64,000 nucleotides of DNA from Pelomyxa schiedti (lineage: Eukaryota; Protista; Evosea): the NCBI GenBank assembly GCA_020536535.1, contig JAHLWZ010000076.1:1-64000 (forward strand), written 5' to 3'. The notes under the pieces are model-generated. The model was not told where the DNA came from, searched no databases, and worked only from the letters and a program-made list of their open reading frames with translations. Both the position numbers and the translations under genes were made by a program. Shown piece after piece: positions 1 to 64,000 of the stretch; positions within the stretch are counted from its first letter, which is position 1, and each line of letters starts with the position of its first letter.

Positions 1-8
1 AGACAGAG

Positions 9-59
9 AACAAGTTTGCCACATGGAGCACCTTCCCTTGAAAGTCGTAGCACACCCAC
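9..59. repeat. 51-bp exact direct copy of 5940-5990 (interior of the 583-aa ORF)
   Basis: AACAAGTTTGCCACATGGAGCACCTTCCCTTGAAAGTCGTAGCACACCCAC is identical at both sites, and the flanks differ immediately on both sides. Confidence 0.95.
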
Positions 60-299
60 AAAAATATTGTTTTCAAAAAAAATTTTGAAGCTTTTGGTGG
101 CGTGCCCACACACCCAACCAGGGGTAATCCTACACAGAGATTATACAGCCCAAAGAAACAGGAGAGGTAGTACCGTCCCCTTGTTAGCTTCTGTGGGAAG
201 AGAATAAAGCCCCACAGGGGAAAAAGAATGAAAGAGAGTGTGAGTGTAAAGGTTCTCTTGCTTGTTCACGTGCTTGGGTTGCACGTGTTCAAAGGATAA

Positions 300-1780
300 T
301 TAATTTGGTGCGGTTAGGTGCTGTTAGCTTCGAAGCCACGCTGTTGTCCAATTCTCAGTCAAGATTACCTTAGAATCAATCACCGCTGCAGTCCGCATTA
401 GTGCGTTCTATGTCTCATAAGATCGTCGCTGCCTTGTTCCAGTAATTCCGTCATTGGATCTCGAGAGTCGGGATTCGTACAGAGTCCGCAGAGTGTCCAT
501 AGAGCTAAAGCTCGTGTACTTGCTAAAGTACACACCCTGAGCTACAAGATCCAAAGTAAGGACTTGGAGTAACTAGCGTGACACCTTGGCTTCCTGAAAA
601 CTGGTTTTGTAATATTAATGTAAGCCACTCCTCCACCAAAAGCAGCTCCTTACAACAATAACTCATGGTGAGTTATTGTCGCACCCAGCCCTGTCAAGAT
701 TCTTCGCTCCTAATAATAGATAGTGAAAAATATCGTCACCTTAAATCGCCTCTGAGTGTTGAGTGTTGAGTTATACCCACTTCCTTCACCGAGGTTTCTG
801 GTTCACTCTCTTTGTTTGAGTAGTGCAAGCAAGATCTATAACAATAATAAACAGCTACAAAACTCCTCGTCAAAATAAAAGAACTATGAGTCTAACACTC
901 AGAAAGTGAGCATACACACCCCCCCGGTTCGGCCATTGGAGCTCCTCAGGCCAAAACAAAAAAAAAAAAAAAAAAGATTGATGTCGCATGAAGCAAACGG
1001 TCCAGCAGAGTAGTTTTGAACCTGTTGTGAAAACAAAAACAACGTGTTCTGCTCTGGATGTATCCATTAGCAATGAATTGCACATTTGAGGAATCAGGTG
1101 CTCCCGATTGAGGATTTGTTGTTTACGCAACAAGCGGCAACGCCTCACACAGACCAACGCCAACAAGACTTGTGTTTGTTGAAAGGGTTTTGATGTCACC
1201 GAACTTGCAGAGCTCTGATTCTTGGGCCTTTTAAGAAAGATCTGAGAGGAAGTGTTGACCTAATCCAAAACTCGCCCATGTGTAAAGTACCGGGGGGGGG
1301 GTCCTGGTTTTATGAAGGCTTGGGCAGAATGAAATGATCTGTGGTCGTTCGAAGGAAGAAGATCTTGTGTGCAGCGAAACAAGTGAACGCCGGCGTATTT
1401 TTTCGGGAAATCAAAATCACGCAAAGTATCCCAACTGTGTGTTATGCCTGACGCTATGGCTGCTGCTGTGTGTAAAAAAAATAAAAATTTAAGGTGGATT
1501 CACAATGGGGGGAAAAACCCAAGGCACGCTCCCGTTGGTTGCAGGATTTGATTGTAGTTGTCAGTTGCTTGCGAGTATCAGCCGACAGAAAGGGAACCGT
1601 GACGCGACACCACAACCAATTGGTGGCGTCGCAGTCCAGTGTCATCAACCGAGGCATACTCACTCAGAGCAATACTCACCACAAAGGGGCTGAGGGGACG
1701 GACCACTCAGGTCGGTGTCCCGGATCCCACGATTACTAGACAGCAGGAGGCCTGGCCTCGTTCCCTCGCACCACCTCCAT
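300..1780 (-). CDS. Multi-exon hypothetical protein
   Basis: Hand splicing (introns 1736-1690 and others) gives MEVVRGNEARPPAVYPFVVSIALSEY...FFPPFWDTLRDFDFPKKYAGVHLFRCTQDLL...LQVLTLDLVAQGVYFSKYTSF. Family not recognised; the stop could be at 408 or 300. Confidence 0.45.
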
Positions 1781-1866
1781 CGCCACCACAACCGGCGGCA
1801 CCGCGGTCCGCGGCGCTCGGAGCCGGCATTTGATTGTCGGAAATCACCATCACTCTTCGTCATCAA

Positions 1867-1906
1867 CTTCTTCTTCATCTTCATCTTCATCTTCTTCTTC
1901 TTCTTC
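1867..1906. repeat. (TTC/ATC)n microsatellite
   Basis: cttcttcttcatcttcatcttcatcttcttcttcttcttc, between two divergent genes. Confidence 0.85.
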
Positions 1907-2078
1907 AGCGTGAGACCTGGAGGATTCGGAGCGTGTTGTGTCTCTCGGGAGTGCGGTGCCATGATCCCATCCGCGATCATCACTGACTAGAAGCAGTTCC
2001 CACTGTGTTGCCATTCACACAATGAAGTACTACTGCAAAAGGAACGTCGAGTAGAGAGGCCACCCCAGGGAGGTACCT

Positions 2079-4648
2079 ATGTCGGAACGAGAGTGCCTCC
2101 TATTTAAAGGTGCAATTCCCGTTCAGATCGGACCAGGAAAAGGCCCGCGAAAAAGAGAAAACAAACTAGACAATATGAACCGAGGACCACCAGCTCGCAG
2201 GGAGAAAATCGTTCTCTCCCTTCCGCCTCCGCCAATTGCCAGCGACGCGGAAGTACTCCCCTATGTAAGTTTCAGTTATCGTCGTTTTTACAGCGGGCAG
2301 CAACCAACTGCTCACATCACACACTTTCCTCCTCACAGTTGCCGGGAAGTGCCCTTCATAGAGTTACAGTTCCCAATGGCGTTTCTGGAGAAGTTCAAGT
2401 GAGTGGCACAATTTCTTTCGCCCACCGTTCCAACAACAAATCAATCAACTCTCATATAGGTAGTAAAACCTTGGGGATGGCTTTTCTATGAAGGAAAGAA
2501 GCACTCCAAACCACTGATAGGTGTGATTTGATTCTTTGTGTGCCTGCCACCAACAATTTCTTTTTTTTCCTTTTTTTTTTTCCCTTCAAATAAGAATCGG
2601 AAGTGCGGGAGAACTACCAATTCATCTTGCAAAGAGAAAGGATCACAGGGGAAATCCATGGAGATGGGGATGAATTGGAATCACGGGTTTGGCTAACGTA
2701 TGTCTTTTTTTTCTGGTTACCTTTGAGTCTCATCAGTAAGTAACTTGTCCCTTCCTTCAGAGCTCAAGTGGAGATGACTGTGGAAGAGCAACAACTTATT
2801 GCAGGTCACTCTGTTTATCTAAACCATGGCAGCAGCATTACTATCGGCAGTGAATGTATGTGTATAAAATTGTATCTCACTAAGATTCCTTTCCTTTTTT
2901 TTTTTTTCTTTAACCCCAAAGAAAGGCATCCGTTTCTACTGGCATGATGAGTGCAATAAAACAGGAGTATTTGAGGACCAGAGTAACCACGAGCCCAAGC
3001 AATACCGGATTTTGTGGAGACAAGGCAAACTCGGAAGGTGGGGTCTTATTCTTCAAGTCGACTTATGTGTCCTTTCTTTGACTTGGGCTTTTTTTTAGTG
3101 GTGAGTTATCTTCAGTGTGGCCTACTTTGTGCAGTGATGGTCGCCGAGTTGCAACCAAGGTACATTTACATTGGGATTGCTCTCAACCGATCACCATAGA
3201 GAATGACTTACCAACAACAACAACACCAACAACGGACAGGTTGTTTCCCTGAATAAATTCAACAGCCGCCAAGAATTGATCGGGGACAGCAACCTTAAGT
3301 ACGACAATGAGACCACGTTCCTCAGCAGGTTGGGAAACCCCACTCGAAAAAACACACGTGCACCACAGAGTCACACAAAAGAAGAAGCCTTCAAATAAAT
3401 AACACCCGGATATGTAATTATTATAGATTGAAAGAATGTGAGTTCTTTCCAACATTGCTTTTCTCCTACGAGAAGAACGAGGAGCCCTTCTATTACATTG
3501 TTACAGAAATGTAAGCTTTATGTTAGCTTTTATCTCAAAGAATACACTAACAACAAAAACAACCAATTCAGGATCGAAGGCAGAAGCATCAAACAGATGC
3601 TTGACAGCAATGTAAGATTCAGTGAGGTGACGATTGTGGGTATCATCAAGGATGTGCTTCAGGCCCTATGTCATCTGGAGAAAGAGAAGATTATCCACCG
3701 GGACGTTACTGTGAGTCTTCCATCTTTCTCTCTGTGTGTGTTTTAGCGCCACAGCCAACTCACCAATTCCAGGCGGCAAACATTATGATTAGAGGGTGGC
3801 CGAACGAACCTCGGGCAGTGTTGATTGACTTCGGCATTTCGTTGCAGCACCCAACTCAGAGCGCCTTCTTCTGCTATGGGACCCCAGGCTTCGTCGCACC
3901 TGAAGTCATTGATGCAGGTCGCGGCATCTTCTCGAGTGATGGTTTCACCAAAATTGATGTCTGGGGCGTGGGGAGTACCATGTATTACATGTACGTATAA
4001 TGCCTCCCACACTCCACTACACACACACACGAAAGCAAATCAAAAACGCAACAAACAATGAGACCAATAGTAACGCTATAATTCCAAGGTTCACTGGGAG
4101 AACTCTGCCCCCAGGGCCCCTGTACGTCAGAGCCCCAGAGCTGGCGGGAGTGAGCCCTCCTGGTAACTACTGTTCTCTATCTTTTCCTTGCGTGTGTTCA
4201 CCCAAAGAATATAAAAGGGATTGCGGTTCTGAGCTATCTCCTGCGAGTTGACCCCGAGACAAGGCCCACAGCGAGGGCACTCTTGGACACTGCCTACATG
4301 CTCTTCGACCCCCCGGTTGGCAGCCCCTTCTGTGATGCAAGGGACCTTGATCAATTCCCTTTCCGCAACACCACTCCAACAATGACAACCATGACGAGAA
4401 TGACGATGACCATTGCCAGCAGCCTGGTGCCCACAGTGACAAGGAAGCTCAGCAGCGCCATAGGGGTTCTCATGCTGAGGCCCGTGTCATCCCTGCTCCA
4501 AGTGGTAGCGCGCAGGAGGAGGCACCTCAAGAAGGCTCATCCTGAACAACAAGAACCGGCAACCCCAGGTGAACCAAGAAAGAGGAGCAATGAAAGAACG
4601 ACGCCCACACCAAATACTGAAGATGCAAAGAGGAGGCGTGTTGGTTGA
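2079..4648 (+). CDS. Ser/Thr protein kinase with a possible degenerate FHA-like N-terminal region
   Basis: Spliced motifs: RRVATK, IIHRDVT|AANIM, LIDFG, YGTPGFVAPE, KIDVWGVG, LLRVDPETRPTA. The N-terminal LNHGSSITIG resembles an FHA C-terminus. Start codon uncertain. Confidence 0.85.
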
Positions 4649-4785
4649 ATGTGTAACTTGTGCTGTTCCCCCCCAGTGCTGTGTGGTGGTGGGGGAAAAA
4701 ACAACAACAAAACCCAACACACCAACTCTTCTTGCGAACAACAACAAAAAGACAAAGACAAAACAACCACGCGTGCTCTGTTCTT

Positions 4786-4884
4786 GGAACCCATAATTGC
4801 AACGGAGGCCGATTTTTTTACCCAGAAAAAGAGCGAAAGAGGGGGAACAATCGGGTTCGGGCGCGCTTGTTCAGCCGTGAGGTT
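4786..4884 (-). repeat. Left copy (A) of a 99-bp inverted repeat
   Basis: Its reverse complement matches 8960-9058 at 89/99 without gaps, including a perfect 32-bp block (4853-4884 vs 8960-8991). Confidence 0.95.
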
Positions 4885-5197
4885 GAGCAACACACGCAAA
4901 ATGCGTAAGTCTAGGGGGTCCTTCATCGGATCTTGCCGGGGCTACCGAACTTGTTTTTTTTTTTTTTGTTGGTGCTCACTCCTGCTCTTGGGGTCCATTT
5001 GTTTCATTGATGTGCTTTGCTTCAATTTCGACAAGGCACACACAACCCTTTACGGAACTCCCCTGAGTAGTTTTGTTTTTGTGGAACAAACCGATATCAA
5101 AGCCTTGGCCACCAGGTGTGTGAACGAACCATTCATTCAGAGGTTCTCTGTTTGTGTTTGTGGTCAACCACTGAACCACAGCGGGATGGTGTGGTGA

Positions 5198-6949
5198 TCA
5201 GACCACTTGGGTGATGGTGAGCTTCCAGGCGTGGTCTAAGGTCACAAAACAGACGGGAAAGCAGGTCTCGGCGCATCTCACCTCGATGGAGTTGTCCCCC
5301 CTGCGGACCTTGAAAAGGAAGCCGGCTTCTGCAAACACAGTGGTGAGTGGCTCCAAAGGGAGGAAGCACGTGATTTCCTTCAGTCGGTGCGGTGTTGGTT
5401 CCTCCACAGCTCCTCCTTCTCCTCCTCCTCCTCCAACAGTGAACCCCCATATCTCATATCTATCTTGCTTGGAGATGCAAAAGCGGTGGCAGTCAACTTG
5501 CGCGAGCGCAGTCACATCACTGGACAGCTGCCTGCATTCTGATGAACTGGTGGTTCTGGCTTCCACAACATGGAACAGGTCTCCTCCAGTCACGAGGTCG
5601 GCGTACTTTGTTCTCAAGATGATGAAGCTGTCGTTGGTGCAGCTTCTTGTTCTCTGTCTGCTATTCCCGTAGGGGGAGCCGAGGCCGGAGATTAAGAGGC
5701 TGGAGCCATAGGCTTGGCCTGCTGGTATCTGACAACACGTTTGGCGGGCAATGACGGAGGATCCCTGATGGAAGCTCTGCTCGACGTCGATCACAAAGAT
5801 GCAGAGTTTGCCGCTCAATTCCCCGCGCTCCACGCAAAGCACCGCCTCATTTCTGTTCATCTTGCTCAAGTACATGAACGCGCCCGTGTGCTCTGGAACG
5901 TCGATGTCGCCTGAAGGGCAGCGCGCGTATCTCCTCTCCAACAAGTTTGCCACATGGAGCACCTTCCCTTGAAAGTCGTAGCACACCCACCACGCGTGAT
6001 TGGCAGCGTAGCGAGTGTAAGAATGGGTGCTTGGGAGCAGGATTTCCTTCCTTCCGGTCATCACGTCGACCAACGAGAACCGCGCGCACAAGTGACCAAG
6101 AAGCTCCTTCTTTACGAAGCAGATGTTGGATTGGCCAGCAAAAGCAGCATTGCGGCACTGCATGTGCTTGACAGAGATTTCGCGTGGCTCGACGGACACG
6201 CCCAGAGTGAGCGGGGAAATGCCAAAGTGGAACACACGGAACTTTGGGGCGGTGACACACACAGCAAAGAACAGGTCGGACTCGGCAATCACCCGGCGCA
6301 GGTTGGCGGGCAGGCCGTCGTGCCGCCACATGAGCGCCGCTGCGCTGCGCGCCCCGCACGTCGGGTGCGACGCGCACGCGAAGGCCAGCAGCTGCTCGGC
6401 CAGGCTCAGCTCGACTTTGTGCGTGGTCTCGGTGGGCGCGTCGATCTTGATCTTGTCCGGCGCCTTGACGTTGGTGCGGACCCACCGGCCGTGCTGGCGC
6501 CGCTTCGGCGCCAGCTTGCGCTTGGCCACCCTGGCGGACGAGGCGGCGCCGGGGGGGACGACCAGCGCGGTGGTGGCCACCCGCGGCCTCTTGGGGCTGC
6601 GCCACAGATGAAAGGGCGCGTCGGTGCGCTTCAGCGGGCCGAGCGGTGGCGGCGGCGGCGGCACGACCACGAATGCGGTGCCGTCGCCTGTGCGCAGTGG
6701 CGGGGTCGTGGTTGTGTTGCCTCTGTCCTCGCCGCCGTGCGCGGCGGCGGCGGCCGCTCCCACGGTCGTCGTTGATGGCCGCGTAGGTGCGTCGTGATAC
6801 ATGTTGTTCGTGTTATTGGCACCTCCTTCTCCTCCAGAGGGGCACCCTCGGTGGCCCGCGTCGTCGTCTTCTTTCGAGGGGAACAGGCCCATCCCAGCGG
6901 TATTTTTCTTTTTTGAACAACAACAACAAACACGATTTACGGAACCCAT
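5198..6949 (-). CDS. Intronless 583-aa lineage-specific protein (possible cargo gene)
   Basis: Long open frame with a GC-rich 5' half. ATG at 6949 gives MGSVNRVCCCCSKKK; an alternative ATG is at 6892. Motif EQLLAFACASHPTCGARSAA...FGISPLTLGVS; beta-rich C-terminus. Confidence 0.8.
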   Translation of the reverse strand: MGSVNRVCCCCSKKKNTAGMGLFPSKEDDDAGHRGCPSGGEGGANNTNNMYHDAPTRPSTTTVGAAAAAAHGGEDRGNTTTTPPLRTGDGTAFVVVPPPPPPLGPLKRTDAPFHLWRSPKRPRVATTALVVPPGAASSARVAKRKLAPKRRQHGRWVRTNVKAPDKIKIDAPTETTHKVELSLAEQLLAFACASHPTCGARSAAALMWRHDGLPANLRRVIAESDLFFAVCVTAPKFRVFHFGISPLTLGVSVEPREISVKHMQCRNAAFAGQSNICFVKKELLGHLCARFSLVDVMTGRKEILLPSTHSYTRYAANHAWWVCYDFQGKVLHVANLLERRYARCPSGDIDVPEHTGAFMYLSKMNRNEAVLCVERGELSGKLCIFVIDVEQSFHQGSSVIARQTCCQIPAGQAYGSSLLISGLGSPYGNSRQRTRSCTNDSFIILRTKYADLVTGGDLFHVVEARTTSSSECRQLSSDVTALAQVDCHRFCISKQDRYEIWGFTVGGGGGEGGAVEEPTPHRLKEITCFLPLEPLTTVFAEAGFLFKVRRGDNSIEVRCAETCFPVCFVTLDHAWKLTITQVV

Positions 6950-6995
6950 AATTGAAAGATAGACCGAATGTGTTGCCCTGAAAAAGAGCGAAAGA
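6941..6995 (-). repeat. Diverged third copy (B) of the repeat, same orientation as A
   Basis: 45/55 ungapped identity to 4786-4840. The downstream GTCTAGGG is also shared (7067 vs 4909). Confidence 0.85.
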
Positions 6996-7329
6996 AAAAC
7001 CACCCTCAGATTGTGGTGAGGGTTCAGTTATTGGACCCAGGTGCACGTCGGCACCGGTCTAGGGTTCGCCCGGGGCCTCCTATCAGTTTTTGTGTTTCTT
7101 CGGGTTTTTCCTTTTTGCTCTGGGTTCCTCAAGGAGGTGAGAGTTGGGATGCAGTACCAGTGATGGTGATGTTGTTGTTGGGGAAATGTACCTCCCCATT
7201 CTCTGGTGGGGTGTGGTTCACTTCCCTCCACTGGATCCAGTGCACTGGGCATCAGTCCAGGAGGAATAATCCACATGATTTGGAAAACAACCAGGAAGGC
7301 ACAGGGGTTTTGTGGGAACCGACACCACC

Positions 7330-8880
7330 CCCAACAACAGAGGCACTTGTGCTTATGAACTGCACACAAGTGCCCTTTCTACATACATAATAGGTTGGTT
7401 GTCTGAAAACCAATGAATTTCTTTTGTCAAAGGGCGTTTCATGTGAAGAGACACAGTTTTAGTTTGTTTGGCCAAAAAAAAAAGCATCCTGTTGTGCTAG
7501 GCTACTAGCCTTTGAGTGGTTGAGACAAAAGCCTTGATGGAGGAGGATTGGGGTCTCAAGGTGGAGCTGATGTCATATTTCATGATGAGAATATCCCTGT
7601 TTGTAAACTCCTAGCAGGTTGTCTTAGCTTCAATTTTGATGTAAGCCTAAAGCTTCAGATACAATTCTTAGTCTAACTGGAAGCAATGAGGTGGAAGTGC
7701 TGCAAAAAGACTTAGATCAATGTGAGCTTCCTGCAAACAGGGCATATTCTGTGTGATTGGTGATAACTGTAGTGTTGTGCATGGGGACCACACTGGTGCT
7801 ATACAGCTGTTCACAGAGACAATACACACTCATTCCTACTGGTTGCTGGCTTCATGTTCTCAATCTTGACCTTGTCAATGAACTTGATAAACTTTTGGAG
7901 AACATCCAACAACTCAGGTCAACCAAGACATCAACTTTCAGCTTCTTCTTGTACTCTTGCTGGTATTTATCCCAAAGCAAGTAACTCCAAGGTCTGAAAA
8001 GTTTCTTTTACTGAGTTTTGTAAAGAAAACAAAATTGAGGTCAAGTTACCTTCATGCTCAGACACCTGGACATTGACCGATCCCTGATTTCAAAGCCATA
8101 CACCAACCTGTTCTCACAAGGTGGAAAACTGTGATTGAGGCAAATGCTTGGTAGAGCATTGGCTCCCTAGATCCACAAACAAAGAAACCATTCTGTACTA
8201 ATTATGAGCCTCTTCACGAATTGTGCCCAGGGCAGCTGCTCATTGGTCATATGACCAGCTGAAAGCAGCTGAAAAAAAGCTGTTGTTTCATTTTTGTGTC
8301 ACTGAAGAGCAGAGTTTATTTTCTTTGTTGATAGTCTTGCTTCCAGAGATTACCCTTGTGGAATTCCAATTTCCCCACCAAAACTGTTCCTCTGTGTTGG
8401 TACCATGTGGCATTTCAACAAGGAGTGGACTGTGGTGACCCTGAGGAAATCTGCTCAATGCTGCCTGTGATTTTGTTTTGGCATACCTGTTTGTGGCACC
8501 AGTGCACACAACTGTGACAGTTTACACTCCTGGCTGTGCTTTGTTGAAATGTTCCCCACTCTCTTTACATTCTCAAGCTAGAATTCGTCACTCAACTGGC
8601 ACTTACTTGTTGCTTATCATTGTGGAATGCAAATTGTGTGTGCACATGTGTTGAATTCCCCACCTGCACAGCAAGCAGACAAGGAGGTGACTAAGATGCA
8701 GATACTTTCAGCAGAAGCAATGTGGGAGCTGTAAGACCACTCCACATAGAAGCTCATGTTGCAACGAAATAGCCAGCATCAGGAGCAACATCTTTGTAAC
8801 TTGCTACTGGCACATTGGGACACACATGGCACTGCTTCTCTTCCCCTCCTCACTGTGTGATTCAGTAGAACAGAAGCACA
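7330..8880 (+). mobile_element. Decayed hAT-superfamily transposase relic with stops and frameshifts
   Basis: Ordered hAT-like motifs across frames: SLDG (7530-7541), CVIGDNCS (7750-7773), GCWLHVLNL (CxxH, 7841-7867), PVLTRWKT (8107-8130), LAHWDTH...LPLL (start of dimerisation domain, about 8810-8850). The catalytic E (ERxFS) was not found. Confidence 0.7.
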
Positions 8881-8959
8881 CATCACTCCTTTTTTTTTTT
8901 TTTTAATACCCATAATCCATTCCCTAACTTGACAATCATTTGGTTAATGCTTCTGCATT

Positions 8960-9058
8960 AACCTCACGGCTGAACAAGCGCGCCCGAACCCAATCGCCCC
9001 TCCACTTTCACTCTTTTTCTGGGTACAAAATTCGGCCTTCGTTGCAATTATGGGTTCC
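8960..9058 (+). repeat. Right copy (C) of the 99-bp inverted repeat, 90 bp upstream of the MKT1 ATG
   Basis: Reverse-complement match to 4786-4884 (89/99). Confidence 0.95.
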
Positions 9059-9147
9059 GAAAGAACTTTGTTTTTTTCCCTTCGCACCGCTCGTTACTTT
9101 GTGTCAAACACGCTGGTTGGCTACCAAACGAGAGATAGTGTGCACAG

Positions 9148-12087
9148 ATGCCGCACGTGCCTACGCTTGACGAGTACATGAGACGCAGTGGTGCGTGGGC
9201 CCGGTGCGCCAAGGAAGGCCAGCCGCTCGCGGGGCTGCGCGGTGCCGTGGTCGCCATCGACGGTGGCCACTGGTTCCACAGCAGGTACGAGCCCGCTGAC
9301 GACCCATTCAGGTGCCAAGTCGCCGGGGTGCGTGTTGCTAATGCCCCTGCTATCTATTACACGACACTACTCTTTTTTTTTTTTNNNNNNNNNNNNNNNN
9401 NNNNNNNNNNNNNNNNNNNNNNNNNNNNNNNNNNNNNNNNNNNNNNNNNNNNNNNNNNNNNNNNNNNNNNNNNNNNNNNNNNNNTCGGTGGCGCCGGGGG
9501 GGTGTGTCGAGCTGCAATTATGGGCCTGGGTGTTATGTTAGCCCTTGGTTGGGTTTATGTATTTTCTACCCCTGAAAACAAAAATATAGGTGCCAGGGCC
9601 ACTGGTGGTATCACTATTACGGGATATTGACGGTTTCTCAGAAGCGGGAATTAAACCATTTGTGGTCTTCAATGGGCTTAATGTTCCTGCTCCTTTGCTG
9701 CAGCCACATCACCACTCTGAAAAAATACACAACAACAAGTACTTTATGGCTTGGGAGGCTCAAAGAAAAGGTGACAATAAGGCAGCAATATCCTTTTTGC
9801 AAAAGAATTTCAAGGTTCCTGTGTACACCCAAGTTGGTCACACCAAACACTTACTCCCCTACCACAACAACAGTACGCGTTATCACAGAACGTTTTGCAA
9901 GGACTTCTATGTCTCCTCACAAAAAAGAAAGTCGAGTGGATCCGTGCTCCATTTCTTGCTCTGGCTCAACTTGCTTGGATCACCTCAGCAACCCCACCTT
10001 CCGCGACACATATCTGGGCCTCTCCAGAATGCTTCATGTTCCCACAAACAACTTCAATAATTCTCGACATAAACTTTCAGGTGAGAGCTTTGCTAATTCT
10101 TGTTGCCGTTGTAATTGGCGCTCACGTCCCATATAGAATCACACTTACACAACCTTGGACCAATCAGCCCTTTTTCATGAGTTGCTCGTTACTCAAGAGC
10201 AATTCACTGATGCTTGTCTCATAACTACCTATGTAGAGCAAGTGTACCCTCAATACCCCAAACGCAGAAATTTCGGAGATACTCTGAATTTTGTTAAGTC
10301 CACACCAAATATCATGCAAGGTATGGTGTGATGCATCTCAATAATATTTTCCAACTTCCGCAAGCTCTTAGGTCAAGGACCCCAGAAAGTGCAGCTGTTC
10401 TTCGTACAGCACGCTCTATGATTCAACACCACATGATTTTCAACTATTCATGTGTGCGTAACTTTTCGTTCCTCTGCTGGTTTTTTGTTAACCACTCCGC
10501 AGGTCTGTGAGCCTATAAGTGGAAATCCACCTGCTAACATCGATGGTATATTTGGTCCAAGACTGCCTGACCAGGCGTTCTTTTTTATTTGTATGGGTGT
10601 GATATCACCACAAGTGTTGAACAATATCATTAGCGCGACTCTAGTGGAAACTTCACCATTGGTGGACTCAACAGGCATGGAATTTCTCACTTAGACATAG
10701 TGGGGATAACATCTAAAAAGAGTACCGGGGAATGTTATCGGATCTTGTTGACGTCAGAGCCAATACCTTTTCTACTGTCTGTGCAACTATGAACCCGGCT
10801 TTTCGGTCTAGGTCCATCTTGTGGCAGCACTATTGGGAGGACACCAATCCACAAGATCTGCAGATAAGGGCAGGACCCGAGCTCTCTTCTATTAAACTGT
10901 ATTTGTAACCTTGTTATATAAATAGTAACTCCAAACCCAGGCTGGCGAATGACGAGGAGATTGAAGTAGAACTAAAACGGCAGGGAACTACGCATGTCGA
11001 TATGTGCTTTGTTCTATCAACGCGGGCACAGCACAGTCTTCCTGGCACTAACCAGTCAATACCACTGAATAGTCCACTTCCAGAGCGAGGCCCGGAGCCG
11101 TTTCGAAGTACAAAGAGCTACCTCTCCAGCGCTCTCCTTCACAGCTTGATAAGTACTATATCAATCACAGCACTGTGAATAAACTTACACCCAAAGGCAT
11201 GGAAAATATATCCCCAGAGGGAAGTTTGACTCCTCTCGGAGATGTCTTGAATGAAGTTTTGCTAAAGAAAGGTGGCCACATGTTTCAAGAGCAATGCTTA
11301 ATTGCTCTTGAGCTTTTACGTGCAGGGTATGTCATTGCGTTGCAAACACTTTGGCTGATACAAATTGAAAGTTACTTAACGTCTATGCCTTTGAACTACA
11401 TACCACCCAGTGACACTGACAATACCTCAAATCACGCTCGCCTTTCCTCGCGAGTTTTCAGTCTTCTTCCAGCGCAATTAGAGGTAAGGTTCCATCCACC
11501 ACATTCTTCTCTTTATTTATCTCCCTTTGGCCAGTAATAACTCATCCCAAATGCAGCCCAAACCGTGGAATCAAGTTGACCACGACCTTGCCGGATTCCA
11601 CAGTGTAGTTACAGCCTTATGGAGGTCACTGAGGAACCTTCACGAGATTGTTGCACTGACTCTGTTCCTTCAGTACCAAGTGGAATTACCCCCGCAGGCT
11701 TACCGCGAATTTTCCTCACAGTAAGCCGGCTTTTACCTATATCCCGACCCTTTCCAAATTTATCACACCTGATTGTGAATTTACAGGCTTCCATTTTTCC
11801 AACAACCAGGCACGGAATTGGGAATTGTGTGCAAGCACATCATGGAAGACACATCAGACAACATCACCCTCGAATCCCTGCTCGCCACGTTCCCGGCCTT
11901 TGGAACCACCCAACAGATAGCCCAGCAACTGAATGATGGGTGGCTTTTCTGGTGCTCTGTGATGAGCATTGCGGAAACTCTGGCCAAAAACGGTGTCCTT
12001 ACACCTCAACAGTGGACAGATTTTGAGCAGACCAACACAGTCCTTTTTTCCAAGTGGTCATCAATCCCTGGCCTCCAGGCTGAATAG
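9148..12087 (+). CDS. MKT1: MKT1-like post-transcriptional regulator (XPG-N/PIN-like N-terminus plus MKT1 domains)
   Basis: LRGAVVAIDGGHWF, DDPFRCQVAG|VPG, GIKPFVVFNGLNVP, FGPRLPD, GMGVISPQVLN, IALELLRAG. Multi-exon; intron 1 contains the N gap. Confidence 0.8.
9385..9484. other. Scaffold gap (100 N)
   Basis: Run of exactly 100 N after a poly-T tract. Confidence 0.99.
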
Positions 12088-12227
12088 AAACCGGTACTGA
12101 GAATAATAAAAAAAAAGACCTCCACCTCCGATGCCACACAGGGAAACCAAAAAACCAAAACCCAAAAAAAATAAAGGAAGATCGATTGCAACGAAAAAGG
12201 AACAAAAAGGAAACAAGTACGTGAAAA

Positions 12228-15200
12228 ATGGAACCGGACGTCGACTCTGCGGCGTTCTTGGCTTTGTCCGACGTGAGTATGAGACATCAACCGGGCATTT
12301 ATGCCAATGGACCAATTTTTGCTTGGCATTTTTTTTATTGCTCCGTGTTGTTGCTGTCAACATTTGTCATTGGTTTACCACAAACAAACAAACAAAAAAG
12401 AACCTCAAAGTGGCCACTGGGCAACTAAAAGCGATAATGAACGCGTGTGAGAGAAGTAAAGTTGAAGCCAAACAGCACTCCAGTGTGTTCATTTGTTCAT
12501 TGACTTTTTACTATGCTTCGTTTTTATGCTGTTCCAACTTCAATTAGCGGCTGGGATGTTTTTTGGGAGCGACCAGATTGCTGATGCAATCTTCTCTTAT
12601 TCCATGGATCTTCATTTTTCTAAAAAGAGTCCCGCTCTCGGTACTATTTAAATGGCAGCAAAACACTTTTCAATTACTCACTTACTCACAGCAACCGCTT
12701 TGATAACTTATGGAACAATACAACGAAAACTCTCTATCCTTCGAAAAGACTTGGTTCTTCTTCTTGTTTTAACAAACTAAGCTCAACTGCTCAAAAGGAT
12801 CAAAAGATAAAAGAACGTTTTGTCAAGCCAATCACTTTATTCATTGACAACGACATGAAACGAGCACAAACTACAAGGCAGCAGTATGATCACCAGAAAA
12901 AGTCTTTTGAAACTGCCAAAACAAAACTCAAAGAATCTGAAACTAAACTTGATCCTCACAAATACTATGCAGTAAACCAGTCCATGTCAGAAATCCGTCT
13001 AACTGTTATGCAGTTGCAGGTCGACTATACGTCCGAGAAGCAGGAATATGAAAACGTGCACGCCAGATCAATGTCTGAAGTGACCGATCTTGATAAGTTG
13101 AAAGATATTGAACTCATTACTCGTCTCAAGTATGGTGACTCTTATGTCATCGACGCTAATATCAACAGGGCTCTAATGAGTGCTCATTTGGAGTACCTCA
13201 AAAATTGTACAGAGACATTCGAAAAAGTTGATAGTATTTTATCTGAGTTGGATGATGCTAGGGCGAAGGTAGGTTGCGGATTTAAGATTTTACTTGTGTT
13301 AATCTAGACCTCATGTCCACAAGTAGGAAACTGCTGTTTTGGTAGAGAAGAGAAAAGAATCTGAAAAAGCTACTACTACAAAACGCCAACAACAGATTGC
13401 CACAAGATTCAATCCACTAATTGAAGTAGTTTTCTTCGAGCTTTTTCTTCCTGTAATTCCATGCAGTTGATTTCAACGAATACCTGTCTTTCCGCTTTGT
13501 TTGAACAACAGGAGTCATCTTCTCCCTCAGATGAGCTCTTTGCATCTCTGGCCAGGTAGTGGTGACATCAGGACTACCCTAAATGTTTGCAGAGTCTTGG
13601 ACCACAAGCAAATACTCCTACCTATTATCAAGACAGAGATCACAAAATGCATCACCGAGAATAGTACTTGAACTCCAACTTACCAAGTGAATTTAACATT
13701 TCCTGAGGTGATCCCCAGGTCTTGTTCCGAGCCAATACACTTGCTACAAGGCTAACAACAGCCGTACACTTTTTCAATTCGCAATGATATTTTCCGTTTA
13801 TATCTGCAATTATAGTTAACAACTATCGTTGGAGGACCCTTTCTCCAATCAGTTTTGGGTCCGATAATGCGCAACTTGAATGAATCAAGTGAAGAGTTTG
13901 AGGTTTTTTGTACTTCTTGTTACTTTTTTTTAAGTGTTCTCAGATCGATCCCATACATGTCAGTGATCCAGCAATACGAGAAGCCAACGTGGTCAGGTTA
14001 ACAAAAACGATTGAATCTGTCTTAGATGCTATTCTCACTTCGACAAATTCGTTTCCATTGTATACAATCCATCACTGTTTTTCTTTCCCAATGTGTTCAC
14101 CCCCATTTTAATAGACCTTTCCGATGTTTGTGTGCCCATGCCCGCAAAGAAGCCGCTACGAGATTCAACAACGAAAGGATTGGGAACACAGCTGTTGGTG
14201 GTATGGCTTTTCTTTCTAAATGGAAGAGAAAACCACGGTAATATATCCTGCAGGATTTATATTTTTAAGATTTTTCTGCCCCAATATTGTCAACCCAACA
14301 AAGCTTGGTCTGTTGCCAAAGCAGCCACCCAAAAATGTTTTTCGTGCACTTGTCCTTATAACAAAATCTTTGCAATCTCTGGCAAATAATGCCGAGTTCA
14401 GTGCAGCAGAAGGTTGTCCCCCTTAAATTGTCCAAGTGTATAGTTAACTAAACGAAAAATAGAATACATGAAAGTGATGGATGACTTCATTAAAACAAAC
14501 AGAAAGCTTGTTATCGAGTGGTATGACAAACTTACGGTACTGTTCTTTCTTTCTAGTTCCTTTTTAATCTTCACTAGACTATCCCAGATGACTGGGAACA
14601 GAACCAGACACCCCTTGTTTCCCGACAGGAGCTCGAAGTCCGCGATCTGCCCATCATAGAAGATGTATGCAGAACTTACCTGCGCAAAGTGTCGAAAGTG
14701 TCACCAGAGGAGAAGGTACCACAATAATCCCTTCACAATCAACACAAATATCTTAAAGGCATTTTTCATGAAATTTTGCCAAGTAATGGCGACATTGGAA
14801 CGGTAAAACACAAGGTTATAGCAACTTTAATTTCATATTCTTTATAGAGTAAATGTTCCTGCAACTCCACCAGAACCAGCTGCTAAACCCCCTCCACTCC
14901 GCCACCTCTTCCACATCTCAACAAATTTCATTCAGGAAAAAATATCTGATTACTCGTCAAACATACCCATGACAGCCCGTCCTTCACATTCTCATACACC
15001 ACAATCACTTTATCCAAGTGAGAAAACCGCTGCAACCACTGACAACATCACATCCAGTGGTGATATCCTCCCCAACTGGCGTCAATCTACACCAAGTCTA
15101 AACTCCTCCAGCCTCAACCGCCAACAATTTGGAACAATAAGGGGTCACAACCTGTCTTTTATGAACGAACAAGAGCAAGAGGAATCAGCCTCACCCCCAC

Positions 15201-16423
15201 CTCTTAGGCGAGGTGGGGACAGAACAGAACTTACAAAAAGTACCTCCCATTCCCACCACCACCATCATCATCGATCATCCGATCAATCAGCGTCAGCTTC
15301 AAATCAATCAAACCAATCAAATTCAGCAACTCCACCAAGTTCTGAAGCTGGAGATGAATTCCGCCATTTAAAAGATGGAACTACTACAGAATACGGTTTT
15401 CGAAGCACTAGCAGAGATTCCTCTGGCAAGTTACGTAGAAGGAGTGGATCAAGTGGAGTCGACTTTATTCCATCTGCAGCACTTGCCGCAATGACAAGTG
15501 CCATCAGTGGGGTTTCAGGAGAAGTACCATCAAAGGGTGAGAAAGTGGAAGGAGAAAATTGTCTCAGTGATGAGGATGGTTCAGGGCTAGCAAATAGCGG
15601 ATCCGGCGATGGAATTTCAGCCCTTTCAGAGGTTGAACTGAGGGAAAGAGAGGAGAGAGCAGGAAAATCGGCACATAGAAATTCATTTCCCGAACGTTTG
15701 AGGACATCCCCGGATGTGGACAAGCCTCACAGTCACCACCACCACAACCACCACGAGCGCCATTCTCCAACCCCATTATTAGGTACACAAGATAACGAAA
15801 AGGATGCAGGTTCCCCAGAAATTATGCGTTCACGTAATCACCACAGCACCGAATCCTCCGAATTGGCAGAAAGTGAATCAGGAAGCTCCGACGAAAGTAA
15901 ACCACAGATCTCCCAACCACTTCCCCTTCAAATGTGTCCCCCGTTGCGGAGGGAGCGTAAGACGTTGTCTGTTGTGGGTCTGTTTGACAATCAACCAGTA
16001 GCAACCACTGGCACCCCTGCTACCACAAACACTACTACCACTACCCCTACAATCACAACCACACTCACGTCTTCATCATCTTCTTCGTCCTCCGTGTCCA
16101 CTCCCCCGGCCACACCCACTCTCACGCACACACCCACTCTCACACCCACGTGCCCGCCAACCCCCGAAACAACCAGGGACAAGTCACCAAGCCCACCATC
16201 ACGGTCTCTAACAAGCCCTCACCTGCGCTACTCAAGCCCCAGCAAATACGTGGACTCACTGCAAAAAAGCCCGACCATCACCAAAGTCACTCCACCACCT
16301 CTCAAACTCCCAGGAGAATCAGTACCCTTCATGCCACACATGCCGGTAATAAGGGAGACCAGGCGCAGGAGTGCGAGTTCTGCAATGCAGCAGTTCTTGC
16401 CGACTTACTTAGGGAAGACCTGA
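12228..16423 (+). CDS. BAR-like coiled-coil plus RasGAP protein with a long Ser/Thr/Pro/His-rich tail
   Basis: Helical N-terminus (RAQTTRQQYDHQKKSFETAKTKL). RasGAP motifs LFRANTLATRL, AVGGMAFL|RFFCPNIVNP, LITKSLQSLAN, YMKVMDDFI. Last exon 14969-16423 is low complexity. Confidence 0.8.
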
Positions 16424-16769
16424 TGACATGATGGCCGGAAGACTGATTGGGAGTTCATACTCACATCGGCCTATCCGCTTCACCCATCTCTTCAACCCAC
16501 CACTTTATTTACTCATTGTATGTATGCACGGCAGGCCCCCTTGTATAAGGCCACTCACTACATTCACCTCAGAACCCGCAACAACCTCCCATAAATGAGG
16601 GAGGAATTTTACAGAACAAAAATTGGTGTTTTCTCTACGCCACACCTCCCTTGTTTCGGTGTTAAACTGTCAAAGGAGGCGTTAGTTGCCTGCACAGAGC
16701 TCTAGATACAAATAAGAGCCATCTCGTTATTTTTCTATCAAAAAAGAAAACTTTTGTTTTGACAGAAAA

Positions 16770-19700
16770 ATGATCACCTCCTTCTTGGAGAGCACCAAGA
16801 TCCACGTACTGATTGTACCTGCTGGAAATATACCTGGTGTGTAGTGACGACGAGTGATAGCACAAGTAACGATGTTTTGTTAGAGAACAAGTTTAACGAG
16901 TTCACTGCGGTGGTGAGTGGGTTCAACACTGTAGACCTACGAGATGTCACGCGAGGCGGTGCGTGGTCAAATGGCTTTGTGAAGTACAGTTACAAAACCC
17001 ACAAAACCGACCCCAGCGAATGGGAGAACATCCAGATACACAGGAAAACAATGGCTGTGTGCTTACTGTCTTCTATTTGTATTTTTCACCAATCTGGTGT
17101 AACCAGATTATCGGCATAATAAACTGCCCCACAACACCAAGCATTCAAGACACGTATGCCAATTTTGAAGCCATGTGCCAAATTCAAGTGCGTAGCTCCT
17201 TTCTGCATGCTCCTTAACGAAATGTGACACCTGACATACAAGTACCCCAATGTATCACAACGTATGTGCATGGCTTTTGATCCTTTGCCATCACAGAACG
17301 ACGAACCATCGGGTGTGTTGGTCATGATTCCAAATTGCCCCGATACGTCGCACTTGTTAAATTACGTCGAAACACTACTAAACGACTTCACTGCAAAACT
17401 TGTTGGTTGGCTCGAGTCTGAGGCATGAACTTCCTTTAGTTATTGGAGACACAAACAAACCTTCACTTGTGATTTCTGAGCTATTCCAAATAGGTCAACG
17501 CTGCTCGAAACCCTCAAAAACTTGTCCATCTCAGTACACCACTTGACACAAGCAAAACTGCTGATGATACAAAGGTCTTGCAAAAAAGAAAATCTGGCAG
17601 GTTGCAAAAAATAGTGGGAGACTATTGTTTATTGGGAGGCCAACAAAAGGAAGCTGCTGCAGCGTATTTGTTTCAAGCCAATATTACGTCTCACTCCCAA
17701 TTAGCTACACTGCAGCCATAGAGGCATGCAAAGCAACTAATGATCTAGAATGGTCGGCTTCAGCACAGGAGGGCTGGTGCGCAGCCTGCATATCATTAAA
17801 CGTATTTCCCCAGTCCCCACCATTTTTCTTTTAAGAGATAATCAGGAAAGCAATTTGCCAACATGTGAAGAAGATGTTGTGAATGCTGCACAACAGGCCC
17901 GAGAAAACTACAATAAAAGGGGAGCCCACCACTTAGAGCTGGAGCTTGTGATGAAAGTTAGTTGGATCCCCTTGTTATATGGACTACCAATACACTGCAG
18001 ATGGCGCACTTCCAAACTTTATTGGGGCACAAAGATAGAGCAACTGAACTACTTACAGATGCTTATACCTATGGTGAGACACACTGCGGAACACAGGACA
18101 GAGTATCTTGAAGTGGAAATGGATACTTTTTTTTTAACCTCTTTCCACAGATTCAGTTGACTGGAACAATTGCACTTTTGTAAGTCATACATAGAATTCA
18201 AATCAAAAACATACCACAATTAACTCAGCAAAGGTATAAGTTTATGGGATTTCACCGCAAATATGCTTTTTATTTGTGGTTGGCCTCAGGATTGTATCGC
18301 AAGGTTCTCAGTATTTTTTTCTAGTGTTGGACGGATTAATTGTTTTCCTAGCTCTTTGATACAAGTGCGCAACATTACTTACTTTCTATGTGCTCGAAAT
18401 ATTACTACATAAACATGGATAAACGTGTGACGGTTCTCCCTCGACACCAGCATGAGTGACCCTCTGCACAGAATCCTCTGATATCGTTTTGAGAACTGAA
18501 TTACATCGATGTGGAACAAAGGGCTGGCCTCCATTGCAAAAGCATATCCTTACGGATCTTCTTTCTGCCTCTACAAACACTAATAGTATTTATTATCCCA
18601 CATCAATCAATTTCACAATATATAGATACCACAAACATTATCAAGTACAGTACACATCTACTTCGTAGCTTGCACCCTCGGCTTCTTTCCAGTGACCAAG
18701 GAAAACTCGCTTCTAGTTTAGCGACGGCATCAGCGAGACTGTATCGTCCAATTGATGTCCGTGGGAAGATGCTGGGTTTACCTTCATTCGTCCGTGTTAC
18801 ACCTGTCAAATGTTCTTCACCAGACTCTGCTCCTGTCGAGCTTCCTAGACAAAATGCGGGTGGTGCAAAGTGGATTTTCACACCACTCCAGCAACGGTAA
18901 TCTTGGAACGCCCCACTCAGGTACTGAGATTTCCTAGGAATAAGGCTCAGGCTCCTCCTTACACTTGGGTTGTCGGTGAAACCAATGAAGTTCACATAGA
19001 AATGTCAAATCCCGTTTCTATTGAAGTTCATGTGGAGAGTATTACCCTCTGGTATGCTACACATCAATTTGTTTTTCATTTCGACCGAACTTAAAAAAAC
19101 AAGTACTTCAGGAGTACCTGCTGAATTTTATTCCTCCCAGTCGTTCACAATTCCACGTGAAAGTCCCATTTTTGAAGTCTCAATATTGGGAAAAGCCCTT
19201 TCTCCTGGGATACTTACAATAAACGGCTGCGTGATTCAGTCGTGTGGAATAATGTGTGTCCTTTTTTTTTTTTGAAATTTTCTACCCTTAAAATTCCACT
19301 TTCAAAGGTACTTCCATCCTGTGAAAAATAATGGTGAAGCTGTGGCTCTGTAACACCCGTTTTATTGTTTTTCAATACTAATATTAGTACCGAAAGTGAC
19401 GAATTTTATTATCCACCTTCACCTGCTAAGCCATCACAAGCAATGACTTTGTCAAACTCGATACTTGGTGTGGCCAGTACAATAAATAATAGGCTTTCCC
19501 ATTCTTACACCCTTCAGTAACGGAACCTCTCCCGAGCCTTGTTTGTGAGCACTGTGAAGGTAGTAATGTCCGTCTGGAGCTCACTGAAGGAGAAATGTAC
19601 AATGCGTACTTACCCTTCTGTCATTCTGAACCTTTCAAGATACGATCATCACTTCGACTTGATCAATCTAGGCAGTTGCCCTGTGGGAAACGTAGAAATT

Positions 19701-21284
19701 ACTTGCAGTGGTGACAGTGAAGTTACCACTTCTGCTAGTTCCTCCAGGCCAGTCTGCACACTTCTTGGAGGAAGTACATCGCAGTCTAATGGAGAACCAG
19801 TCACCTCACAAAACGTGCCTTCTACAGAATCGGTGACTTCCTCACAGTCTTCTTCGTCAAATGCCAGAAATAGCTTCCAATCTCCTCTGGCAATAACTGA
19901 ACATCTACCTTTGTTGCCAGGAGATCACCTTCCCCTTTGTGTGAGTTTTGCTTTTGTTGTCCCACCGTTTCTCATACTACACAGATACGAATTGAGGCTG
20001 CTAAAACCTTGTAACTTTTGACTGCCATGATGCAGGATAACTGATTTTTTACATCTAGATCTCTTGTGACATTTTCTGCCAAGTATTGGTCTTCAGCCGA
20101 ATCTCGCTATGGCAGGCTCCTCACAGTTCCTATCCACGTGCAAGTTACCAGCGGCATTGGGGTAATTGGCTAGGCTAATACCACGTCTCAGATTTGAGTA
20201 GGTTTCAAGTATAACTGCCATTCCGCAAGGAGACAATTGTCTTCTCGTAATTTCACTTCATAATGCTACCTTGAAAGCAGCAACAGTAGCTTGTTCATTC
20301 AGTAGTGACAATAGAACTGTCATTTGTACTGGAGACGCATTAATTCCAAAGCAGATGTCAGCCAGGTTTCCCTTGTCACCTCAATGTACTGTAGAATTAA
20401 TGGACATGTTTTAGTGTTGTACTCCAAATTCCCAGGATTTTACAGGGACCAGATATGCAACTACCAGAGGAGTACATGCCTCAGCTCACTGCGGCCACTG
20501 TAAGTGGCACAGGTAACAGCGGCTCGCTTCCAAACCCCACCGGACATTCCTCCATGGTTGTGATCTTGATTTGTGTCTGCTCTAGATTGATTTTTCTCCA
20601 AGGTTAAGCTCCTGGACTGGTGCAAGTCCTATATTATGCAGCATTTGACTGTTACTTGGAAACTTGTAACGCCACACCTCCATAGAGATACAACTGTATG
20701 ATTCACTCAATTTTGCAGATTGGAAGTTGCACAGGACAAACAAACCTTGGTGGAATTACAATAACCCCAAAAACCGCCAGGGCACTCACACAAGCACCGG
20801 TGAAGTTGGGGATGTCTATTTGTTTGATACCCAATTACAGTCAAGAGCTAGTATCAGTAAACAGCAACAGCATGATCCCGCAAGGAGATTTACTGCTGGA
20901 TACCTTCCAACCCCTTTATCGAGTGAAGAAGTTTGAACAGTTCCAAGTCACACTGGTTGTCACCAACAACCGGCCGCCAGAATGCTCTCCTTTATCCCAA
21001 ATTGTGTTGCAGCTGTTACCCGAGAATTCTCACACCTCCCCAAGAATGGATCAATTTCTTTGGGTCACGGGCCTACTCTCCTGTGAGCTGAAAGAGGTTA
21101 TTCACTTGACAACTTTGAGCGACTTCCTAACTCTTCTCAGTTGGCACCCGGAATGACCGCTAAGCATACTGTTGTGGTGTCATTTGTTGAAACAGGCCGG
21201 TTCACACTGACAGGTCTTTGTACAAGACACCCCAACGCAAACCAGTGTTTTGGAGAACACAGTGTATGTTTTGACGTTAGTTGA
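16770..21284 (+). CDS. TRAPPC9: TRAPP II subunit TRAPPC9/Trs120
   Basis: IHVLIVPAGNIP, SEWENIQIHRK, IIGIINCP and WIFTP motifs, followed by C-terminal Ig-like repeats. 3' end approximate. Confidence 0.8.
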
Positions 21285-21367
21285 CTTTTGTAAAAACCCA
21301 AAAAACATCCTACAAAAAAAAAGTGATTTGTTTTATGCCACATAATAAAGAACCCAACAAAGGGTTC

Positions 21368-22901
21368 TCAGGATTTCACAAACCCATTAACTACATTCAA
21401 AATTGCTGCAGAGAATGCTAGTACTCCTAACGTAAAGCCAACCCAAACAGACACACTGTTGCTTGTCCACTTTGAAGTATAAATGGAAATAGCAGCCCCC
21501 TTGCCGAACTGTTTCTCCATCTTCCGCCGCGAAAGTTCCCACATGACGGCCGGTATGAAGAACTGAATGAAGAAGGCAAACAGGCCTGTGAATGTGAATA
21601 TGACGTCGAGGTCCCCAAATGCGGTGCCGGCAATTATGGGCGGCAAAGCGGCGGCGATTCGGCTCGTGTAGTTGGCGATTCGGGCCCGCTTTTCGGTGAA
21701 TGACTTTGGGAAGAGGTGGATGAGATTGGAGGCCAGTGATATGGCAATAAGTGGATATACACTTATCAGGTTCAGTATTGGATATAGCGTGATGATCGTG
21801 TATATAATCCAAGCGTACCATGTTCTGGTCCCCTCCCCCCAGCCTCCATTGAGGCCTGTATAAGACGCCCAATTGAGAATGACAAGAGGGTCAGTCAGGC
21901 CGTTGAAGAAATATGCACACACAATGCCCATGAGAAGGAAGAACAACATGCTGGTGAAGAGACCCGCCAACATAATTTGCCTCAGGGTATACTTATTTCT
22001 GACCGGAGTGAGGGCATCTATTGACAGTGAGAATAAAACTTTCGGTTTTGGGTGACCTACCAGGCATATTATAATGCACAGTATACGCATAAGCTGCGGA
22101 GGTAACAAGAATAGCGAAGCCTGAAGGATGGAATCCCCATGCATCACTAGCTTGAAACGAGGCAACTTCAACAGATGCAGACGATGTAGATGCCGAATAT
22201 GATGGCGGAGGAAGGGGGCCAGCTACCCCTAAAGCAACAAATATGGTTACCAGCATAAGTGCAAATCCAACGAATCGGTATCCTGTTAGGAACATTTGCA
22301 CTTTGATTTGCTGTGTAACATCCAGCAAGGACATTGTCACAACACAAATGCCGAAGAATACTGCTGAAGCATAGTACGCTCCCTGGCAAGCAGATGAGGG
22401 GTCTTTGTAAATGTCGCAGTGGCCTTCAGATGGCACAAACTCCAAAACTAGACTTGAAAGGGATGACGCAAAAACGCTTACACTGGCCCACAGACACCCA
22501 TAGCAGTAAAATGTCATAACTATTTCTGAAACTATCTTCCCTGGCAATCCAGCAAAAGTCTGGCAGCACTTGGTGTAATCAAATTTTTCGTAGACAAGGT
22601 TATTTAGAGGTTTTCTGCCACTTCCGTCCCCAATAGCATGATCCCCGGTGACCCGTTGATATCCTTGGGCTCTAGCCATCAGCTCCAAAACCCTATGGGT
22701 TTTGAGTGCTGGGTATTGAAAGCTGGTAAACGTACCAACAGCAAGACACAAAGGTGAGAACAAACATAATCACAGTCAAGATAATTCCAAACGGAATACC
22801 AGCTTCCCTGTCTTTAGTAAGTCTGAAGCATTCTCATGAAAACACTACGCATTCTCTTGCATACTATAATAACACTTTCAACAATTGTAGCAGCAACAAC
22901 A

Positions 22902-22957
<56 letters not shown>

Positions 22958-23312
22958 CTTGTAATTACATAAACCCGCCACCCACACTCAGCACTAACCA
23001 AAAAGCATAAGGCAATCCAAATACACCAGTGCCAATAATACAATTTATGATGACCGCGAAACCAGCAATGGTGCCATACGACGCCTTGCCGGCAACTTTA
23101 TCGCGAGGAGATGGCTCTGATAGCAGAATCTCGTCTCCTGATGTGTCGGTATACACCTGCAGCTGCGCGTGGTCGTCGTTGTTGTTGCTGGCGACTACCG
23201 ACGTAGTGTACGAATTATGGCTGTCTTTGCTGCCGTAGGGGTCGTCGTCGTTGTACACCGCCTCGAATGTGAGAGGCTCGTAGTGCGAAGACGAGGATAT
23301 CTTGTTCCCCAT
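21368..23312 (-). CDS. TMEM104: Amino-acid transporter family protein (TMEM104-like, Aa_trans)
   Basis: GFAVIINCIIGTGVFGLPYAF, ILNWASY, YPLIAISLASNL, TGLFAFFIQFFIPA; about 10 hydrophobic segments. Confidence 0.8.
22903..22954. repeat. 52-nt poly(A) tract in intron 1 of the transporter gene
   Basis: Homopolymer read directly from the sequence. Confidence 0.95.
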
Positions 23313-23600
23313 TGTGGGACAATGTTCGTAGTGAGTGTGCTATCGAGATAAGTGCTACAAGCTAGTGGTTGGTGGTGACACCCAAACCCAAACGCAACGC
23401 GTTTTGATTTGGAAAAGTCTTTGGCGATCGGCAAACGAAATTTGATCATTTGATCTGGAAGCCAGAACCTGTTGTTGGCAATTGCAGATGTTTCCTTCTA
23501 TTTCTGGAAGTAATGGTTCCGTGGAACATGTGTGTATGGACATTGTTACGAGCAAATGGGAGGAAAAAAAAGGCTCCAAAAACTCTTTAAAACTTGTCTA

Positions 23601-26460
23601 TTAGTTGGCTGGTAAGCCCTTGTATAGTTCCTATGGAAAGGAGTTGGAAGAGATTTCAAACAACAAAGGGAACTGTAACCTGAATAAGGTTGGCATAACG
23701 AGCAGCTAGGGCTGGCCTTTTCAGTTTCATTGTAGAACTCATCACACCAGCCTCAGGGGTCCATTCATCAGCAACCAATGCAAAAGCTCCAGGCCTCTCA
23801 AATCGTGCCAGCTGAGATGTACTTAAGTAGATCATAGGGTGGGGTAGGGAGATGAACCTTGGACTGTTCGGCTGCGTTTTGGAACGACTGTTCCACAGCC
23901 TTGATTATTCTTGGATTTTTCGTTGCCTGGGCGTACTCTTCATCAGTCTGAGGTAGTGTAAACTAGGACTAAAGGGTATTTGTAATGCATTTTGCCTTAA
24001 ATTTCTCGCCAAGGAAGCTCTCTGCTCGACTTTTTGAAAGAATGCATATAGCCACAGGCAACACACGAGAGGTATCTGCAAAAAGCCACACAAAGTCAAC
24101 CCAAGAGCTTCTCATGTACACAGTCTCTATTTTTTCGAGCCTGTAAAAGTCAGAAAAGGGAAAAAATGGGGTATCGAATTCTTACGGCAGGTATTCCCCA
24201 TGCGCGAGTTTTACAACGTTCTTTTTCCTGTCAATCAACTCAAAAGCGCCATCAGGGTATAACTGTTGAAGACTTGAGTCTTCAAGGACTCACAAACGAA
24301 AAAAAAAAGATTACTTGTGCAATGTCACCAGTGTGGAAGTAGCCATCAGGAGTAAATGCCTCGGCACTGAGTAAAAAGAAAATAAGTGCACACCTCAGTA
24401 ACTGGGACAATGTACGTGTCTTCTGGCAGGTTATAGTAACCCACTGCAACTTGGTTTCCACGCACACAGACTTCCCCAGCAGGGTAGGGCTTAGATTTAC
24501 TTGTATAGTTCAACTCCGGTACATCTTCTAACTTAATCTCTGAAATTCTGTCACTTGAGGAATTTTGATAAAAATGAGGTACCACAAGAACAGCAAGGGT
24601 TCCCAACTCTTCCAAGTCTGCAGTCGTGAGCATGGTGCACAGAGAGAATGCCAACTGTTTCTGTGAGGCCTGCCCGGAATATAAGGACAAGACTTAAAGG
24701 GGGGCGTTTTTTACCGTAACCAATCACAACATCGCAACAGAAAGCTGCTAGCATCCACCTGTGAGTTTTCTTGGAGAGAAGAGCACCGCCACTAACAAAC
24801 ATCCTCAATCTTCCGCCCATAGCCTGCGCGAATTTGTTGCACACAAGTCTGTCAATAATTGCACAAACAACTCTCGCGGTTAACGTGTATCTGATGCGTC
24901 CTGAAAACGTATTGATATTTGTAGAGAATTGGCAATCATTGCTCACCAACCATTCGCTGCTTAAGTTGCAATGCAGTGAGAACAAATAATTTCTTAAGGA
25001 GAGATTGGCTGTGAATCTTTGCTTCAACCCCTTTGCGGATCTTTTCAAAGATTAAAGGAACGCCAGCAAAAATCGTGGGTCGAAGTTCTGAAAGGTCAGC
25101 CTTGCAGTCATATACTGCTGCATCAGTGAGAGTTCTGTTTCTCTGGAGAAAGTCAATTCCAGAAGACTAGAATCTACACGTACCCCGAATCCTATTGGAA
25201 CATGACCTGCCATCATAACAGACTGCGCAAACAGCTCGAAGATGTGTGCTATTGGCAAATACGACAAATAAGTTTCTTCAGGATGAATACCCGCCTTTAT
25301 GGCATGTTGGCCTGATACAACTGCTCCAACAATGGTTGTATGAAGAAGGACAACACCTTTAGGGATTCCAGTGGTTCCACTGGTGAACCTGGCAGAACAC
25401 TAAGCCAAATCATAGTCAAGAACATAGCACACACATTACAACAGCTGTATCAGTTGGGGCAGGTGGGTCATGGGCCACAGGGTTCTTTGCTCCTATCTCC
25501 ACAAGCTCATCAAAATTAAGGAGTCTGACACCATGAGTCATAAACTTTTCCGTCATTGAAGGGCTAGTTCTCCCAACGGCGATGACAGACTTGAGCAGGG
25601 GCAATCTTTCAAGCAGCTCTAGTACCTGATTGCCAGTGAGAAGGATGTAAATAAAGGTGCGGTTACATTATTCAACAAATCGTCACTAGTCAATAGTACA
25701 GAGATTTTAGTCTGTGTGAAAGCATTGACTATTCCCTCGGCACCCATATTAGCATAGACAGTAGTAGGTATCATTGAATGTGAAAAAGAAGCATTGATAG
25801 TCAAAAGCGCTGGAAGACAGGTCTCAATGTACATTCCAACCATATCCCCTCTCCCCAAGCCAAGTGACCGTAACCCTGACCCAAGGTCAGTTACTCTTGC
25901 ACCAACTTCGGCATACGAAAGCCAGTGATAAGGTGAGAGCTTGTACTTTGTAATGGGTTTTTGGGAACCAGGAACCTAAATAAATATCAATATCAACCCG
26001 TAGGCCACGATAGTTTTGTTACTCCCACCAGTTTATACACCAAACTTGTTTTAATTTTCCATATTACCTAGAAACATAAAACAGTCACACTACAAACCTG
26101 CACGTCCTTAGTCTCCAAAATATCGCGATATCCGTAGCACCTGGCTTCGCCGCCGCTTTTCACAGCGCACCAAAACGTGTCATAGCAAGTCTGCTCGCCG
26201 TGCGGAAGCACCGGCTTGCACCGGAACGACGCGTCGTCGTGCCCAGGGCCGGTCACTTGGTTCCTGAGATCGCGCATCTCGCCAGGGCAGAACGGCGATC
26301 CCGTGGTTCGCCTCGCTACGTTGTTTGGCGGCGTGAACGCGGGTACGCTTTTTGGCCTGTGTCTTCGCCTGCGGGCCACAGTACAGTCCGCTATCACGAA
26401 CGCGAGGATCGTCGCACACGTGAGTACCAGTAACGTCCATATTACGAACATGTGGTGCAT
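23601..26460 (-). CDS. Long-chain fatty acyl-CoA synthetase
   Basis: AMP-binding motif [10 protein letters not shown]-like, [12 protein letters not shown]|[41 protein letters not shown]; N-terminal TM anchor. Confidence 0.9.
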
Positions 26461-26711
26461 CTTGTAGATCTTGACGTCTGACCGCTCGTGACACACAACT
26501 TCGCCTTTTTCAGTTTTTTCACAGCGTTTGCGAGAATTTTTGGAACTGAAATTTCGTTGACAACGAGAAAAAAAAAAAGGTGCCACGAAGAATTCGAATA
26601 GAACGTGGATGTAAGGAGCACTTTTTTTTTTATCAACAGTGGTACTGACCACTGCTCTGATTGTAATTGGGGACAAAACTTCGGATACAAATGTGTAAGC
26701 ACAAAGAGTAT

Positions 26712-28581
26712 CTACAACGCGTCTTCGGTTATGTTTTCTCCACAGTGTATCTTCTTGTCCAGGAAGCCTTTTTTCACCAACGAGTCCTCCAAGTAACTAC
26801 GGGATTGTTAGAAGTGAACCATAAAAAAAAAAGAGATAAGGTGGACACACTTCTCCCATCGGTAAATGAGTGTACCTGCAAAATTGCTTAGCTTGGGTAA
26901 AATACTGACAATCTTACCATTCTTGGGGGGTAAAGTGATGTTGTTTGCACCTGCCGTGGAGCGTAAAAAGTGAATAATCATTGCACCCTTTGAGTACGGG
27001 ACTTTCCCTCTTACGGACCTGTAACGTTTGGCAACGCAAGAGTTAACTGGTTTTCTTTAGTATTTAGTGGAAGATACCCTGCACCATAGCTCACAACCAA
27101 AGTGGAGGTGGGCATTGTATGAAGCTTGGGTGGAGGTTTTCCTGTTTCATTGATATAACTCATGAAAACATTTGTCAGAAGCCCTGGCCCAGCACAGCCC
27201 TTACAATTGTCTTTCTGGTAAGTTTCAAATCTTTGAAGAAAAAACAAAGGAGAGAAGAGTGAACATGGAACTTAAATTGAGTTGGGATATACTACAGCTC
27301 AAGACATCGCCGAATGTAAGGGTGCTGGGGACGAAAGTTGAAAAGAGCGCCATTGTGCGGTATGAAGAACGTTGTTGCATTAGCTGTAGAAGATAAGTTA
27401 GACAGAAAAAGAAATGAAACACACGGTTTGTTAAGTCGGGATAACAGTCTTGGAAACGTTGAGGAATGCAACTCGGCATTTTGTATCTTTTTGGACAACC
27501 AACAGCCTCAGTGCGTGAGATGATGTTACTAACAGAGGGGAATTGACGAGTAATCACAAAGTCAAAATCGAGGTAAGTCCCTCCATAAATATATAGCCAT
27601 GCCAGGCGCAAGTAATCACTAATGTGATGAAGAACCCATTGTGAGGTTGTATTCGAAGGCACAGTTTTGGGGTCAAAGAATTTTTTAAATTCGTCAAGGT
27701 GCACTCTGAGCCAGTGCGAGCCTGGAATTCCAGAATAAGCAAGCTCATCCAAATTGTAACGTTCAATGATGATAGTTCCCTGCTAGTGTCAGTCTAATGT
27801 AGTATTAAAGGTGACTACTTGTGTGAACTCACTAAAGAAGTCCAGTGGTAGCGTATTAGAATGAATCAAGATAGACCTAAAAACATTGGGAGAGAGGGAA
27901 AAAAAGCTCAGTATACCCTCCCTCATCCCCAAAAGAAACTACATAATACCTATCAGGCATAGTGTTGAATACCGACAGCATAGGGAGTAACATAATGCAC
28001 TTTGGAGGCACTTTTCCCTTTGATGTCTCCCAAAAGAAGTGCAAAACAGAGGGTACGCCGTCGCATGCGCTGTGTCCAGCGGCCCCACCTTGCGTGTATT
28101 TGACACGGTTGATAGAATCACCCGCAGAGCAGGGGGGATTGTCTCGCCGGAAAGGCCCGAAGACGTCCGGGTGCGAGACGTAGGGCCCGACGTAGTACCA
28201 GTCGAACACGTCGTCGTCCTCAGCGGTGTGGGTGTAACACTCGTGCTTCGGCGGGACATCGGAAGAGGACGACGACGGCGATGCGGCGGCTTCCTCCTCT
28301 TCGATCCACGCGGAGTGAAGCCGGGCCTGCTCGTATGCGTAGCTTTTTTGTCGCTCCTCCGGGATTATGGGGTGCGCCGAAGACGAGACGCGCCTGTGGG
28401 TGTCCCCATTTTGTTGGTGTCGTTGGCCCTGGGTCTGAAGTTGGTCGACCTGCTGTTGCTGCGGCCAACGAGGTTGATCGTCGACTACGAGGTCGTCTTG
28501 GATCCACACCAGCCACATCAACGAGATGCACCACAGAGAGCACACCCCCACGACCCACGCCACCAGCACACGTGAACGCAT
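26712..28581 (-). CDS. GT32-family glycosyltransferase (DxD sugar-binding region), type II membrane protein
   Basis: N-terminal TM; SDYLRLAWLYIYGGTYLDFDFV; AGPGLLT. 3' end approximate. Confidence 0.75.
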
Positions 28582-29042
28582 TCGGGTTTAAAAGAAAAAG
28601 AGACGAACCAGATCTCAGGGCAGGCGGTTAGGAGGGTCGAGTGATGGGTGTCAGAACCCGCATTGGCCGCAAGCGAAAGGAAAAAGAAAGATTGGGAAGA
28701 AAGCACAATGGGGTTCTTGGGGTGTCTCTGGGAGGGTTCTTGAGAGATGCATTCCGGATGGGGAAGGGGTGTTCGATCAATGGCACAGTTTGTTGAAGTC
28801 TATTTTGGTCAAAGTTGTATTGCTTTGAAGGCGGCGAAGGTGTTGAAACGCCTTTTGGGAAATTTGGTTTGTCCCGCCCAGAGAGCTTCATTGAAAATAC
28901 AGTGTTTGGCAGCTTAGTTGCTTTTGAAAAAAGGAAAAAAGCAGTAAAAAAGCGGAAAACGGTTTGATTTACAAAATAAAATAAAAAAACAACAACACAA
29001 CAGCCTCAGCAGTACCCGACAGCCCGGATCTACGACACAACA

Positions 29043-29766
29043 ATGAGCAAGTACGAAGACGCACTTCCCTCGGACACGTATAAGATGGTCCTCATTGGTG
29101 ACGGTGGTGTCGGAAAGAGCGCTATTACGCTGTCGCTCACACAGCACATCTTCATCACCGAGTACGATCCTACGATCGAAAACGCTTACCGCAAGCCCAT
29201 GTCCGTCGACGACAGAATTTGTGTGTTGGACATTCTGGACACTGCTGGGCAGGAGGAATTCTCTGCCATGGTATGACCGTTGTTCTGGAGAAACCTTTTT
29301 TTTATTGACTTCATTTTCTTAGAGAGAAGCCTATTTCCGCCAGGGGCAAGGGTTTATGATTGTTTGGAGTGTCGGAGACCGCGGAAGCTTCGATTCCGCA
29401 GGCGATTTCTACAGAAAAATCCTCCGAGTGAAAGACGCGGAATCCTTCCCTGTCGTCTTCTGTGGCAACAAGGCCGATTTACCTCCTTCTGAAAGGCTAG
29501 TGTCCGAAGCAGAAGGAAAAGCACTTGGAAAGTCTTGTGGGGGTGCCCCTTATCTTGAGGTAAACTTTTCCTGTCTATATGTAGTAGAGTCTGACCCTTC
29601 TATCTAGACCTCCGCTAAAGTTCGGTTAAATATCGAAGCTAGCTTTGAGACCCTCATAAGACTTGTCCGTAACTACAATAAAGTTCGCGGGCTTGTTGAG
29701 GATGACTCTGTTCGCATCAAGAAAAGAACAAAGCGAACCACCAAAGGAGGCTGCACTCTTCTGTAA
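29043..29766 (+). CDS. Ras-family small GTPase
   Basis: [34 protein letters not shown]; C-terminal CAAX CTLL; two introns. Confidence 0.95.
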
Positions 29767-29855
29767 ACTCTCTGTGTAGTTTGTGTACATATGAGTTGTA
29801 ACATACCTGAAATTTAAAGAAAAAAACTCCATTTTGCGCAATGTACTTCTTTGTT

Positions 29856-31482
29856 TCAGCAAAAGAGATTTTTTAGTAGCACAACAATTAAGGCCCCAAT
29901 TACAATGATCAGAGAGAAAAGGATGCCAATAGCGTTCATAGGAATGAGAGGGATTCTTACGTGCTGGAACTTCCCTGTGCACATGGGCTTGTGTGCATCA
30001 AAACTTGTGGGATCAGCATGCATCGGATTCAACGGGTTGTGTATGTGCTGAAGTTTGCTCACTGAGCAAGCCGGTTGGTTGGAGATCAGATGCACAAAGG
30101 GTTTCATTGGAGTGGTGGAATCATTGAATAGAAGCTCGGCTCCAGAGAATCCGTCTCCCTGTGGTGTGTTGAGGTTTCAAGGTTTAAATCTCTAAGTAAT
30201 AACCTTTCCGGGAAGTGTCCTGTAGTACTCGTCACTGCGGCTGAAATTAGTTTCTTCCCACAGGCCAGAGTGGAATGACCTGGACCAATGCAGTAAAGCA
30301 CCTGCTCTTGCAGTAATTCATTCGTCAAGATTTCGCGGGCAGGAGAAAGCGGGAAAAGGAACCTGGTGCAGAGGAACCCTCGACATGCCTGTAAAGTACA
30401 CCTCCTGGTGTTATTAAGACTTGGGCCGGGGTTTTCCTCTCTTCGTTTTCGGTCAATTGTAAATTGACTTGAGAAACGGTCTTATCGTGCCTCATAACTT
30501 CCACAGCCTACATATATTTATAGTTGCATCTTTTTTCATTGGATAAAAGATTACATATGAGAGAACAGGATAGGTGAAAATTTCGTCCCACAGTCTATCA
30601 TCGTCAACTACAAGAACATACTCAGACCAGCGGCATAATGTGTAATATGCCATATTTTGTGCATACCCTGTAAATCGAGTGTGAGAGGGAATTGAGTAGT
30701 GCAATGAGGGTGCCTTGCCTTGCCCCTGGAACTCCTGAAAACGAAGAAACAATTAGCCAGGAGGAGCTGGATTGAACTTGGAAATACCACGAAAGAGCTG
30801 ACTTTCTCAAACTGCAGTTTTGATGTCAACTTGGCAGCCCGTGAGTAGTCTCCACTATTGTCAGTCCATACAACCTGGTATCTAGGTTGCTTACAGTGAT
30901 ACTTTGATGAAGGGCAGCTGACCTCAGACCAAATTCATCCAACTCCATGTGTCTTATGATGGCAACCAGTACTCTCTCCAGCATTTCATGCCTTCCACAA
31001 GTTATTGATGCTATGCATAAAGTCCCATTCAACTTCAAAAAAAAAAAAGTTAGCCTATAATACCAAATACATGAATACTAGTGGCATTTATTCAATACAT
31101 GTTCCCAACCACCAACCTCAGGATAGACTCTTCTCTTCACAGCCAACGAGGAATTCGAAGTTTCCTTTGCAAGCAGCTCCCACCTGGCCTCTCTATTCAA
31201 TTCGTGGTACAAGTAATTATGCTGTCGCGCGCCCGCGCACTCGTCGTAACTGCTGTTGCTGTAATTGCTGTTGCGGGCGCCCGCACCAATTGCCAGATTG
31301 GTTTCGTTGCCGACGACTGCGCTTTGCGCGGAGCTCGTAGAAGAGGACGAGGCAACGTCGTATCGGCCGGGCTCCGGCAGCAACAGACGAGGCCGCACGA
31401 CGGCGTGCAACAGCACAATTAAGACCACAGCCAACGTGACGACGATGCTGACGGCCACCACGCCTCCACGCCAGCAGCGCAT
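29856..31482 (-). CDS. Putative GT-A fold (GT2-like) glycosyltransferase, membrane-anchored
   Basis: N-terminal TM (VVAVSIVVTLAVVLIVLL), LCIASITCGRHEMLERVL, EYVLVVDDD. 3' exons uncertain. Confidence 0.5.
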
Positions 31483-31593
31483 CGCAGACGAAACGGACGG
31501 AACAGATGAACACCGGAACTCGAGCGAAAACGTGGAATCATTGAAGTTCGGTTCCCTTGATCAATCTTCAGTTGTTCTGCTCATCGAACGCCG

Positions 31594-32439
31594 ATGGCGA
31601 ACCCGAGGACAGTGATTTGTGGTGTTTGTTGTGTGGCGGCTTTGGTGTGGTGGAGGGCCGTCCTTTCTCATCCTAGAATGTTTATTTTCTTGTGAGTTCG
31701 TGCTCCTTTGCTTTTTTTTTCCTCTCTTAACGGGCCTTTTTTTTCCTTCTCCTCTTGGCCAACAAAACTAGGACCAACTGGGCCAATGCCCTTGCAGCTT
31801 GTTATTTTCTCAGCAGTGTTGCAGCAGACTTGGCTCTTGGGCGTGACTACAGGGAAAAAAGGGGGTGGTTGTTTGGCTTCCAAGGTGCGTTCCTTCGCTT
31901 CGTCACCTCTTTGAACCTTACTGTGCTCCTGATGTTTTGGGTGTGGCTCAAACTCAAATTGAAATTAAGATAGAGGAGGATACACTACCCTTTTCCTTCG
32001 CATAACTTACAAATAACAACACCCAGGGGCTATTCTTTATCAATCCTCTGAATGTCATGTCTCCAAGGTCAACGTATCCTCTGACTCTCAATGTACTTCA
32101 ACATGTAATTTGCCCGGTTATGCTACTTGTTGAGTGTCTGTACCACCGCATTCCCAGAGCTTTACTTTCCATCATCACTGATTTTGTAATTGCAGTACGA
32201 TTTCCTTTTCTGTCACTTCCTTTATGGCTAATACCGATCATTTTGTCCAGGTTGCTGCAGCAGGGCTTTACCTTGGATACATTGCCTGGCTGCACTATTC
32301 TCACGGTTTCAAATGGCCTTACAGAGTCATTGAAGATGTTGGATTACCCACTATGTTTTTTATTGGCTGTTCCACGATCGCACTTATCAGTCTGTGCCTT
32401 AGGCTTCTGCCACAATCCAAAAAACCCAAAAAGAACTAG
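31594..32439 (+). CDS. AIG1/ADTRP (FAR-17a)-like membrane protein
   Basis: Spliced MFIFL|TNW, LNVLQHVICPVMLLVE, YIAWLHYSHGFKWPYRVIE. Confidence 0.75.
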
Positions 32440-32536
32440 ACAACACTTCTCTTGTCATTATCAACCTGTACAACAAAAAAGAGAAAAACAAAGAGGTTTT
32501 GAGCTCTATTACGATCGAATGTGGTGACACAGAGAA

Positions 32537-34234
32537 TTACTCAGTGGGTTCCAAAAATTCTGGTGCCTCGTTGTCAGAATCAGCTTCCTCAGTTGACTTG
32601 GACCGGCCAGAGGAATTCTCATCGGGAATGCAGTGTGTTACTGATTGCATGTCAAGGGTGTCACTCTTTGTTTCTGAATCAACGTCGTTAAGTTGTTCAG
32701 TTTGCTGTTTGAGTGGTGGAGAAGCCGTAGGTGTCACGGCAACGGGGCTGTGGTCCCCACTGTGCTTGCTTGCGTGGCCGCCGTTCATCGAACAGCATAG
32801 ATTATCCGGTGATGGTGTCTTTGGAGGGTGGAGCTGTGGGTAATGTGCCACCAACTCTTCCGCTTGGAGGTGCTGATGCTGGTCGGATGATGCGGGCTGC
32901 TGCGTGTGCAACGAATTCATATTGAGTTGCAGTGGTGGGGATGGAGCTGTTGGGGGAGGCGAGAGGCACATCAAAAGCTGCGGCTGCTGAGGTTGTGTTA
33001 ATATTCCATGCGGTGAATGCGGAGATAACAACTGCTTCTGTTGTGATGGCTGCTGCGATTGTATTTGTTGTTGTTGCTGGGCTATCTGCAAGTGCTGCAT
33101 AGAAGAATTTGCAAAGAATACACCGGCTTCGTCGTCCAGTCCCCCAGAACTTACAGTGGCAGCCTGCTGACTCTGCTGAATCTGCTGCTGGGCATGCAAG
33201 TGCATCAATTGCTGCTGAAGGGCTATCATTTGCTGGTGCTGTTGCTGCTCCTGCTTGTGGTGGTATTGCTGTTGCTGCTCCTGTTTTTGTTGCTGCTGCT
33301 GCGAGTGACCTTGTGCGTGATGGTTGTTGGCGTTGGTATTGTTAATACCAATACTACTGCTACTGCTTCCATTGCTAACGATTATATTACTGTTGTTACC
33401 TCCGTTGCTGGTGCTGCTGATGCTGTTGTTAGAGACGGGAGATAGTAACACATCACGGGCGGCGCAATTGAGCCTCGCAAGCTGGCCAAAGTCTGTGGTC
33501 ACGAGGCTAATTTTGGCAACGAACTCAGAAAGGAGCGACCTAAGCACCCGGTTTTCTTCCCTAAGCGAGGCCACCTCCGCCCGCAAAATCCCACAATCCG
33601 GGTCTACAACTCCGCCTCCCATTCCCGTCCCTGTTCCTGTTCCTGTTCCCGCTCCCGCTCCCGCTCCGCTCGAGGTCGCGCACCCGCAACCGGACCCCGG
33701 CGGCATCGCCGAGGAAACGCCGGAGCCCAGCGGGGCGTTGCCGAGGCCGCCGCTTCCCACAATCGAGGATGGCTGCTGTTGGTGGATGTTGTTGCTGGCC
33801 AGGGCGTGGCTGCCGTTGCCTTGTTGTTGCTGTTGCTGTTGCGGTTGTTGTAGGGGCGGGGACAGACTTATGGGAGGATGGAAGACGATGTTCGATGTTG
33901 AGGTAGCAGTTGCGTAGTTTACCGGGCCGTTGGGGTTCAACGCCAATGGGGGCACTAATGGTGGTGGGTGCTTGGTGGGCTGTTGGTATTGCTGTTGTGG
34001 TGGTGGTTGTTGTTGTTGCTGGTGGGATGAAGGCGGGGAGCCGACGATGGTGGGGTGCTGCTGTAGTTGTTGTTGTTGCTGGAGTTGCAGCTGTTGCTGT
34101 TGCAAATGAGCCTGGAAGTGCTGCAGGTGTTGCTGAAATGTATTGTCCATCATTGGTGGTATTTCGGCGTTTTTATTTTTGTTTCGGCTTTTGTTTTTGG
34201 CTCCGGGGGTGCATTTGTTTTGACCTTGGGGCAT
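32537..34234 (-). CDS. Gln/His-rich low-complexity protein with a central leucine-zipper-like coiled coil
   Basis: 565-aa ORF with polyQ tracts and LRAEVASLREENRVLRSLLSEFVAKI. No basic region seen. Confidence 0.65.
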   Translation of the reverse strand: MPQGQNKCTPGAKNKSRNKNKNAEIPPMMDNTFQQHLQHFQAHLQQQQLQLQQQQQLQQHPTIVGSPPSSHQQQQQPPPQQQYQQPTKHPPPLVPPLALNPNGPVNYATATSTSNIVFHPPISLSPPLQQPQQQQQQQGNGSHALASNNIHQQQPSSIVGSGGLGNAPLGSGVSSAMPPGSGCGCATSSGAGAGAGTGTGTGTGMGGGVVDPDCGILRAEVASLREENRVLRSLLSEFVAKISLVTTDFGQLARLNCAARDVLLSPVSNNSISSTSNGGNNSNIIVSNGSSSSSIGINNTNANNHHAQGHSQQQQQKQEQQQQYHHKQEQQQHQQMIALQQQLMHLHAQQQIQQSQQAATVSSGGLDDEAGVFFANSSMQHLQIAQQQQQIQSQQPSQQKQLLSPHSPHGILTQPQQPQLLMCLSPPPTAPSPPLQLNMNSLHTQQPASSDQHQHLQAEELVAHYPQLHPPKTPSPDNLCCSMNGGHASKHSGDHSPVAVTPTASPPLKQQTEQLNDVDSETKSDTLDMQSVTHCIPDENSSGRSKSTEEADSDNEAPEFLEPTE

Positions 34235-34314
34235 GCATTAGCTGATGTCCATTCGTAGAAGCAAAATAAAGTCTCTTTTGTTTCGCACCACAAAAGAATT
34301 TTAAGTTCTGTGCG

Positions 34315-37300
34315 TTAGAGCCCAGGCCACTTGGAAGCATTGAGGTCAAAGTGTCGTAGTGGGTTAGGTGTAGTGTAACGGCCACGACCACGACCACGGC
34401 CTCGGCCGGGCCGGCCGGGTAGAGGAGGAGGAAGGTCCCAAGGTTCGGGAGTTGCCGGGGAGCACCAATCGACTTTAGGTGCCTGTTCGGTGGTCTCCTC
34501 TGGTACTGAGGACGGTTCTCGGGGCGCTGGGAGGTCCGGCTCCGGCTCGGCGGAGCTGCGGGCTGTTGTTGGAGGGGGAGGTCTGTGTACCCGTCCCCGT
34601 GCCGAGGCAAAACCACGAGTGGGAGCTCCTCTCATAGTACTGGGGCCGCCTCTCTCACCCCTTCCACCTCTCATTCCTCTGAAACCTCTGAAGGAACCTC
34701 TTCTCGGAGTATCATTATTTCCCCTTCCTCTGCCGCCCCTGTGGCTCCCCTGCTCAGGGGGTGGTTCCTCTTCCAGCTCAGTCAATTCCTCTGGCACAGT
34801 CTGCCTCTTGGTGAATTCTTTCACTGGGCTTTCGACGGCCCCTGCTGCACGTAGCATGGCTTCTACAGCAGAATTTTTCTCGGCAATAGAAATCCGTAGA
34901 GCGTTCCAGCCGTGATTATCTGTGCTGTTGATTTCCACGCGGGGATGTGCAAGTAGTGCGGCAATAATTGACTGTTGGTCCATGACAGGGTCGTGGGTAG
35001 GTGTCTTATTGGTAGTAGCTGTTCCTTGATGTGGTTGTGTGGAGACATGCTTCTGTTTGTAGTTGGAGTGGTTTTTGCTCTCCCGGTAACGAGGGTTTGG
35101 CTGGTGCTTGAGGTTTTTGTTTTTTGAGGTTTTGGTATCTGGGCTCGGTGGAAGATTCGTTTCAACTGGTCCGATAATGTTTTTCGAGGCAATATGGAGT
35201 GCAGTTTGGCCTGCAGTGGTCTTGGAATCAGGTTCAATCTCGGGGTGTGCCAGCAATAATTTGACAATTGTGAGAAACCCTCTTTTCGCGTTGAGCTAAA
35301 GTATTTGTGAAAAAAAAATTATACCTTTTACAGGCAATATGAAGTGCTGTCCATTTACGGCTGTTGAGAGGTAGATTGACATCTACACCTGATTCGATGG
35401 CTTTCTGTACAAGAAGTATGTCACCTCTATTGATGGCACTGCTGAACATGGATAACACAGCAGGATGGCTTGGTTTTTCATGCACCACCGTATCAACAAA
35501 TCTTTTGTTTCAGTTACGAGTCGATCAAAGGTTTTTTCCCCGTACACAGAAAGAGATCGGTAATTCTTTACTGCAAGTTGTAGAGTAGACTGTCCTTTTC
35601 TCTCCCCAACTGCCCTTGTAACAGTAGTCTTACTAGGGCACAGGGAAGCGGTTTTATGCAAAAATGCATCCCAATGTCTACCACTACAATATTTGCCACT
35701 GAGTGTCAATTTAAGTATGGCATCGGTAATGATTTTGGCTACCGAAATATGGCCACTCGCTAGGGCAATGTGAAGAGCTGTTTTATTGGTTTTGCTCTAC
35801 TTCCGTGAGAAAAGTTGTAATGACAAATGAATACCTTGAGGAAAGGTGACACCGAGTGAGAAAGAAGTTTTTCCACGGCCGCAATATGATTATGCCTGGC
35901 TGCCACCATCAATGCAGTCCACCTTAGCGAGATAAGAGGGAGTGAAGAGCAACAAATACGGTTGGATGAGGTACCCATTATTATTTTGTGCGTCCATCTT
36001 AACTCCATAATTAAAGAGTATTTCGATAGAATCGCAGGAGTTGTGACGACTTGCCAGATGCAGAGGAGTTGCCTTAAAAAAAAAAAAAGCAGCACTGGTA
36101 AATTGGTACTCATATTGTTTATGCATACACCATATCTATCAGGAGCATTCGAATTAGCTCCTAATTTTAGAAGGCTAGTCACCCATTCCGACTTATTCAA
36201 TTTGCATGCAATGTGGAGAAGGGTCTAGGAACGTTGGATGGGTCTAACGATGAATAGGAAACAAACTCTCTTTCTGCATGAGGTCACTGAAGAAACAAGA
36301 AGAGGAAGGTTTTCTGGTGTTTTTTCCTCATGATCGGTATCTGAACTCCGGCAAGAAAACGACTCAAGTATTTCTCTGTTTTGTATTACTGGTGTTGACC
36401 AAAACACTAAAGTAATCGTAGCATGCCTGAAATCTAACTTAGCTTTCCAGAGAGGATACCGTTTCTCTTTGGGAATTTCTTCAATTTTTAGTATTCCAGG
36501 GGATTCCCTCAAAACTAAATATTTTCCAGATCCTTGCGTTTTATCATTTTTATTTTGACTTCTGAACTTACACGCATTAGAAATATCAATAAAGAGCTCC
36601 AATACCGTGGTTTTTGTTTAAAAAATCGGCGTTGTCTTACAAATACCTTTCTACGCCGGCCTCGTTTGTGAAAAACCTCTGAATCACCAGCCTCAGTCAC
36701 TGTCTTTAGATGGAAGGTGAGGCAAAGAATAAGATGCGGGGGTCTACATGATCCATTTTTGTTTTCAATCTGCGAATGCGCCCTTCTATCAGACGCACTT
36801 TGTTCAAGAAATGGGGGAAATCTGAAATAAAATACGTAACATCTTCATAAGTAATGCATGAATACAAGAGTGAAAGAAGTACCAAAATCTGGAGTTTCGC
36901 ACTGAGTCTCAGAAGCATCAGTGTCATGACAGATTTCTTCTTGATTTTCGTTTGCCGGTTTGCCCGGAGGTTGCATTTTGGGGGGAAATTCCTCCCCTCT
37001 CTCCCTCGCCAAGTTCTTTGCTTCACAAAATTGTTTCCATTCTTCCACAGATGGGTGGGTTTGGGAGACAGTCGAATTGTTCTCTTGTACGTCCTCAATT
37101 TCTTCCTCATCCTCACAACTACTAATACATGTTGCAAACGGATCCCGGCGCTCTATTGGCGCAGGAGGTAGTGGAGACGGCTCCATGGCCAAAGGAGACA
37201 ACGCAGCACAAGAACAACGCTTTTCCCACTGGGAGAAGGCCATGTTTTGGCCAAGATTCAACACCTTATCTTCATACTGCCTAATGAGCTGGGTTTTCGA

Positions 37301-37586
37301 CCACACTAGGAATTTAAGCACTTTGTCTCTACCTTTGCAGTAATTAGTCACAACGACAGTCCCAAAGTGGGGGAAAAAAACCGCTCCACTCGTGGCGCAG
37401 GTACTTTCTTCTGTCACGAGCACACGCGCCCCGCTTTGGATCTGGTATTGACGTGCCGGGCTTCGGCCAAAACCACTCCTCCTCGCCAAGGTAACTACTA
37501 CTTCGTCTGTTCTTCCTTCTCTTGTTCGCCTTTTTTACCTTGGGCGCGGTGTCCTCGTGGTAAGATCCAGTCCCCCAGCCGTCCAT
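34315..37586 (-). CDS. Ankyrin-repeat protein with a C-terminal RGG/RG-rich tail
   Basis: Ankyrin motifs TPLHLASRHN, WTALMVAARHN, KTALHIALASGH, WTALHIACK, QTALHIASKN, GWNALRISIAE; tail RGGRGRG...RGRGRGRGRY. 5' exons tentative. Confidence 0.7.
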
Positions 37587-37760
37587 GGACCCGCGTGGGC
37601 TTGAATAAATAATAAAAACTGAAAAAAAAAAACCGTTTGAACTCAGCTGTCAAACGTGTATCGGTAAAAAAGCACCATCACTTTGCCTTGTCATTCCTGG
37701 TGTCTAAATTTGGCCCGGGGCGATCATTCATTATTTTGTTGGAATTCGTTCGAATTGGAA

Positions 37761-40700
37761 ATGTCAGGGGCAGCGGCTGCGGCGATGGCTGCGAAACAGG
37801 CCGAGATGCGACGTTGTCGGCCGATATATGACGCGTTGGAAATCAAGAACTACAAACTGTCGCTCAAGCTGTGCAACGGGATCTTGAAGAAACACGCGGC
37901 CGCGTCGAGTGCCACGACTTCGCTAGATCTTGTCCGCACACTGAAAGCGCTTACTCTCGCGAGCATGGGATCTAGGGAGTCGCGAATCGAAGCGGAAGAG
38001 CTTCTCGCTGTTTTGCGCTCTGCGAATCCCCGGGATGAGGGTGTTCTCGTGGCCATGCTCGCTGCGCATAGGGCCTTAAATCGTGTTGACCTGATGACTG
38101 AGGTGTACCTTTCAATATGGCGTGCACAACCAACGAACGAGAAGGCGGGGCAGGATGCCTTTTGCGCTTACGTTCGTATAGATGCTTTTTCTGAGCAGCA
38201 ATCGGTTCGTACTAAAAAAAAAAAAATCTTTCTCTGGTACTCTCTGACCTCTTGGAAGGTTGCATTGGATTTATTTCGGCAATTTGGTAATCCTATGTAT
38301 TCAATGTGGCGTATAACGAGCACATTCCTACAGGTGTGTCACAAGTTGTAACTTTGTGGTTTTTCCCCTCCAAACACATAAACATATGAAGAACGAGTTC
38401 CTTTTTTCGTATTAGTTTGATTTGATATTTGCAGCTGTAGGCCCGTTGTAGCAATCCTTCTCTCGCGCCTCTTGCTGAAGCTATGTTGAAAAAATACATT
38501 GCTGAGGGGAAGCCTACTGGCATCAATGGTATCACAAAACTTCCATTAAACTTACAACCCTTCTGGAGCATACCAAGTTTTTCACTCCTCAATAGAAATT
38601 GAACTACTCTTACAAATTTTGGAGTTCCAAAACAAACTACCTGAAATGGTTTCCGTCATTGTAGGGCCACATGGCCCTTTCTTTGACAAACCTTCCCCAG
38701 AGCATCACCTCAACAGAGAATGCGAGTTGCGAATGAAGTTGAAAGAGTGGGAGAAATGTCTTGCATTGTTCACAACTTTGTTAAAGGAATACCAAACGTG
38801 AGTAATTGACATATGGTATATTGTATTTACCTGTTTAGGTTTGATTGGTGGTACTTCACTGGTTATTTGGACTGTGTCATTAATCTTTGTCAGTCCAATC
38901 AAGATCAACTCATTCCAATGCTCAACGAATTCCACACTCTACTCTTGCAGTGCCAAGAAAGAACCTCAAGCAACAGGGACACTATCAAGTATTTTCCTCC
39001 GTGACTAATCTGTAATAACCAGTTTATTTAGCCGCGGTCCTTTCCTTGCGTCCTTGGAGCTTCACAAACGTGCTCTCAACTGCAGTGTTCCTACACCATT
39101 TACAGCTGAAACACTGCTGGGCTCCTTGGCTCAATACATCAAGCTATTTGGTACCAAGCCATCCTGTTTGCTGGACTTGAGGTTTTTCCCATAAATCAAT
39201 GAAGATACTTACAACTTTTAGACCTTACTTACTTATGCTCTCGGAACTGCCGAGTCTTGACAAATCTAAGATTGAAAATCTAGTATCTATTCCAGAGTCA
39301 GAGAATTTGGAGATAACAATGAGACTTTCTCTGTTACGCCACCAAATTAATCACCTTGTCGGCCTCCACAAGGTTACAATCTTTTATTCAAGGTGCTATC
39401 TCATATAGGCCACAGACATTATCATCTGCACAAGCAGGTCCTATTATAGACGAGCTCCTTACTATGTATAGGAGATATATTGTCGCTGTTCCTCCCAAGG
39501 ACGCAATTTCTTCAGCAAACGAGTTAATCATTTTTGTGGCTTTCTTGCTTCAAGAATTGGCCTTCCGAGAAAGTATTTCAAAATGCTCTCTTTCTGGCTA
39601 ACCTGCGACAGATAAACTTGCGTACATTGTGGAAGCTATTATATTGCTTGAGTATGGCGTATCAATATCTTCACAAGATTTCAATTTTCGCACAACGCTT
39701 ATTAGCTTATACAAGTTGCTTGGTTTGTAATGTGAGCATAATCAATACAGACTAACCTCTAATTTCAGGTGCAATTGGACCAGCTGTTCAGCAGTTTTGT
39801 GACAAACACAGTGATGTGAAGAACATTCTGTACGAAACGCTTGGACATCTTGTTTTTGACAGTGTGGTCCAAGATGGATTTCAAGTCGAGGTGTCCAACT
39901 TGAGCTCACGTTTAATGGAAGTTCACCGAGACAATGACACCGCAGTAATGTATATTCTATCGTGAAGTTTCCAACATAATATTCAGATTCCCGATAACAC
40001 AGCGTTGTCTTATAAGCAAGGAACCTGGTTTCAAGTAAAAAAAAACCGTCTCTTCTAGGCTTACCCTTTTCAGATTCCCGACTTCATTGACTTCAAGAAC
40101 AAGATGAAGCGTTCGCATCTCAAAGCCGCCGTTCAGGTGTATTCCGTGTGGAGTAACGTTATAAAGGAGTTCTGCACCAAGCACCCTCCACAAGTAAGTC
40201 TGTGCTATAGCTATCTTGGTAACCTCAGTGAAGGAAGCCTTCCCTAAACTTGTAAACGGACTCCGAACTTCGTTTTCCAATGCCCCAGACCATATCTATT
40301 CTACCACCCCTGAAGCCATCAATAGCCTCGAGTACTTAGCGGATAACACACCTCTCCTTTTTCCAATATGGGCACCAAATACTCAAATTGAAAGTAATGT
40401 CCCCAATTTTTGTCCCCTTCTCATGCCCTCTGCAGGTACTCCTTTAGGGTTTTCTGTTTTCTTTACTCCAAGTGACAAGCCTTTGCGGGTTATCTCAACT
40501 CGTCTGCATCGCATCGTGCTTCGCTGTTTACACTTATCTCTTTTGGTACAATAATGGTTGGATGGCTGTATTTTTACTTCTTTATAGCAACCACCCAATG
40601 CAATGGAACTGAAAAGTTCCGTTGCAGAGCTACAAACAGTAGTAGCAGAGTTTTCAAACCACCAGGCCACACAAACTTCCACCTTCAATACCCTTTTCTT

Positions 40701-41431
40701 CCGCTTTATCGAGAGCATAGTTGGTGCCGTGACGCAAGCTCTATCTGAAATGCCCTGTGAAGAATCAGTCGCCTTGAAGCTTGTCCAACAACTCTCAGGT
40801 TCAATGTTGACCTATCCTCTCTTTCTCATCAATAAACAGATTTAGCTGCATTCATAAAGGCTCCATCCTCAGTTTGTCTTAACTCCTGAAAGTATTATCT
40901 AACAAACTTCGTAGATATTGGAACTGGGCAGCACGTTACCAGCCTTCATAGCATTTGCAAATGCGTGCATGATTTCTGAGTTGTTTATGCTGGCGGTTCC
41001 TTCCCCAAAGCGCAACCCAAAAAGAAAAACAGGCAGCACTCCACAAAATCCGGTTTGTCGTGCAATTTCCGTTGTCTTTGGCTTATCCCCTTCAGTGGTT
41101 AACTGTCGTTCACACATTAGTACAAGCGGTGAAGAAGGAAGCACAGAAAGCCAATGCTCTCCTCACAAGTGCACAACAAACGCTACTTGTTGGTACGCCA
41201 CCAACTGGCCTACAGCCGGAACTTCTGGCTCTGTGGCAACCCACCTTGTTCCACAAGGTACCTCCAAAACACCGAAGTTGCGTAACTCTAAACGCCCTCT
41301 GACAGGAAAAAGAAGACGCCGTGTCACAAAAGGTGTTGCTCTCATTGGTCGGCAGCTACCGAACATCGTGCACCTTCGCCGGATCAATTTTGCACCATGC
41401 CGCCGATTTGGCCAGCACCGCCTTTGCCTAA
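37761..41431 (+). CDS. NAA25: NatB N-acetyltransferase auxiliary subunit (NAA25/Mdm20)
   Basis: RRCRPIYDALEIKNYKLSLKLCNGILKKH, LKALTLASMG, DWWYFTGYLDCV, RGPFLASLEL, FGTKPSCLLDL. Confidence 0.85.
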
Positions 41432-41993
41432 GAGCAACATTTTTCCAGTCCGTATCGTAAAATTGATGACCTTCAACGAACTTTAATTTGTCCGAGTTTC
41501 ATTTCGTTTTGTTCAAAAGGAAAAAAAAAGCACCGAGTAATGGCTGGGTGCGGTTGTAAGTTTTGAGCATTGTCGCGGGCAAAGCACGCGACACATAGAC
41601 ACAGAGGCTTAAAATCGGCGATTTGTGACAACCGACGAACCGTTGGGGGTTTTGAAGGGCGATGGTTTGAGGCCTCACCACCGTTGTTGGTACTGACAGA
41701 CGTTTTCCAAGAGAACAAAGCCACATACGAAACCCTGCAACAGGCACACCTAGTAGCAGGAAAAAACTGCCGCAAACCCACCCCGTTTGTGAAAACCTCT
41801 GATCAACCATCCACAATTTCACCATTCGCGAAGGCACGACGTGGTCAAATTGGTACTAGATCTGCAACTGCGGCGCAGCTATTTCTGTTGGTTTCCCGAA
41901 CAAAAAGATCCAATAGACAACCGCCCCAAACAAAAAGGAAAGGAAAGGAAAAGAAAAGAAAAAAAAAAAAAAAAAAGAACCAAAGGGATACAC

Positions 41994-42989
<996 letters not shown>

Positions 42990-43253
42990 TAGAACTTGGG
43001 TGTTGCTTATCTTTTTCCACACCACTGCGGTTGTTATTGTCAAAGTCACACCACGGCGTGTAGAGGAGAAGTGATATGAGATGAGAGGACAAAACCAAAG
43101 ATCACCGCAAGTACACCGGGAATCACAAATGGTAGGGCACAAATGACCTATTAATATTCCTCCTCTGGCTTTTCCTTGGTGTCATGGAACAAAAACGTCC
43201 GTATGGGCCGCTGTTCACCTAATTCGGCTTTGCTTTTCCTCTCCTAAGTGAAA

Positions 43254-44736
43254 ATGAAAGGAAGGACGGGGCGATTACATGTGTTGGGTATTGGCCTAGT
43301 GGGGTGGTTGTGGTGGGTTGCGTTAGTGTGCTCCGCCTCTGAATTCGCGCAGGCGGCTCCCACAATGCCACTGGAACAGCAGGAGCAGGGTGAGGAAGAA
43401 GTGGAGCCACGCCCCCCTCCGTTTAGAACTATGCTCAAGGACGCAATTGAGCGGGAGTATTTTGGGAGGAAGCGGGGTGGTGATGGAGGAGCCGGGGTGA
43501 TGCACCATAATGGGCGCGCGTTTGTGGAGCCTGAGTGCAGCTATCCAAAGTTTGAGAATAGAGTGGGAAGCTACCCCCTAATAACTGGCGACACATTCAG
43601 GGCCATGGCCGATTTTGTGGTAGGAAGCTTCTTTTTTGGGATTCTTGAATTCCGCTTCTTTTTCCTCCACCTCATACAATTGTCTTACTTACACCTAGTA
43701 CGACTTCACTTCATGCGAGAACGGGAAGTCCCCATTTCCAGGAGCAGTTTACTTCACCAAGGCAGAGTCTATTGAGAACTTTCTTTCACTTGACTCTAAT
43801 CGGCCCCCGTATGGTTCTTTCTTGGAAACCCAGTGAGACTTACAGTAATAGCTATGTGGTTGTGACTCAAAACAGTGCTCAGGATAACCCTACATCACCC
43901 AAAGCAGCCACGTTGCTTGACGATCCCAATCTGATTGCATGGTTTGCACAAAATGCCGTAAGTATCCGAGCCACAAAGAAGGGAATACTTCTGATCACAT
44001 TGTTCTGTAGATTTCTTCACATCCAAAGATGCACCCTCTCCCAGTGGGTTTGGCCAACAACTATTGGTCTCATGGGAATGTTGACACTTTCGATGAGTTA
44101 CTGGGGACATATGACCCATATGTAGGTTGACAAGGAAACAGCACAAAACAACTGAATGACTTCACTCACATCAATTCCAGCTCGCAAGTATAAGATGTAT
44201 CTGAACCTTGGAGAAACTCACCCAAGTCGTGCCCCTCTGTTGCAGCAACTTAGTAAACGGAACTGGGTGCACACTTCAGGGAAAAAGAGTCACCGAGAGT
44301 ACATGGAAGATTTGAAGAACTCTACATTTGTGTTTGTAAGGCCTCTACACTCTCCAAATACAAGAAAAAGTGATCACAAAAAAAAAAAAACTCCTTATTG
44401 GAAGCAATCAAATCACTAAGGAAGAAACTCCAGAGTCCCAGAGGAAGAGGATACGATACACTGAGAGTATGGGAGTCTCTGCTGATGGGTGCTGTTCCAG
44501 TCATATTCACTGATGGGTGGCCTGAATCTATGCTGACACTTTTTGAAGACCTGCCGGTAGCAACCCTTCCATCCTCGACCCTCCGGGAACTGGAAAGGCA
44601 CCTGGACCTGTGGTGGGAGCAGAATTCCGGAAGGGCTGATTGGAACATGAACAAGGTTTTTGCGGGATATTGGATTGATAGAATCCTCAGTGCCTCTGCC
44701 CAAGCGGCCACTCACAACAACACAAGCAAACATTAG
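43254..44736 (+). CDS. Exostosin/GT47-like glycosyltransferase
   Basis: Signal/TM N-terminus; SYPLITGDTFR, NLIAWFAQN, HPLPVGL, SPRGRGYDTLRVWESLLMGAVPV. Confidence 0.7.
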
Positions 44737-44914
44737 GGAACATCATCAACATCCAGGAGAGGACACTCTGACTTGGAGTCTAACCAAATTCTCCACAAGG
44801 TTTCATGTAACCATAAAGAAAAGGAAACAGTTCACTTCTTTATCACCAACTGGGTAAATATTAATGTCATTGTCACTAGGTATTTTTACAGAGTTCCGCG
44901 CTCTACTTACAAAA

Positions 44915-46736
44915 TCAAAAGCTCTCAAAGAATCCCAGGAAGCATAACAGTGATGCCGAAATAGGGTCCACTCCAAGGCAGTTCATTGAAGGTGTGCGGA
45001 GCCAATTCATAAAGGATACCGGGCCCGTTCTGGCACTGGATATGTGATCATATGTCGTTATCATCACAAAGTAGGTGTCAGGGCTGTGCGGATTGTCAAT
45101 TACGGCGTGGCGCAGTGCTAGGACTCCATGTCTGGGTATCTCCAATCCCGAGTTACAGAATACTTTCCGCACCAGAATTTGAACACTCTCCCTCGGTAGA
45201 CTCCACTTTCCAAGGCGGACAACAATCGGGGGCATATCTGATTCTAACGATCAGTTTAAGAATTAAATGAGTTGGTAAGAGTAGGAATGTTGCTGGCATA
45301 CACGAGATTCGGTCTAAGCTAAGGTTTAATCGCGGTAGCTGTTGGCATACCATCTGCTGATTGGACTCAGGTGGTGTAGGACATGTTGGAGCCCTGCATT
45401 TGGCGTACTTACTTGGGGCGCGGGACCTGAGACTAAACGGTGTACTCATGGATGTGTCAGGGCACTTGGGGAACATTACAACTATATTTAGGTCACCAGC
45501 TAGATGGTCTCTATTGCGAGCGGAAGGTTAGGGGTTAATTAATTAATTTTCGTCAGTGGGGATGTGAAACCTTGAGGACTTGCACAGAGACCTCAGCATA
45601 AAAACGTACTGCTCTCTTCCAGTTTTAGTGTCAATGCGGGGTGTTTTGTCAGAAGTTGAGAGAACAACAATCTTGCCAGTTTCAACTGAGCACGTGAAGC
45701 ACGTGAGCTCTTCCGCTGTGTGTGGGTTATTCTCCCGCATCACATAAGAGGTTACTTTACATGAAGAGGAGTCGCTCGCAAAGCATTTGCAAGCAATAAC
45801 AGCAGCAAATAAATCCCCCTCAGACAATTTCCAGTGCAATCTCCATTCTTTTTGAACAGTCACTATTACCTTGGCGCACATGAGAAGTTCTAAACAGGCT
45901 CAAGGAAAGGTACTTTTACAGGGTGTCTGATGTACACAACTCGGTCAACGATGATTGTTGGTTTGTGCAGAGTCACTGGATGCGCATCTGGACTCCGATT
46001 TCCCGGAGCAGAGAAAACTACATGTAACCAACACTAAGTTTGGAAATGGGTGAAAGAGACCAGGCCTACCATCCGGAGTACCAGAATACTTCTCCAAACC
46101 CAACTTTCTGGTGGAAGACTGCACTTCCATTTGCAGTTCTCTCATGGAGGGTGACAATGACAGTGACAGTGAAGACTGTGACTGTGATTGTGATTGTGAT
46201 TGGGTTTGTGTTTGTGTTTGAGATTGGGATGAGATTGGGGGGTTTGTGTTCTGAGTGCGAGGCGAGGATGTACGAGGTGTGGTTGTGTTGCTTCCATCAG
46301 AAGCCTCAGAGTCATCACTGCTAGAGCGCCGGTAGTGCTGGTTGAGCCCACGGGGGCTGTTGTGGCTACTGCCGCCGCCTCCACATCCACCAACGCCAAG
46401 AAACATGGAATTCAAATCGCTGGGTGATGAAAACTGGTACTGGGCGCACAGGGACGGGGAAGGGGAGGGAGAGGGCGACGGAGACGAGGATGAACAGGAG
46501 GAAGACGAGGAGGGGGGAGAATGGCGAGGGGAGGACGAAGGGGGCGACATGGAGCGACTCGTGAATTGCATCGTGTCGGCCGCGACGGTGAGGAACCCAT
46601 CGGGGCCCAGCACGATCGTATATGACGACGGGGAGGACGAAGGAGGCCATGGCGACGAGGGAGGGTGTGGTGGGAGCCGTGGTGGCTGTGTGTGTTGCTG
46701 CTGTTGGGGGAGGTAGAATTGGTGTTGGTGGGCCAT
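44915..46736 (-). CDS. Low-complexity N-terminus plus a putative Ig-fold DNA-binding-like domain (hypothetical transcription factor)
   Basis: Q/S/P-rich N-terminus, then ELTCFTC...YVFMLRSLCKSSR|DHLAGDLNIVVMFP...STPFSLRSR. Function is inferred. Confidence 0.55.
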
Positions 46737-47148
46737 GGTGGGTGGGTGATGTTGGTGGGCCGCGGCTGGGTTTGTGGTTGTGGGTTTGTTGTTGTCTGGC
46801 GGCGCAACTAGGGAGAAGCTGCGTGGTTTCTTGTTTTGGTGGCCAAATATTACGCTGGGTGACCTTTGGGAAAGGAAAAAAAAGCCACCGCGCCTTATCT
46901 GGGACCCGGTGCTTTTCTCAGAAGAACATTTTCGGCTTCGCCAGATTAGAGCTCTTTCTCAGCTGTCTCTAGATGTCATGGACAATGTGAAGATTTGTGA
47001 AAAAAAAGAGGACGACAGAGAAAAAACCAGAAGGAAACAAAGACTCAATGGCGCCATTTGGTGTCAAAAATATACTCTTACGATGCCAAACATAAAAGCT
47101 GGGAGATTTTAGTCAAACAAAGGCAAACAAAGGGAGATCTTAGAGGCA

Positions 47149-48215
47149 ATGTTTAACGGCGACTCTGGCGGGAAGGGGGATGTTGGTGATACTGACGATA
47201 TCTATGCTGTGATACGTGCATCCATGGCTTTCAAAATTCATGCGGCTGCCGCTGCAGCACTGTGTTTGGCATCATTCATTGGTGTGCCTGTGCTGCATAA
47301 TTCTAGTTTAAAGCAGTAGACCTCACTTGCGTTTTACTCACTCGATTCTTTTTCCCGGACAGCTTGGGTGTTTCTAGATTTTTGGTACCAGTCACTGCCA
47401 TGGTACATAAAAATGCCGCATAGTTTGTTCTGATTGGTTAAGGTTCATATTCCCATTTTGGCTGAGCGTGGTTTCCCTGTGTAGCCATTACTTTATATTT
47501 CTGAGACCAACTCGCGACCTTCTAAGTCTTCACTTGGCCTGTTACTTAATCACCAATCTGGTCATTTTCGGTACAGCTTTGTTTCGCTCTTAGTATCTAA
47601 ACTCTCTGTAGTCCTGTGGCTATCTATCGATCACACTCGCACATATACGTGGTTCTTGTATTCGTTTATTCTGTGGGGAGCCTTATTAGGGGTGCACGCA
47701 ATCGCTGTTATGGTTCTGGAGAATGCTTACCAGTGGGTTTACGCAGACGGTGTAGTCTATGCGGGTACTCCATTCCATCAAGCTTAAGTTGATTCCGATT
47801 TGACTAGGTGTTAACATGTTCTTGTTTCTGATTTGGATGGACACCCGCTGCAAAATTCCCTGGTTCGTCTGGCCTGCCTTGGGAACAGTATTGCCCATGC
47901 TGTACCACTATTCTGTTGTAGCACATGCTTCATGGTTTGCTGTTCACGCAATGGCCTTTGCTGACATCAATGTGATGCTGTTCCTTACTTGGATTATTGT
48001 CGGAATGGGTTTCCCGGTATGAAAGGGCGAACAAGTTCCCGTCACCAACTAATGTGTCACAGTGGTTCGCGTTCCCTCTCGTAGCATGGACCGGAGTTCT
48101 TATTGTGCACTACATCATGTGGCCGCCTCCCTCCCGCATTGCCCTCTCTGACGCCTTTGGTATCCAACCATCTCCCTCTTTACCGTCTCACCCCCTGACA
48201 GCCTACCAAACGTGA
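47149..48215 (+). CDS. Membrane protein with four tandem 2TM-like (PF13239-like) repeats
   Basis: Spliced product repeats the pattern H...N...W...(P/T)WF.(F/W/Y)(P/S)...H four times, e.g. HLACYLITNLVIFVLW...TWFLYSFILWGALLGVH and HAMAFADINVMLFLTW...GFPWFAFPLVAWTGVLIVH. Confidence 0.7.
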
Positions 48216-48329
48216 CCAGGCTTGCACTCCCGGAAAAAGTGGAAAAACCAACAACTGGAAATCAATCACCAACACCATCACAAAAAAATAAAGAAATTCT
48301 TCTTCCTTGAGTGACGCCGACGCTTTGTA

Positions 48330-49926
48330 ATGCTAGGTATTCGAGTCGTTTGTTTCGTCGCAGAACGTCATGCAACTGTGAGTGACTTTTTGTTATTGTT
48401 GTCACAACTAGGCTCGTGGTACATACGTGCTTCACCACCGTCTCCTGCTGAACAAGCACCAGGAGCACAATGCACAACACCAACACACCAACGGCAACAG
48501 CAACCGCAACCACAAATACAAATGCAAATGCAAATACAACCACAACCACAACGACAATCACCTCCGCGGGAACAACAGCTAGAAAGAGTGGTTGTTCAAA
48601 ACCATGCTACGAGTTGTAGCACACAATCACAGGCCCAGGCTCCTGTCACAGGTAAAAAAAAAAAAACGGGAGAGGGGAACCAAAGAATCTCGAGTTAACT
48701 CTCACTCTTAATCAGCAGAATCTCGCGGTGACATCACTATGACAACAGGAGCGAATGATGCCACTCCTAGGCAACCACCACCTAAACGGCTGAGGTCACC
48801 ACCAGCCAATGAAACGGAAGGTACACGTGTAGATCATTCCGTGCAGGCTCCTCCTCTTCCCCCACCTTCCCTTTCTTGTGCTGCTATACTTGGGGAAAAA
48901 GTAGGTGGTAAAGGTACACCACTCCCAAACTAAAACAAAACATCTATATCTCACTATCGTATAAAGAAGCGAGCCAACAAGCCCCAGGCCCAGATTCTCA
49001 CATTGCACCAATAATCGAAAAGGCTCTTGAGCAAGCCACTTCACAATTACGTTGTCAAGTGCAGCAAAGTCTGCGTGATATAGAGGGTTTGTGGTACTTT
49101 ATTTTGTGTGTCTGTGTAAGATCAGTTGATTCTGAAACTATTATATTGCCTTGCCCCACTCGATTTCCACGGCACCCAAATGAAATTCTCCTGCCTTCAA
49201 TAATACCGTCCACTACCTAACTCACAAAACATCTTGGATTTCTTGTTGTAATTCTCGTATCACTAATGCTTTTGCAGAAGAAAATTGGTTGAGGCAGAAG
49301 ACACAAGTTCTAATCAATGAAAGCAACCCCTTCCTTCTCCCATGCAATATACAACATACTAATACAACCCAACAAGCTTATTTACAATAACACAACAGTG
49401 CATCGACCGCCCTGGCAGACGAGATGTAGTCCTAGACCTCAAAGACAGAGATATTGAGCGACTGCGTAAACGACTGAACGAAGAACGGGAAAGAAATCAA
49501 TCATGCCCGGCAAGCGAAAAACACCAGCTGGAGCAAATGCGGTCACAATTGCAGGAACAGAAGATAGCACGCGAGGCTCAACTCCTCCAGCAAGCAATAC
49601 AACGCAAGGAAGCTGAGAAAACCTATCAAGAACTCTGCGCTGCCGCGGAAAAGAAAGCCGAGGCCGTTGAAGCCGAGTCGGCACAAATGGTGCAAAAGGT
49701 GAAGCAAATGGAACGGTCAGTACAGGATACACTTGCTGCAATCGATGAAGTGAGGCAAAAGTGTGCTGCTGCAGATGAACTGAAGAGAACCACAACAAAG
49801 GAGCTCACTGAGACCCAGGCTAGAATAGATTCGCTGACAAAGCAAATTGCAGAAACACAGCAGGCAACTACCAAATTCACCGCAAAACTAGACACCATCC
49901 TGTCAGTCTTTAACAAGAACGAATAA
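48330..49926 (+). CDS. Hypothetical protein with a C-terminal coiled coil
   Basis: Q/P-rich exons and PPPKRLRSP; continuous helical final exon DIERLRKRLNEERERNQ...KLDTILSVFNKNE. Start uncertain. Confidence 0.5.
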
Positions 49927-50000
49927 AACAATAAAACAAAACATGCTAATTATTGAGCTCTCAAAAGAAAAAAAAAAATTAAAAATACGAAGGTGCGTTG

Positions 50001-53000
50001 ATGAGCAGGCGTCGGGGCCGGCAGCGACGGATCTTGGACGACGACAGTGAGGAAGAGGAGGAGATCATTGCTGAGGTGGAGATGTTGGACGACGATGACA
50101 GCGAGAGTGATAGTGATGGTGACAACGACGGCGAGGGGAGCGATGTGTCTCCAAAGAGAAAGAAGAGTCGCAGGGGCAAGAAGATTGGGAAAAAGAAGAA
50201 GCCCCCGAGTGATTCTGAGAGCAGTGATGGCAAAAGTAGCGGGGGTGACGAAGGGGGTGAAAAAAGCACTGACAGCGGCAAGGGGGACTATAAGGAAGCT
50301 GAAGAAAAGGGAAAAGAGCCGGAGAAAGCAAAAAAGAAGGAAGAGGAAGAGAAAGAAGCAGAAGAAGAGAAAGAAGACGAAGGAAAACAGAAAGAGGATG
50401 AAGAAGAGGCAGAAGAAGAGGGAACGCACCCAGCACCTGACATTGAGGATGGGTCGTCATCTCCGTCACAGGGAGGCGAGGAAGATGTAGAAACAGACAA
50501 CCAAGACGACCCCAAGAAAGAAGCAGAGTCTAGTAGTGAGGAACTACTGAGTGATGAGGAACATGTGCGGGGGAAAAGAAAAAGGAAGCAGCATGGTGTA
50601 TCTTTTTTGAGGACAGGACAGTGGAAAGATAAAAGCTACCCGCACGTCACTTTCTATAAGCAGATGAGTGTGAGAAATGAATTCCTACTGTCTCTTGGAG
50701 GTGTATCTTAGTGAATCCACTTAAATTTCCTTATTTTTTTACTCGTGGTTTTGAGACCTTAGTTTTCTATTAGATACCTGCGAACTGAAGGATAGATATC
50801 AAGAAGAGAAAACTAATTACTACGTGATCCTCAAAAGAATGCTATCGAAGACTACAATGCAGATTGACTGCATGGAATATGCTTTTCCCACCCAACTACG
50901 ATTGAAGGTGCCACAATTATATCATTCATTACTCTAATGGGGAGGTTGAATGAAATTGTTCAAACGAACCTGTAGTAGGACCCTCCGAAATTGGGATCAC
51001 AAGAATTAATTTTTTTACATAAGGAACATTCCTTTTCCTTGAATGAGTGAGTTTGTCCAATTTTTTTCTTTTTCCAAGTGTCTGACTCTTCGTAATTCAG
51101 AGTAAAAATTTTACACAAGATTACTGTTGTACCATTTACTGTTCTTGACAGTGACAACACTGATCCTAACAGTACATCACTTTTTACACGCAAATTTTAA
51201 CAAAGGAATAGCGTATTACTGCCAGTATGCAGCTGTGCCTATTGGAGACAGTCCTACATTTAAAATAATTCCTCTGGTGGCCAGTATTGACTACTTTCTG
51301 TTAATGGTACCCTGATTCAGAGCCTTCATGAAAGAGAAAGTCATGTCTTAAATCTACAAGGTCCACCAAAACAAGATTGAAACAGTAAAAGAAATTCTGC
51401 ACCAACCAAACCACGTGGATATCAACGAGCACCAGCGAGATACCCTATCTACAGCAGTACACTTTGCTGCCGAATTTGGTCACTCTGAGTTGATGGTACT
51501 TCCAACAATATTTGCGTTTGAGACCTGATTGTTGCATTACTAATTTCCTTTCAGTCTTTACTTCTTGACTCCGGTGCTTCACCCAACTCCCAGGACCGAG
51601 ATAACTCCACCCCACTACATTTTGCCTCAGTGGAAGGATTTGTTACTACAAAATCAACTAGATGTGCTGAGGTTTCCACCTATCTCAATAAAGCCAACTA
51701 AACACAAAAAAATGAAACAGATTCTCCTAGAACATGGAGCCAGGATAGATTTAAGAGATAAGTGGGATAAAACGGCCTATGATTGGGTTAAAGACAATCC
51801 AGGACATAAGTTGTTTTCACCTACTTTTCTCCCTCTAATTTCTGTCACAGTCCGATTGCTAGAGTCTTTAAGAAATTCCATCCCCGATTAATATTACCTG
51901 ATGTCTCACACTCACCCACACCACCTTTACCTTCCGAGACCACTGCAACACACTTGGCACCCGTCAAAAGACCGCCTACTGCACACAAAAAAGCCTCTGC
52001 AATGTCCGATTCCCCCGAAAGTCCAATTCCAAAGAAACCTAAAATATCTTCTCTCAAGAAACCTAAAGTATCTTGCGCCAGTAATTCCCCTCTTCCTAAC
52101 CTTATTTGGGTTCACAATGACTAAAAAGATAAACCCGTAGACAAAAAGTTCCCCAATCCCCCTCAACCAGCAGCTAAGATTTCAAAAAATGTGCCAGAGG
52201 TCAAACGTCCCCCTGGTTCAACCACAACCACCAGCAATTCTAAAACGGTTACCCCCCTCACAGCCAACTTACCAAGCACCACTAGGGCTCTGGCACCCAA
52301 GAACAAAGAAACAAAGTCAGTTGTTAAAGCGAAGCAAACTGAAACAACCTTCCCACGCAAAACTCAGGCAATAAGTAGACCCCAGCAAGCACAACCCTAT
52401 AAACAACGCCCTTCTCTAGACGAGGCTTCTCTTCCACCTGTACCTCGAAAGGCTCCTGATTTATCACTTGCTATTGGGCCCTCCATTGAATCACTCCAAG
52501 TACCACTTGTTAAGCGCCAGATCGCGCTCCATGAGCTAATGCACATGACGACTCCAACAAGATTTCAACTGCCTAGTAAATATACTATGCCATTTCGTAT
52601 GTGTGCTCAATCTCAACCAAACTTATTGTATTTGCATAAATGTAGTCCGAGACGACTACCTTAGTCTAGAAGAAGAGATAGACTCCTCCATTTCGGATCT
52701 CTGCGCATCAGGCCATCTAGAACTAGTGAAACCGGCTACAGACACATTTGTTGACTGTGACCGGGTAATGGCCAAACAGAGACAACAGTTCAAAGTGCGA
52801 GCTTGTCACTTAGAGCTAGCCAGAGCATGGTAAGACCTTTCTTGTCGGGCCATACTTACTTTACCTTCAGGCGGGTAACGAACACTGCAAATCAACAAGC
52901 ATTCAATAGTCTGGCCATATCTGAGCAACAGAGCAAGTCCTGCTTTTTCTACGGCTCTTGGGAGTCGTTGAAAGAAGTTATCACAAATGGTTTTCATCAA

Positions 53001-54060
53001 TGGTTTGGAAACCATCAGGTTACCTCAACGTCTCTTAGCTCCACCTAATTACCTTCAGATTAACATTGGTCATCTCATTGGACTATCCACCTACGCCACT
53101 AGATGCCTTCCATACCACCCTGCTCCTATGTACTGTCTTGCCTGTGAAGCCAAAATAGGAAAAATGTTAGCATTACCAAATGACTGTAAACTTTATGTAC
53201 CTTACTTTTCCCAATCAATATTCCCTATTAACTTTAGTAGTGGCTCGAACCACAAGTGCTGAAGCAAGCTGGCTATGACTCCGTTTTTCTAAGGACAGGC
53301 TCTCCATGGGCACCAATGTTTGGATTTACTCAAGCTGCGCAGGTAAAGAAATGTATTGTACACTGTGCTAACAGATACCTGGAAGGTCTATCCAAAATAT
53401 CTCTTACTCTACCGATCAGTCTATTCGCAACGTCTTAAATTCACAACAAAGTTATCCGGCACTGTACAGCACCCCATTGGTCAATTTCAAAAAGGTCTGT
53501 CACTAAAATACTTCCTCGGTAGTAATGAACCTTCTCAAGAGTGTTCTCGAATTGGAAAGCTCAAAGAGAACGACGACTTTCTATGCTTATGGGACCCAAT
53601 GCCCATATTCGATGTACACTGTAATATTGTCTGCAAACATCAAGTAAACCTCTGTGATAGCATTCCAGCTCACAAAAAGCATCAGAGGAGCTTTTTCCAA
53701 TTATCCAATGACGATGTGACCGTTGCCCTTCTTACACAGATGGATGCTTTTGCACATGAAATGGAGAAGCTGTACGTACCGTTCCATGACTTTACAAACT
53801 GACTTCATTGTTCAAGGTTGCAAACCACACGCCCTGGGCATATTTATAGGCATGGATTTCTGACAAACCCTTACGACGAGTTTGTGGCATGAAGTCTGTT
53901 GAACGCTTCTGACCTTTTCTCCAGGCAGCTTCACTGTCACATTGTTTCTATCAACAGGCCCGAGGATGTTGATCCTAATTCTTTGCTGAGGTTCAGTTAC
54001 CCTAGCTTTGTCAGCATTAGAACTTTCATCAAGAAGCTCAGAACAAAGAAATCCCACTAA
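50001..54060 (+). CDS. Acidic IDR-BAH-ankyrin-PARP-like-HIT (aprataxin-like) multidomain protein
   Basis: All junctions are phase-consistent GT-AG. BAH: FYKQMSV...SLG|DTCELK...YYVILKRM...EYAFPT...QELIFL...KITVV...YYCQY. ANK: TAVHFAAEFGH, TPLHFASVEG, ILLEHGARID. ART: RVTN, FFYGS, NGF, AGYDSV, AQ|VYPKYLLLY. HIT: LWDPMPIFDVH, HGFLTNPYDE|QLHCHIVS. Confidence 0.75.
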
Positions 54061-54143
54061 ACAACGTGCTGAGGCAACTTATTTTCCAATGTGACTGAAA
54101 AGGAGAGTACAAGACATAAAGGAGTTTTATTGCCTACTCGTAT

Positions 54144-54957
54144 TTACAAAAGCAAACAACCTCCCCCTCCCCCACTCTTTCCACTGCCCTTGGCTTTATG
54201 TGGTGTCTGCTTTCTTGGCTTCTTTGCCGCGTCGGCCTTGGCTTTGTCCGCGTCTTCTTTTGCTTTCTTTTCACCCGTCGCCTTCAACACGTTCTCAACC
54301 ATAGTTTCGAACATTGTGTCAATGTTCTCCCCAGAGACGGCCGAAGTCTACAAATGAAATGAGTTTAGGTTGTGTTGTGTATCTCGAGCTATTTGGATAC
54401 ACACCTCCCAGTAAGTAGCGTTTATGGAGGCAGCGTAGTCTTCTGCCTGCTGTCGAGTGACTGCAGGCTTCAAGTCTTTCTTGTTGCCTACAATAAAGAC
54501 CTGACTTGATGGGTCTAAGTTGAATCGCTCTATCTGCTTTTGCCACTGGGTGACACACTCAAACGAATAGTGATCCGAGAGATCGAATACAATGAAGAAC
54601 CCTTCATTGTTCGGAGTGAATAATGGTAGGTAAGCGAGCAAGTGAAACAACCTTTGCATTTCTTAAATATAGAAAGTGTTACAAGTGCAAATTTCTCTTC
54701 ACCAGCAGAATCCCAAGTCTGAAGTATTTGTTAGGACACATTTCGCCACATCACTGGTTTTTTGTTTCTCAAAAAAAAAAGTAAACCTTCACGACTACGT
54801 TGCTTTTCCCGATTTTAACGGTTTTTGCGTGGAAGCCCTCACCGTCAGGAGTAAGAGTGACGGTTGACGACGGCTTTCCGGCGATATAACACGTAACTAT
54901 AGCAGTCTTACCGGCCCCAGATTCACCAACCACCATCAGCTCCACCGGATCTGCCAT
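54144..54957 (-). CDS. Divergent Rab-like small GTPase
   Basis: GESGAGKT, WDSAGEEKF, IVFDLS, VGNKKD, E|TSA; C-terminal GGCLLL. Confidence 0.9.
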
Positions 54958-55266
54958 TCTTCTGTTTTTTTTTTTAAATATTTCTTGTTTTTTCTGGGCG
55001 TTGCAACGTTCAAGGAAGTCGTTCGATTTGATGAAGAGATTGCAGGCGCTGGAAACACAAGTTTTCTCTGGGCTTCCACCGTTGAAATGACCACAATTCC
55101 TATGCACTATGGAATTTGAGGCAGTCCTTGAAGGTAGTACCCTTAGGCGGTACAACGGTACCAAAAAGTTCACATACCAATTTCGTTGTAGACAGATTAC
55201 CTGAAACAGAGTTGTGAGTGACAATCAAATTAATGTTAATATTAAGTTACACCTACTACGTAGGAC

Positions 55267-57610
55267 ATGACCGACGAACTAGATGCACTTCTGGCTGATC
55301 TTGCCGGTGCCACAGCACCACCCACCAAGCCTAGATCTTCGGTTGTTCCGCTGAAACAAAATCAACCAACTCGTGTCGTATCCAGAGCCTCGGATTCTTC
55401 AGCCGACGAACTTAGCGATCTTATGGCAGAGTTGAACAGTTTGGACAACCCTGCTCAAAAACCGGTATTTTTTCCTTCTCTTCTACTCTCCGAGAAGTGG
55501 ATGGAAGATATAACCTTCGGACAAGGTTTCTTCAATGCCCAAGGCATTAGATGACTTGGACAGTCTTATGGCCACTCTCAACAATCAGCCTAGTAGTTGC
55601 CTTTCCATTCTCCTGTAATTTACAAGGTAATTAGGTAAACAACCGCGCACAAGTTCAAAGTCCTCCACTACAGGACTTGATGGCCTAATGGCCGATCTTA
55701 ATGCAGCAGCAGCAAAGGCAACTCCAGGTGAGCAGCACAGCTTGTAAATAATAATAATAAAAAAAGCTTAACAACCTAACAGCTACCACCCCATCACCTA
55801 AATCAAACCCCTCACTACCCACACGAAGACTGAGTGCACGCAAAAGTAACCCTCTAGGCGAAGATTTGGTGGGTTTAATGGCCGAGCTCGACGCAGTAGT
55901 AACTCCAAAGCCAAACCCAGGTAGAGCTCTGCTAGAGTACTCCTTCCCTCACTCTTATAGTTACCTAATCCACGCCAGGGGCAGCACCTCCGAAATCATC
56001 TGCCAACCCTGAAGATCAAGATGAGCTTTCTGCACTCCTGGCTGATCTCACCGCCGTAGCTGCCACTCCCAGTGCGAAATCACAACCTGCACCGGCTCCA
56101 GCTGCGACTCCTACCACAAGTACCACTAAGACAGTGCCAGGTGAGAACCTCTCCTTACTCTGAATCTCCTGATCTATTTCAGCAAACCCATCTCCACGTC
56201 ATGACCCAGATGGCGATTGTGCAGTCTCTCCCCAAAAACCAGGTTTGGTGTGCTTGTGCTTACTCCTCTTATGGTCTATAGCGACTCAGACGAAGCCTGT
56301 AGCACAATCTCAAAAAGCAACACCGCCACCTGTTGTAGATGATTTAGACGCTTTGATGGCAAGTCTATCCACTTCCAAGTTTGTTTTCCCGCATTCCTCA
56401 AACGTTGTATATTGTTGATGACTTATCTAGAAGTACTCAACCTACTCCCACAAATAAAGCCCCTGCAGTTTCACCCAGTGATCCACTAGAAGATCTACTC
56501 TGCCAGCTGAAACCATCCGCACCCAAGAAAACTCAACCCCCTGCAAAAGAAGATGATTTAGAAGACTTGCTGACAAAACTGAATGGGCAACCGTTTGTGC
56601 TGGATTCAGATTCCCCCTCCAGGGGAACATGTTTCTTTTGCAATGGCCCGATTATGGGTGAAATAATCCAAGCTTTAAGCAAGGTACACGAGTAGTTTTT
56701 CTTTCTTTCTTTCCTAAGCATTTCAGACATATCACCCAGAGCACTTCAGATGTGGTTCGTGCAACACCCCTCTCGGAACCGCAACTTTCTACGAACATGA
56801 AGGTAAACCGAACTGTGAAAAGTGCTACACAACGCTACTGTGCCCGAGATGTGCCCACTGTGACCAGCCAATTCTGGATAAATGTATCACCGCTCTAGGG
56901 AAGAAATGGCATATTGTAATTATCGAAAATGGAATGAATTGCTCTAACCATTTTCTTCCCAGAACCACTTTGTTTGTGCTGTATGCAACAACCCCTTCCC
57001 AAATGGCACATTCTATGAAAAAGATGGCAAACCCTTCTGTGAAAATGACTATGCCATCACATATGCTGCCAAGTGTGCAGGCTGCAACAAAGCTATTACT
57101 GTAAGCACTCCAAGAGAATCCATTCTCCTTTTTTACTCAAATAATGCCAGGGAGATTGTCTCAACGCACTTGGGCAGAAGTGGCACCCCGGTAATTGAGG
57201 TCTTCTTTAAAAAAATAGGCACCTAATTGTTGGCAGACCACTTTGTATGTAATTATTGTCACAGGCCCTTCCCTGGAGGGGCGTTTTATGAGTACCAAAG
57301 CAAAGCCTACTGTGAGGTGAGTGCTAATTTCTGCTTGTGGAATATATCCTTACACTCTCTAGCCCCACTACTATCAGATGACAGGTTACGTTTGTTCCGG
57401 TTGTGGAAAACCTGTTACGGGGCGTGTATTAACGGCACTAGACAAAAAATGGTTTTCCCGATCTCGATTCCACGGTAATTTACCACCATTCTCAGGCACC
57501 CAGAGCACTTTATGTGCGCCTTCTGTATGGCTCCTTTAGCTGGGGGGCTGTTCAAGGAGGAAAAAGGGAAGGCATACTGTGGAGGATGCTACCAAAAACT
57601 GTTTTGTTAA
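55267..57610 (+). CDS. PXN: Paxillin-family protein (9 LD motifs, 4 LIM domains)
   Basis: LD motifs such as DELDALLADL, DDLDSLMATL and DDLEDLLTKL; four CxxC...H..HF.C..C...CxxC/D LIM units; ends CYQKLFC. Confidence 0.92.
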
Positions 57611-57672
57611 AATCCGATTGCACAATAAAAACACTACGAAAAACTTTACAACCAAGGGACTGTTCCCTCAAA

Positions 57673-60600
57673 TCAGTCTTTTTTATTAGCCTTCTCCAAG
57701 TATCCATCAGGCTGGTCAGGTCCCTCCATTGCCTCACTCTCAGAGCCGCCATCATCGGACTCCTCCGACTCCCCTTCCTCCTCCCCAGAATCACTCCCAT
57801 CCACTACTATGATGTCTTTGTTGTCCACATTGTTGCTTACAGTAGAGCCGCTAGTGCTAGTACTAGTGGTGGTGGTTGTTGTGTTGTCTTGTGCTACTGA
57901 TGATGATGATGATGGTGGTGATGGTGCTGGTACTGCTAATGGTGTGGGTGTGGGTGTGGGTGCACTTGCACTCGCCGCGGATGTTGTAAGTGTTGATGTT
58001 GGTGTTGTTACGGGTGAAAGAGGCGTTTGAGTGGGGGTGGGCATCATTAGGGATGAGGAGGTTGGAGTTGCTGGCGTTGGTGTTGTTGTTGGTGGTGGTG
58101 TTGTGCAGTGTTGTTGTTGCTGTAGGCTGTTGTGTGGCTTTTTAGGTGATTTGGTGCTTATGTTACTGACGTCTCGTTCCATCATAGAGTTCATCAGTGC
58201 TTCGTTTTCGGAGTTGAGGGCATTGGAACCTATGACCGACGGGCTGAACTCTTCCTTCTCCTGGAATATTACGGAATCGAGTCGGTTTTGGCGGCCCTGT
58301 CTCCTTTTGACAGGGGAACCCCCGGAATAGTCTGTTGTAAAACTGGCATCTACTTCGTCATCGGCTTCGGCTTCAACATCCACATCAGCATCGGCCTCAG
58401 CTTCAGCTTCATCCGCCTCAGCTTCAGCTTCAGCTTCAGCCTCAGCCTCAGCCTCAGCTTCAGCTTCGTCTTCATCACTGTCTGAATCTTGCTGAGTGGT
58501 ACCGGTTTCGGCCGAGGCTTTCATATTATGGATTTCTTCGTAGAGTCTTTGCAGTTTCGGGTTGCTGGCGCAACTTTCGAGGACTTGTTCTAGTATCTGC
58601 CATTTGTCCAATTTTCCCCCGAAGAGATAACGTTTCCAAATACAGGAGCATTCATCTGATAATGAAATGGCTGATTCGGTAGTTTCCGAGGAGGTTGCAC
58701 TCTGTGCGTGTGCTTGGCAAACAATCTTAGAACGTTTACCACCAGGTGGACCAAGCAGTGAAGTACACAAATCCCGTACAAGAGCCTCGTCACCATCGTG
58801 AGCTACTCGATGGGCTAGCATGCCAAATGCACGTTCATAATCCTGTGCAGCTCCTACTAGCTCCGCAGCAGCGACACGAGCTTGTAAAGCAGAGATTATC
58901 CGCCGGGAACTCAGTCCTGGGCCACACGGATGTGCGGGTGGAATAGGTAAAGCTCTATTTCCAACAGCCAGTTGTTGGTTGTGGGCCGGAATTGCAGTGG
59001 CCAGGTGATCACTGGTAAGGTATAAATCCGACACGCGCTCTCCAACAAGGCACCACTCTCCAAGTGCCTCATTTACTGCATAGCAGCTTCCATTACTGAA
59101 TATGACAATCGGCACACACGTTTCACTCATCACCACTTTGGTTATATGCGCGCCAGGAGTTGCTTTTTGTTCAACACGTAGAACATGCTTCAGAGTGCTA
59201 GAATGCTTGCTAAGTGGTAGAGCACGTCTGTGGCACACATCAAGCACGCGTACATTTGCGTCACATGAAACTACACAGAGCCAGCCACGACGGTTAAACT
59301 CCAAAAATCGAGCTGTACAACCAATGAGAACCGGGCTCATAATAAGCTTGCCTGTGCTTCCACTCAGTAAATAGAGGAATCCCGCCTCTGTACAAACTGC
59401 ACATACACCGCCGCATCCTCCACATTGTACTGCCCAGCCTGGCACTACAGTTGACCAAGAAGAAGGCTGTGGCAAGGAAGTCGTAATTGATGTACCTTCC
59501 ATGGGCTGCAGGGAAACAATGGTACTCAAATCACATGAATGTGGTGCTGTGGGGGATACAACTGCACCGGAGTTATCAACAACTGAGCAAGTCAATGTTG
59601 CTTTATGTGCGGTATGGCTTGTAGTTATAACTCTAGCTATAGTAGAAGTACACTGAAGTGGCGGAATTGCAAATGTTGCTTGGTTGAGTTCTATTGCGTT
59701 GATACTTGCAGGAGGCAATGCAGGGTGCGCCTCAATGGGACTTGGCGCAACCACTCTTGCTGGCCTTTGAGGTGCTTGAACTTCCGTAGACTCCTGTGCA
59801 GGCCTTTTTGAAGGTAGTTGGGAGGCATAAGTTGGTGTTTTCTTATGTGCGGATCCAGCCTTTCCAGTCTTGGAAGAGGATACTGGGACCCCGTCCTTTA
59901 TGAGCCTTCGTGAGGAGGGGTGCAAAAGGGCTGCAGATGCCACAACTGGGGTCTGCGGCTGTGAAATGCTAGTAGCCACATTATGTATTCCACTCATTGG
60001 AATGTCGGTAGAACTGTTTACTGAGTTACTGGCATCCCCAGACTTCGTCACAGAACTAGAACCAACATTGAAAGAATTGGTAACTCTTAAAAGAGCAGGG
60101 CTTTCTATGATTGTGGTCTGAAGGTGATCCAACACATCACCATGTGTGGCTTGCATGTGTAAAAGAGTCTGTTGTTCATTCAAAGGCTGTCCTAACTCTG
60201 ATACTGTGAACCTAATGAAAGCAAGGGACCCATCCGATGAGCAGGCAATAAGGCAGAGGCCATCTGGGGTCCATGTTAAATCCTAATAAGTGTCATAATG
60301 GAAATAGCATCAAGGCGTTTTACAACCTGCACCGATTGGGGAAATGCCTTTCTGAGAGCTGCAACAGGTTTTCGACAGGCAGCATTTTTCCACACAGATA
60401 AGCCACCATCTTGACTACCTAGAGCCAACACAGTAGTCGTCTCTCCACCAGTCTATTAAAGTTTAAGTAAAAAGGGAAAAAAGGTACAAAAAATTACCTT
60501 GTACACACACGGACTGAAGCAGCTGGCTACTATAGGGAGTGAGTGACCCACAAATGTAAAAACACGTTCCGTAAGCCCTCTGTCGAACAAAATTGCACTC

Positions 60601-62038
60601 TGCTTTTCCTCAGTGTAAGCTGTAACAAGGATAACATGGCCAGCATCCGGGGACCAAGAAGGCCTACCTATCAACGAGTGAATAAACCAGAATACTACTG
60701 ATTGTCAGTGCTTACGAAAATAAGATGACTTGGTGGAGTGTGCAAAGGCATCGCTGATGTTCTTTTCCACTGTCCAATCTTCCGTTTTGAAAAACTTTTT
60801 CCACCATTACTTGTCATCAGACAACAACACTGTTACGGGAACACACTGTAGCAACTTCTTCGCCCTGCACAGCTAAATAGCGTTGTAGTGGGTCCCACCC
60901 AAGCCCTTTAGCAGGTCCCGGAAAATTGCTGATCACTACAGTCTGGGCGTATGTGGTGCAATCCCATACTATGATCAGGTTATCCACACCAGCAGATACG
61001 ATGCGCGTGCCATCAGGAGTCCATGTTACGTCGTTTACATCACGTTGGTGGCCACGTAGTTGCTGGACGAGTTGGTACTGTGACAGTAAATAAAGACTTG
61101 AGGTTAATTAAATGTATCCGCATAAGGGGGGTGTGCAGCTTCAATTAGTGGCCTTGTTCTGAAAAGGGATTGCAAATAAATATTTAAGCAGGCCATTTTA
61201 TTTTATATCTGTGGCTGAGGGAAAGGGATAATACTTCTTCAAACACCGTGTCCTGCCCAATTATAATCTTTCCTGAAGGAAGTTTATGAAGAAATCTCCA
61301 CAGGTAAACACTTCCATCATCACAACCTAAAAGAATCATTAAAGTTACCCCAGGCTCAACATTAACCAACAATAAACTACCAGAGGCGAGCATGAGGGTT
61401 TCCTTTGGCGACCATCTCACACAGTTCACAGACCCACAATGCTGAAGTACTGCCAACAGTGCAGGTTTGCTCCCTTGCTATACATTTCCTTCATTAGTAG
61501 GCACGATAACAGTGCCAGAAGCATAAAAGGAAATTAAACCAAAACACAAAAAAAAATAAAAATAAAAATAAAACGAAGACAGACACACCACTGCATCCGT
61601 TGTGCCCTGTTGCTGCTGCGACGTCGAATCCATCCCATTCCGCGAAGGCGACAACGGGCTAGCAGCACCCAATGCCCCCTGTTGCTGCTGCATCGGTGAG
61701 GTCGTGGGATCGAACCCCGGCCCAGCCATTGCCCCAATCCCGCCGCTGCCACTCACACTCGGACTCGGACTAGGCGTCATCCCAGGCGACCCCTGCTGCT
61801 GCTGCTGTTGAACCATGAGAGATTGTGGTTGTTGTTGTTGCTGCTGCTGCAGCAGTTGCAATTGGTGGTGGCGCTGGAGTAAGTCTTGGTGGCGGAGGCA
61901 CGCGGGGAGGGACCACACCCTGACGGTGGAGTCGGCGCCGCCCGACGCCAGGTGCTCCCCGTCGCGGTGCACGTGGACCGACGTGATCATCGCTGACCGA
62001 CGGTGCTTGCATATCGGCGACCGCCCGATGTGCACCAT
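57673..62038 (-). CDS. HIRA: HIRA/Hir1 histone chaperone
   Basis: WD40 N-terminus (LASGGADSTVRVW, VNCVRWSP, LRGHQRDVNDVTWTPDG, KGLGWDP, RPSWSPD); C-terminal HIRA domain (AVCTEAGFLYLLS); acidic tail. Confidence 0.9.
58395..58467. repeat. (TCAGCY)n hexamer repeat encoding (Ala-Glu)n in HIRA
   Basis: Tandem tcagct/tcagcc units, read as EAEAEAEA on the minus strand. Confidence 0.9.
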
Positions 62039-62172
62039 TTCGATGTGTGTGTGTTGCGGGTATCGGCGGTGTTTTTGCTTTTTGTTGTTGTGTTTTGGTT
62101 TCGTGGTGCTGTTTCAGAAGACGAGAAGCTTTGCATAAATTTAGATTTTTAGAACAGGGGTTTAGTGCTGGT

Positions 62173-63685
62173 TCATAGGGGATCCCATAGGGGAACTTCA
62201 CGCATGAGATATTCGAGGTCGCAGTGGTACATTCTTATGCCGCAGAGAAGCTGCTCTGGGAGCTGAGCCTCTGATTTGCCCTCGAGCAGAAATGCAAGAT
62301 CCACGACTAGTGACTTGACATATTTATTTATGACACCAATTATGGTGGTGCCAACTGATGTTGACCCAACGTCCAGGCATATCTCAAAATACTTGGTGCC
62401 GCGGAAGTACCTTGGTGTGTGTTACAGGGTGTTAGTTTTGCAGTCTTGTATCAGGATAAGAGAAGATGGGGTTAATGATACTTGCAAGCCAGTTTGGTTC
62501 CAACAAGTGCCGGCTTGTTTCCAACGGCTTTCTTGGCCAGCCATGGTCCCACAACCACACTTGGTATCATCTTAAGTGTAACATTTCGAGTTGCATCCGT
62601 CATATCAGGGGATTCGAACTGCTGTAGGAGCTGTCTCCTAAATATAGAAGTTATAACTGTTTATTGTTACGAAATTGGGACTAACGCTTTATCACTTAGC
62701 CGTGGGGTTTCTGGAAGTGCCGCATATATCAGTAGGTGTAGATACATGCCATCCATCAATACTTGGTGGTTGAAAACCAAAATATGAGGGCAGGCTGGGT
62801 TAGATAGAAGTGTTTGCAGAGGATTGGCTGGGTGACTAGAAATATTATCAATGCGTTTTTTACAGCGCACTAAATCGATAGAGAAAACATTGAGACCCGC
62901 AAAATCGGACGGTGCCTTTTTCTTTGCGGAAAGGTACTTTAGAGTTCTCACCTATTACAAGGTTGTTATTATCTTCCCTATGAGCCAAAAAAAAAAAAAA
63001 AAGGGAAAAACTTTGAACTCTGGTCCCTGCAGAATGGTCCATGTTTGGGGATCACCATCTTTGGACACACCATTAGCCTGAATAAGTTATGTTATCAGGT
63101 GTTGCTGTTTGCTGTGGAGAAGAAGAAGAAGAAGAAAAATAACCTTTCGAAGTAGGGCTCCGCCAGGGAAGTGAGGAACAGGGAAATTTATTGTCATCGG
63201 CGTATCTGCCAAGTCAGTTACAAAATATTTAACATGAGGAGACTGAGGAAGAAGAAGTAAGTGGGGTGTGCTCAAGTAGCATTTCAATGAAGAAAGATAT
63301 ATTCTGATCAACATCAACAACAAGTTGAGGCAAACTCACAAGGAATTGTGGGAGCCGACGACGGCGGCGGAGACAAGCTCGAGCCGTCGTCCCCCTTTCT
63401 GCGAGTGCTGCTGCATCGTTTGTGCGGCTTGCCCTTCCCGTCGTCGCTGTCGCTGCTGCTGCTGCTCCCGCTGCCGCTCGCGTTGCCGTCGTCGCTTTCG
63501 CTGGCCGCGGAGTGGCACCGGCCCCGCTGCCGCACCGCCGGCTTGTTGGAGCAGAACGGCGGCGGGGAGCTCGACGGCGAGGTCGTGGGCGTCGTTGGGG
63601 CGCTGTGGTTGGTGGCAGACGACGAGGTGGACGACGAGCTCGTGGTCGTGCACGACGACGTGGTGGTTGTGGCGGTGCTGGACAT
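62173..63685 (-). CDS. Stand-alone EDR2 C-terminal domain (DUF1336) protein
   Basis: WTILQGPEFK, IDLVRCKKRIDNI, LKMIPSVVVGPWLAKKAVGNKP, YFEICLDVGS, SLVVDLAFLLEG...LPEQLL. Ser/Thr-rich N-terminus; first intron ambiguous. Confidence 0.8.
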
Positions 63686-64000
63686 TGTGGATGGATGTTG
63701 TTGCGTGATGTTTTATAACGTCGGCGTCGATCGGGTGGCGCGTGGGGTGCGTGGCAAAAAGAAGCGATGCGATCCGCAGGCAAGCTTTTGTTGTTGTGGG
63801 TAGTGGTCGTGGGTTTTTCTTCCCACTTTTTTCGCGGTCTTTGTTTGTTTCTTCGTGTGTCTTGCGTAGTTTCGCTTTTCGCTTCCGCGACGACTCAACG
63901 CCGAAAACGGCAGTGGGTCAAAACCAGAACTCTACTCCTCATTGTGCACCAGATGTGCAGGTCGTGACAGTTTTGGGCGTTTGGGCTCGGGTGCCGCGGG

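Follow-up and report, generated by a model that had tools for sequence, protein, structure and literature searches.

The 4.3-kb region at positions 4786–9058 of the window (the whole 64,000-nucleotide stretch of Pelomyxa schiedti DNA that was analysed) probably carries copies of a U6-type promoter and small-RNA gene within a patchwork of duplicated DNA, rather than a mobile cassette. On the basis of their sequence, the repeats that bound this region appear to be copies of the U6-type external promoter of a ~100-nt small-RNA gene. The gene-capturing hAT cassette claimed in an earlier note is thereby replaced by a testable small-RNA gene reading. The features of the region and its neighbours are as follows.

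3438–4648, plus strand: protein kinase gene on the left (3′ exons), converging on copy A
4786–4884, plus strand: arm A, comprising the predicted external promoter (CCCATAA box 4790–4796, T-run 4813–4819, A-rich box 4824–4831) and the first 30 nt of the predicted small-RNA body
4855–4967, plus strand: predicted small RNA of type 1, ~100 nt, with a T14 terminator at 4954–4967
5198–6949, minus strand: Pelo_946 ORF, intronless, 583 aa from the ATG at 6949, 100% identical to Pelo_946
6921–7001, plus strand: ~80-bp indel containing copy B, which has the promoter part only
7123–7521, no strand assigned: single-copy sequence with no match elsewhere in the genome (CpG observed/expected 0.09)
7522–8405, plus strand: three internal pieces of a DNA transposon, hAT-like by motif order
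8390–8654, plus strand: frameshifted pseudogene fragment of an FHA-domain gene
8960–9058, minus strand: arm C, with the same predicted promoter (CCCATAA at 9054–9048) and 30 nt of the RNA body
9148–12045, plus strand: MKT1-like gene, with 90 bp between arm C and its start codon

The two arms are inverted copies that agree at 89 of 99 positions without gaps, and the diverged third copy (copy B, 6941–6995) is 82% identical across 55 nt; both observations of the earlier note were reproduced. In the 64-kb window, the 14-mer GGAACCCATAATTG was counted three times, compared with 0.5 occurrences expected. Nine copies of the repeat were found in the genome, all starting around ACCCATAA, and this sharp outer edge is the upstream edge of the promoter. 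Judging from their orientation, copies A, B and C would all fire inward, and not at MKT1 or the ORF. With 49 bp between it and the probable ORF start, copy B is directed away from the ORF, and arm C, truncated at 8960, is directed into a CpG-poor block and away from MKT1. Copy A, located between two convergent protein genes, is predicted to be a complete small-RNA gene.

Non-coding RNA genes of Dictyostelium are preceded at ~63 bp by a motif known as DUSE, [AT]CCCA[AT]AA (PMC3188802; PMC7919456). This spacing recurs in copy A, where ACCCATAA occupies 4789–4796 and the RNA block with its terminal stem begins at 4855; the start predicted from the box (4790 + 65 = 4855) is where the block common to both sequence types of the element begins. 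In P. schiedti itself, CCCATAA[TG] was located 64–66 nt upstream in 19 of 21 U6 matches, with zero for a reversed-pattern control, and the T-run and A-rich box have the same offsets in the arm and in the U6 promoters of this genome. A search with the three-part pattern CCCATAA-N14-18-TTTT-N4-10-AAAAG yielded 33 genome matches, compared with five for its control. These matches included seven U6 genes and six repeat copies and did not overlap the contigs bearing the U2 genes that were found; the U6 loci and the copies on contigs C993, C1816 and C1057 were compared by coordinates and printed matches only. Candidate RNA polymerase III genes of this genome can be listed easily with the pattern, which has ~20 matches beyond the U6 genes and repeat copies. 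A DUSE-like box, known from social amoebae, also marks predicted small-RNA genes of Pelomyxa with the same spacing, which suggests that this promoter design is old among amoebozoans.

The repeated module would thus be a small-RNA gene with a CCCATAA box at −65, a T-run at about −43 and an A-rich box at about −30, driving a structured ~100-nt RNA with paired 5′ and 3′ ends, followed by a T-run terminator. In copy A, GUUCGG (4855–4860) can pair with CCGAAC (4945–4950) directly before the T14 run, and the element contains three internal hairpins. These hairpins are kept between the two sequence types, which have the same architecture at 76% identity. Folding z-scores were −2.9 and −3.2 for the sense strand and −1.0 and −0.4 for the antisense strand. 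Standard pairs were found in 98.8% of cells, with the structure derived from the same sequences, and a compensatory change on both sides was seen at one base pair only. A covariance model recovered 19 copies of the element on nine contigs, and the element arms were nearly invariant across loci, whereas the DNA between them was only ~50–60% alike. Against this reading, the best conserved copies, those of type 2, lack a canonical CCCATAA at −65 and have GGAACCCGGGTTCC at a variable distance instead, and of the nine promoter copies five are either cut short or have no RNA body. Since a T-run terminator follows the RNA, RNA polymerase III is the likely transcribing enzyme, and we infer that the small RNA is presumably expressed. 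A T7 run inside the promoter of copy A also counts against the small-RNA gene reading.

Searches of Rfam 15 with 4300–9400 (E up to 1) and with C1384:3200–4200 (E up to 10) returned chance-level rows only, a search of 117 kb at the Rfam gathering score gave no match, and ARAGORN reported nothing on the repeat module. The archamoeba would therefore have an uncatalogued, multi-copy family of predicted small-RNA genes under a U6-type promoter. A reading of a hairpin and the CTAG after it as a Helitron-like end was ruled out because homology runs past CTAG in all copies. Inverted pairs of type 2 copies were also considered as MITEs, a reading that found no support: their ends fade into A/T runs, a target-site duplication is not visible, and in C1384 the palindrome extends. 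The TAGGG pentamers occur at the positions described in the earlier note but are not termini, as the one at 4912 lies inside the conserved core of the small-RNA element and the one at 7070 lies in sequence that C1369 and C1880 have in common unaccompanied by the repeat.

The ORF at 5198–6949 is open and intronless over 583 aa, as previously described, and its start is probably further in. Met20 (6892, MGLFPSK) is the more likely start, as close paralogues begin with MGL[FW]xS. Pelo_946 is an intronless member of a lineage-specific family of predicted beta-propeller proteins, with at least 64 paralogous matches; a Pfam search with the ORF gave no match, and a word search retrieved P. schiedti proteins only. 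Its AlphaFold2 model (pLDDT 72, pTM 0.72; WD40 and G-beta as top matches, E ~1e-7) suggests N-terminal helices followed by a seven-bladed beta-propeller. A first reading, in which the ATGGGTTCC end of the repeat provided the start codon and 5′ module of this ORF family, was dropped because the paralogues start with MGL[FW]xS and have no repeat upstream.

The block at 7105–8960, previously regarded as a hAT relic, does contain transposon pieces; it is, however, composite, consisting of unique sequence (7123–7521), transposon sequence (7522–8405) and a piece of an FHA gene (8390–8654), and its hAT identity is putative. The transposon segment has 48 genomic matches and is collinear with contigs C791, C317 and C496; it lacks both termini and ~2.9 kb of the 4.0-kb element. 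The termini of its family are TGGGGGTCAAA (then [TC][AC]AACTC), with the start TGGGGG, and neither end was present in 4000–9400. Perfect 5-bp duplications (AAATT, AAAAT and ACATT) were found at three insertions of the family. Duplications of this length fit hAT5 and also Transib-like elements. Blocks in hAT order were read by eye in the translations of P0012, P0013 and the relic. A PF05699 profile search of the genome had no match in the window or in C791. With hmmscan, the fuller copies, P0012 and P0013 matched no hAT family at E values of up to 10, and a sequence search of the transposase against solved structures gave no match. A large HMMER search with the transposase yielded nine matches, none with a hAT domain, and tblastn with the genome's PF05699-bearing ORFs, the ESM Atlas and a word search did not establish hAT identity. 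The AlphaFold2 model of the transposase had a pLDDT of 43. An intact 828-aa transposase locus of this family is present on contig C222, for which coordinates and printed matches were used.

The FHA-gene piece at 8390–8654 matched an ORF on C1369 (tblastn, 57% identity over 77 aa, E = 1e-20, with a frame change), and the FHA domain (PF00498) is present in the homologues on C1384 and C1369. A promoter role of the repeat for this gene family was rejected because C1384, C1650 and the window do not agree in orientation.

The kinase neighbour was recognised by Pkinase (PF00069) matches on ORF pieces 3668–4000 (E = 5.7e-8) and 3438–3746 (E = 1e-4), its frame ending at 4648. The MKT1-like gene, whose exons were treated separately rather than as a joined gene model, has an MKT1_C match (PF12246) at 11211–12045 (E = 1e-12), the only such locus in the genome. 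The MKT1 5′ end is duplicated on C1880 (96% identity), where homology crosses arm C into MKT1 at 94–96% identity. Contig C1369 carries arm A, the ORF and part of the relic, and has no arm C. Both paralogous loci lack the copy B indel and are collinear on either side of it. The 4.3-kb region would accordingly be pieced together from recent segmental duplications, partly in inverted orientation, close to a scaffold end. Seven whole-genome-amplified single cells provided the data for the assembly, which was made with SPAdes --sc, RNA reads being used for scaffolding (PMC8887013); therefore, the long-range arrangement rests on contigs and not on reads. A scaffold gap of Ns (9385–9484) lies within the MKT1-like gene, no Ns occur in 1–9384, and the first 48 bp of the contig exactly repeat ORF positions 5941–5988.

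This origin of the assembly, the N gap 330 bp to the right of arm C and the duplicated sequence at the contig start would all be compatible with an artefact, namely a multiple-displacement amplification chimera or a SPAdes mis-join. Amplification chimeras give identical arms, whereas the arms here differ at 10 of 99 positions. Moreover, the sequence leading up to and across the region is free of Ns, and the order A–ORF is independently backed by C1369 and the order ORF–C–MKT1 by C1880, with the copy B indel absent from both. We therefore consider an artefact very unlikely. The composite or pack-type DNA transposon of the earlier note, in which the arms are terminal inverted repeats mobilising the ORF and a dead transposase, is scarcely credible and already contradicted, even though a gene and a transposon relic are flanked by inverted copies of 90% identity and some features of the repeat recur on contigs with ORF paralogues or relic-like pieces. 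Direct repeats of 5–10 nt were sought at 22 × 23 boundary combinations for the A–C and B–C pairs and none was found; the absence of a target-site duplication reported earlier thus holds at every boundary tested. The arms are unlike the transposon termini, both TGGGGGTCAAA ends of a family that makes 5-bp duplications are absent from the cassette, and no second bounded copy was found. Many copies paired around ORF paralogues or hAT fragments, regarded earlier as potential support, did not emerge from the genome-wide search: there are only nine, mostly unpaired, and the other ORF paralogues and the other ~40 copies of the transposon lack the repeat. Homology with the paralogous contigs also runs through the arms or stops short of them, with the right arm missing in C1369 and passed through in C1880.

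The alternative model of the earlier note, inverted duplication of the MKT1 promoter by alternative transposition, was partly borne out, in that the repeats appear to be promoters and its CpG argument holds. These promoters would, however, drive the small RNA rather than MKT1 or the ORF, and, as both transposon ends are missing from the relic, nothing ties them to alternative transposition. A related reading, that the repeats are duplicated RNA polymerase II promoter/5′UTR modules of MKT1 and the ORF with the ATGGGTTCC end facing the genes, would account for the ATG-bearing end of copies B and C pointing geneward at 49 and 90 bp upstream of plausible start codons, for the CpG-rich repeat beside CpG-poor DNA and for copy C remaining beside MKT1 on C1880. 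It appears improbable, as a gene is lacking on that side of copy A (which faces the kinase 3′ end) and of the four other full copies, the ORF paralogues on C1369 and C1880 keep the gene start without copy B, all conserved sub-elements lie at U6-promoter offsets for the opposite direction, and transposon termini that would support alternative transposition are lacking. It is also unlikely that the repeat is functionless, whether as decaying duplicated DNA or as a dead small-RNA pseudogene family whose arms are paralogous debris. Many copies are indeed truncated or rearranged, the covariation evidence is thin and no known RNA family matches; against this stand the near-invariance of the element arms relative to the DNA between them, a folding advantage on one strand only, CpG kept beside strongly decayed DNA and promoter offsets conserved to the nucleotide.

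The CpG contrast between the repeats and the transposase region was confirmed, with observed/expected values of 1.1–1.2 in the arms and 0.05–0.09 over 7123–8959, where TpG (1.58) and CpA (1.56) are in excess. The position of promoter-only copies beside protein-gene starts, at the edges of a CpG-decayed block, raises the question of boundary function and cytosine methylation. Copies B and C bracket this 1.9-kb transposon/pseudogene block (7102–8966), which would presumably be methylated. One could speculate, with considerable doubt, that promoter-only copies, copied without the RNA body to lie beside the ORF and MKT1 starts, act as polymerase III/TFIIIC-style chromatin barriers that shield the two adjacent promoters, with full copies encoding a new class of ~100-nt RNA with paired ends.

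Among known systems, Pack-MULEs and hAT-derived gene carriers likewise have inverted repeats around a host-like gene and a transposase remnant. In contrast, the present region shows no target-site duplication and no further bounded copies, its repeats are unrelated to the transposon termini, and its duplication blocks ignore the repeats. The hAT5 group is characterised by 5-bp target-site duplications in a passage of PMC12730594 citing Kapitonov and Jurka (2007). The relic's family also makes 5-bp duplications and has transposase blocks, read by eye, in hAT order (FDTS, IIGDNCAG, GCWLHVLNLAL, P.TRW, TTERVEGVF); it differs in having TGGGGG termini and neither a Pfam hAT-dimerisation match nor a solved-structure sequence match.

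The P. schiedti U6 genes share with the repeat a CCCATAA[T] box 64–66 nt upstream of the start, a T-run beginning 23 nt after the box start, an A-rich box at −32 to −25 and a T-run terminator. They differ in the transcribed part, since that of the repeat lacks ACAGAGA and AGC and has no RF00026/RF00619 match; we take a short ACACGCAAA..CGT.AAG stretch to be all that the small RNA has in common with the U6 3′ half. Compared with the Class I RNAs of Dictyostelium (PMC7919456, PMC3188802), the predicted RNA is longer (~100 nt versus 42–65 nt), has three internal hairpins, lacks the bulge motif CCTTACAGCCAA (PMC3188802) and comes from an archamoeba rather than a dictyostelid. It nevertheless resembles them in the upstream [AT]CCCA[AT]AA box ~60–63 nt from the start, in the pairing of its 5′ and 3′ ends in a short terminal stem with a T-run downstream, and in forming a multi-copy family in an amoebozoan.

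The earlier note's description of the inverted repeats held: arms A and C of the 4.3-kb interval align without gaps and agree at 89 of 99 positions, their similarity ends abruptly on both sides, and a third copy, B, matches over 55 nt (82%). The reported lack of a target-site duplication was also confirmed, as no direct repeat was found beside the A–C or B–C pair at any of the boundaries tested. A genome-wide search for the 99-mer, which that note had proposed, found only nine copies (52,367,397 bases in 5,337 scaffolds). The features are as follows, with the three copies read from sequence comparison:

4786–4884 (+), arm A: a complete predicted small-RNA gene, flanked by the 3′ end of a kinase gene and that of the ORF
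5198–6949 (−), the ORF, Pelo_946
6941–6995, copy B: putative promoter only, within an indel of ca. 80 bp (6921–7001)
7123–7521, single-copy sequence (genome search)
7522–8405, three internal transposon pieces from a repeat with 48 genomic matches
8390–8654, frameshifted fragment of an FHA-domain gene (57% over 77 aa to a C1369 ORF, E = 1e-20)
8960–9058 (−), arm C: putative promoter plus 30 nt of the predicted RNA, cut at 8960

The interval had been proposed to be a composite or pack-type transposon bounded by the arms. Two paralogous contigs contradict this, with duplication blocks that disregard the arms. On C1369 (7.2 kb), the duplicated sequence comprises arm A, the ORF (90.5% DNA identity) and a portion of the FHA fragment; arm C was absent within 1 kb of its expected position. 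In C1880, the ORF is followed by 920 bp of different sequence and then by arm C and the 5′ end of the MKT1 gene (94%–96% identity); homology therefore passes directly through the supposed end. MKT1_C was found on C76, the scaffold of the window, only (genome search). The other ca. 40 transposon copies were without an arm, and no arm was found upstream of the other ORF paralogues.

An artefact of amplification was also considered, given that the DNA of seven single cells was whole-genome-amplified before assembly with SPAdes --sc, and that RNA reads were used for scaffolding (PMC8887013). A chimera is opposed by the 10% divergence between the arms and by the two contigs, which independently support the orders A–ORF–B (C1369) and ORF–B…C–MKT1 (C1880). 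The window begins at the first base of C76, so the interval is only 5–9 kb from the scaffold end. At that end, positions 10–57 match ORF positions 5941–5988 exactly (48 bp, same orientation) and diverge afterwards, representing either the remnant of a further family member or a k-mer overlap left from assembly. A 100-N gap (9385–9484) splits the MKT1-like gene 240 bp past its start codon; the join across it came from RNA-based scaffolding, and the link between the interval and the remainder of MKT1 is thus indirect.

The stretch previously described as a dead hAT transposase (7105–8960) does contain transposon pieces; as a whole, however, it is a composite that also includes single-copy DNA and the FHA-gene fragment. 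The FHA domain was confirmed in the C1384 homologues of this fragment. Family members lie at C1384 2324–2957 (−) and 5909–6469 (+) and at C1369 1318–2370 (−), and encode a hydrophobic stretch followed by the FHA domain (PF00498, best E = 2.9e-5), which an intron appears to interrupt after L[KD]C. On several small contigs, these genes are adjacent to the small-RNA modules.

The transposon family comprises a 4.0-kb copy on C791 (L070 4114–8113) and many deletion derivatives of 1.2–2 kb, with ends TGGGGGTCAAA[TC][AC]AACTC; members also occur in three further extracts (L035, L027 and L071). Neither terminus was found within the interval. Perfect target-site duplications of 5 bp flank three insertions (AAATT, AAAAT and ACATT); duplications of this length are recorded for the hAT5 group (PMC12730594). 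The transposase blocks follow the hAT order (FDTS, IIGDNCAG, GCWLHVLNLAL, P.TRW and TTERVEGVF), which fits the hAT identity suggested before, but membership was not confirmed by Pfam, a solved-structure sequence search, a word search, a large HMMER search or an AlphaFold2 model (pLDDT 43). A hAT-like identity is therefore probable rather than shown. At C222:4899–5687, an open frame of 828 aa that is related to the family is intact.

The ORF corresponds to ‘hypothetical protein Pelo_946 [Pelomyxa schiedti]’ with 100% identity and has at least 64 matches in the genome. Most of these are single open frames of 400–550 aa, an unusual structure given how rich in introns this genome is (7.43 per gene; PMC8887013). 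A word search with it returned P. schiedti proteins only, and a Pfam search gave no match. An AlphaFold2 model built from 18 paralogues (pLDDT 72, pTM 0.72) predicted a seven-bladed beta-propeller after N-terminal helices, with WD40 and G-beta proteins as the best structural matches (E about 1e-7). Because close paralogues begin with MGLFQSK, MGLWHSS or MGLWQST, translation probably starts at Met20 (6892, MGLFPSK), giving an N-terminus of myristoylation-like type; the in-frame ATG within the repeat would then merely lie upstream of the true start. The C1880 ORF contains internal deletions and a stop codon. The annotated protein Pelo_2551 (P0004) joins a beta-propeller fragment of this family to a reverse-transcriptase domain (PF00078), and is probably a gene model merging a pseudogene with a retroelement.

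The CpG contrast already noticed was reproduced, with observed/expected ratios of 1.1–1.2 in the arms and 0.98 in the ORF versus 0.05–0.09 over 7123–8959. Within 7102–8966, only 6 CpGs remain in 1,865 bp (0.07); other transposon copies have ratios of 0.14–0.21, compared with 0.69 for the whole window. In the CpG-poor block, TpG and CpA are over-represented (1.58 and 1.56), the expected outcome of deamination of methylated CpG. These ratios suggest that silenced DNA of P. schiedti has lost CpGs through methylation. Copies B and C flank the block, which may simply reflect its different origin.

In several repeat copies, homology extends inward beyond the 99 bp (arm A vs. C2050 over 4781–5107). 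The inner element (4855–4970) has 19 genomic copies on nine contigs and falls into two sequence types, 76% identical, with hairpins and a terminal T-run common to both. The elements are nearly invariant across loci, and DNA between paired copies is ca. 50%–60% alike. The box CCCATAA at 4790 plus 65 nt gives 4855, where both the block common to the two types and GUUCGG begin; GUUCGG pairs with CCGAAC (4945–4950), and a T14 run (4954–4967) follows directly. The predicted RNA of 103 nt would form a terminal stem and three hairpins. Sense-strand folding gave z = −2.9 at arm A and −3.2 for a type 2 copy, and the antisense strands did not outperform shuffled sequences (z = −1.0 and −0.4). Pair counts fit the structure (98.8% of cells paired) and add little independent support, since only one pair changed on both sides. 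Searches of the element against Rfam families and for tRNAs gave no match. Type 2 copies lack the canonical box at −65. They are often arranged as inverted pairs, with 60–120 bp between the two copies and GGAACCCGGGTTCC at the centre; the five loci with such pairs are:

C1384 3237–4141
C1650:2209–2565
C993:3700–4007
C289:91–422
C1816:2458–2767

These pairs are nearly invariant, with a variable intervening centre around GGAACC(C)GGGTTCC; in C1384, the pair is extended to a palindrome of ca. 900 bp containing two full promoter-plus-RNA units.

With the copies read in this way, the sharp outer boundary of the repeat is the upstream edge of a promoter, not a transposon terminus. TAGGG, formerly taken for a hAT-like terminal pentamer, is not a terminus: at 4912 it lies in the conserved core of the predicted RNA, and the other two occurrences are unrelated to it. 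All three putative promoters would fire inward; copy B, 49 bp from the ORF start, and copy C, 90 bp from the MKT1 start, would thus each stand back to back with the neighbouring gene. The indel containing copy B is absent from C1369 and C1880, which are collinear on either side. We can only guess that promoter fragments were copied by ectopic repair or gene conversion. In C1880 (L044 about 2500–2510), 27 nt are missing from the 5′ part of the small RNA that arm C retains (8960–8990), and GGTT at both sides of this gap suggests a microhomology deletion.

Comparison with the U6 genes of P. schiedti points to the type of promoter. CCCATAA[TG] was found 64–66 nt upstream of the U6 start in 19 of 21 U6 matches, and a reversed-pattern control gave none. 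In the U6 upstream sequences listed, a T-run begins 23 nt after the box start and an A-rich box spans −32 to −25; in arm A, GATTTTTTTACCCAGAAAAAG is found at matching offsets. Across the genome, this three-part pattern gave 33 matches (5 in the control), including seven U6 genes and six repeat copies. None of the 33 was on a contig carrying a detected U2 gene, which, together with the T-run terminator, favours transcription of the predicted small-RNA gene by RNA polymerase III. About 20 matches are neither U6 nor repeat copies (e.g., C55:2111 and 4309, C455:107787 and 120376, C842:16839, C862:16823 and C626:19209), and are candidates, by promoter pattern, for further small-RNA genes of RNA polymerase III type. 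In Dictyostelium, many small-RNA genes, among them all those for spliceosomal RNAs, are preceded at ca. 63 bp by the upstream sequence element [AT]CCCA[AT]AA (PMC3188802; PMC7919456). The outer part of the P. schiedti repeat, which starts GGA-ACCCATAA-TTG, matches this element.

Follow-up and report, generated by a model that had tools for sequence, protein, structure and literature searches.

Gene structure and transcription of Pelo_966

The window analyzed here is a 64,000-nucleotide stretch of DNA from Pelomyxa schiedti, an anaerobic amoeba; it contains at 50001-54060 the coding region of Pelo_966, comprising 19 exons, encoding 1058 aa and ending with the stop codon at 54058-54060 (this and all features described below lie on the + strand). 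Its product is the protein KAH3767169.1 (“hypothetical protein Pelo_966”), whose exact spliced mapping onto the window showed zero mismatches and 18 introns, all of them GT-AG and 40-73 nt in length. The coordinates are identical in the NCBI contig JAHLWZ010000076.1, and the public annotation of P. schiedti was produced by Augustus, PASA and EVM with transcript data (PMC8887013). The 1058-codon frame stays open over the 19 exons and would be broken, by a stop or a shift, on retention of 16 of the 18 introns. The original prediction, made from the DNA sequence, was that open reading frame fragments are joined here by short GT-AG introns, and it was confirmed by this error-free mapping; the junctions singled out as critical (about 51310-51360, 53772-53816 and 53880-53924) correspond to annotated introns at 51307-51360, 53772-53816 and 53880-53924.

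One RNA-seq contig (L001), spliced and 100% identical to the window by blastn, covers 52394-54110; it starts inside the linker described below and joins the linker, the PARP-like and the HIT-like parts in one transcript. Eight annotated introns, from 52597 to 53924, are spliced in this contig and one, intron 12 (53019-53058), is retained, which leads to a stop at 53046. The alignment reaches 54110, where the contig continues into the Nextera adapter, giving a 3′ UTR of at least 54061-54110. L001 was the only RNA contig found; an exact look-up of the unspliced open reading frame of exon 1 for further RNA contigs returned no record. A single gene had been proposed for the locus, and for the 3′ half (from the linker to the HIT-like part) this is well supported by the splicing of L001, whereas for the entire 50001-54060 it is probable, the RNA support beginning at 52394.

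The connection between the two halves depends on intron 9 (52081-52128, 48 nt, GT-AG), which lies in the linker and contains an in-frame stop at 52122; with the intron spliced out, this stop is bypassed. Exon 10 is open over 179 codons (52125-52661), of which about 137 precede the first in-frame ATG (Met684), and because no ATG is available over this distance the exon must connect to the exons upstream.

N-terminal region, ankyrin repeats and candidate BAH module

The first 205 residues (50001-50615) form, by composition and motif scan, an acidic and Lys-rich disordered region (E 21, K 14, D 13, S 12 and G 10%) that gave zero Pfam matches. Several basic clusters in this region resemble nuclear localization signals (KRKK at residue 52, RRGKK at 57, KKKK at 64 and KRKRK at 192), and with these clusters the protein is probably nuclear. 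The linker (aa 470-720; 51808-52698, including intron 9) is rich in Pro, Lys, Ser and Thr. The composition of both regions agrees with the acidic/Lys-rich disordered N-terminus and the Pro/Thr linker originally proposed.

About three ankyrin repeats, likewise predicted beforehand, occupy aa 352-468 (51292-51804; Pfam Ank_2, E 1.8e-13). Over aa 356-453, three Pfam families exceeded their gathering scores (given in parentheses), namely Ank_2 with 51.3 bits (27.3), Ank with 46.6 (21.1) and Ank_4 with 43.2 (22.7); the unspliced exon pieces, when searched against Pfam, gave weak Ank matches and nothing else.

The beta-rich module at aa 215-350 (50643-51288), which by eye fits the general BAH block order, had been called a BAH domain (about 50640-51290), a call that none of the tools used here supported. 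Pfam searches at E<=10 with aa 200-390, 222-345, 222-290 and 270-345 detected neither BAH (PF01426) nor any other family, PDB sequence searches with the BAH-like part, whole and in pieces, detected no BAH chain at E<=10, and a word-indexed homologue search with aa 205-350 returned only the query itself. An AlphaFold2 single-sequence model of aa 208-475 had a pLDDT of 39, with 25-35 over the BAH-like region. The pattern W[FY]YRPE[ED]T, used to collect BAH references, had 0 matches in viral contigs and 15 chance matches in prokaryote genomes. The module follows the general BAH pattern in size, in being predicted to be rich in beta strands and in how its hydrophobic, GD and YYC blocks succeed one another, and in these respects it is like the BAH readers ORC1, SHL/EBS and BAHD1; it differs from them in that the usual W-[FY]-Y-R-P block reads MEYAFP, in which the Trp is missing, and in having no HMM or PDB match. 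We lean slightly towards a BAH domain and treat the module, which resembles BAH in pattern, as a candidate.

A PARP-like domain with a degenerate active site

A PARP-like (ART) domain was located at aa 757-904 (52807-53418) by a custom PARP HMM, hhalign and BLASTP. The custom HMM (model length 190) comprised 23 genuine PARP domains, all confirmed by PF00644, and aligned aa 757-904 to model positions 41-189 with 26.4 bits, whereas none of 3000 shuffles exceeded 9.8 bits. The reference PARPs had been fished with the C-terminal strand motif, which is also the source of much of the hhalign signal: minus this motif the HMM score was 9.3 bits (5.5 for shuffles), and the hhalign probability of the region against the reference PARPs, 91.3% with the full domain (shuffles <=7.7%, rest of the protein <=0.1%), went down to 2% without the last strand. 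This strand, QVYPKYLL, lies at 53340-53406. The similarity is confined to one place in Pelo_966 and is colinear over four exon junctions, and BLASTP against one of the references (L027) gave an E of 3e-6 over 158 aa. Pfam searches at E<=10 with the whole protein and six sub-ranges, on the other hand, found no PF00644/PARP, and PDB sequence searches with the PARP-like part, whole and in pieces, found no PARP. The ART fold of the original prediction is supported by the custom profile and hhalign but finds no counterpart in the Pfam and PDB sequence searches, and we regard the support for a PARP-like domain as moderate. The mean pLDDT of an AlphaFold2 single-sequence model of aa 700-1058 (no alignment) was 32.4, which, like that of the aa 208-475 model, is too low for the model to be of use. 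Noise matches of the PARP-like and BAH-like parts in the PDB were to a photosynthetic reaction centre L chain, a RuBisCO small subunit and a designed propeller.

The position of the catalytic His is taken by Tyr791 in FFYGS (52944-52958) and that of the catalytic Glu by Met885 (53316-53318), and the Tyr of the H-Y-E triad aligns to a Gly in both the HMMER and the hhalign alignments. The His and the Gly of the HG motif are invariant in the reference PARPs (23/23). With the invariant His replaced by Tyr and the Glu by Met, we take the domain for a probable pseudo-PARP rather than a writer; an active tankyrase-like enzyme was rejected because the triad is lost.

A C-terminal HIT-like domain

The C-terminal part (aa 931-1058; 53542-54057) is weakly supported as a HIT domain, of the aprataxin/DcpS type by Pfam ranking. 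Among the Pfam families, DcpS_C ranked first over aa 937-1027 (PF11969; E 3.2e-4, 21.6 bits, gathering score 24), HIT itself (PF01230) scored 14.3 bits (E 0.067, gathering score 21.5), and in the PDB a HIT-like protein (4zgl) matched aa 931-1021 with an E of 0.007. For the predicted HIT domain, the matches from two independent libraries (Pfam and PDB) coincide on a stretch of 90 residues that contains the His motif, although they stay below the gathering scores of Pfam.

The motif, QLHCHIV (aa 1015-1021; 53878-53943), is divided by intron 18, and the triad site reads Q-L-H-C-H-I-V compared to H-x-H-x-H-x-x, i.e., QxHxH or HxHxV depending on the register. In the 4zgl alignment H1017 and H1019 are paired with the target's first and second His, whereas an aprataxin-like register would make them the second and the third; either way, the central His is retained. 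The upstream H-x-x-I-V-x-K block is preserved as well. The protein ends 37 residues past the motif with a tail without Cys, and FHA and zinc-finger domains had no Pfam match in Pelo_966. The description of the domain as “aprataxin-like” holds for the Pfam ranking, which points to the DcpS_C/aprataxin branch, but not for the missing zinc finger and FHA domain or for QLHCH in place of HxHxH. A true aprataxin orthologue was rejected because the zinc finger and the FHA domain are absent.

Relatives and comparison with known proteins

When the HIT exon was compared with 1.84 billion representatives by phmmer, only the gene's own transcript product came up, and word-indexed homologue searches with aa 715-1058 and with a 419-aa frame containing the PARP-like region retrieved only the query. 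Zero relatives were found in a related-locus search of metagenome and viral contigs, no NCBIfam profile matched Pelo_966, and a literature search for the domain combination yielded no relevant paper. The combination of ankyrin repeats, PARP-like and HIT domains is found nowhere else in the collections and literature searched, in line with the earlier statement that no known protein combines the proposed domains (the BAH domain among them being itself unsupported). That these three domains reside in one gene is, in our view, very likely.

The best pairwise matches of the PARP-like domain were to metagenomic mono-ARTs of the PARP14/15 and kinase-PARP types (L021, L068 and L027; 21-24% identical over 126-158 aa, with E values from 3e-6 to 8e-5 within the set of 23 sequences), which have in common with it the strand ...DSV...Q-[AV]-Y-P-x-Y-L but, unlike the Pelo_966 domain, have all retained the His of HG[ST]. 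Tankyrases (ANK - SAM - PARP) also carry ankyrin repeats N-terminal to a PARP-type domain, and tankyrase-like sequences are among the reference PARPs matched by Pelo_966. Tankyrases have five ankyrin repeat clusters, whereas Pelo_966 has about three repeats, no SAM match, a lost H-Y-E triad and an added HIT domain, and its domains are set apart by a 250-residue disordered linker. As in the aprataxin/DcpS branch (PF11969), an H-x-x-I-V-x-K block and an LHCHIVS motif are found in Pelo_966 where they are expected; it differs in the triad, which, by register, has Gln for the first His or Val for the third, in its sub-threshold score, and in the absence of the C2H2 zinc finger, the FHA domain and the DcpS N-terminal domain.

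[quoted passage not shown] Like TASOR, ZAP (PARP13) and plant RCD1, Pelo_966 appears to carry a PARP fold with a degenerate NAD+ site inside a long, partly disordered regulatory protein, but with ankyrin repeats and a HIT domain as partners and without a Pfam DUF3715 or PARP match; the likeness to TASOR would be one of fold, and the fold of the Pelo_966 domain is deduced from profile similarity.

Possible function of Pelo_966

From N- to C-terminus, the protein would consist of a disordered acidic/basic region, a beta-rich module, three ankyrin repeats, a linker, a pseudo-PARP and a HIT fold. Judged from these features, Pelo_966 probably encodes a lineage-specific, probably nuclear scaffold with a possibly active HIT enzyme. 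The ankyrin repeats and the possible BAH module may dock the protein on protein or chromatin partners, the dead PARP domain may play a binding or structural part similar to that in TASOR, ZAP and RCD1, and a catalytic HIT domain, should it be one, would hydrolyse a nucleoside-5′-monophosphate adduct on a tethered substrate. We give about an even chance to this architecture together with its reading as a scaffold with a HIT enzyme in which the PARP domain is not a writer.

The gene could also be a fast-evolving or decaying orphan in which all enzymatic modules, including HIT, are dead, so that a pure scaffold or a protein of little function would be left. This would agree with the zero relatives in the searched collections, with signatures that are degenerate throughout (PARP His and Glu lost, Gln or Val in the HIT triad, BAH unrecognizable) and with the frame-breaking intron retained in the only transcript contig; we consider it unlikely in view of the frame kept open over all exons, the transcription and mostly complete splicing of the gene, and the preserved central HIT His and H-x-x-I-V-x-K block. 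Rather improbable is a locus with two products, i.e., a BAH-like/ankyrin protein that stops at 52122 when intron 9 is kept, and a separate PARP-like/HIT protein started at Met684 or Met686, whose RNA would be either the same one or the product of an internal promoter. Although RNA evidence starts only at 52394, a stop is in frame within intron 9 and in-frame Met codons precede the PARP-like domain, the long stretch of exon 10 open before its first Met would be unlikely if it were untranslated, intron 9 is canonical and of typical length, and the public annotation, itself based on evidence, models one gene.

The function originally envisaged was that of a chromatin-tethered pair, perhaps for DNA repair or transposon silencing: a nucleotide modification would be bound or written by the ART domain and erased by an aprataxin-like HIT domain. 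The order of the domains would allow such a pair, NLS-like clusters are present, and the best-ranking Pfam family for the HIT domain is the one to which aprataxin also belongs; with the PARP His and Glu both absent, no aprataxin zinc finger (the tail being without Cys) or FHA domain, and an unsupported BAH domain, we think it very improbable. We attach the same low probability to a further reading, namely a chromatin-docked HIT enzyme for which the adjacent dead PARP fold would provide the pocket that holds NAD+-derived or adenylate adducts, and which would recognize ADP-ribose or AMP marks on DNA ends or chromatin proteins and cleave them. Such a protein would unite reader and eraser in a single chain, a type not known from any organism.

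As an orphan gene with degenerate signatures and no orthologues in the searched collections to show conservation, Pelo_966 is at present of value as a candidate for biochemistry rather than as an established new system. The fusion of a predicted pseudo-PARP to a putative HIT nucleotide hydrolase and ankyrin repeats is not known to have been reported before. To our knowledge, pseudo-PARPs are few, and each known case (TASOR, ZAP and RCD1) proved to be a regulatory hub; if the HIT domain of Pelo_966 is active, the fusion would suggest that PARP-fold recognition is directly connected with the removal of nucleotide adducts.

Gene model and transcript of Pelo_966

Used as a phmmer query, the HIT-side exon returned a single protein, P0001, which derives from the Logan RNA-seq contig L001 (SRR23919876, 1386 nt) and whose 90% cluster includes P0002 (KAH3767169.1, "hypothetical protein Pelo_966 [Pelomyxa schiedti]", 1058 aa). 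The position of P0002 on JAHLWZ010000076.1 (50001-54060) is identical to the window coordinates, and the precomputed Pfam matches in its public record comprise ankyrin families only. The gene models of P. schiedti were predicted by Augustus and refined by PASA and EVM with single-cell transcriptomes (PMC8887013). Exact spliced mapping of P0002 to the window gave 19 exons, separated by 18 GT-AG introns that are each 40-73 nt long, and the key junctions of the original prediction (51307-51360, 53772-53816 and 53880-53924) were all correct. Retention of 16 of the 18 introns would lead to a stop or frameshift (the exceptions are introns 15 and 16). Exon 10 is open for 179 codons (52125-52661) and its first in-frame ATG is Met684, so it cannot start the protein and must join upstream; intron 9 (52081-52128) is a 48-nt GT-AG intron whose splicing takes out the stop at 52122 and preserves the phase with exon 9.

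L001, which carries a Nextera adapter at its end, matches the window with 100% identity over 52394-54110, and the annotated introns 10, 11 and 13-18 are exactly absent from it. The linker, the PARP-like and HIT-like parts and the 3'UTR are thus on one spliced RNA, which bears out this portion of the proposed single transcript, exons 1-9 lying outside L001. Pelo_966 is very probably a single gene throughout. Intron 12 (53019-53058, 40 nt; about 536-575 in L001) was kept in this sole RNA contig found, where it breaks the frame with a stop at 53046; this is either an intermediate awaiting splicing or an isoform whose intron retention is regulated. The PARP alignments described below run unbroken over four exon junctions, including that of intron 12, which supports the spliced form.

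A PARP-like domain with a degenerate active site

An ART/PARP-like fold had been predicted downstream of the linker. Pfam gave no PF00644 match at E<=10 in this region, whole or in pieces, and comparison with PDB sequences returned noise only. Because there were no homologues from which to build a family profile, genuine PARP domains were gathered as references: the back-translated C-terminal PARP strand Q-[AV]-Y-P-E-Y-L-I recovered 120 metagenome stretches, 37 of them with long upstream frames, and 23 non-redundant domains were retained, all of which match PF00644 (best E 2e-27). One contig with a long frame and a PARP14-like catalytic end (L038:617-6061(-), human-gut metagenome), probably assembled from DNA of the human host, was excluded from all analyses.

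An HMM of the 23 domains, run with filters off against the whole of P0002, produced one hit in the protein, in which aa 757-904 align to positions 41-189 of the 190-position model (21.9 bits); against aa 700-905 alone it scored 26.4 bits, whereas the highest of 3000 shuffled sequences reached 9.8. As the fishing motif had been picked for its likeness to QVYPKYLL in the query, it was cut from both model and query; the score was then 9.3 bits (nominal p 5e-5), with FHGT placed on FYGS, and none of 3000 shuffled sequences exceeded 5.5. In hhalign, aa 720-910 reached 91.3% against the 23 domains (E 9.5e-7, 115 columns), compared with at most 7.7% for 300 shuffles and at most 0.1% for five other parts of P0002; removal of the last strand from the query only lowered this to 2.2%, so much of the hhalign signal resides in that strand. 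Pairwise BLASTP found 21-24% identity over 126-158 aa with several references (best 3e-6). The fold call, although missed by the Pfam and PDB sequence searches, is supported by the HMM, hhalign and BLASTP, and a PARP/ART fold is, judged from sequence, quite probable.

None of the 23 references departs from the His and Gly of the HG[ST] motif; in Pelo_966 the His position is occupied by Tyr791 (FFYGS), the catalytic Glu position (SEYVVY in tankyrase-like references) by Met885, and the triad Tyr faces Gly in the HMMER and hhalign alignments alike. By the criteria applied to ZAP, RCD1 and TASOR (PMC7532188), the domain would be a pseudo-PARP, i.e., a PARP fold with a degenerate NAD+ site, and productive NAD+ binding appears unlikely.

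In pairwise comparison, the Pelomyxa pseudo-PARP scores best (E 3e-6) against an open frame of 1579 residues (L027:311-5047(-)) from a groundwater metagenome contig of 20.5 kb; in this frame Pfam sees a C-terminal PARP only. Another metagenome contig (L021:405-1817(-)) combines a protein kinase domain (Pkinase 1e-31) with a PARP catalytic domain at the C-terminus (PARP 2e-22), and its PARP end is common to several near-identical contigs (L017, L019 and L074).

The C-terminal HIT-like domain

The top Pfam family at the C-terminus of P0002 was DcpS_C (PF11969; E 3.2e-4; 21.6 bits, the cut-off being 24), a family to which aprataxin also belongs, followed over the same span (aa 937-1027) by PF01230 HIT (E 0.067). 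Independently of Pfam, phmmer against PDB sequences matched aa 931-1021 to the HIT-like protein HP_0404 (4zgl, E 0.007), aligning the DVHCNIVCK block on KVHALVIPK and LHCH on HLH. In the histidine motif, Q-L-H-C-H-I-V, the register decides whether Gln replaces the first His or Val the third; both registers have His at the central nucleophile position. A HIT fold is likely, and the Pfam ranking would place it on the aprataxin/DcpS-like branch. The sequence of P0002 downstream of the motif is free of Cys and hence lacks the zinc finger of aprataxin, and Pfam detects no FHA domain. The predicted aprataxin-like HIT domain is thus probable as a fold, with its Pfam match below the cut-off, whereas P0002 is no aprataxin orthologue.

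Ankyrin repeats and the BAH proposal

Pfam placed Ank_2, Ank and Ank_4 at aa 356-453 far above cut-offs, in keeping with the three or so repeats expected. Within the third repeat, the end of exon 7 adds 12 residues after VEGF (in aa 427-440); the annotated junction of intron 7 (51672-51720) is outside the RNA-supported part, and 51642 could also serve as a donor.

The BAH domain proposed upstream found no support: its region matched no Pfam family at E<=10 and no PDB sequence, had no relatives in the homologue search, and was modelled by AlphaFold (built without homologues) with low-confidence strands only (pLDDT 25-35). Read by eye, the order of the blocks F-Y...LGD.C.L, YYVILKRM, IDCMEYAFP, QELIFL...KITVV and TYYCQY resembles the general BAH pattern, and on this resemblance we lean modestly towards a BAH domain.

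Putative function and genomic surroundings

Against 1.84 billion representatives, phmmer with the HIT part recovered only Pelo_966's own products, as did word-indexed homologue searches; metagenome and viral contigs, when scanned, yielded no relatives. No paper joining these domains was found in a full-text literature search. What is new in Pelo_966 is the partners of a pseudo-PARP protein; the sequence itself was already deposited as a hypothetical protein.

The N-terminus of P0002 is rich in Glu (21%), Lys (14%) and Asp (13%) with clusters KRKK, KKKK and KRKRK, a composition that suggests a nuclear, histone-chaperone-like tail. The ankyrin repeats, perhaps a BAH domain, and the pseudo-PARP as a binding module would form a docking scaffold, on which the HIT domain would be the one possibly active enzyme; a scaffold carrying a putative HIT enzyme is the most economical reading of Pelo_966. 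Its substrate, if the domain is active, may be AMP-DNA, cap-like dinucleotides, AMP-lysine or ADP-ribose. A reader/eraser function, as originally envisaged, is possible and speculative, and the "writer" half of that idea is unlikely.

Genes are tightly packed around Pelo_966 (49537-50000 and 54061-54146). The stop of an upstream same-strand gene of 129 aa, which has no Pfam match, lies 75 nt before the Pelo_966 ATG, and the spacer contains AATAAA-like signals. Downstream, the 3'UTR of Pelo_966 extends to at least 54110, and a gene for a Ras/Arf-like GTPase, which converges on it, has its end at 54144, leaving 83 nt to the Pelo_966 stop.
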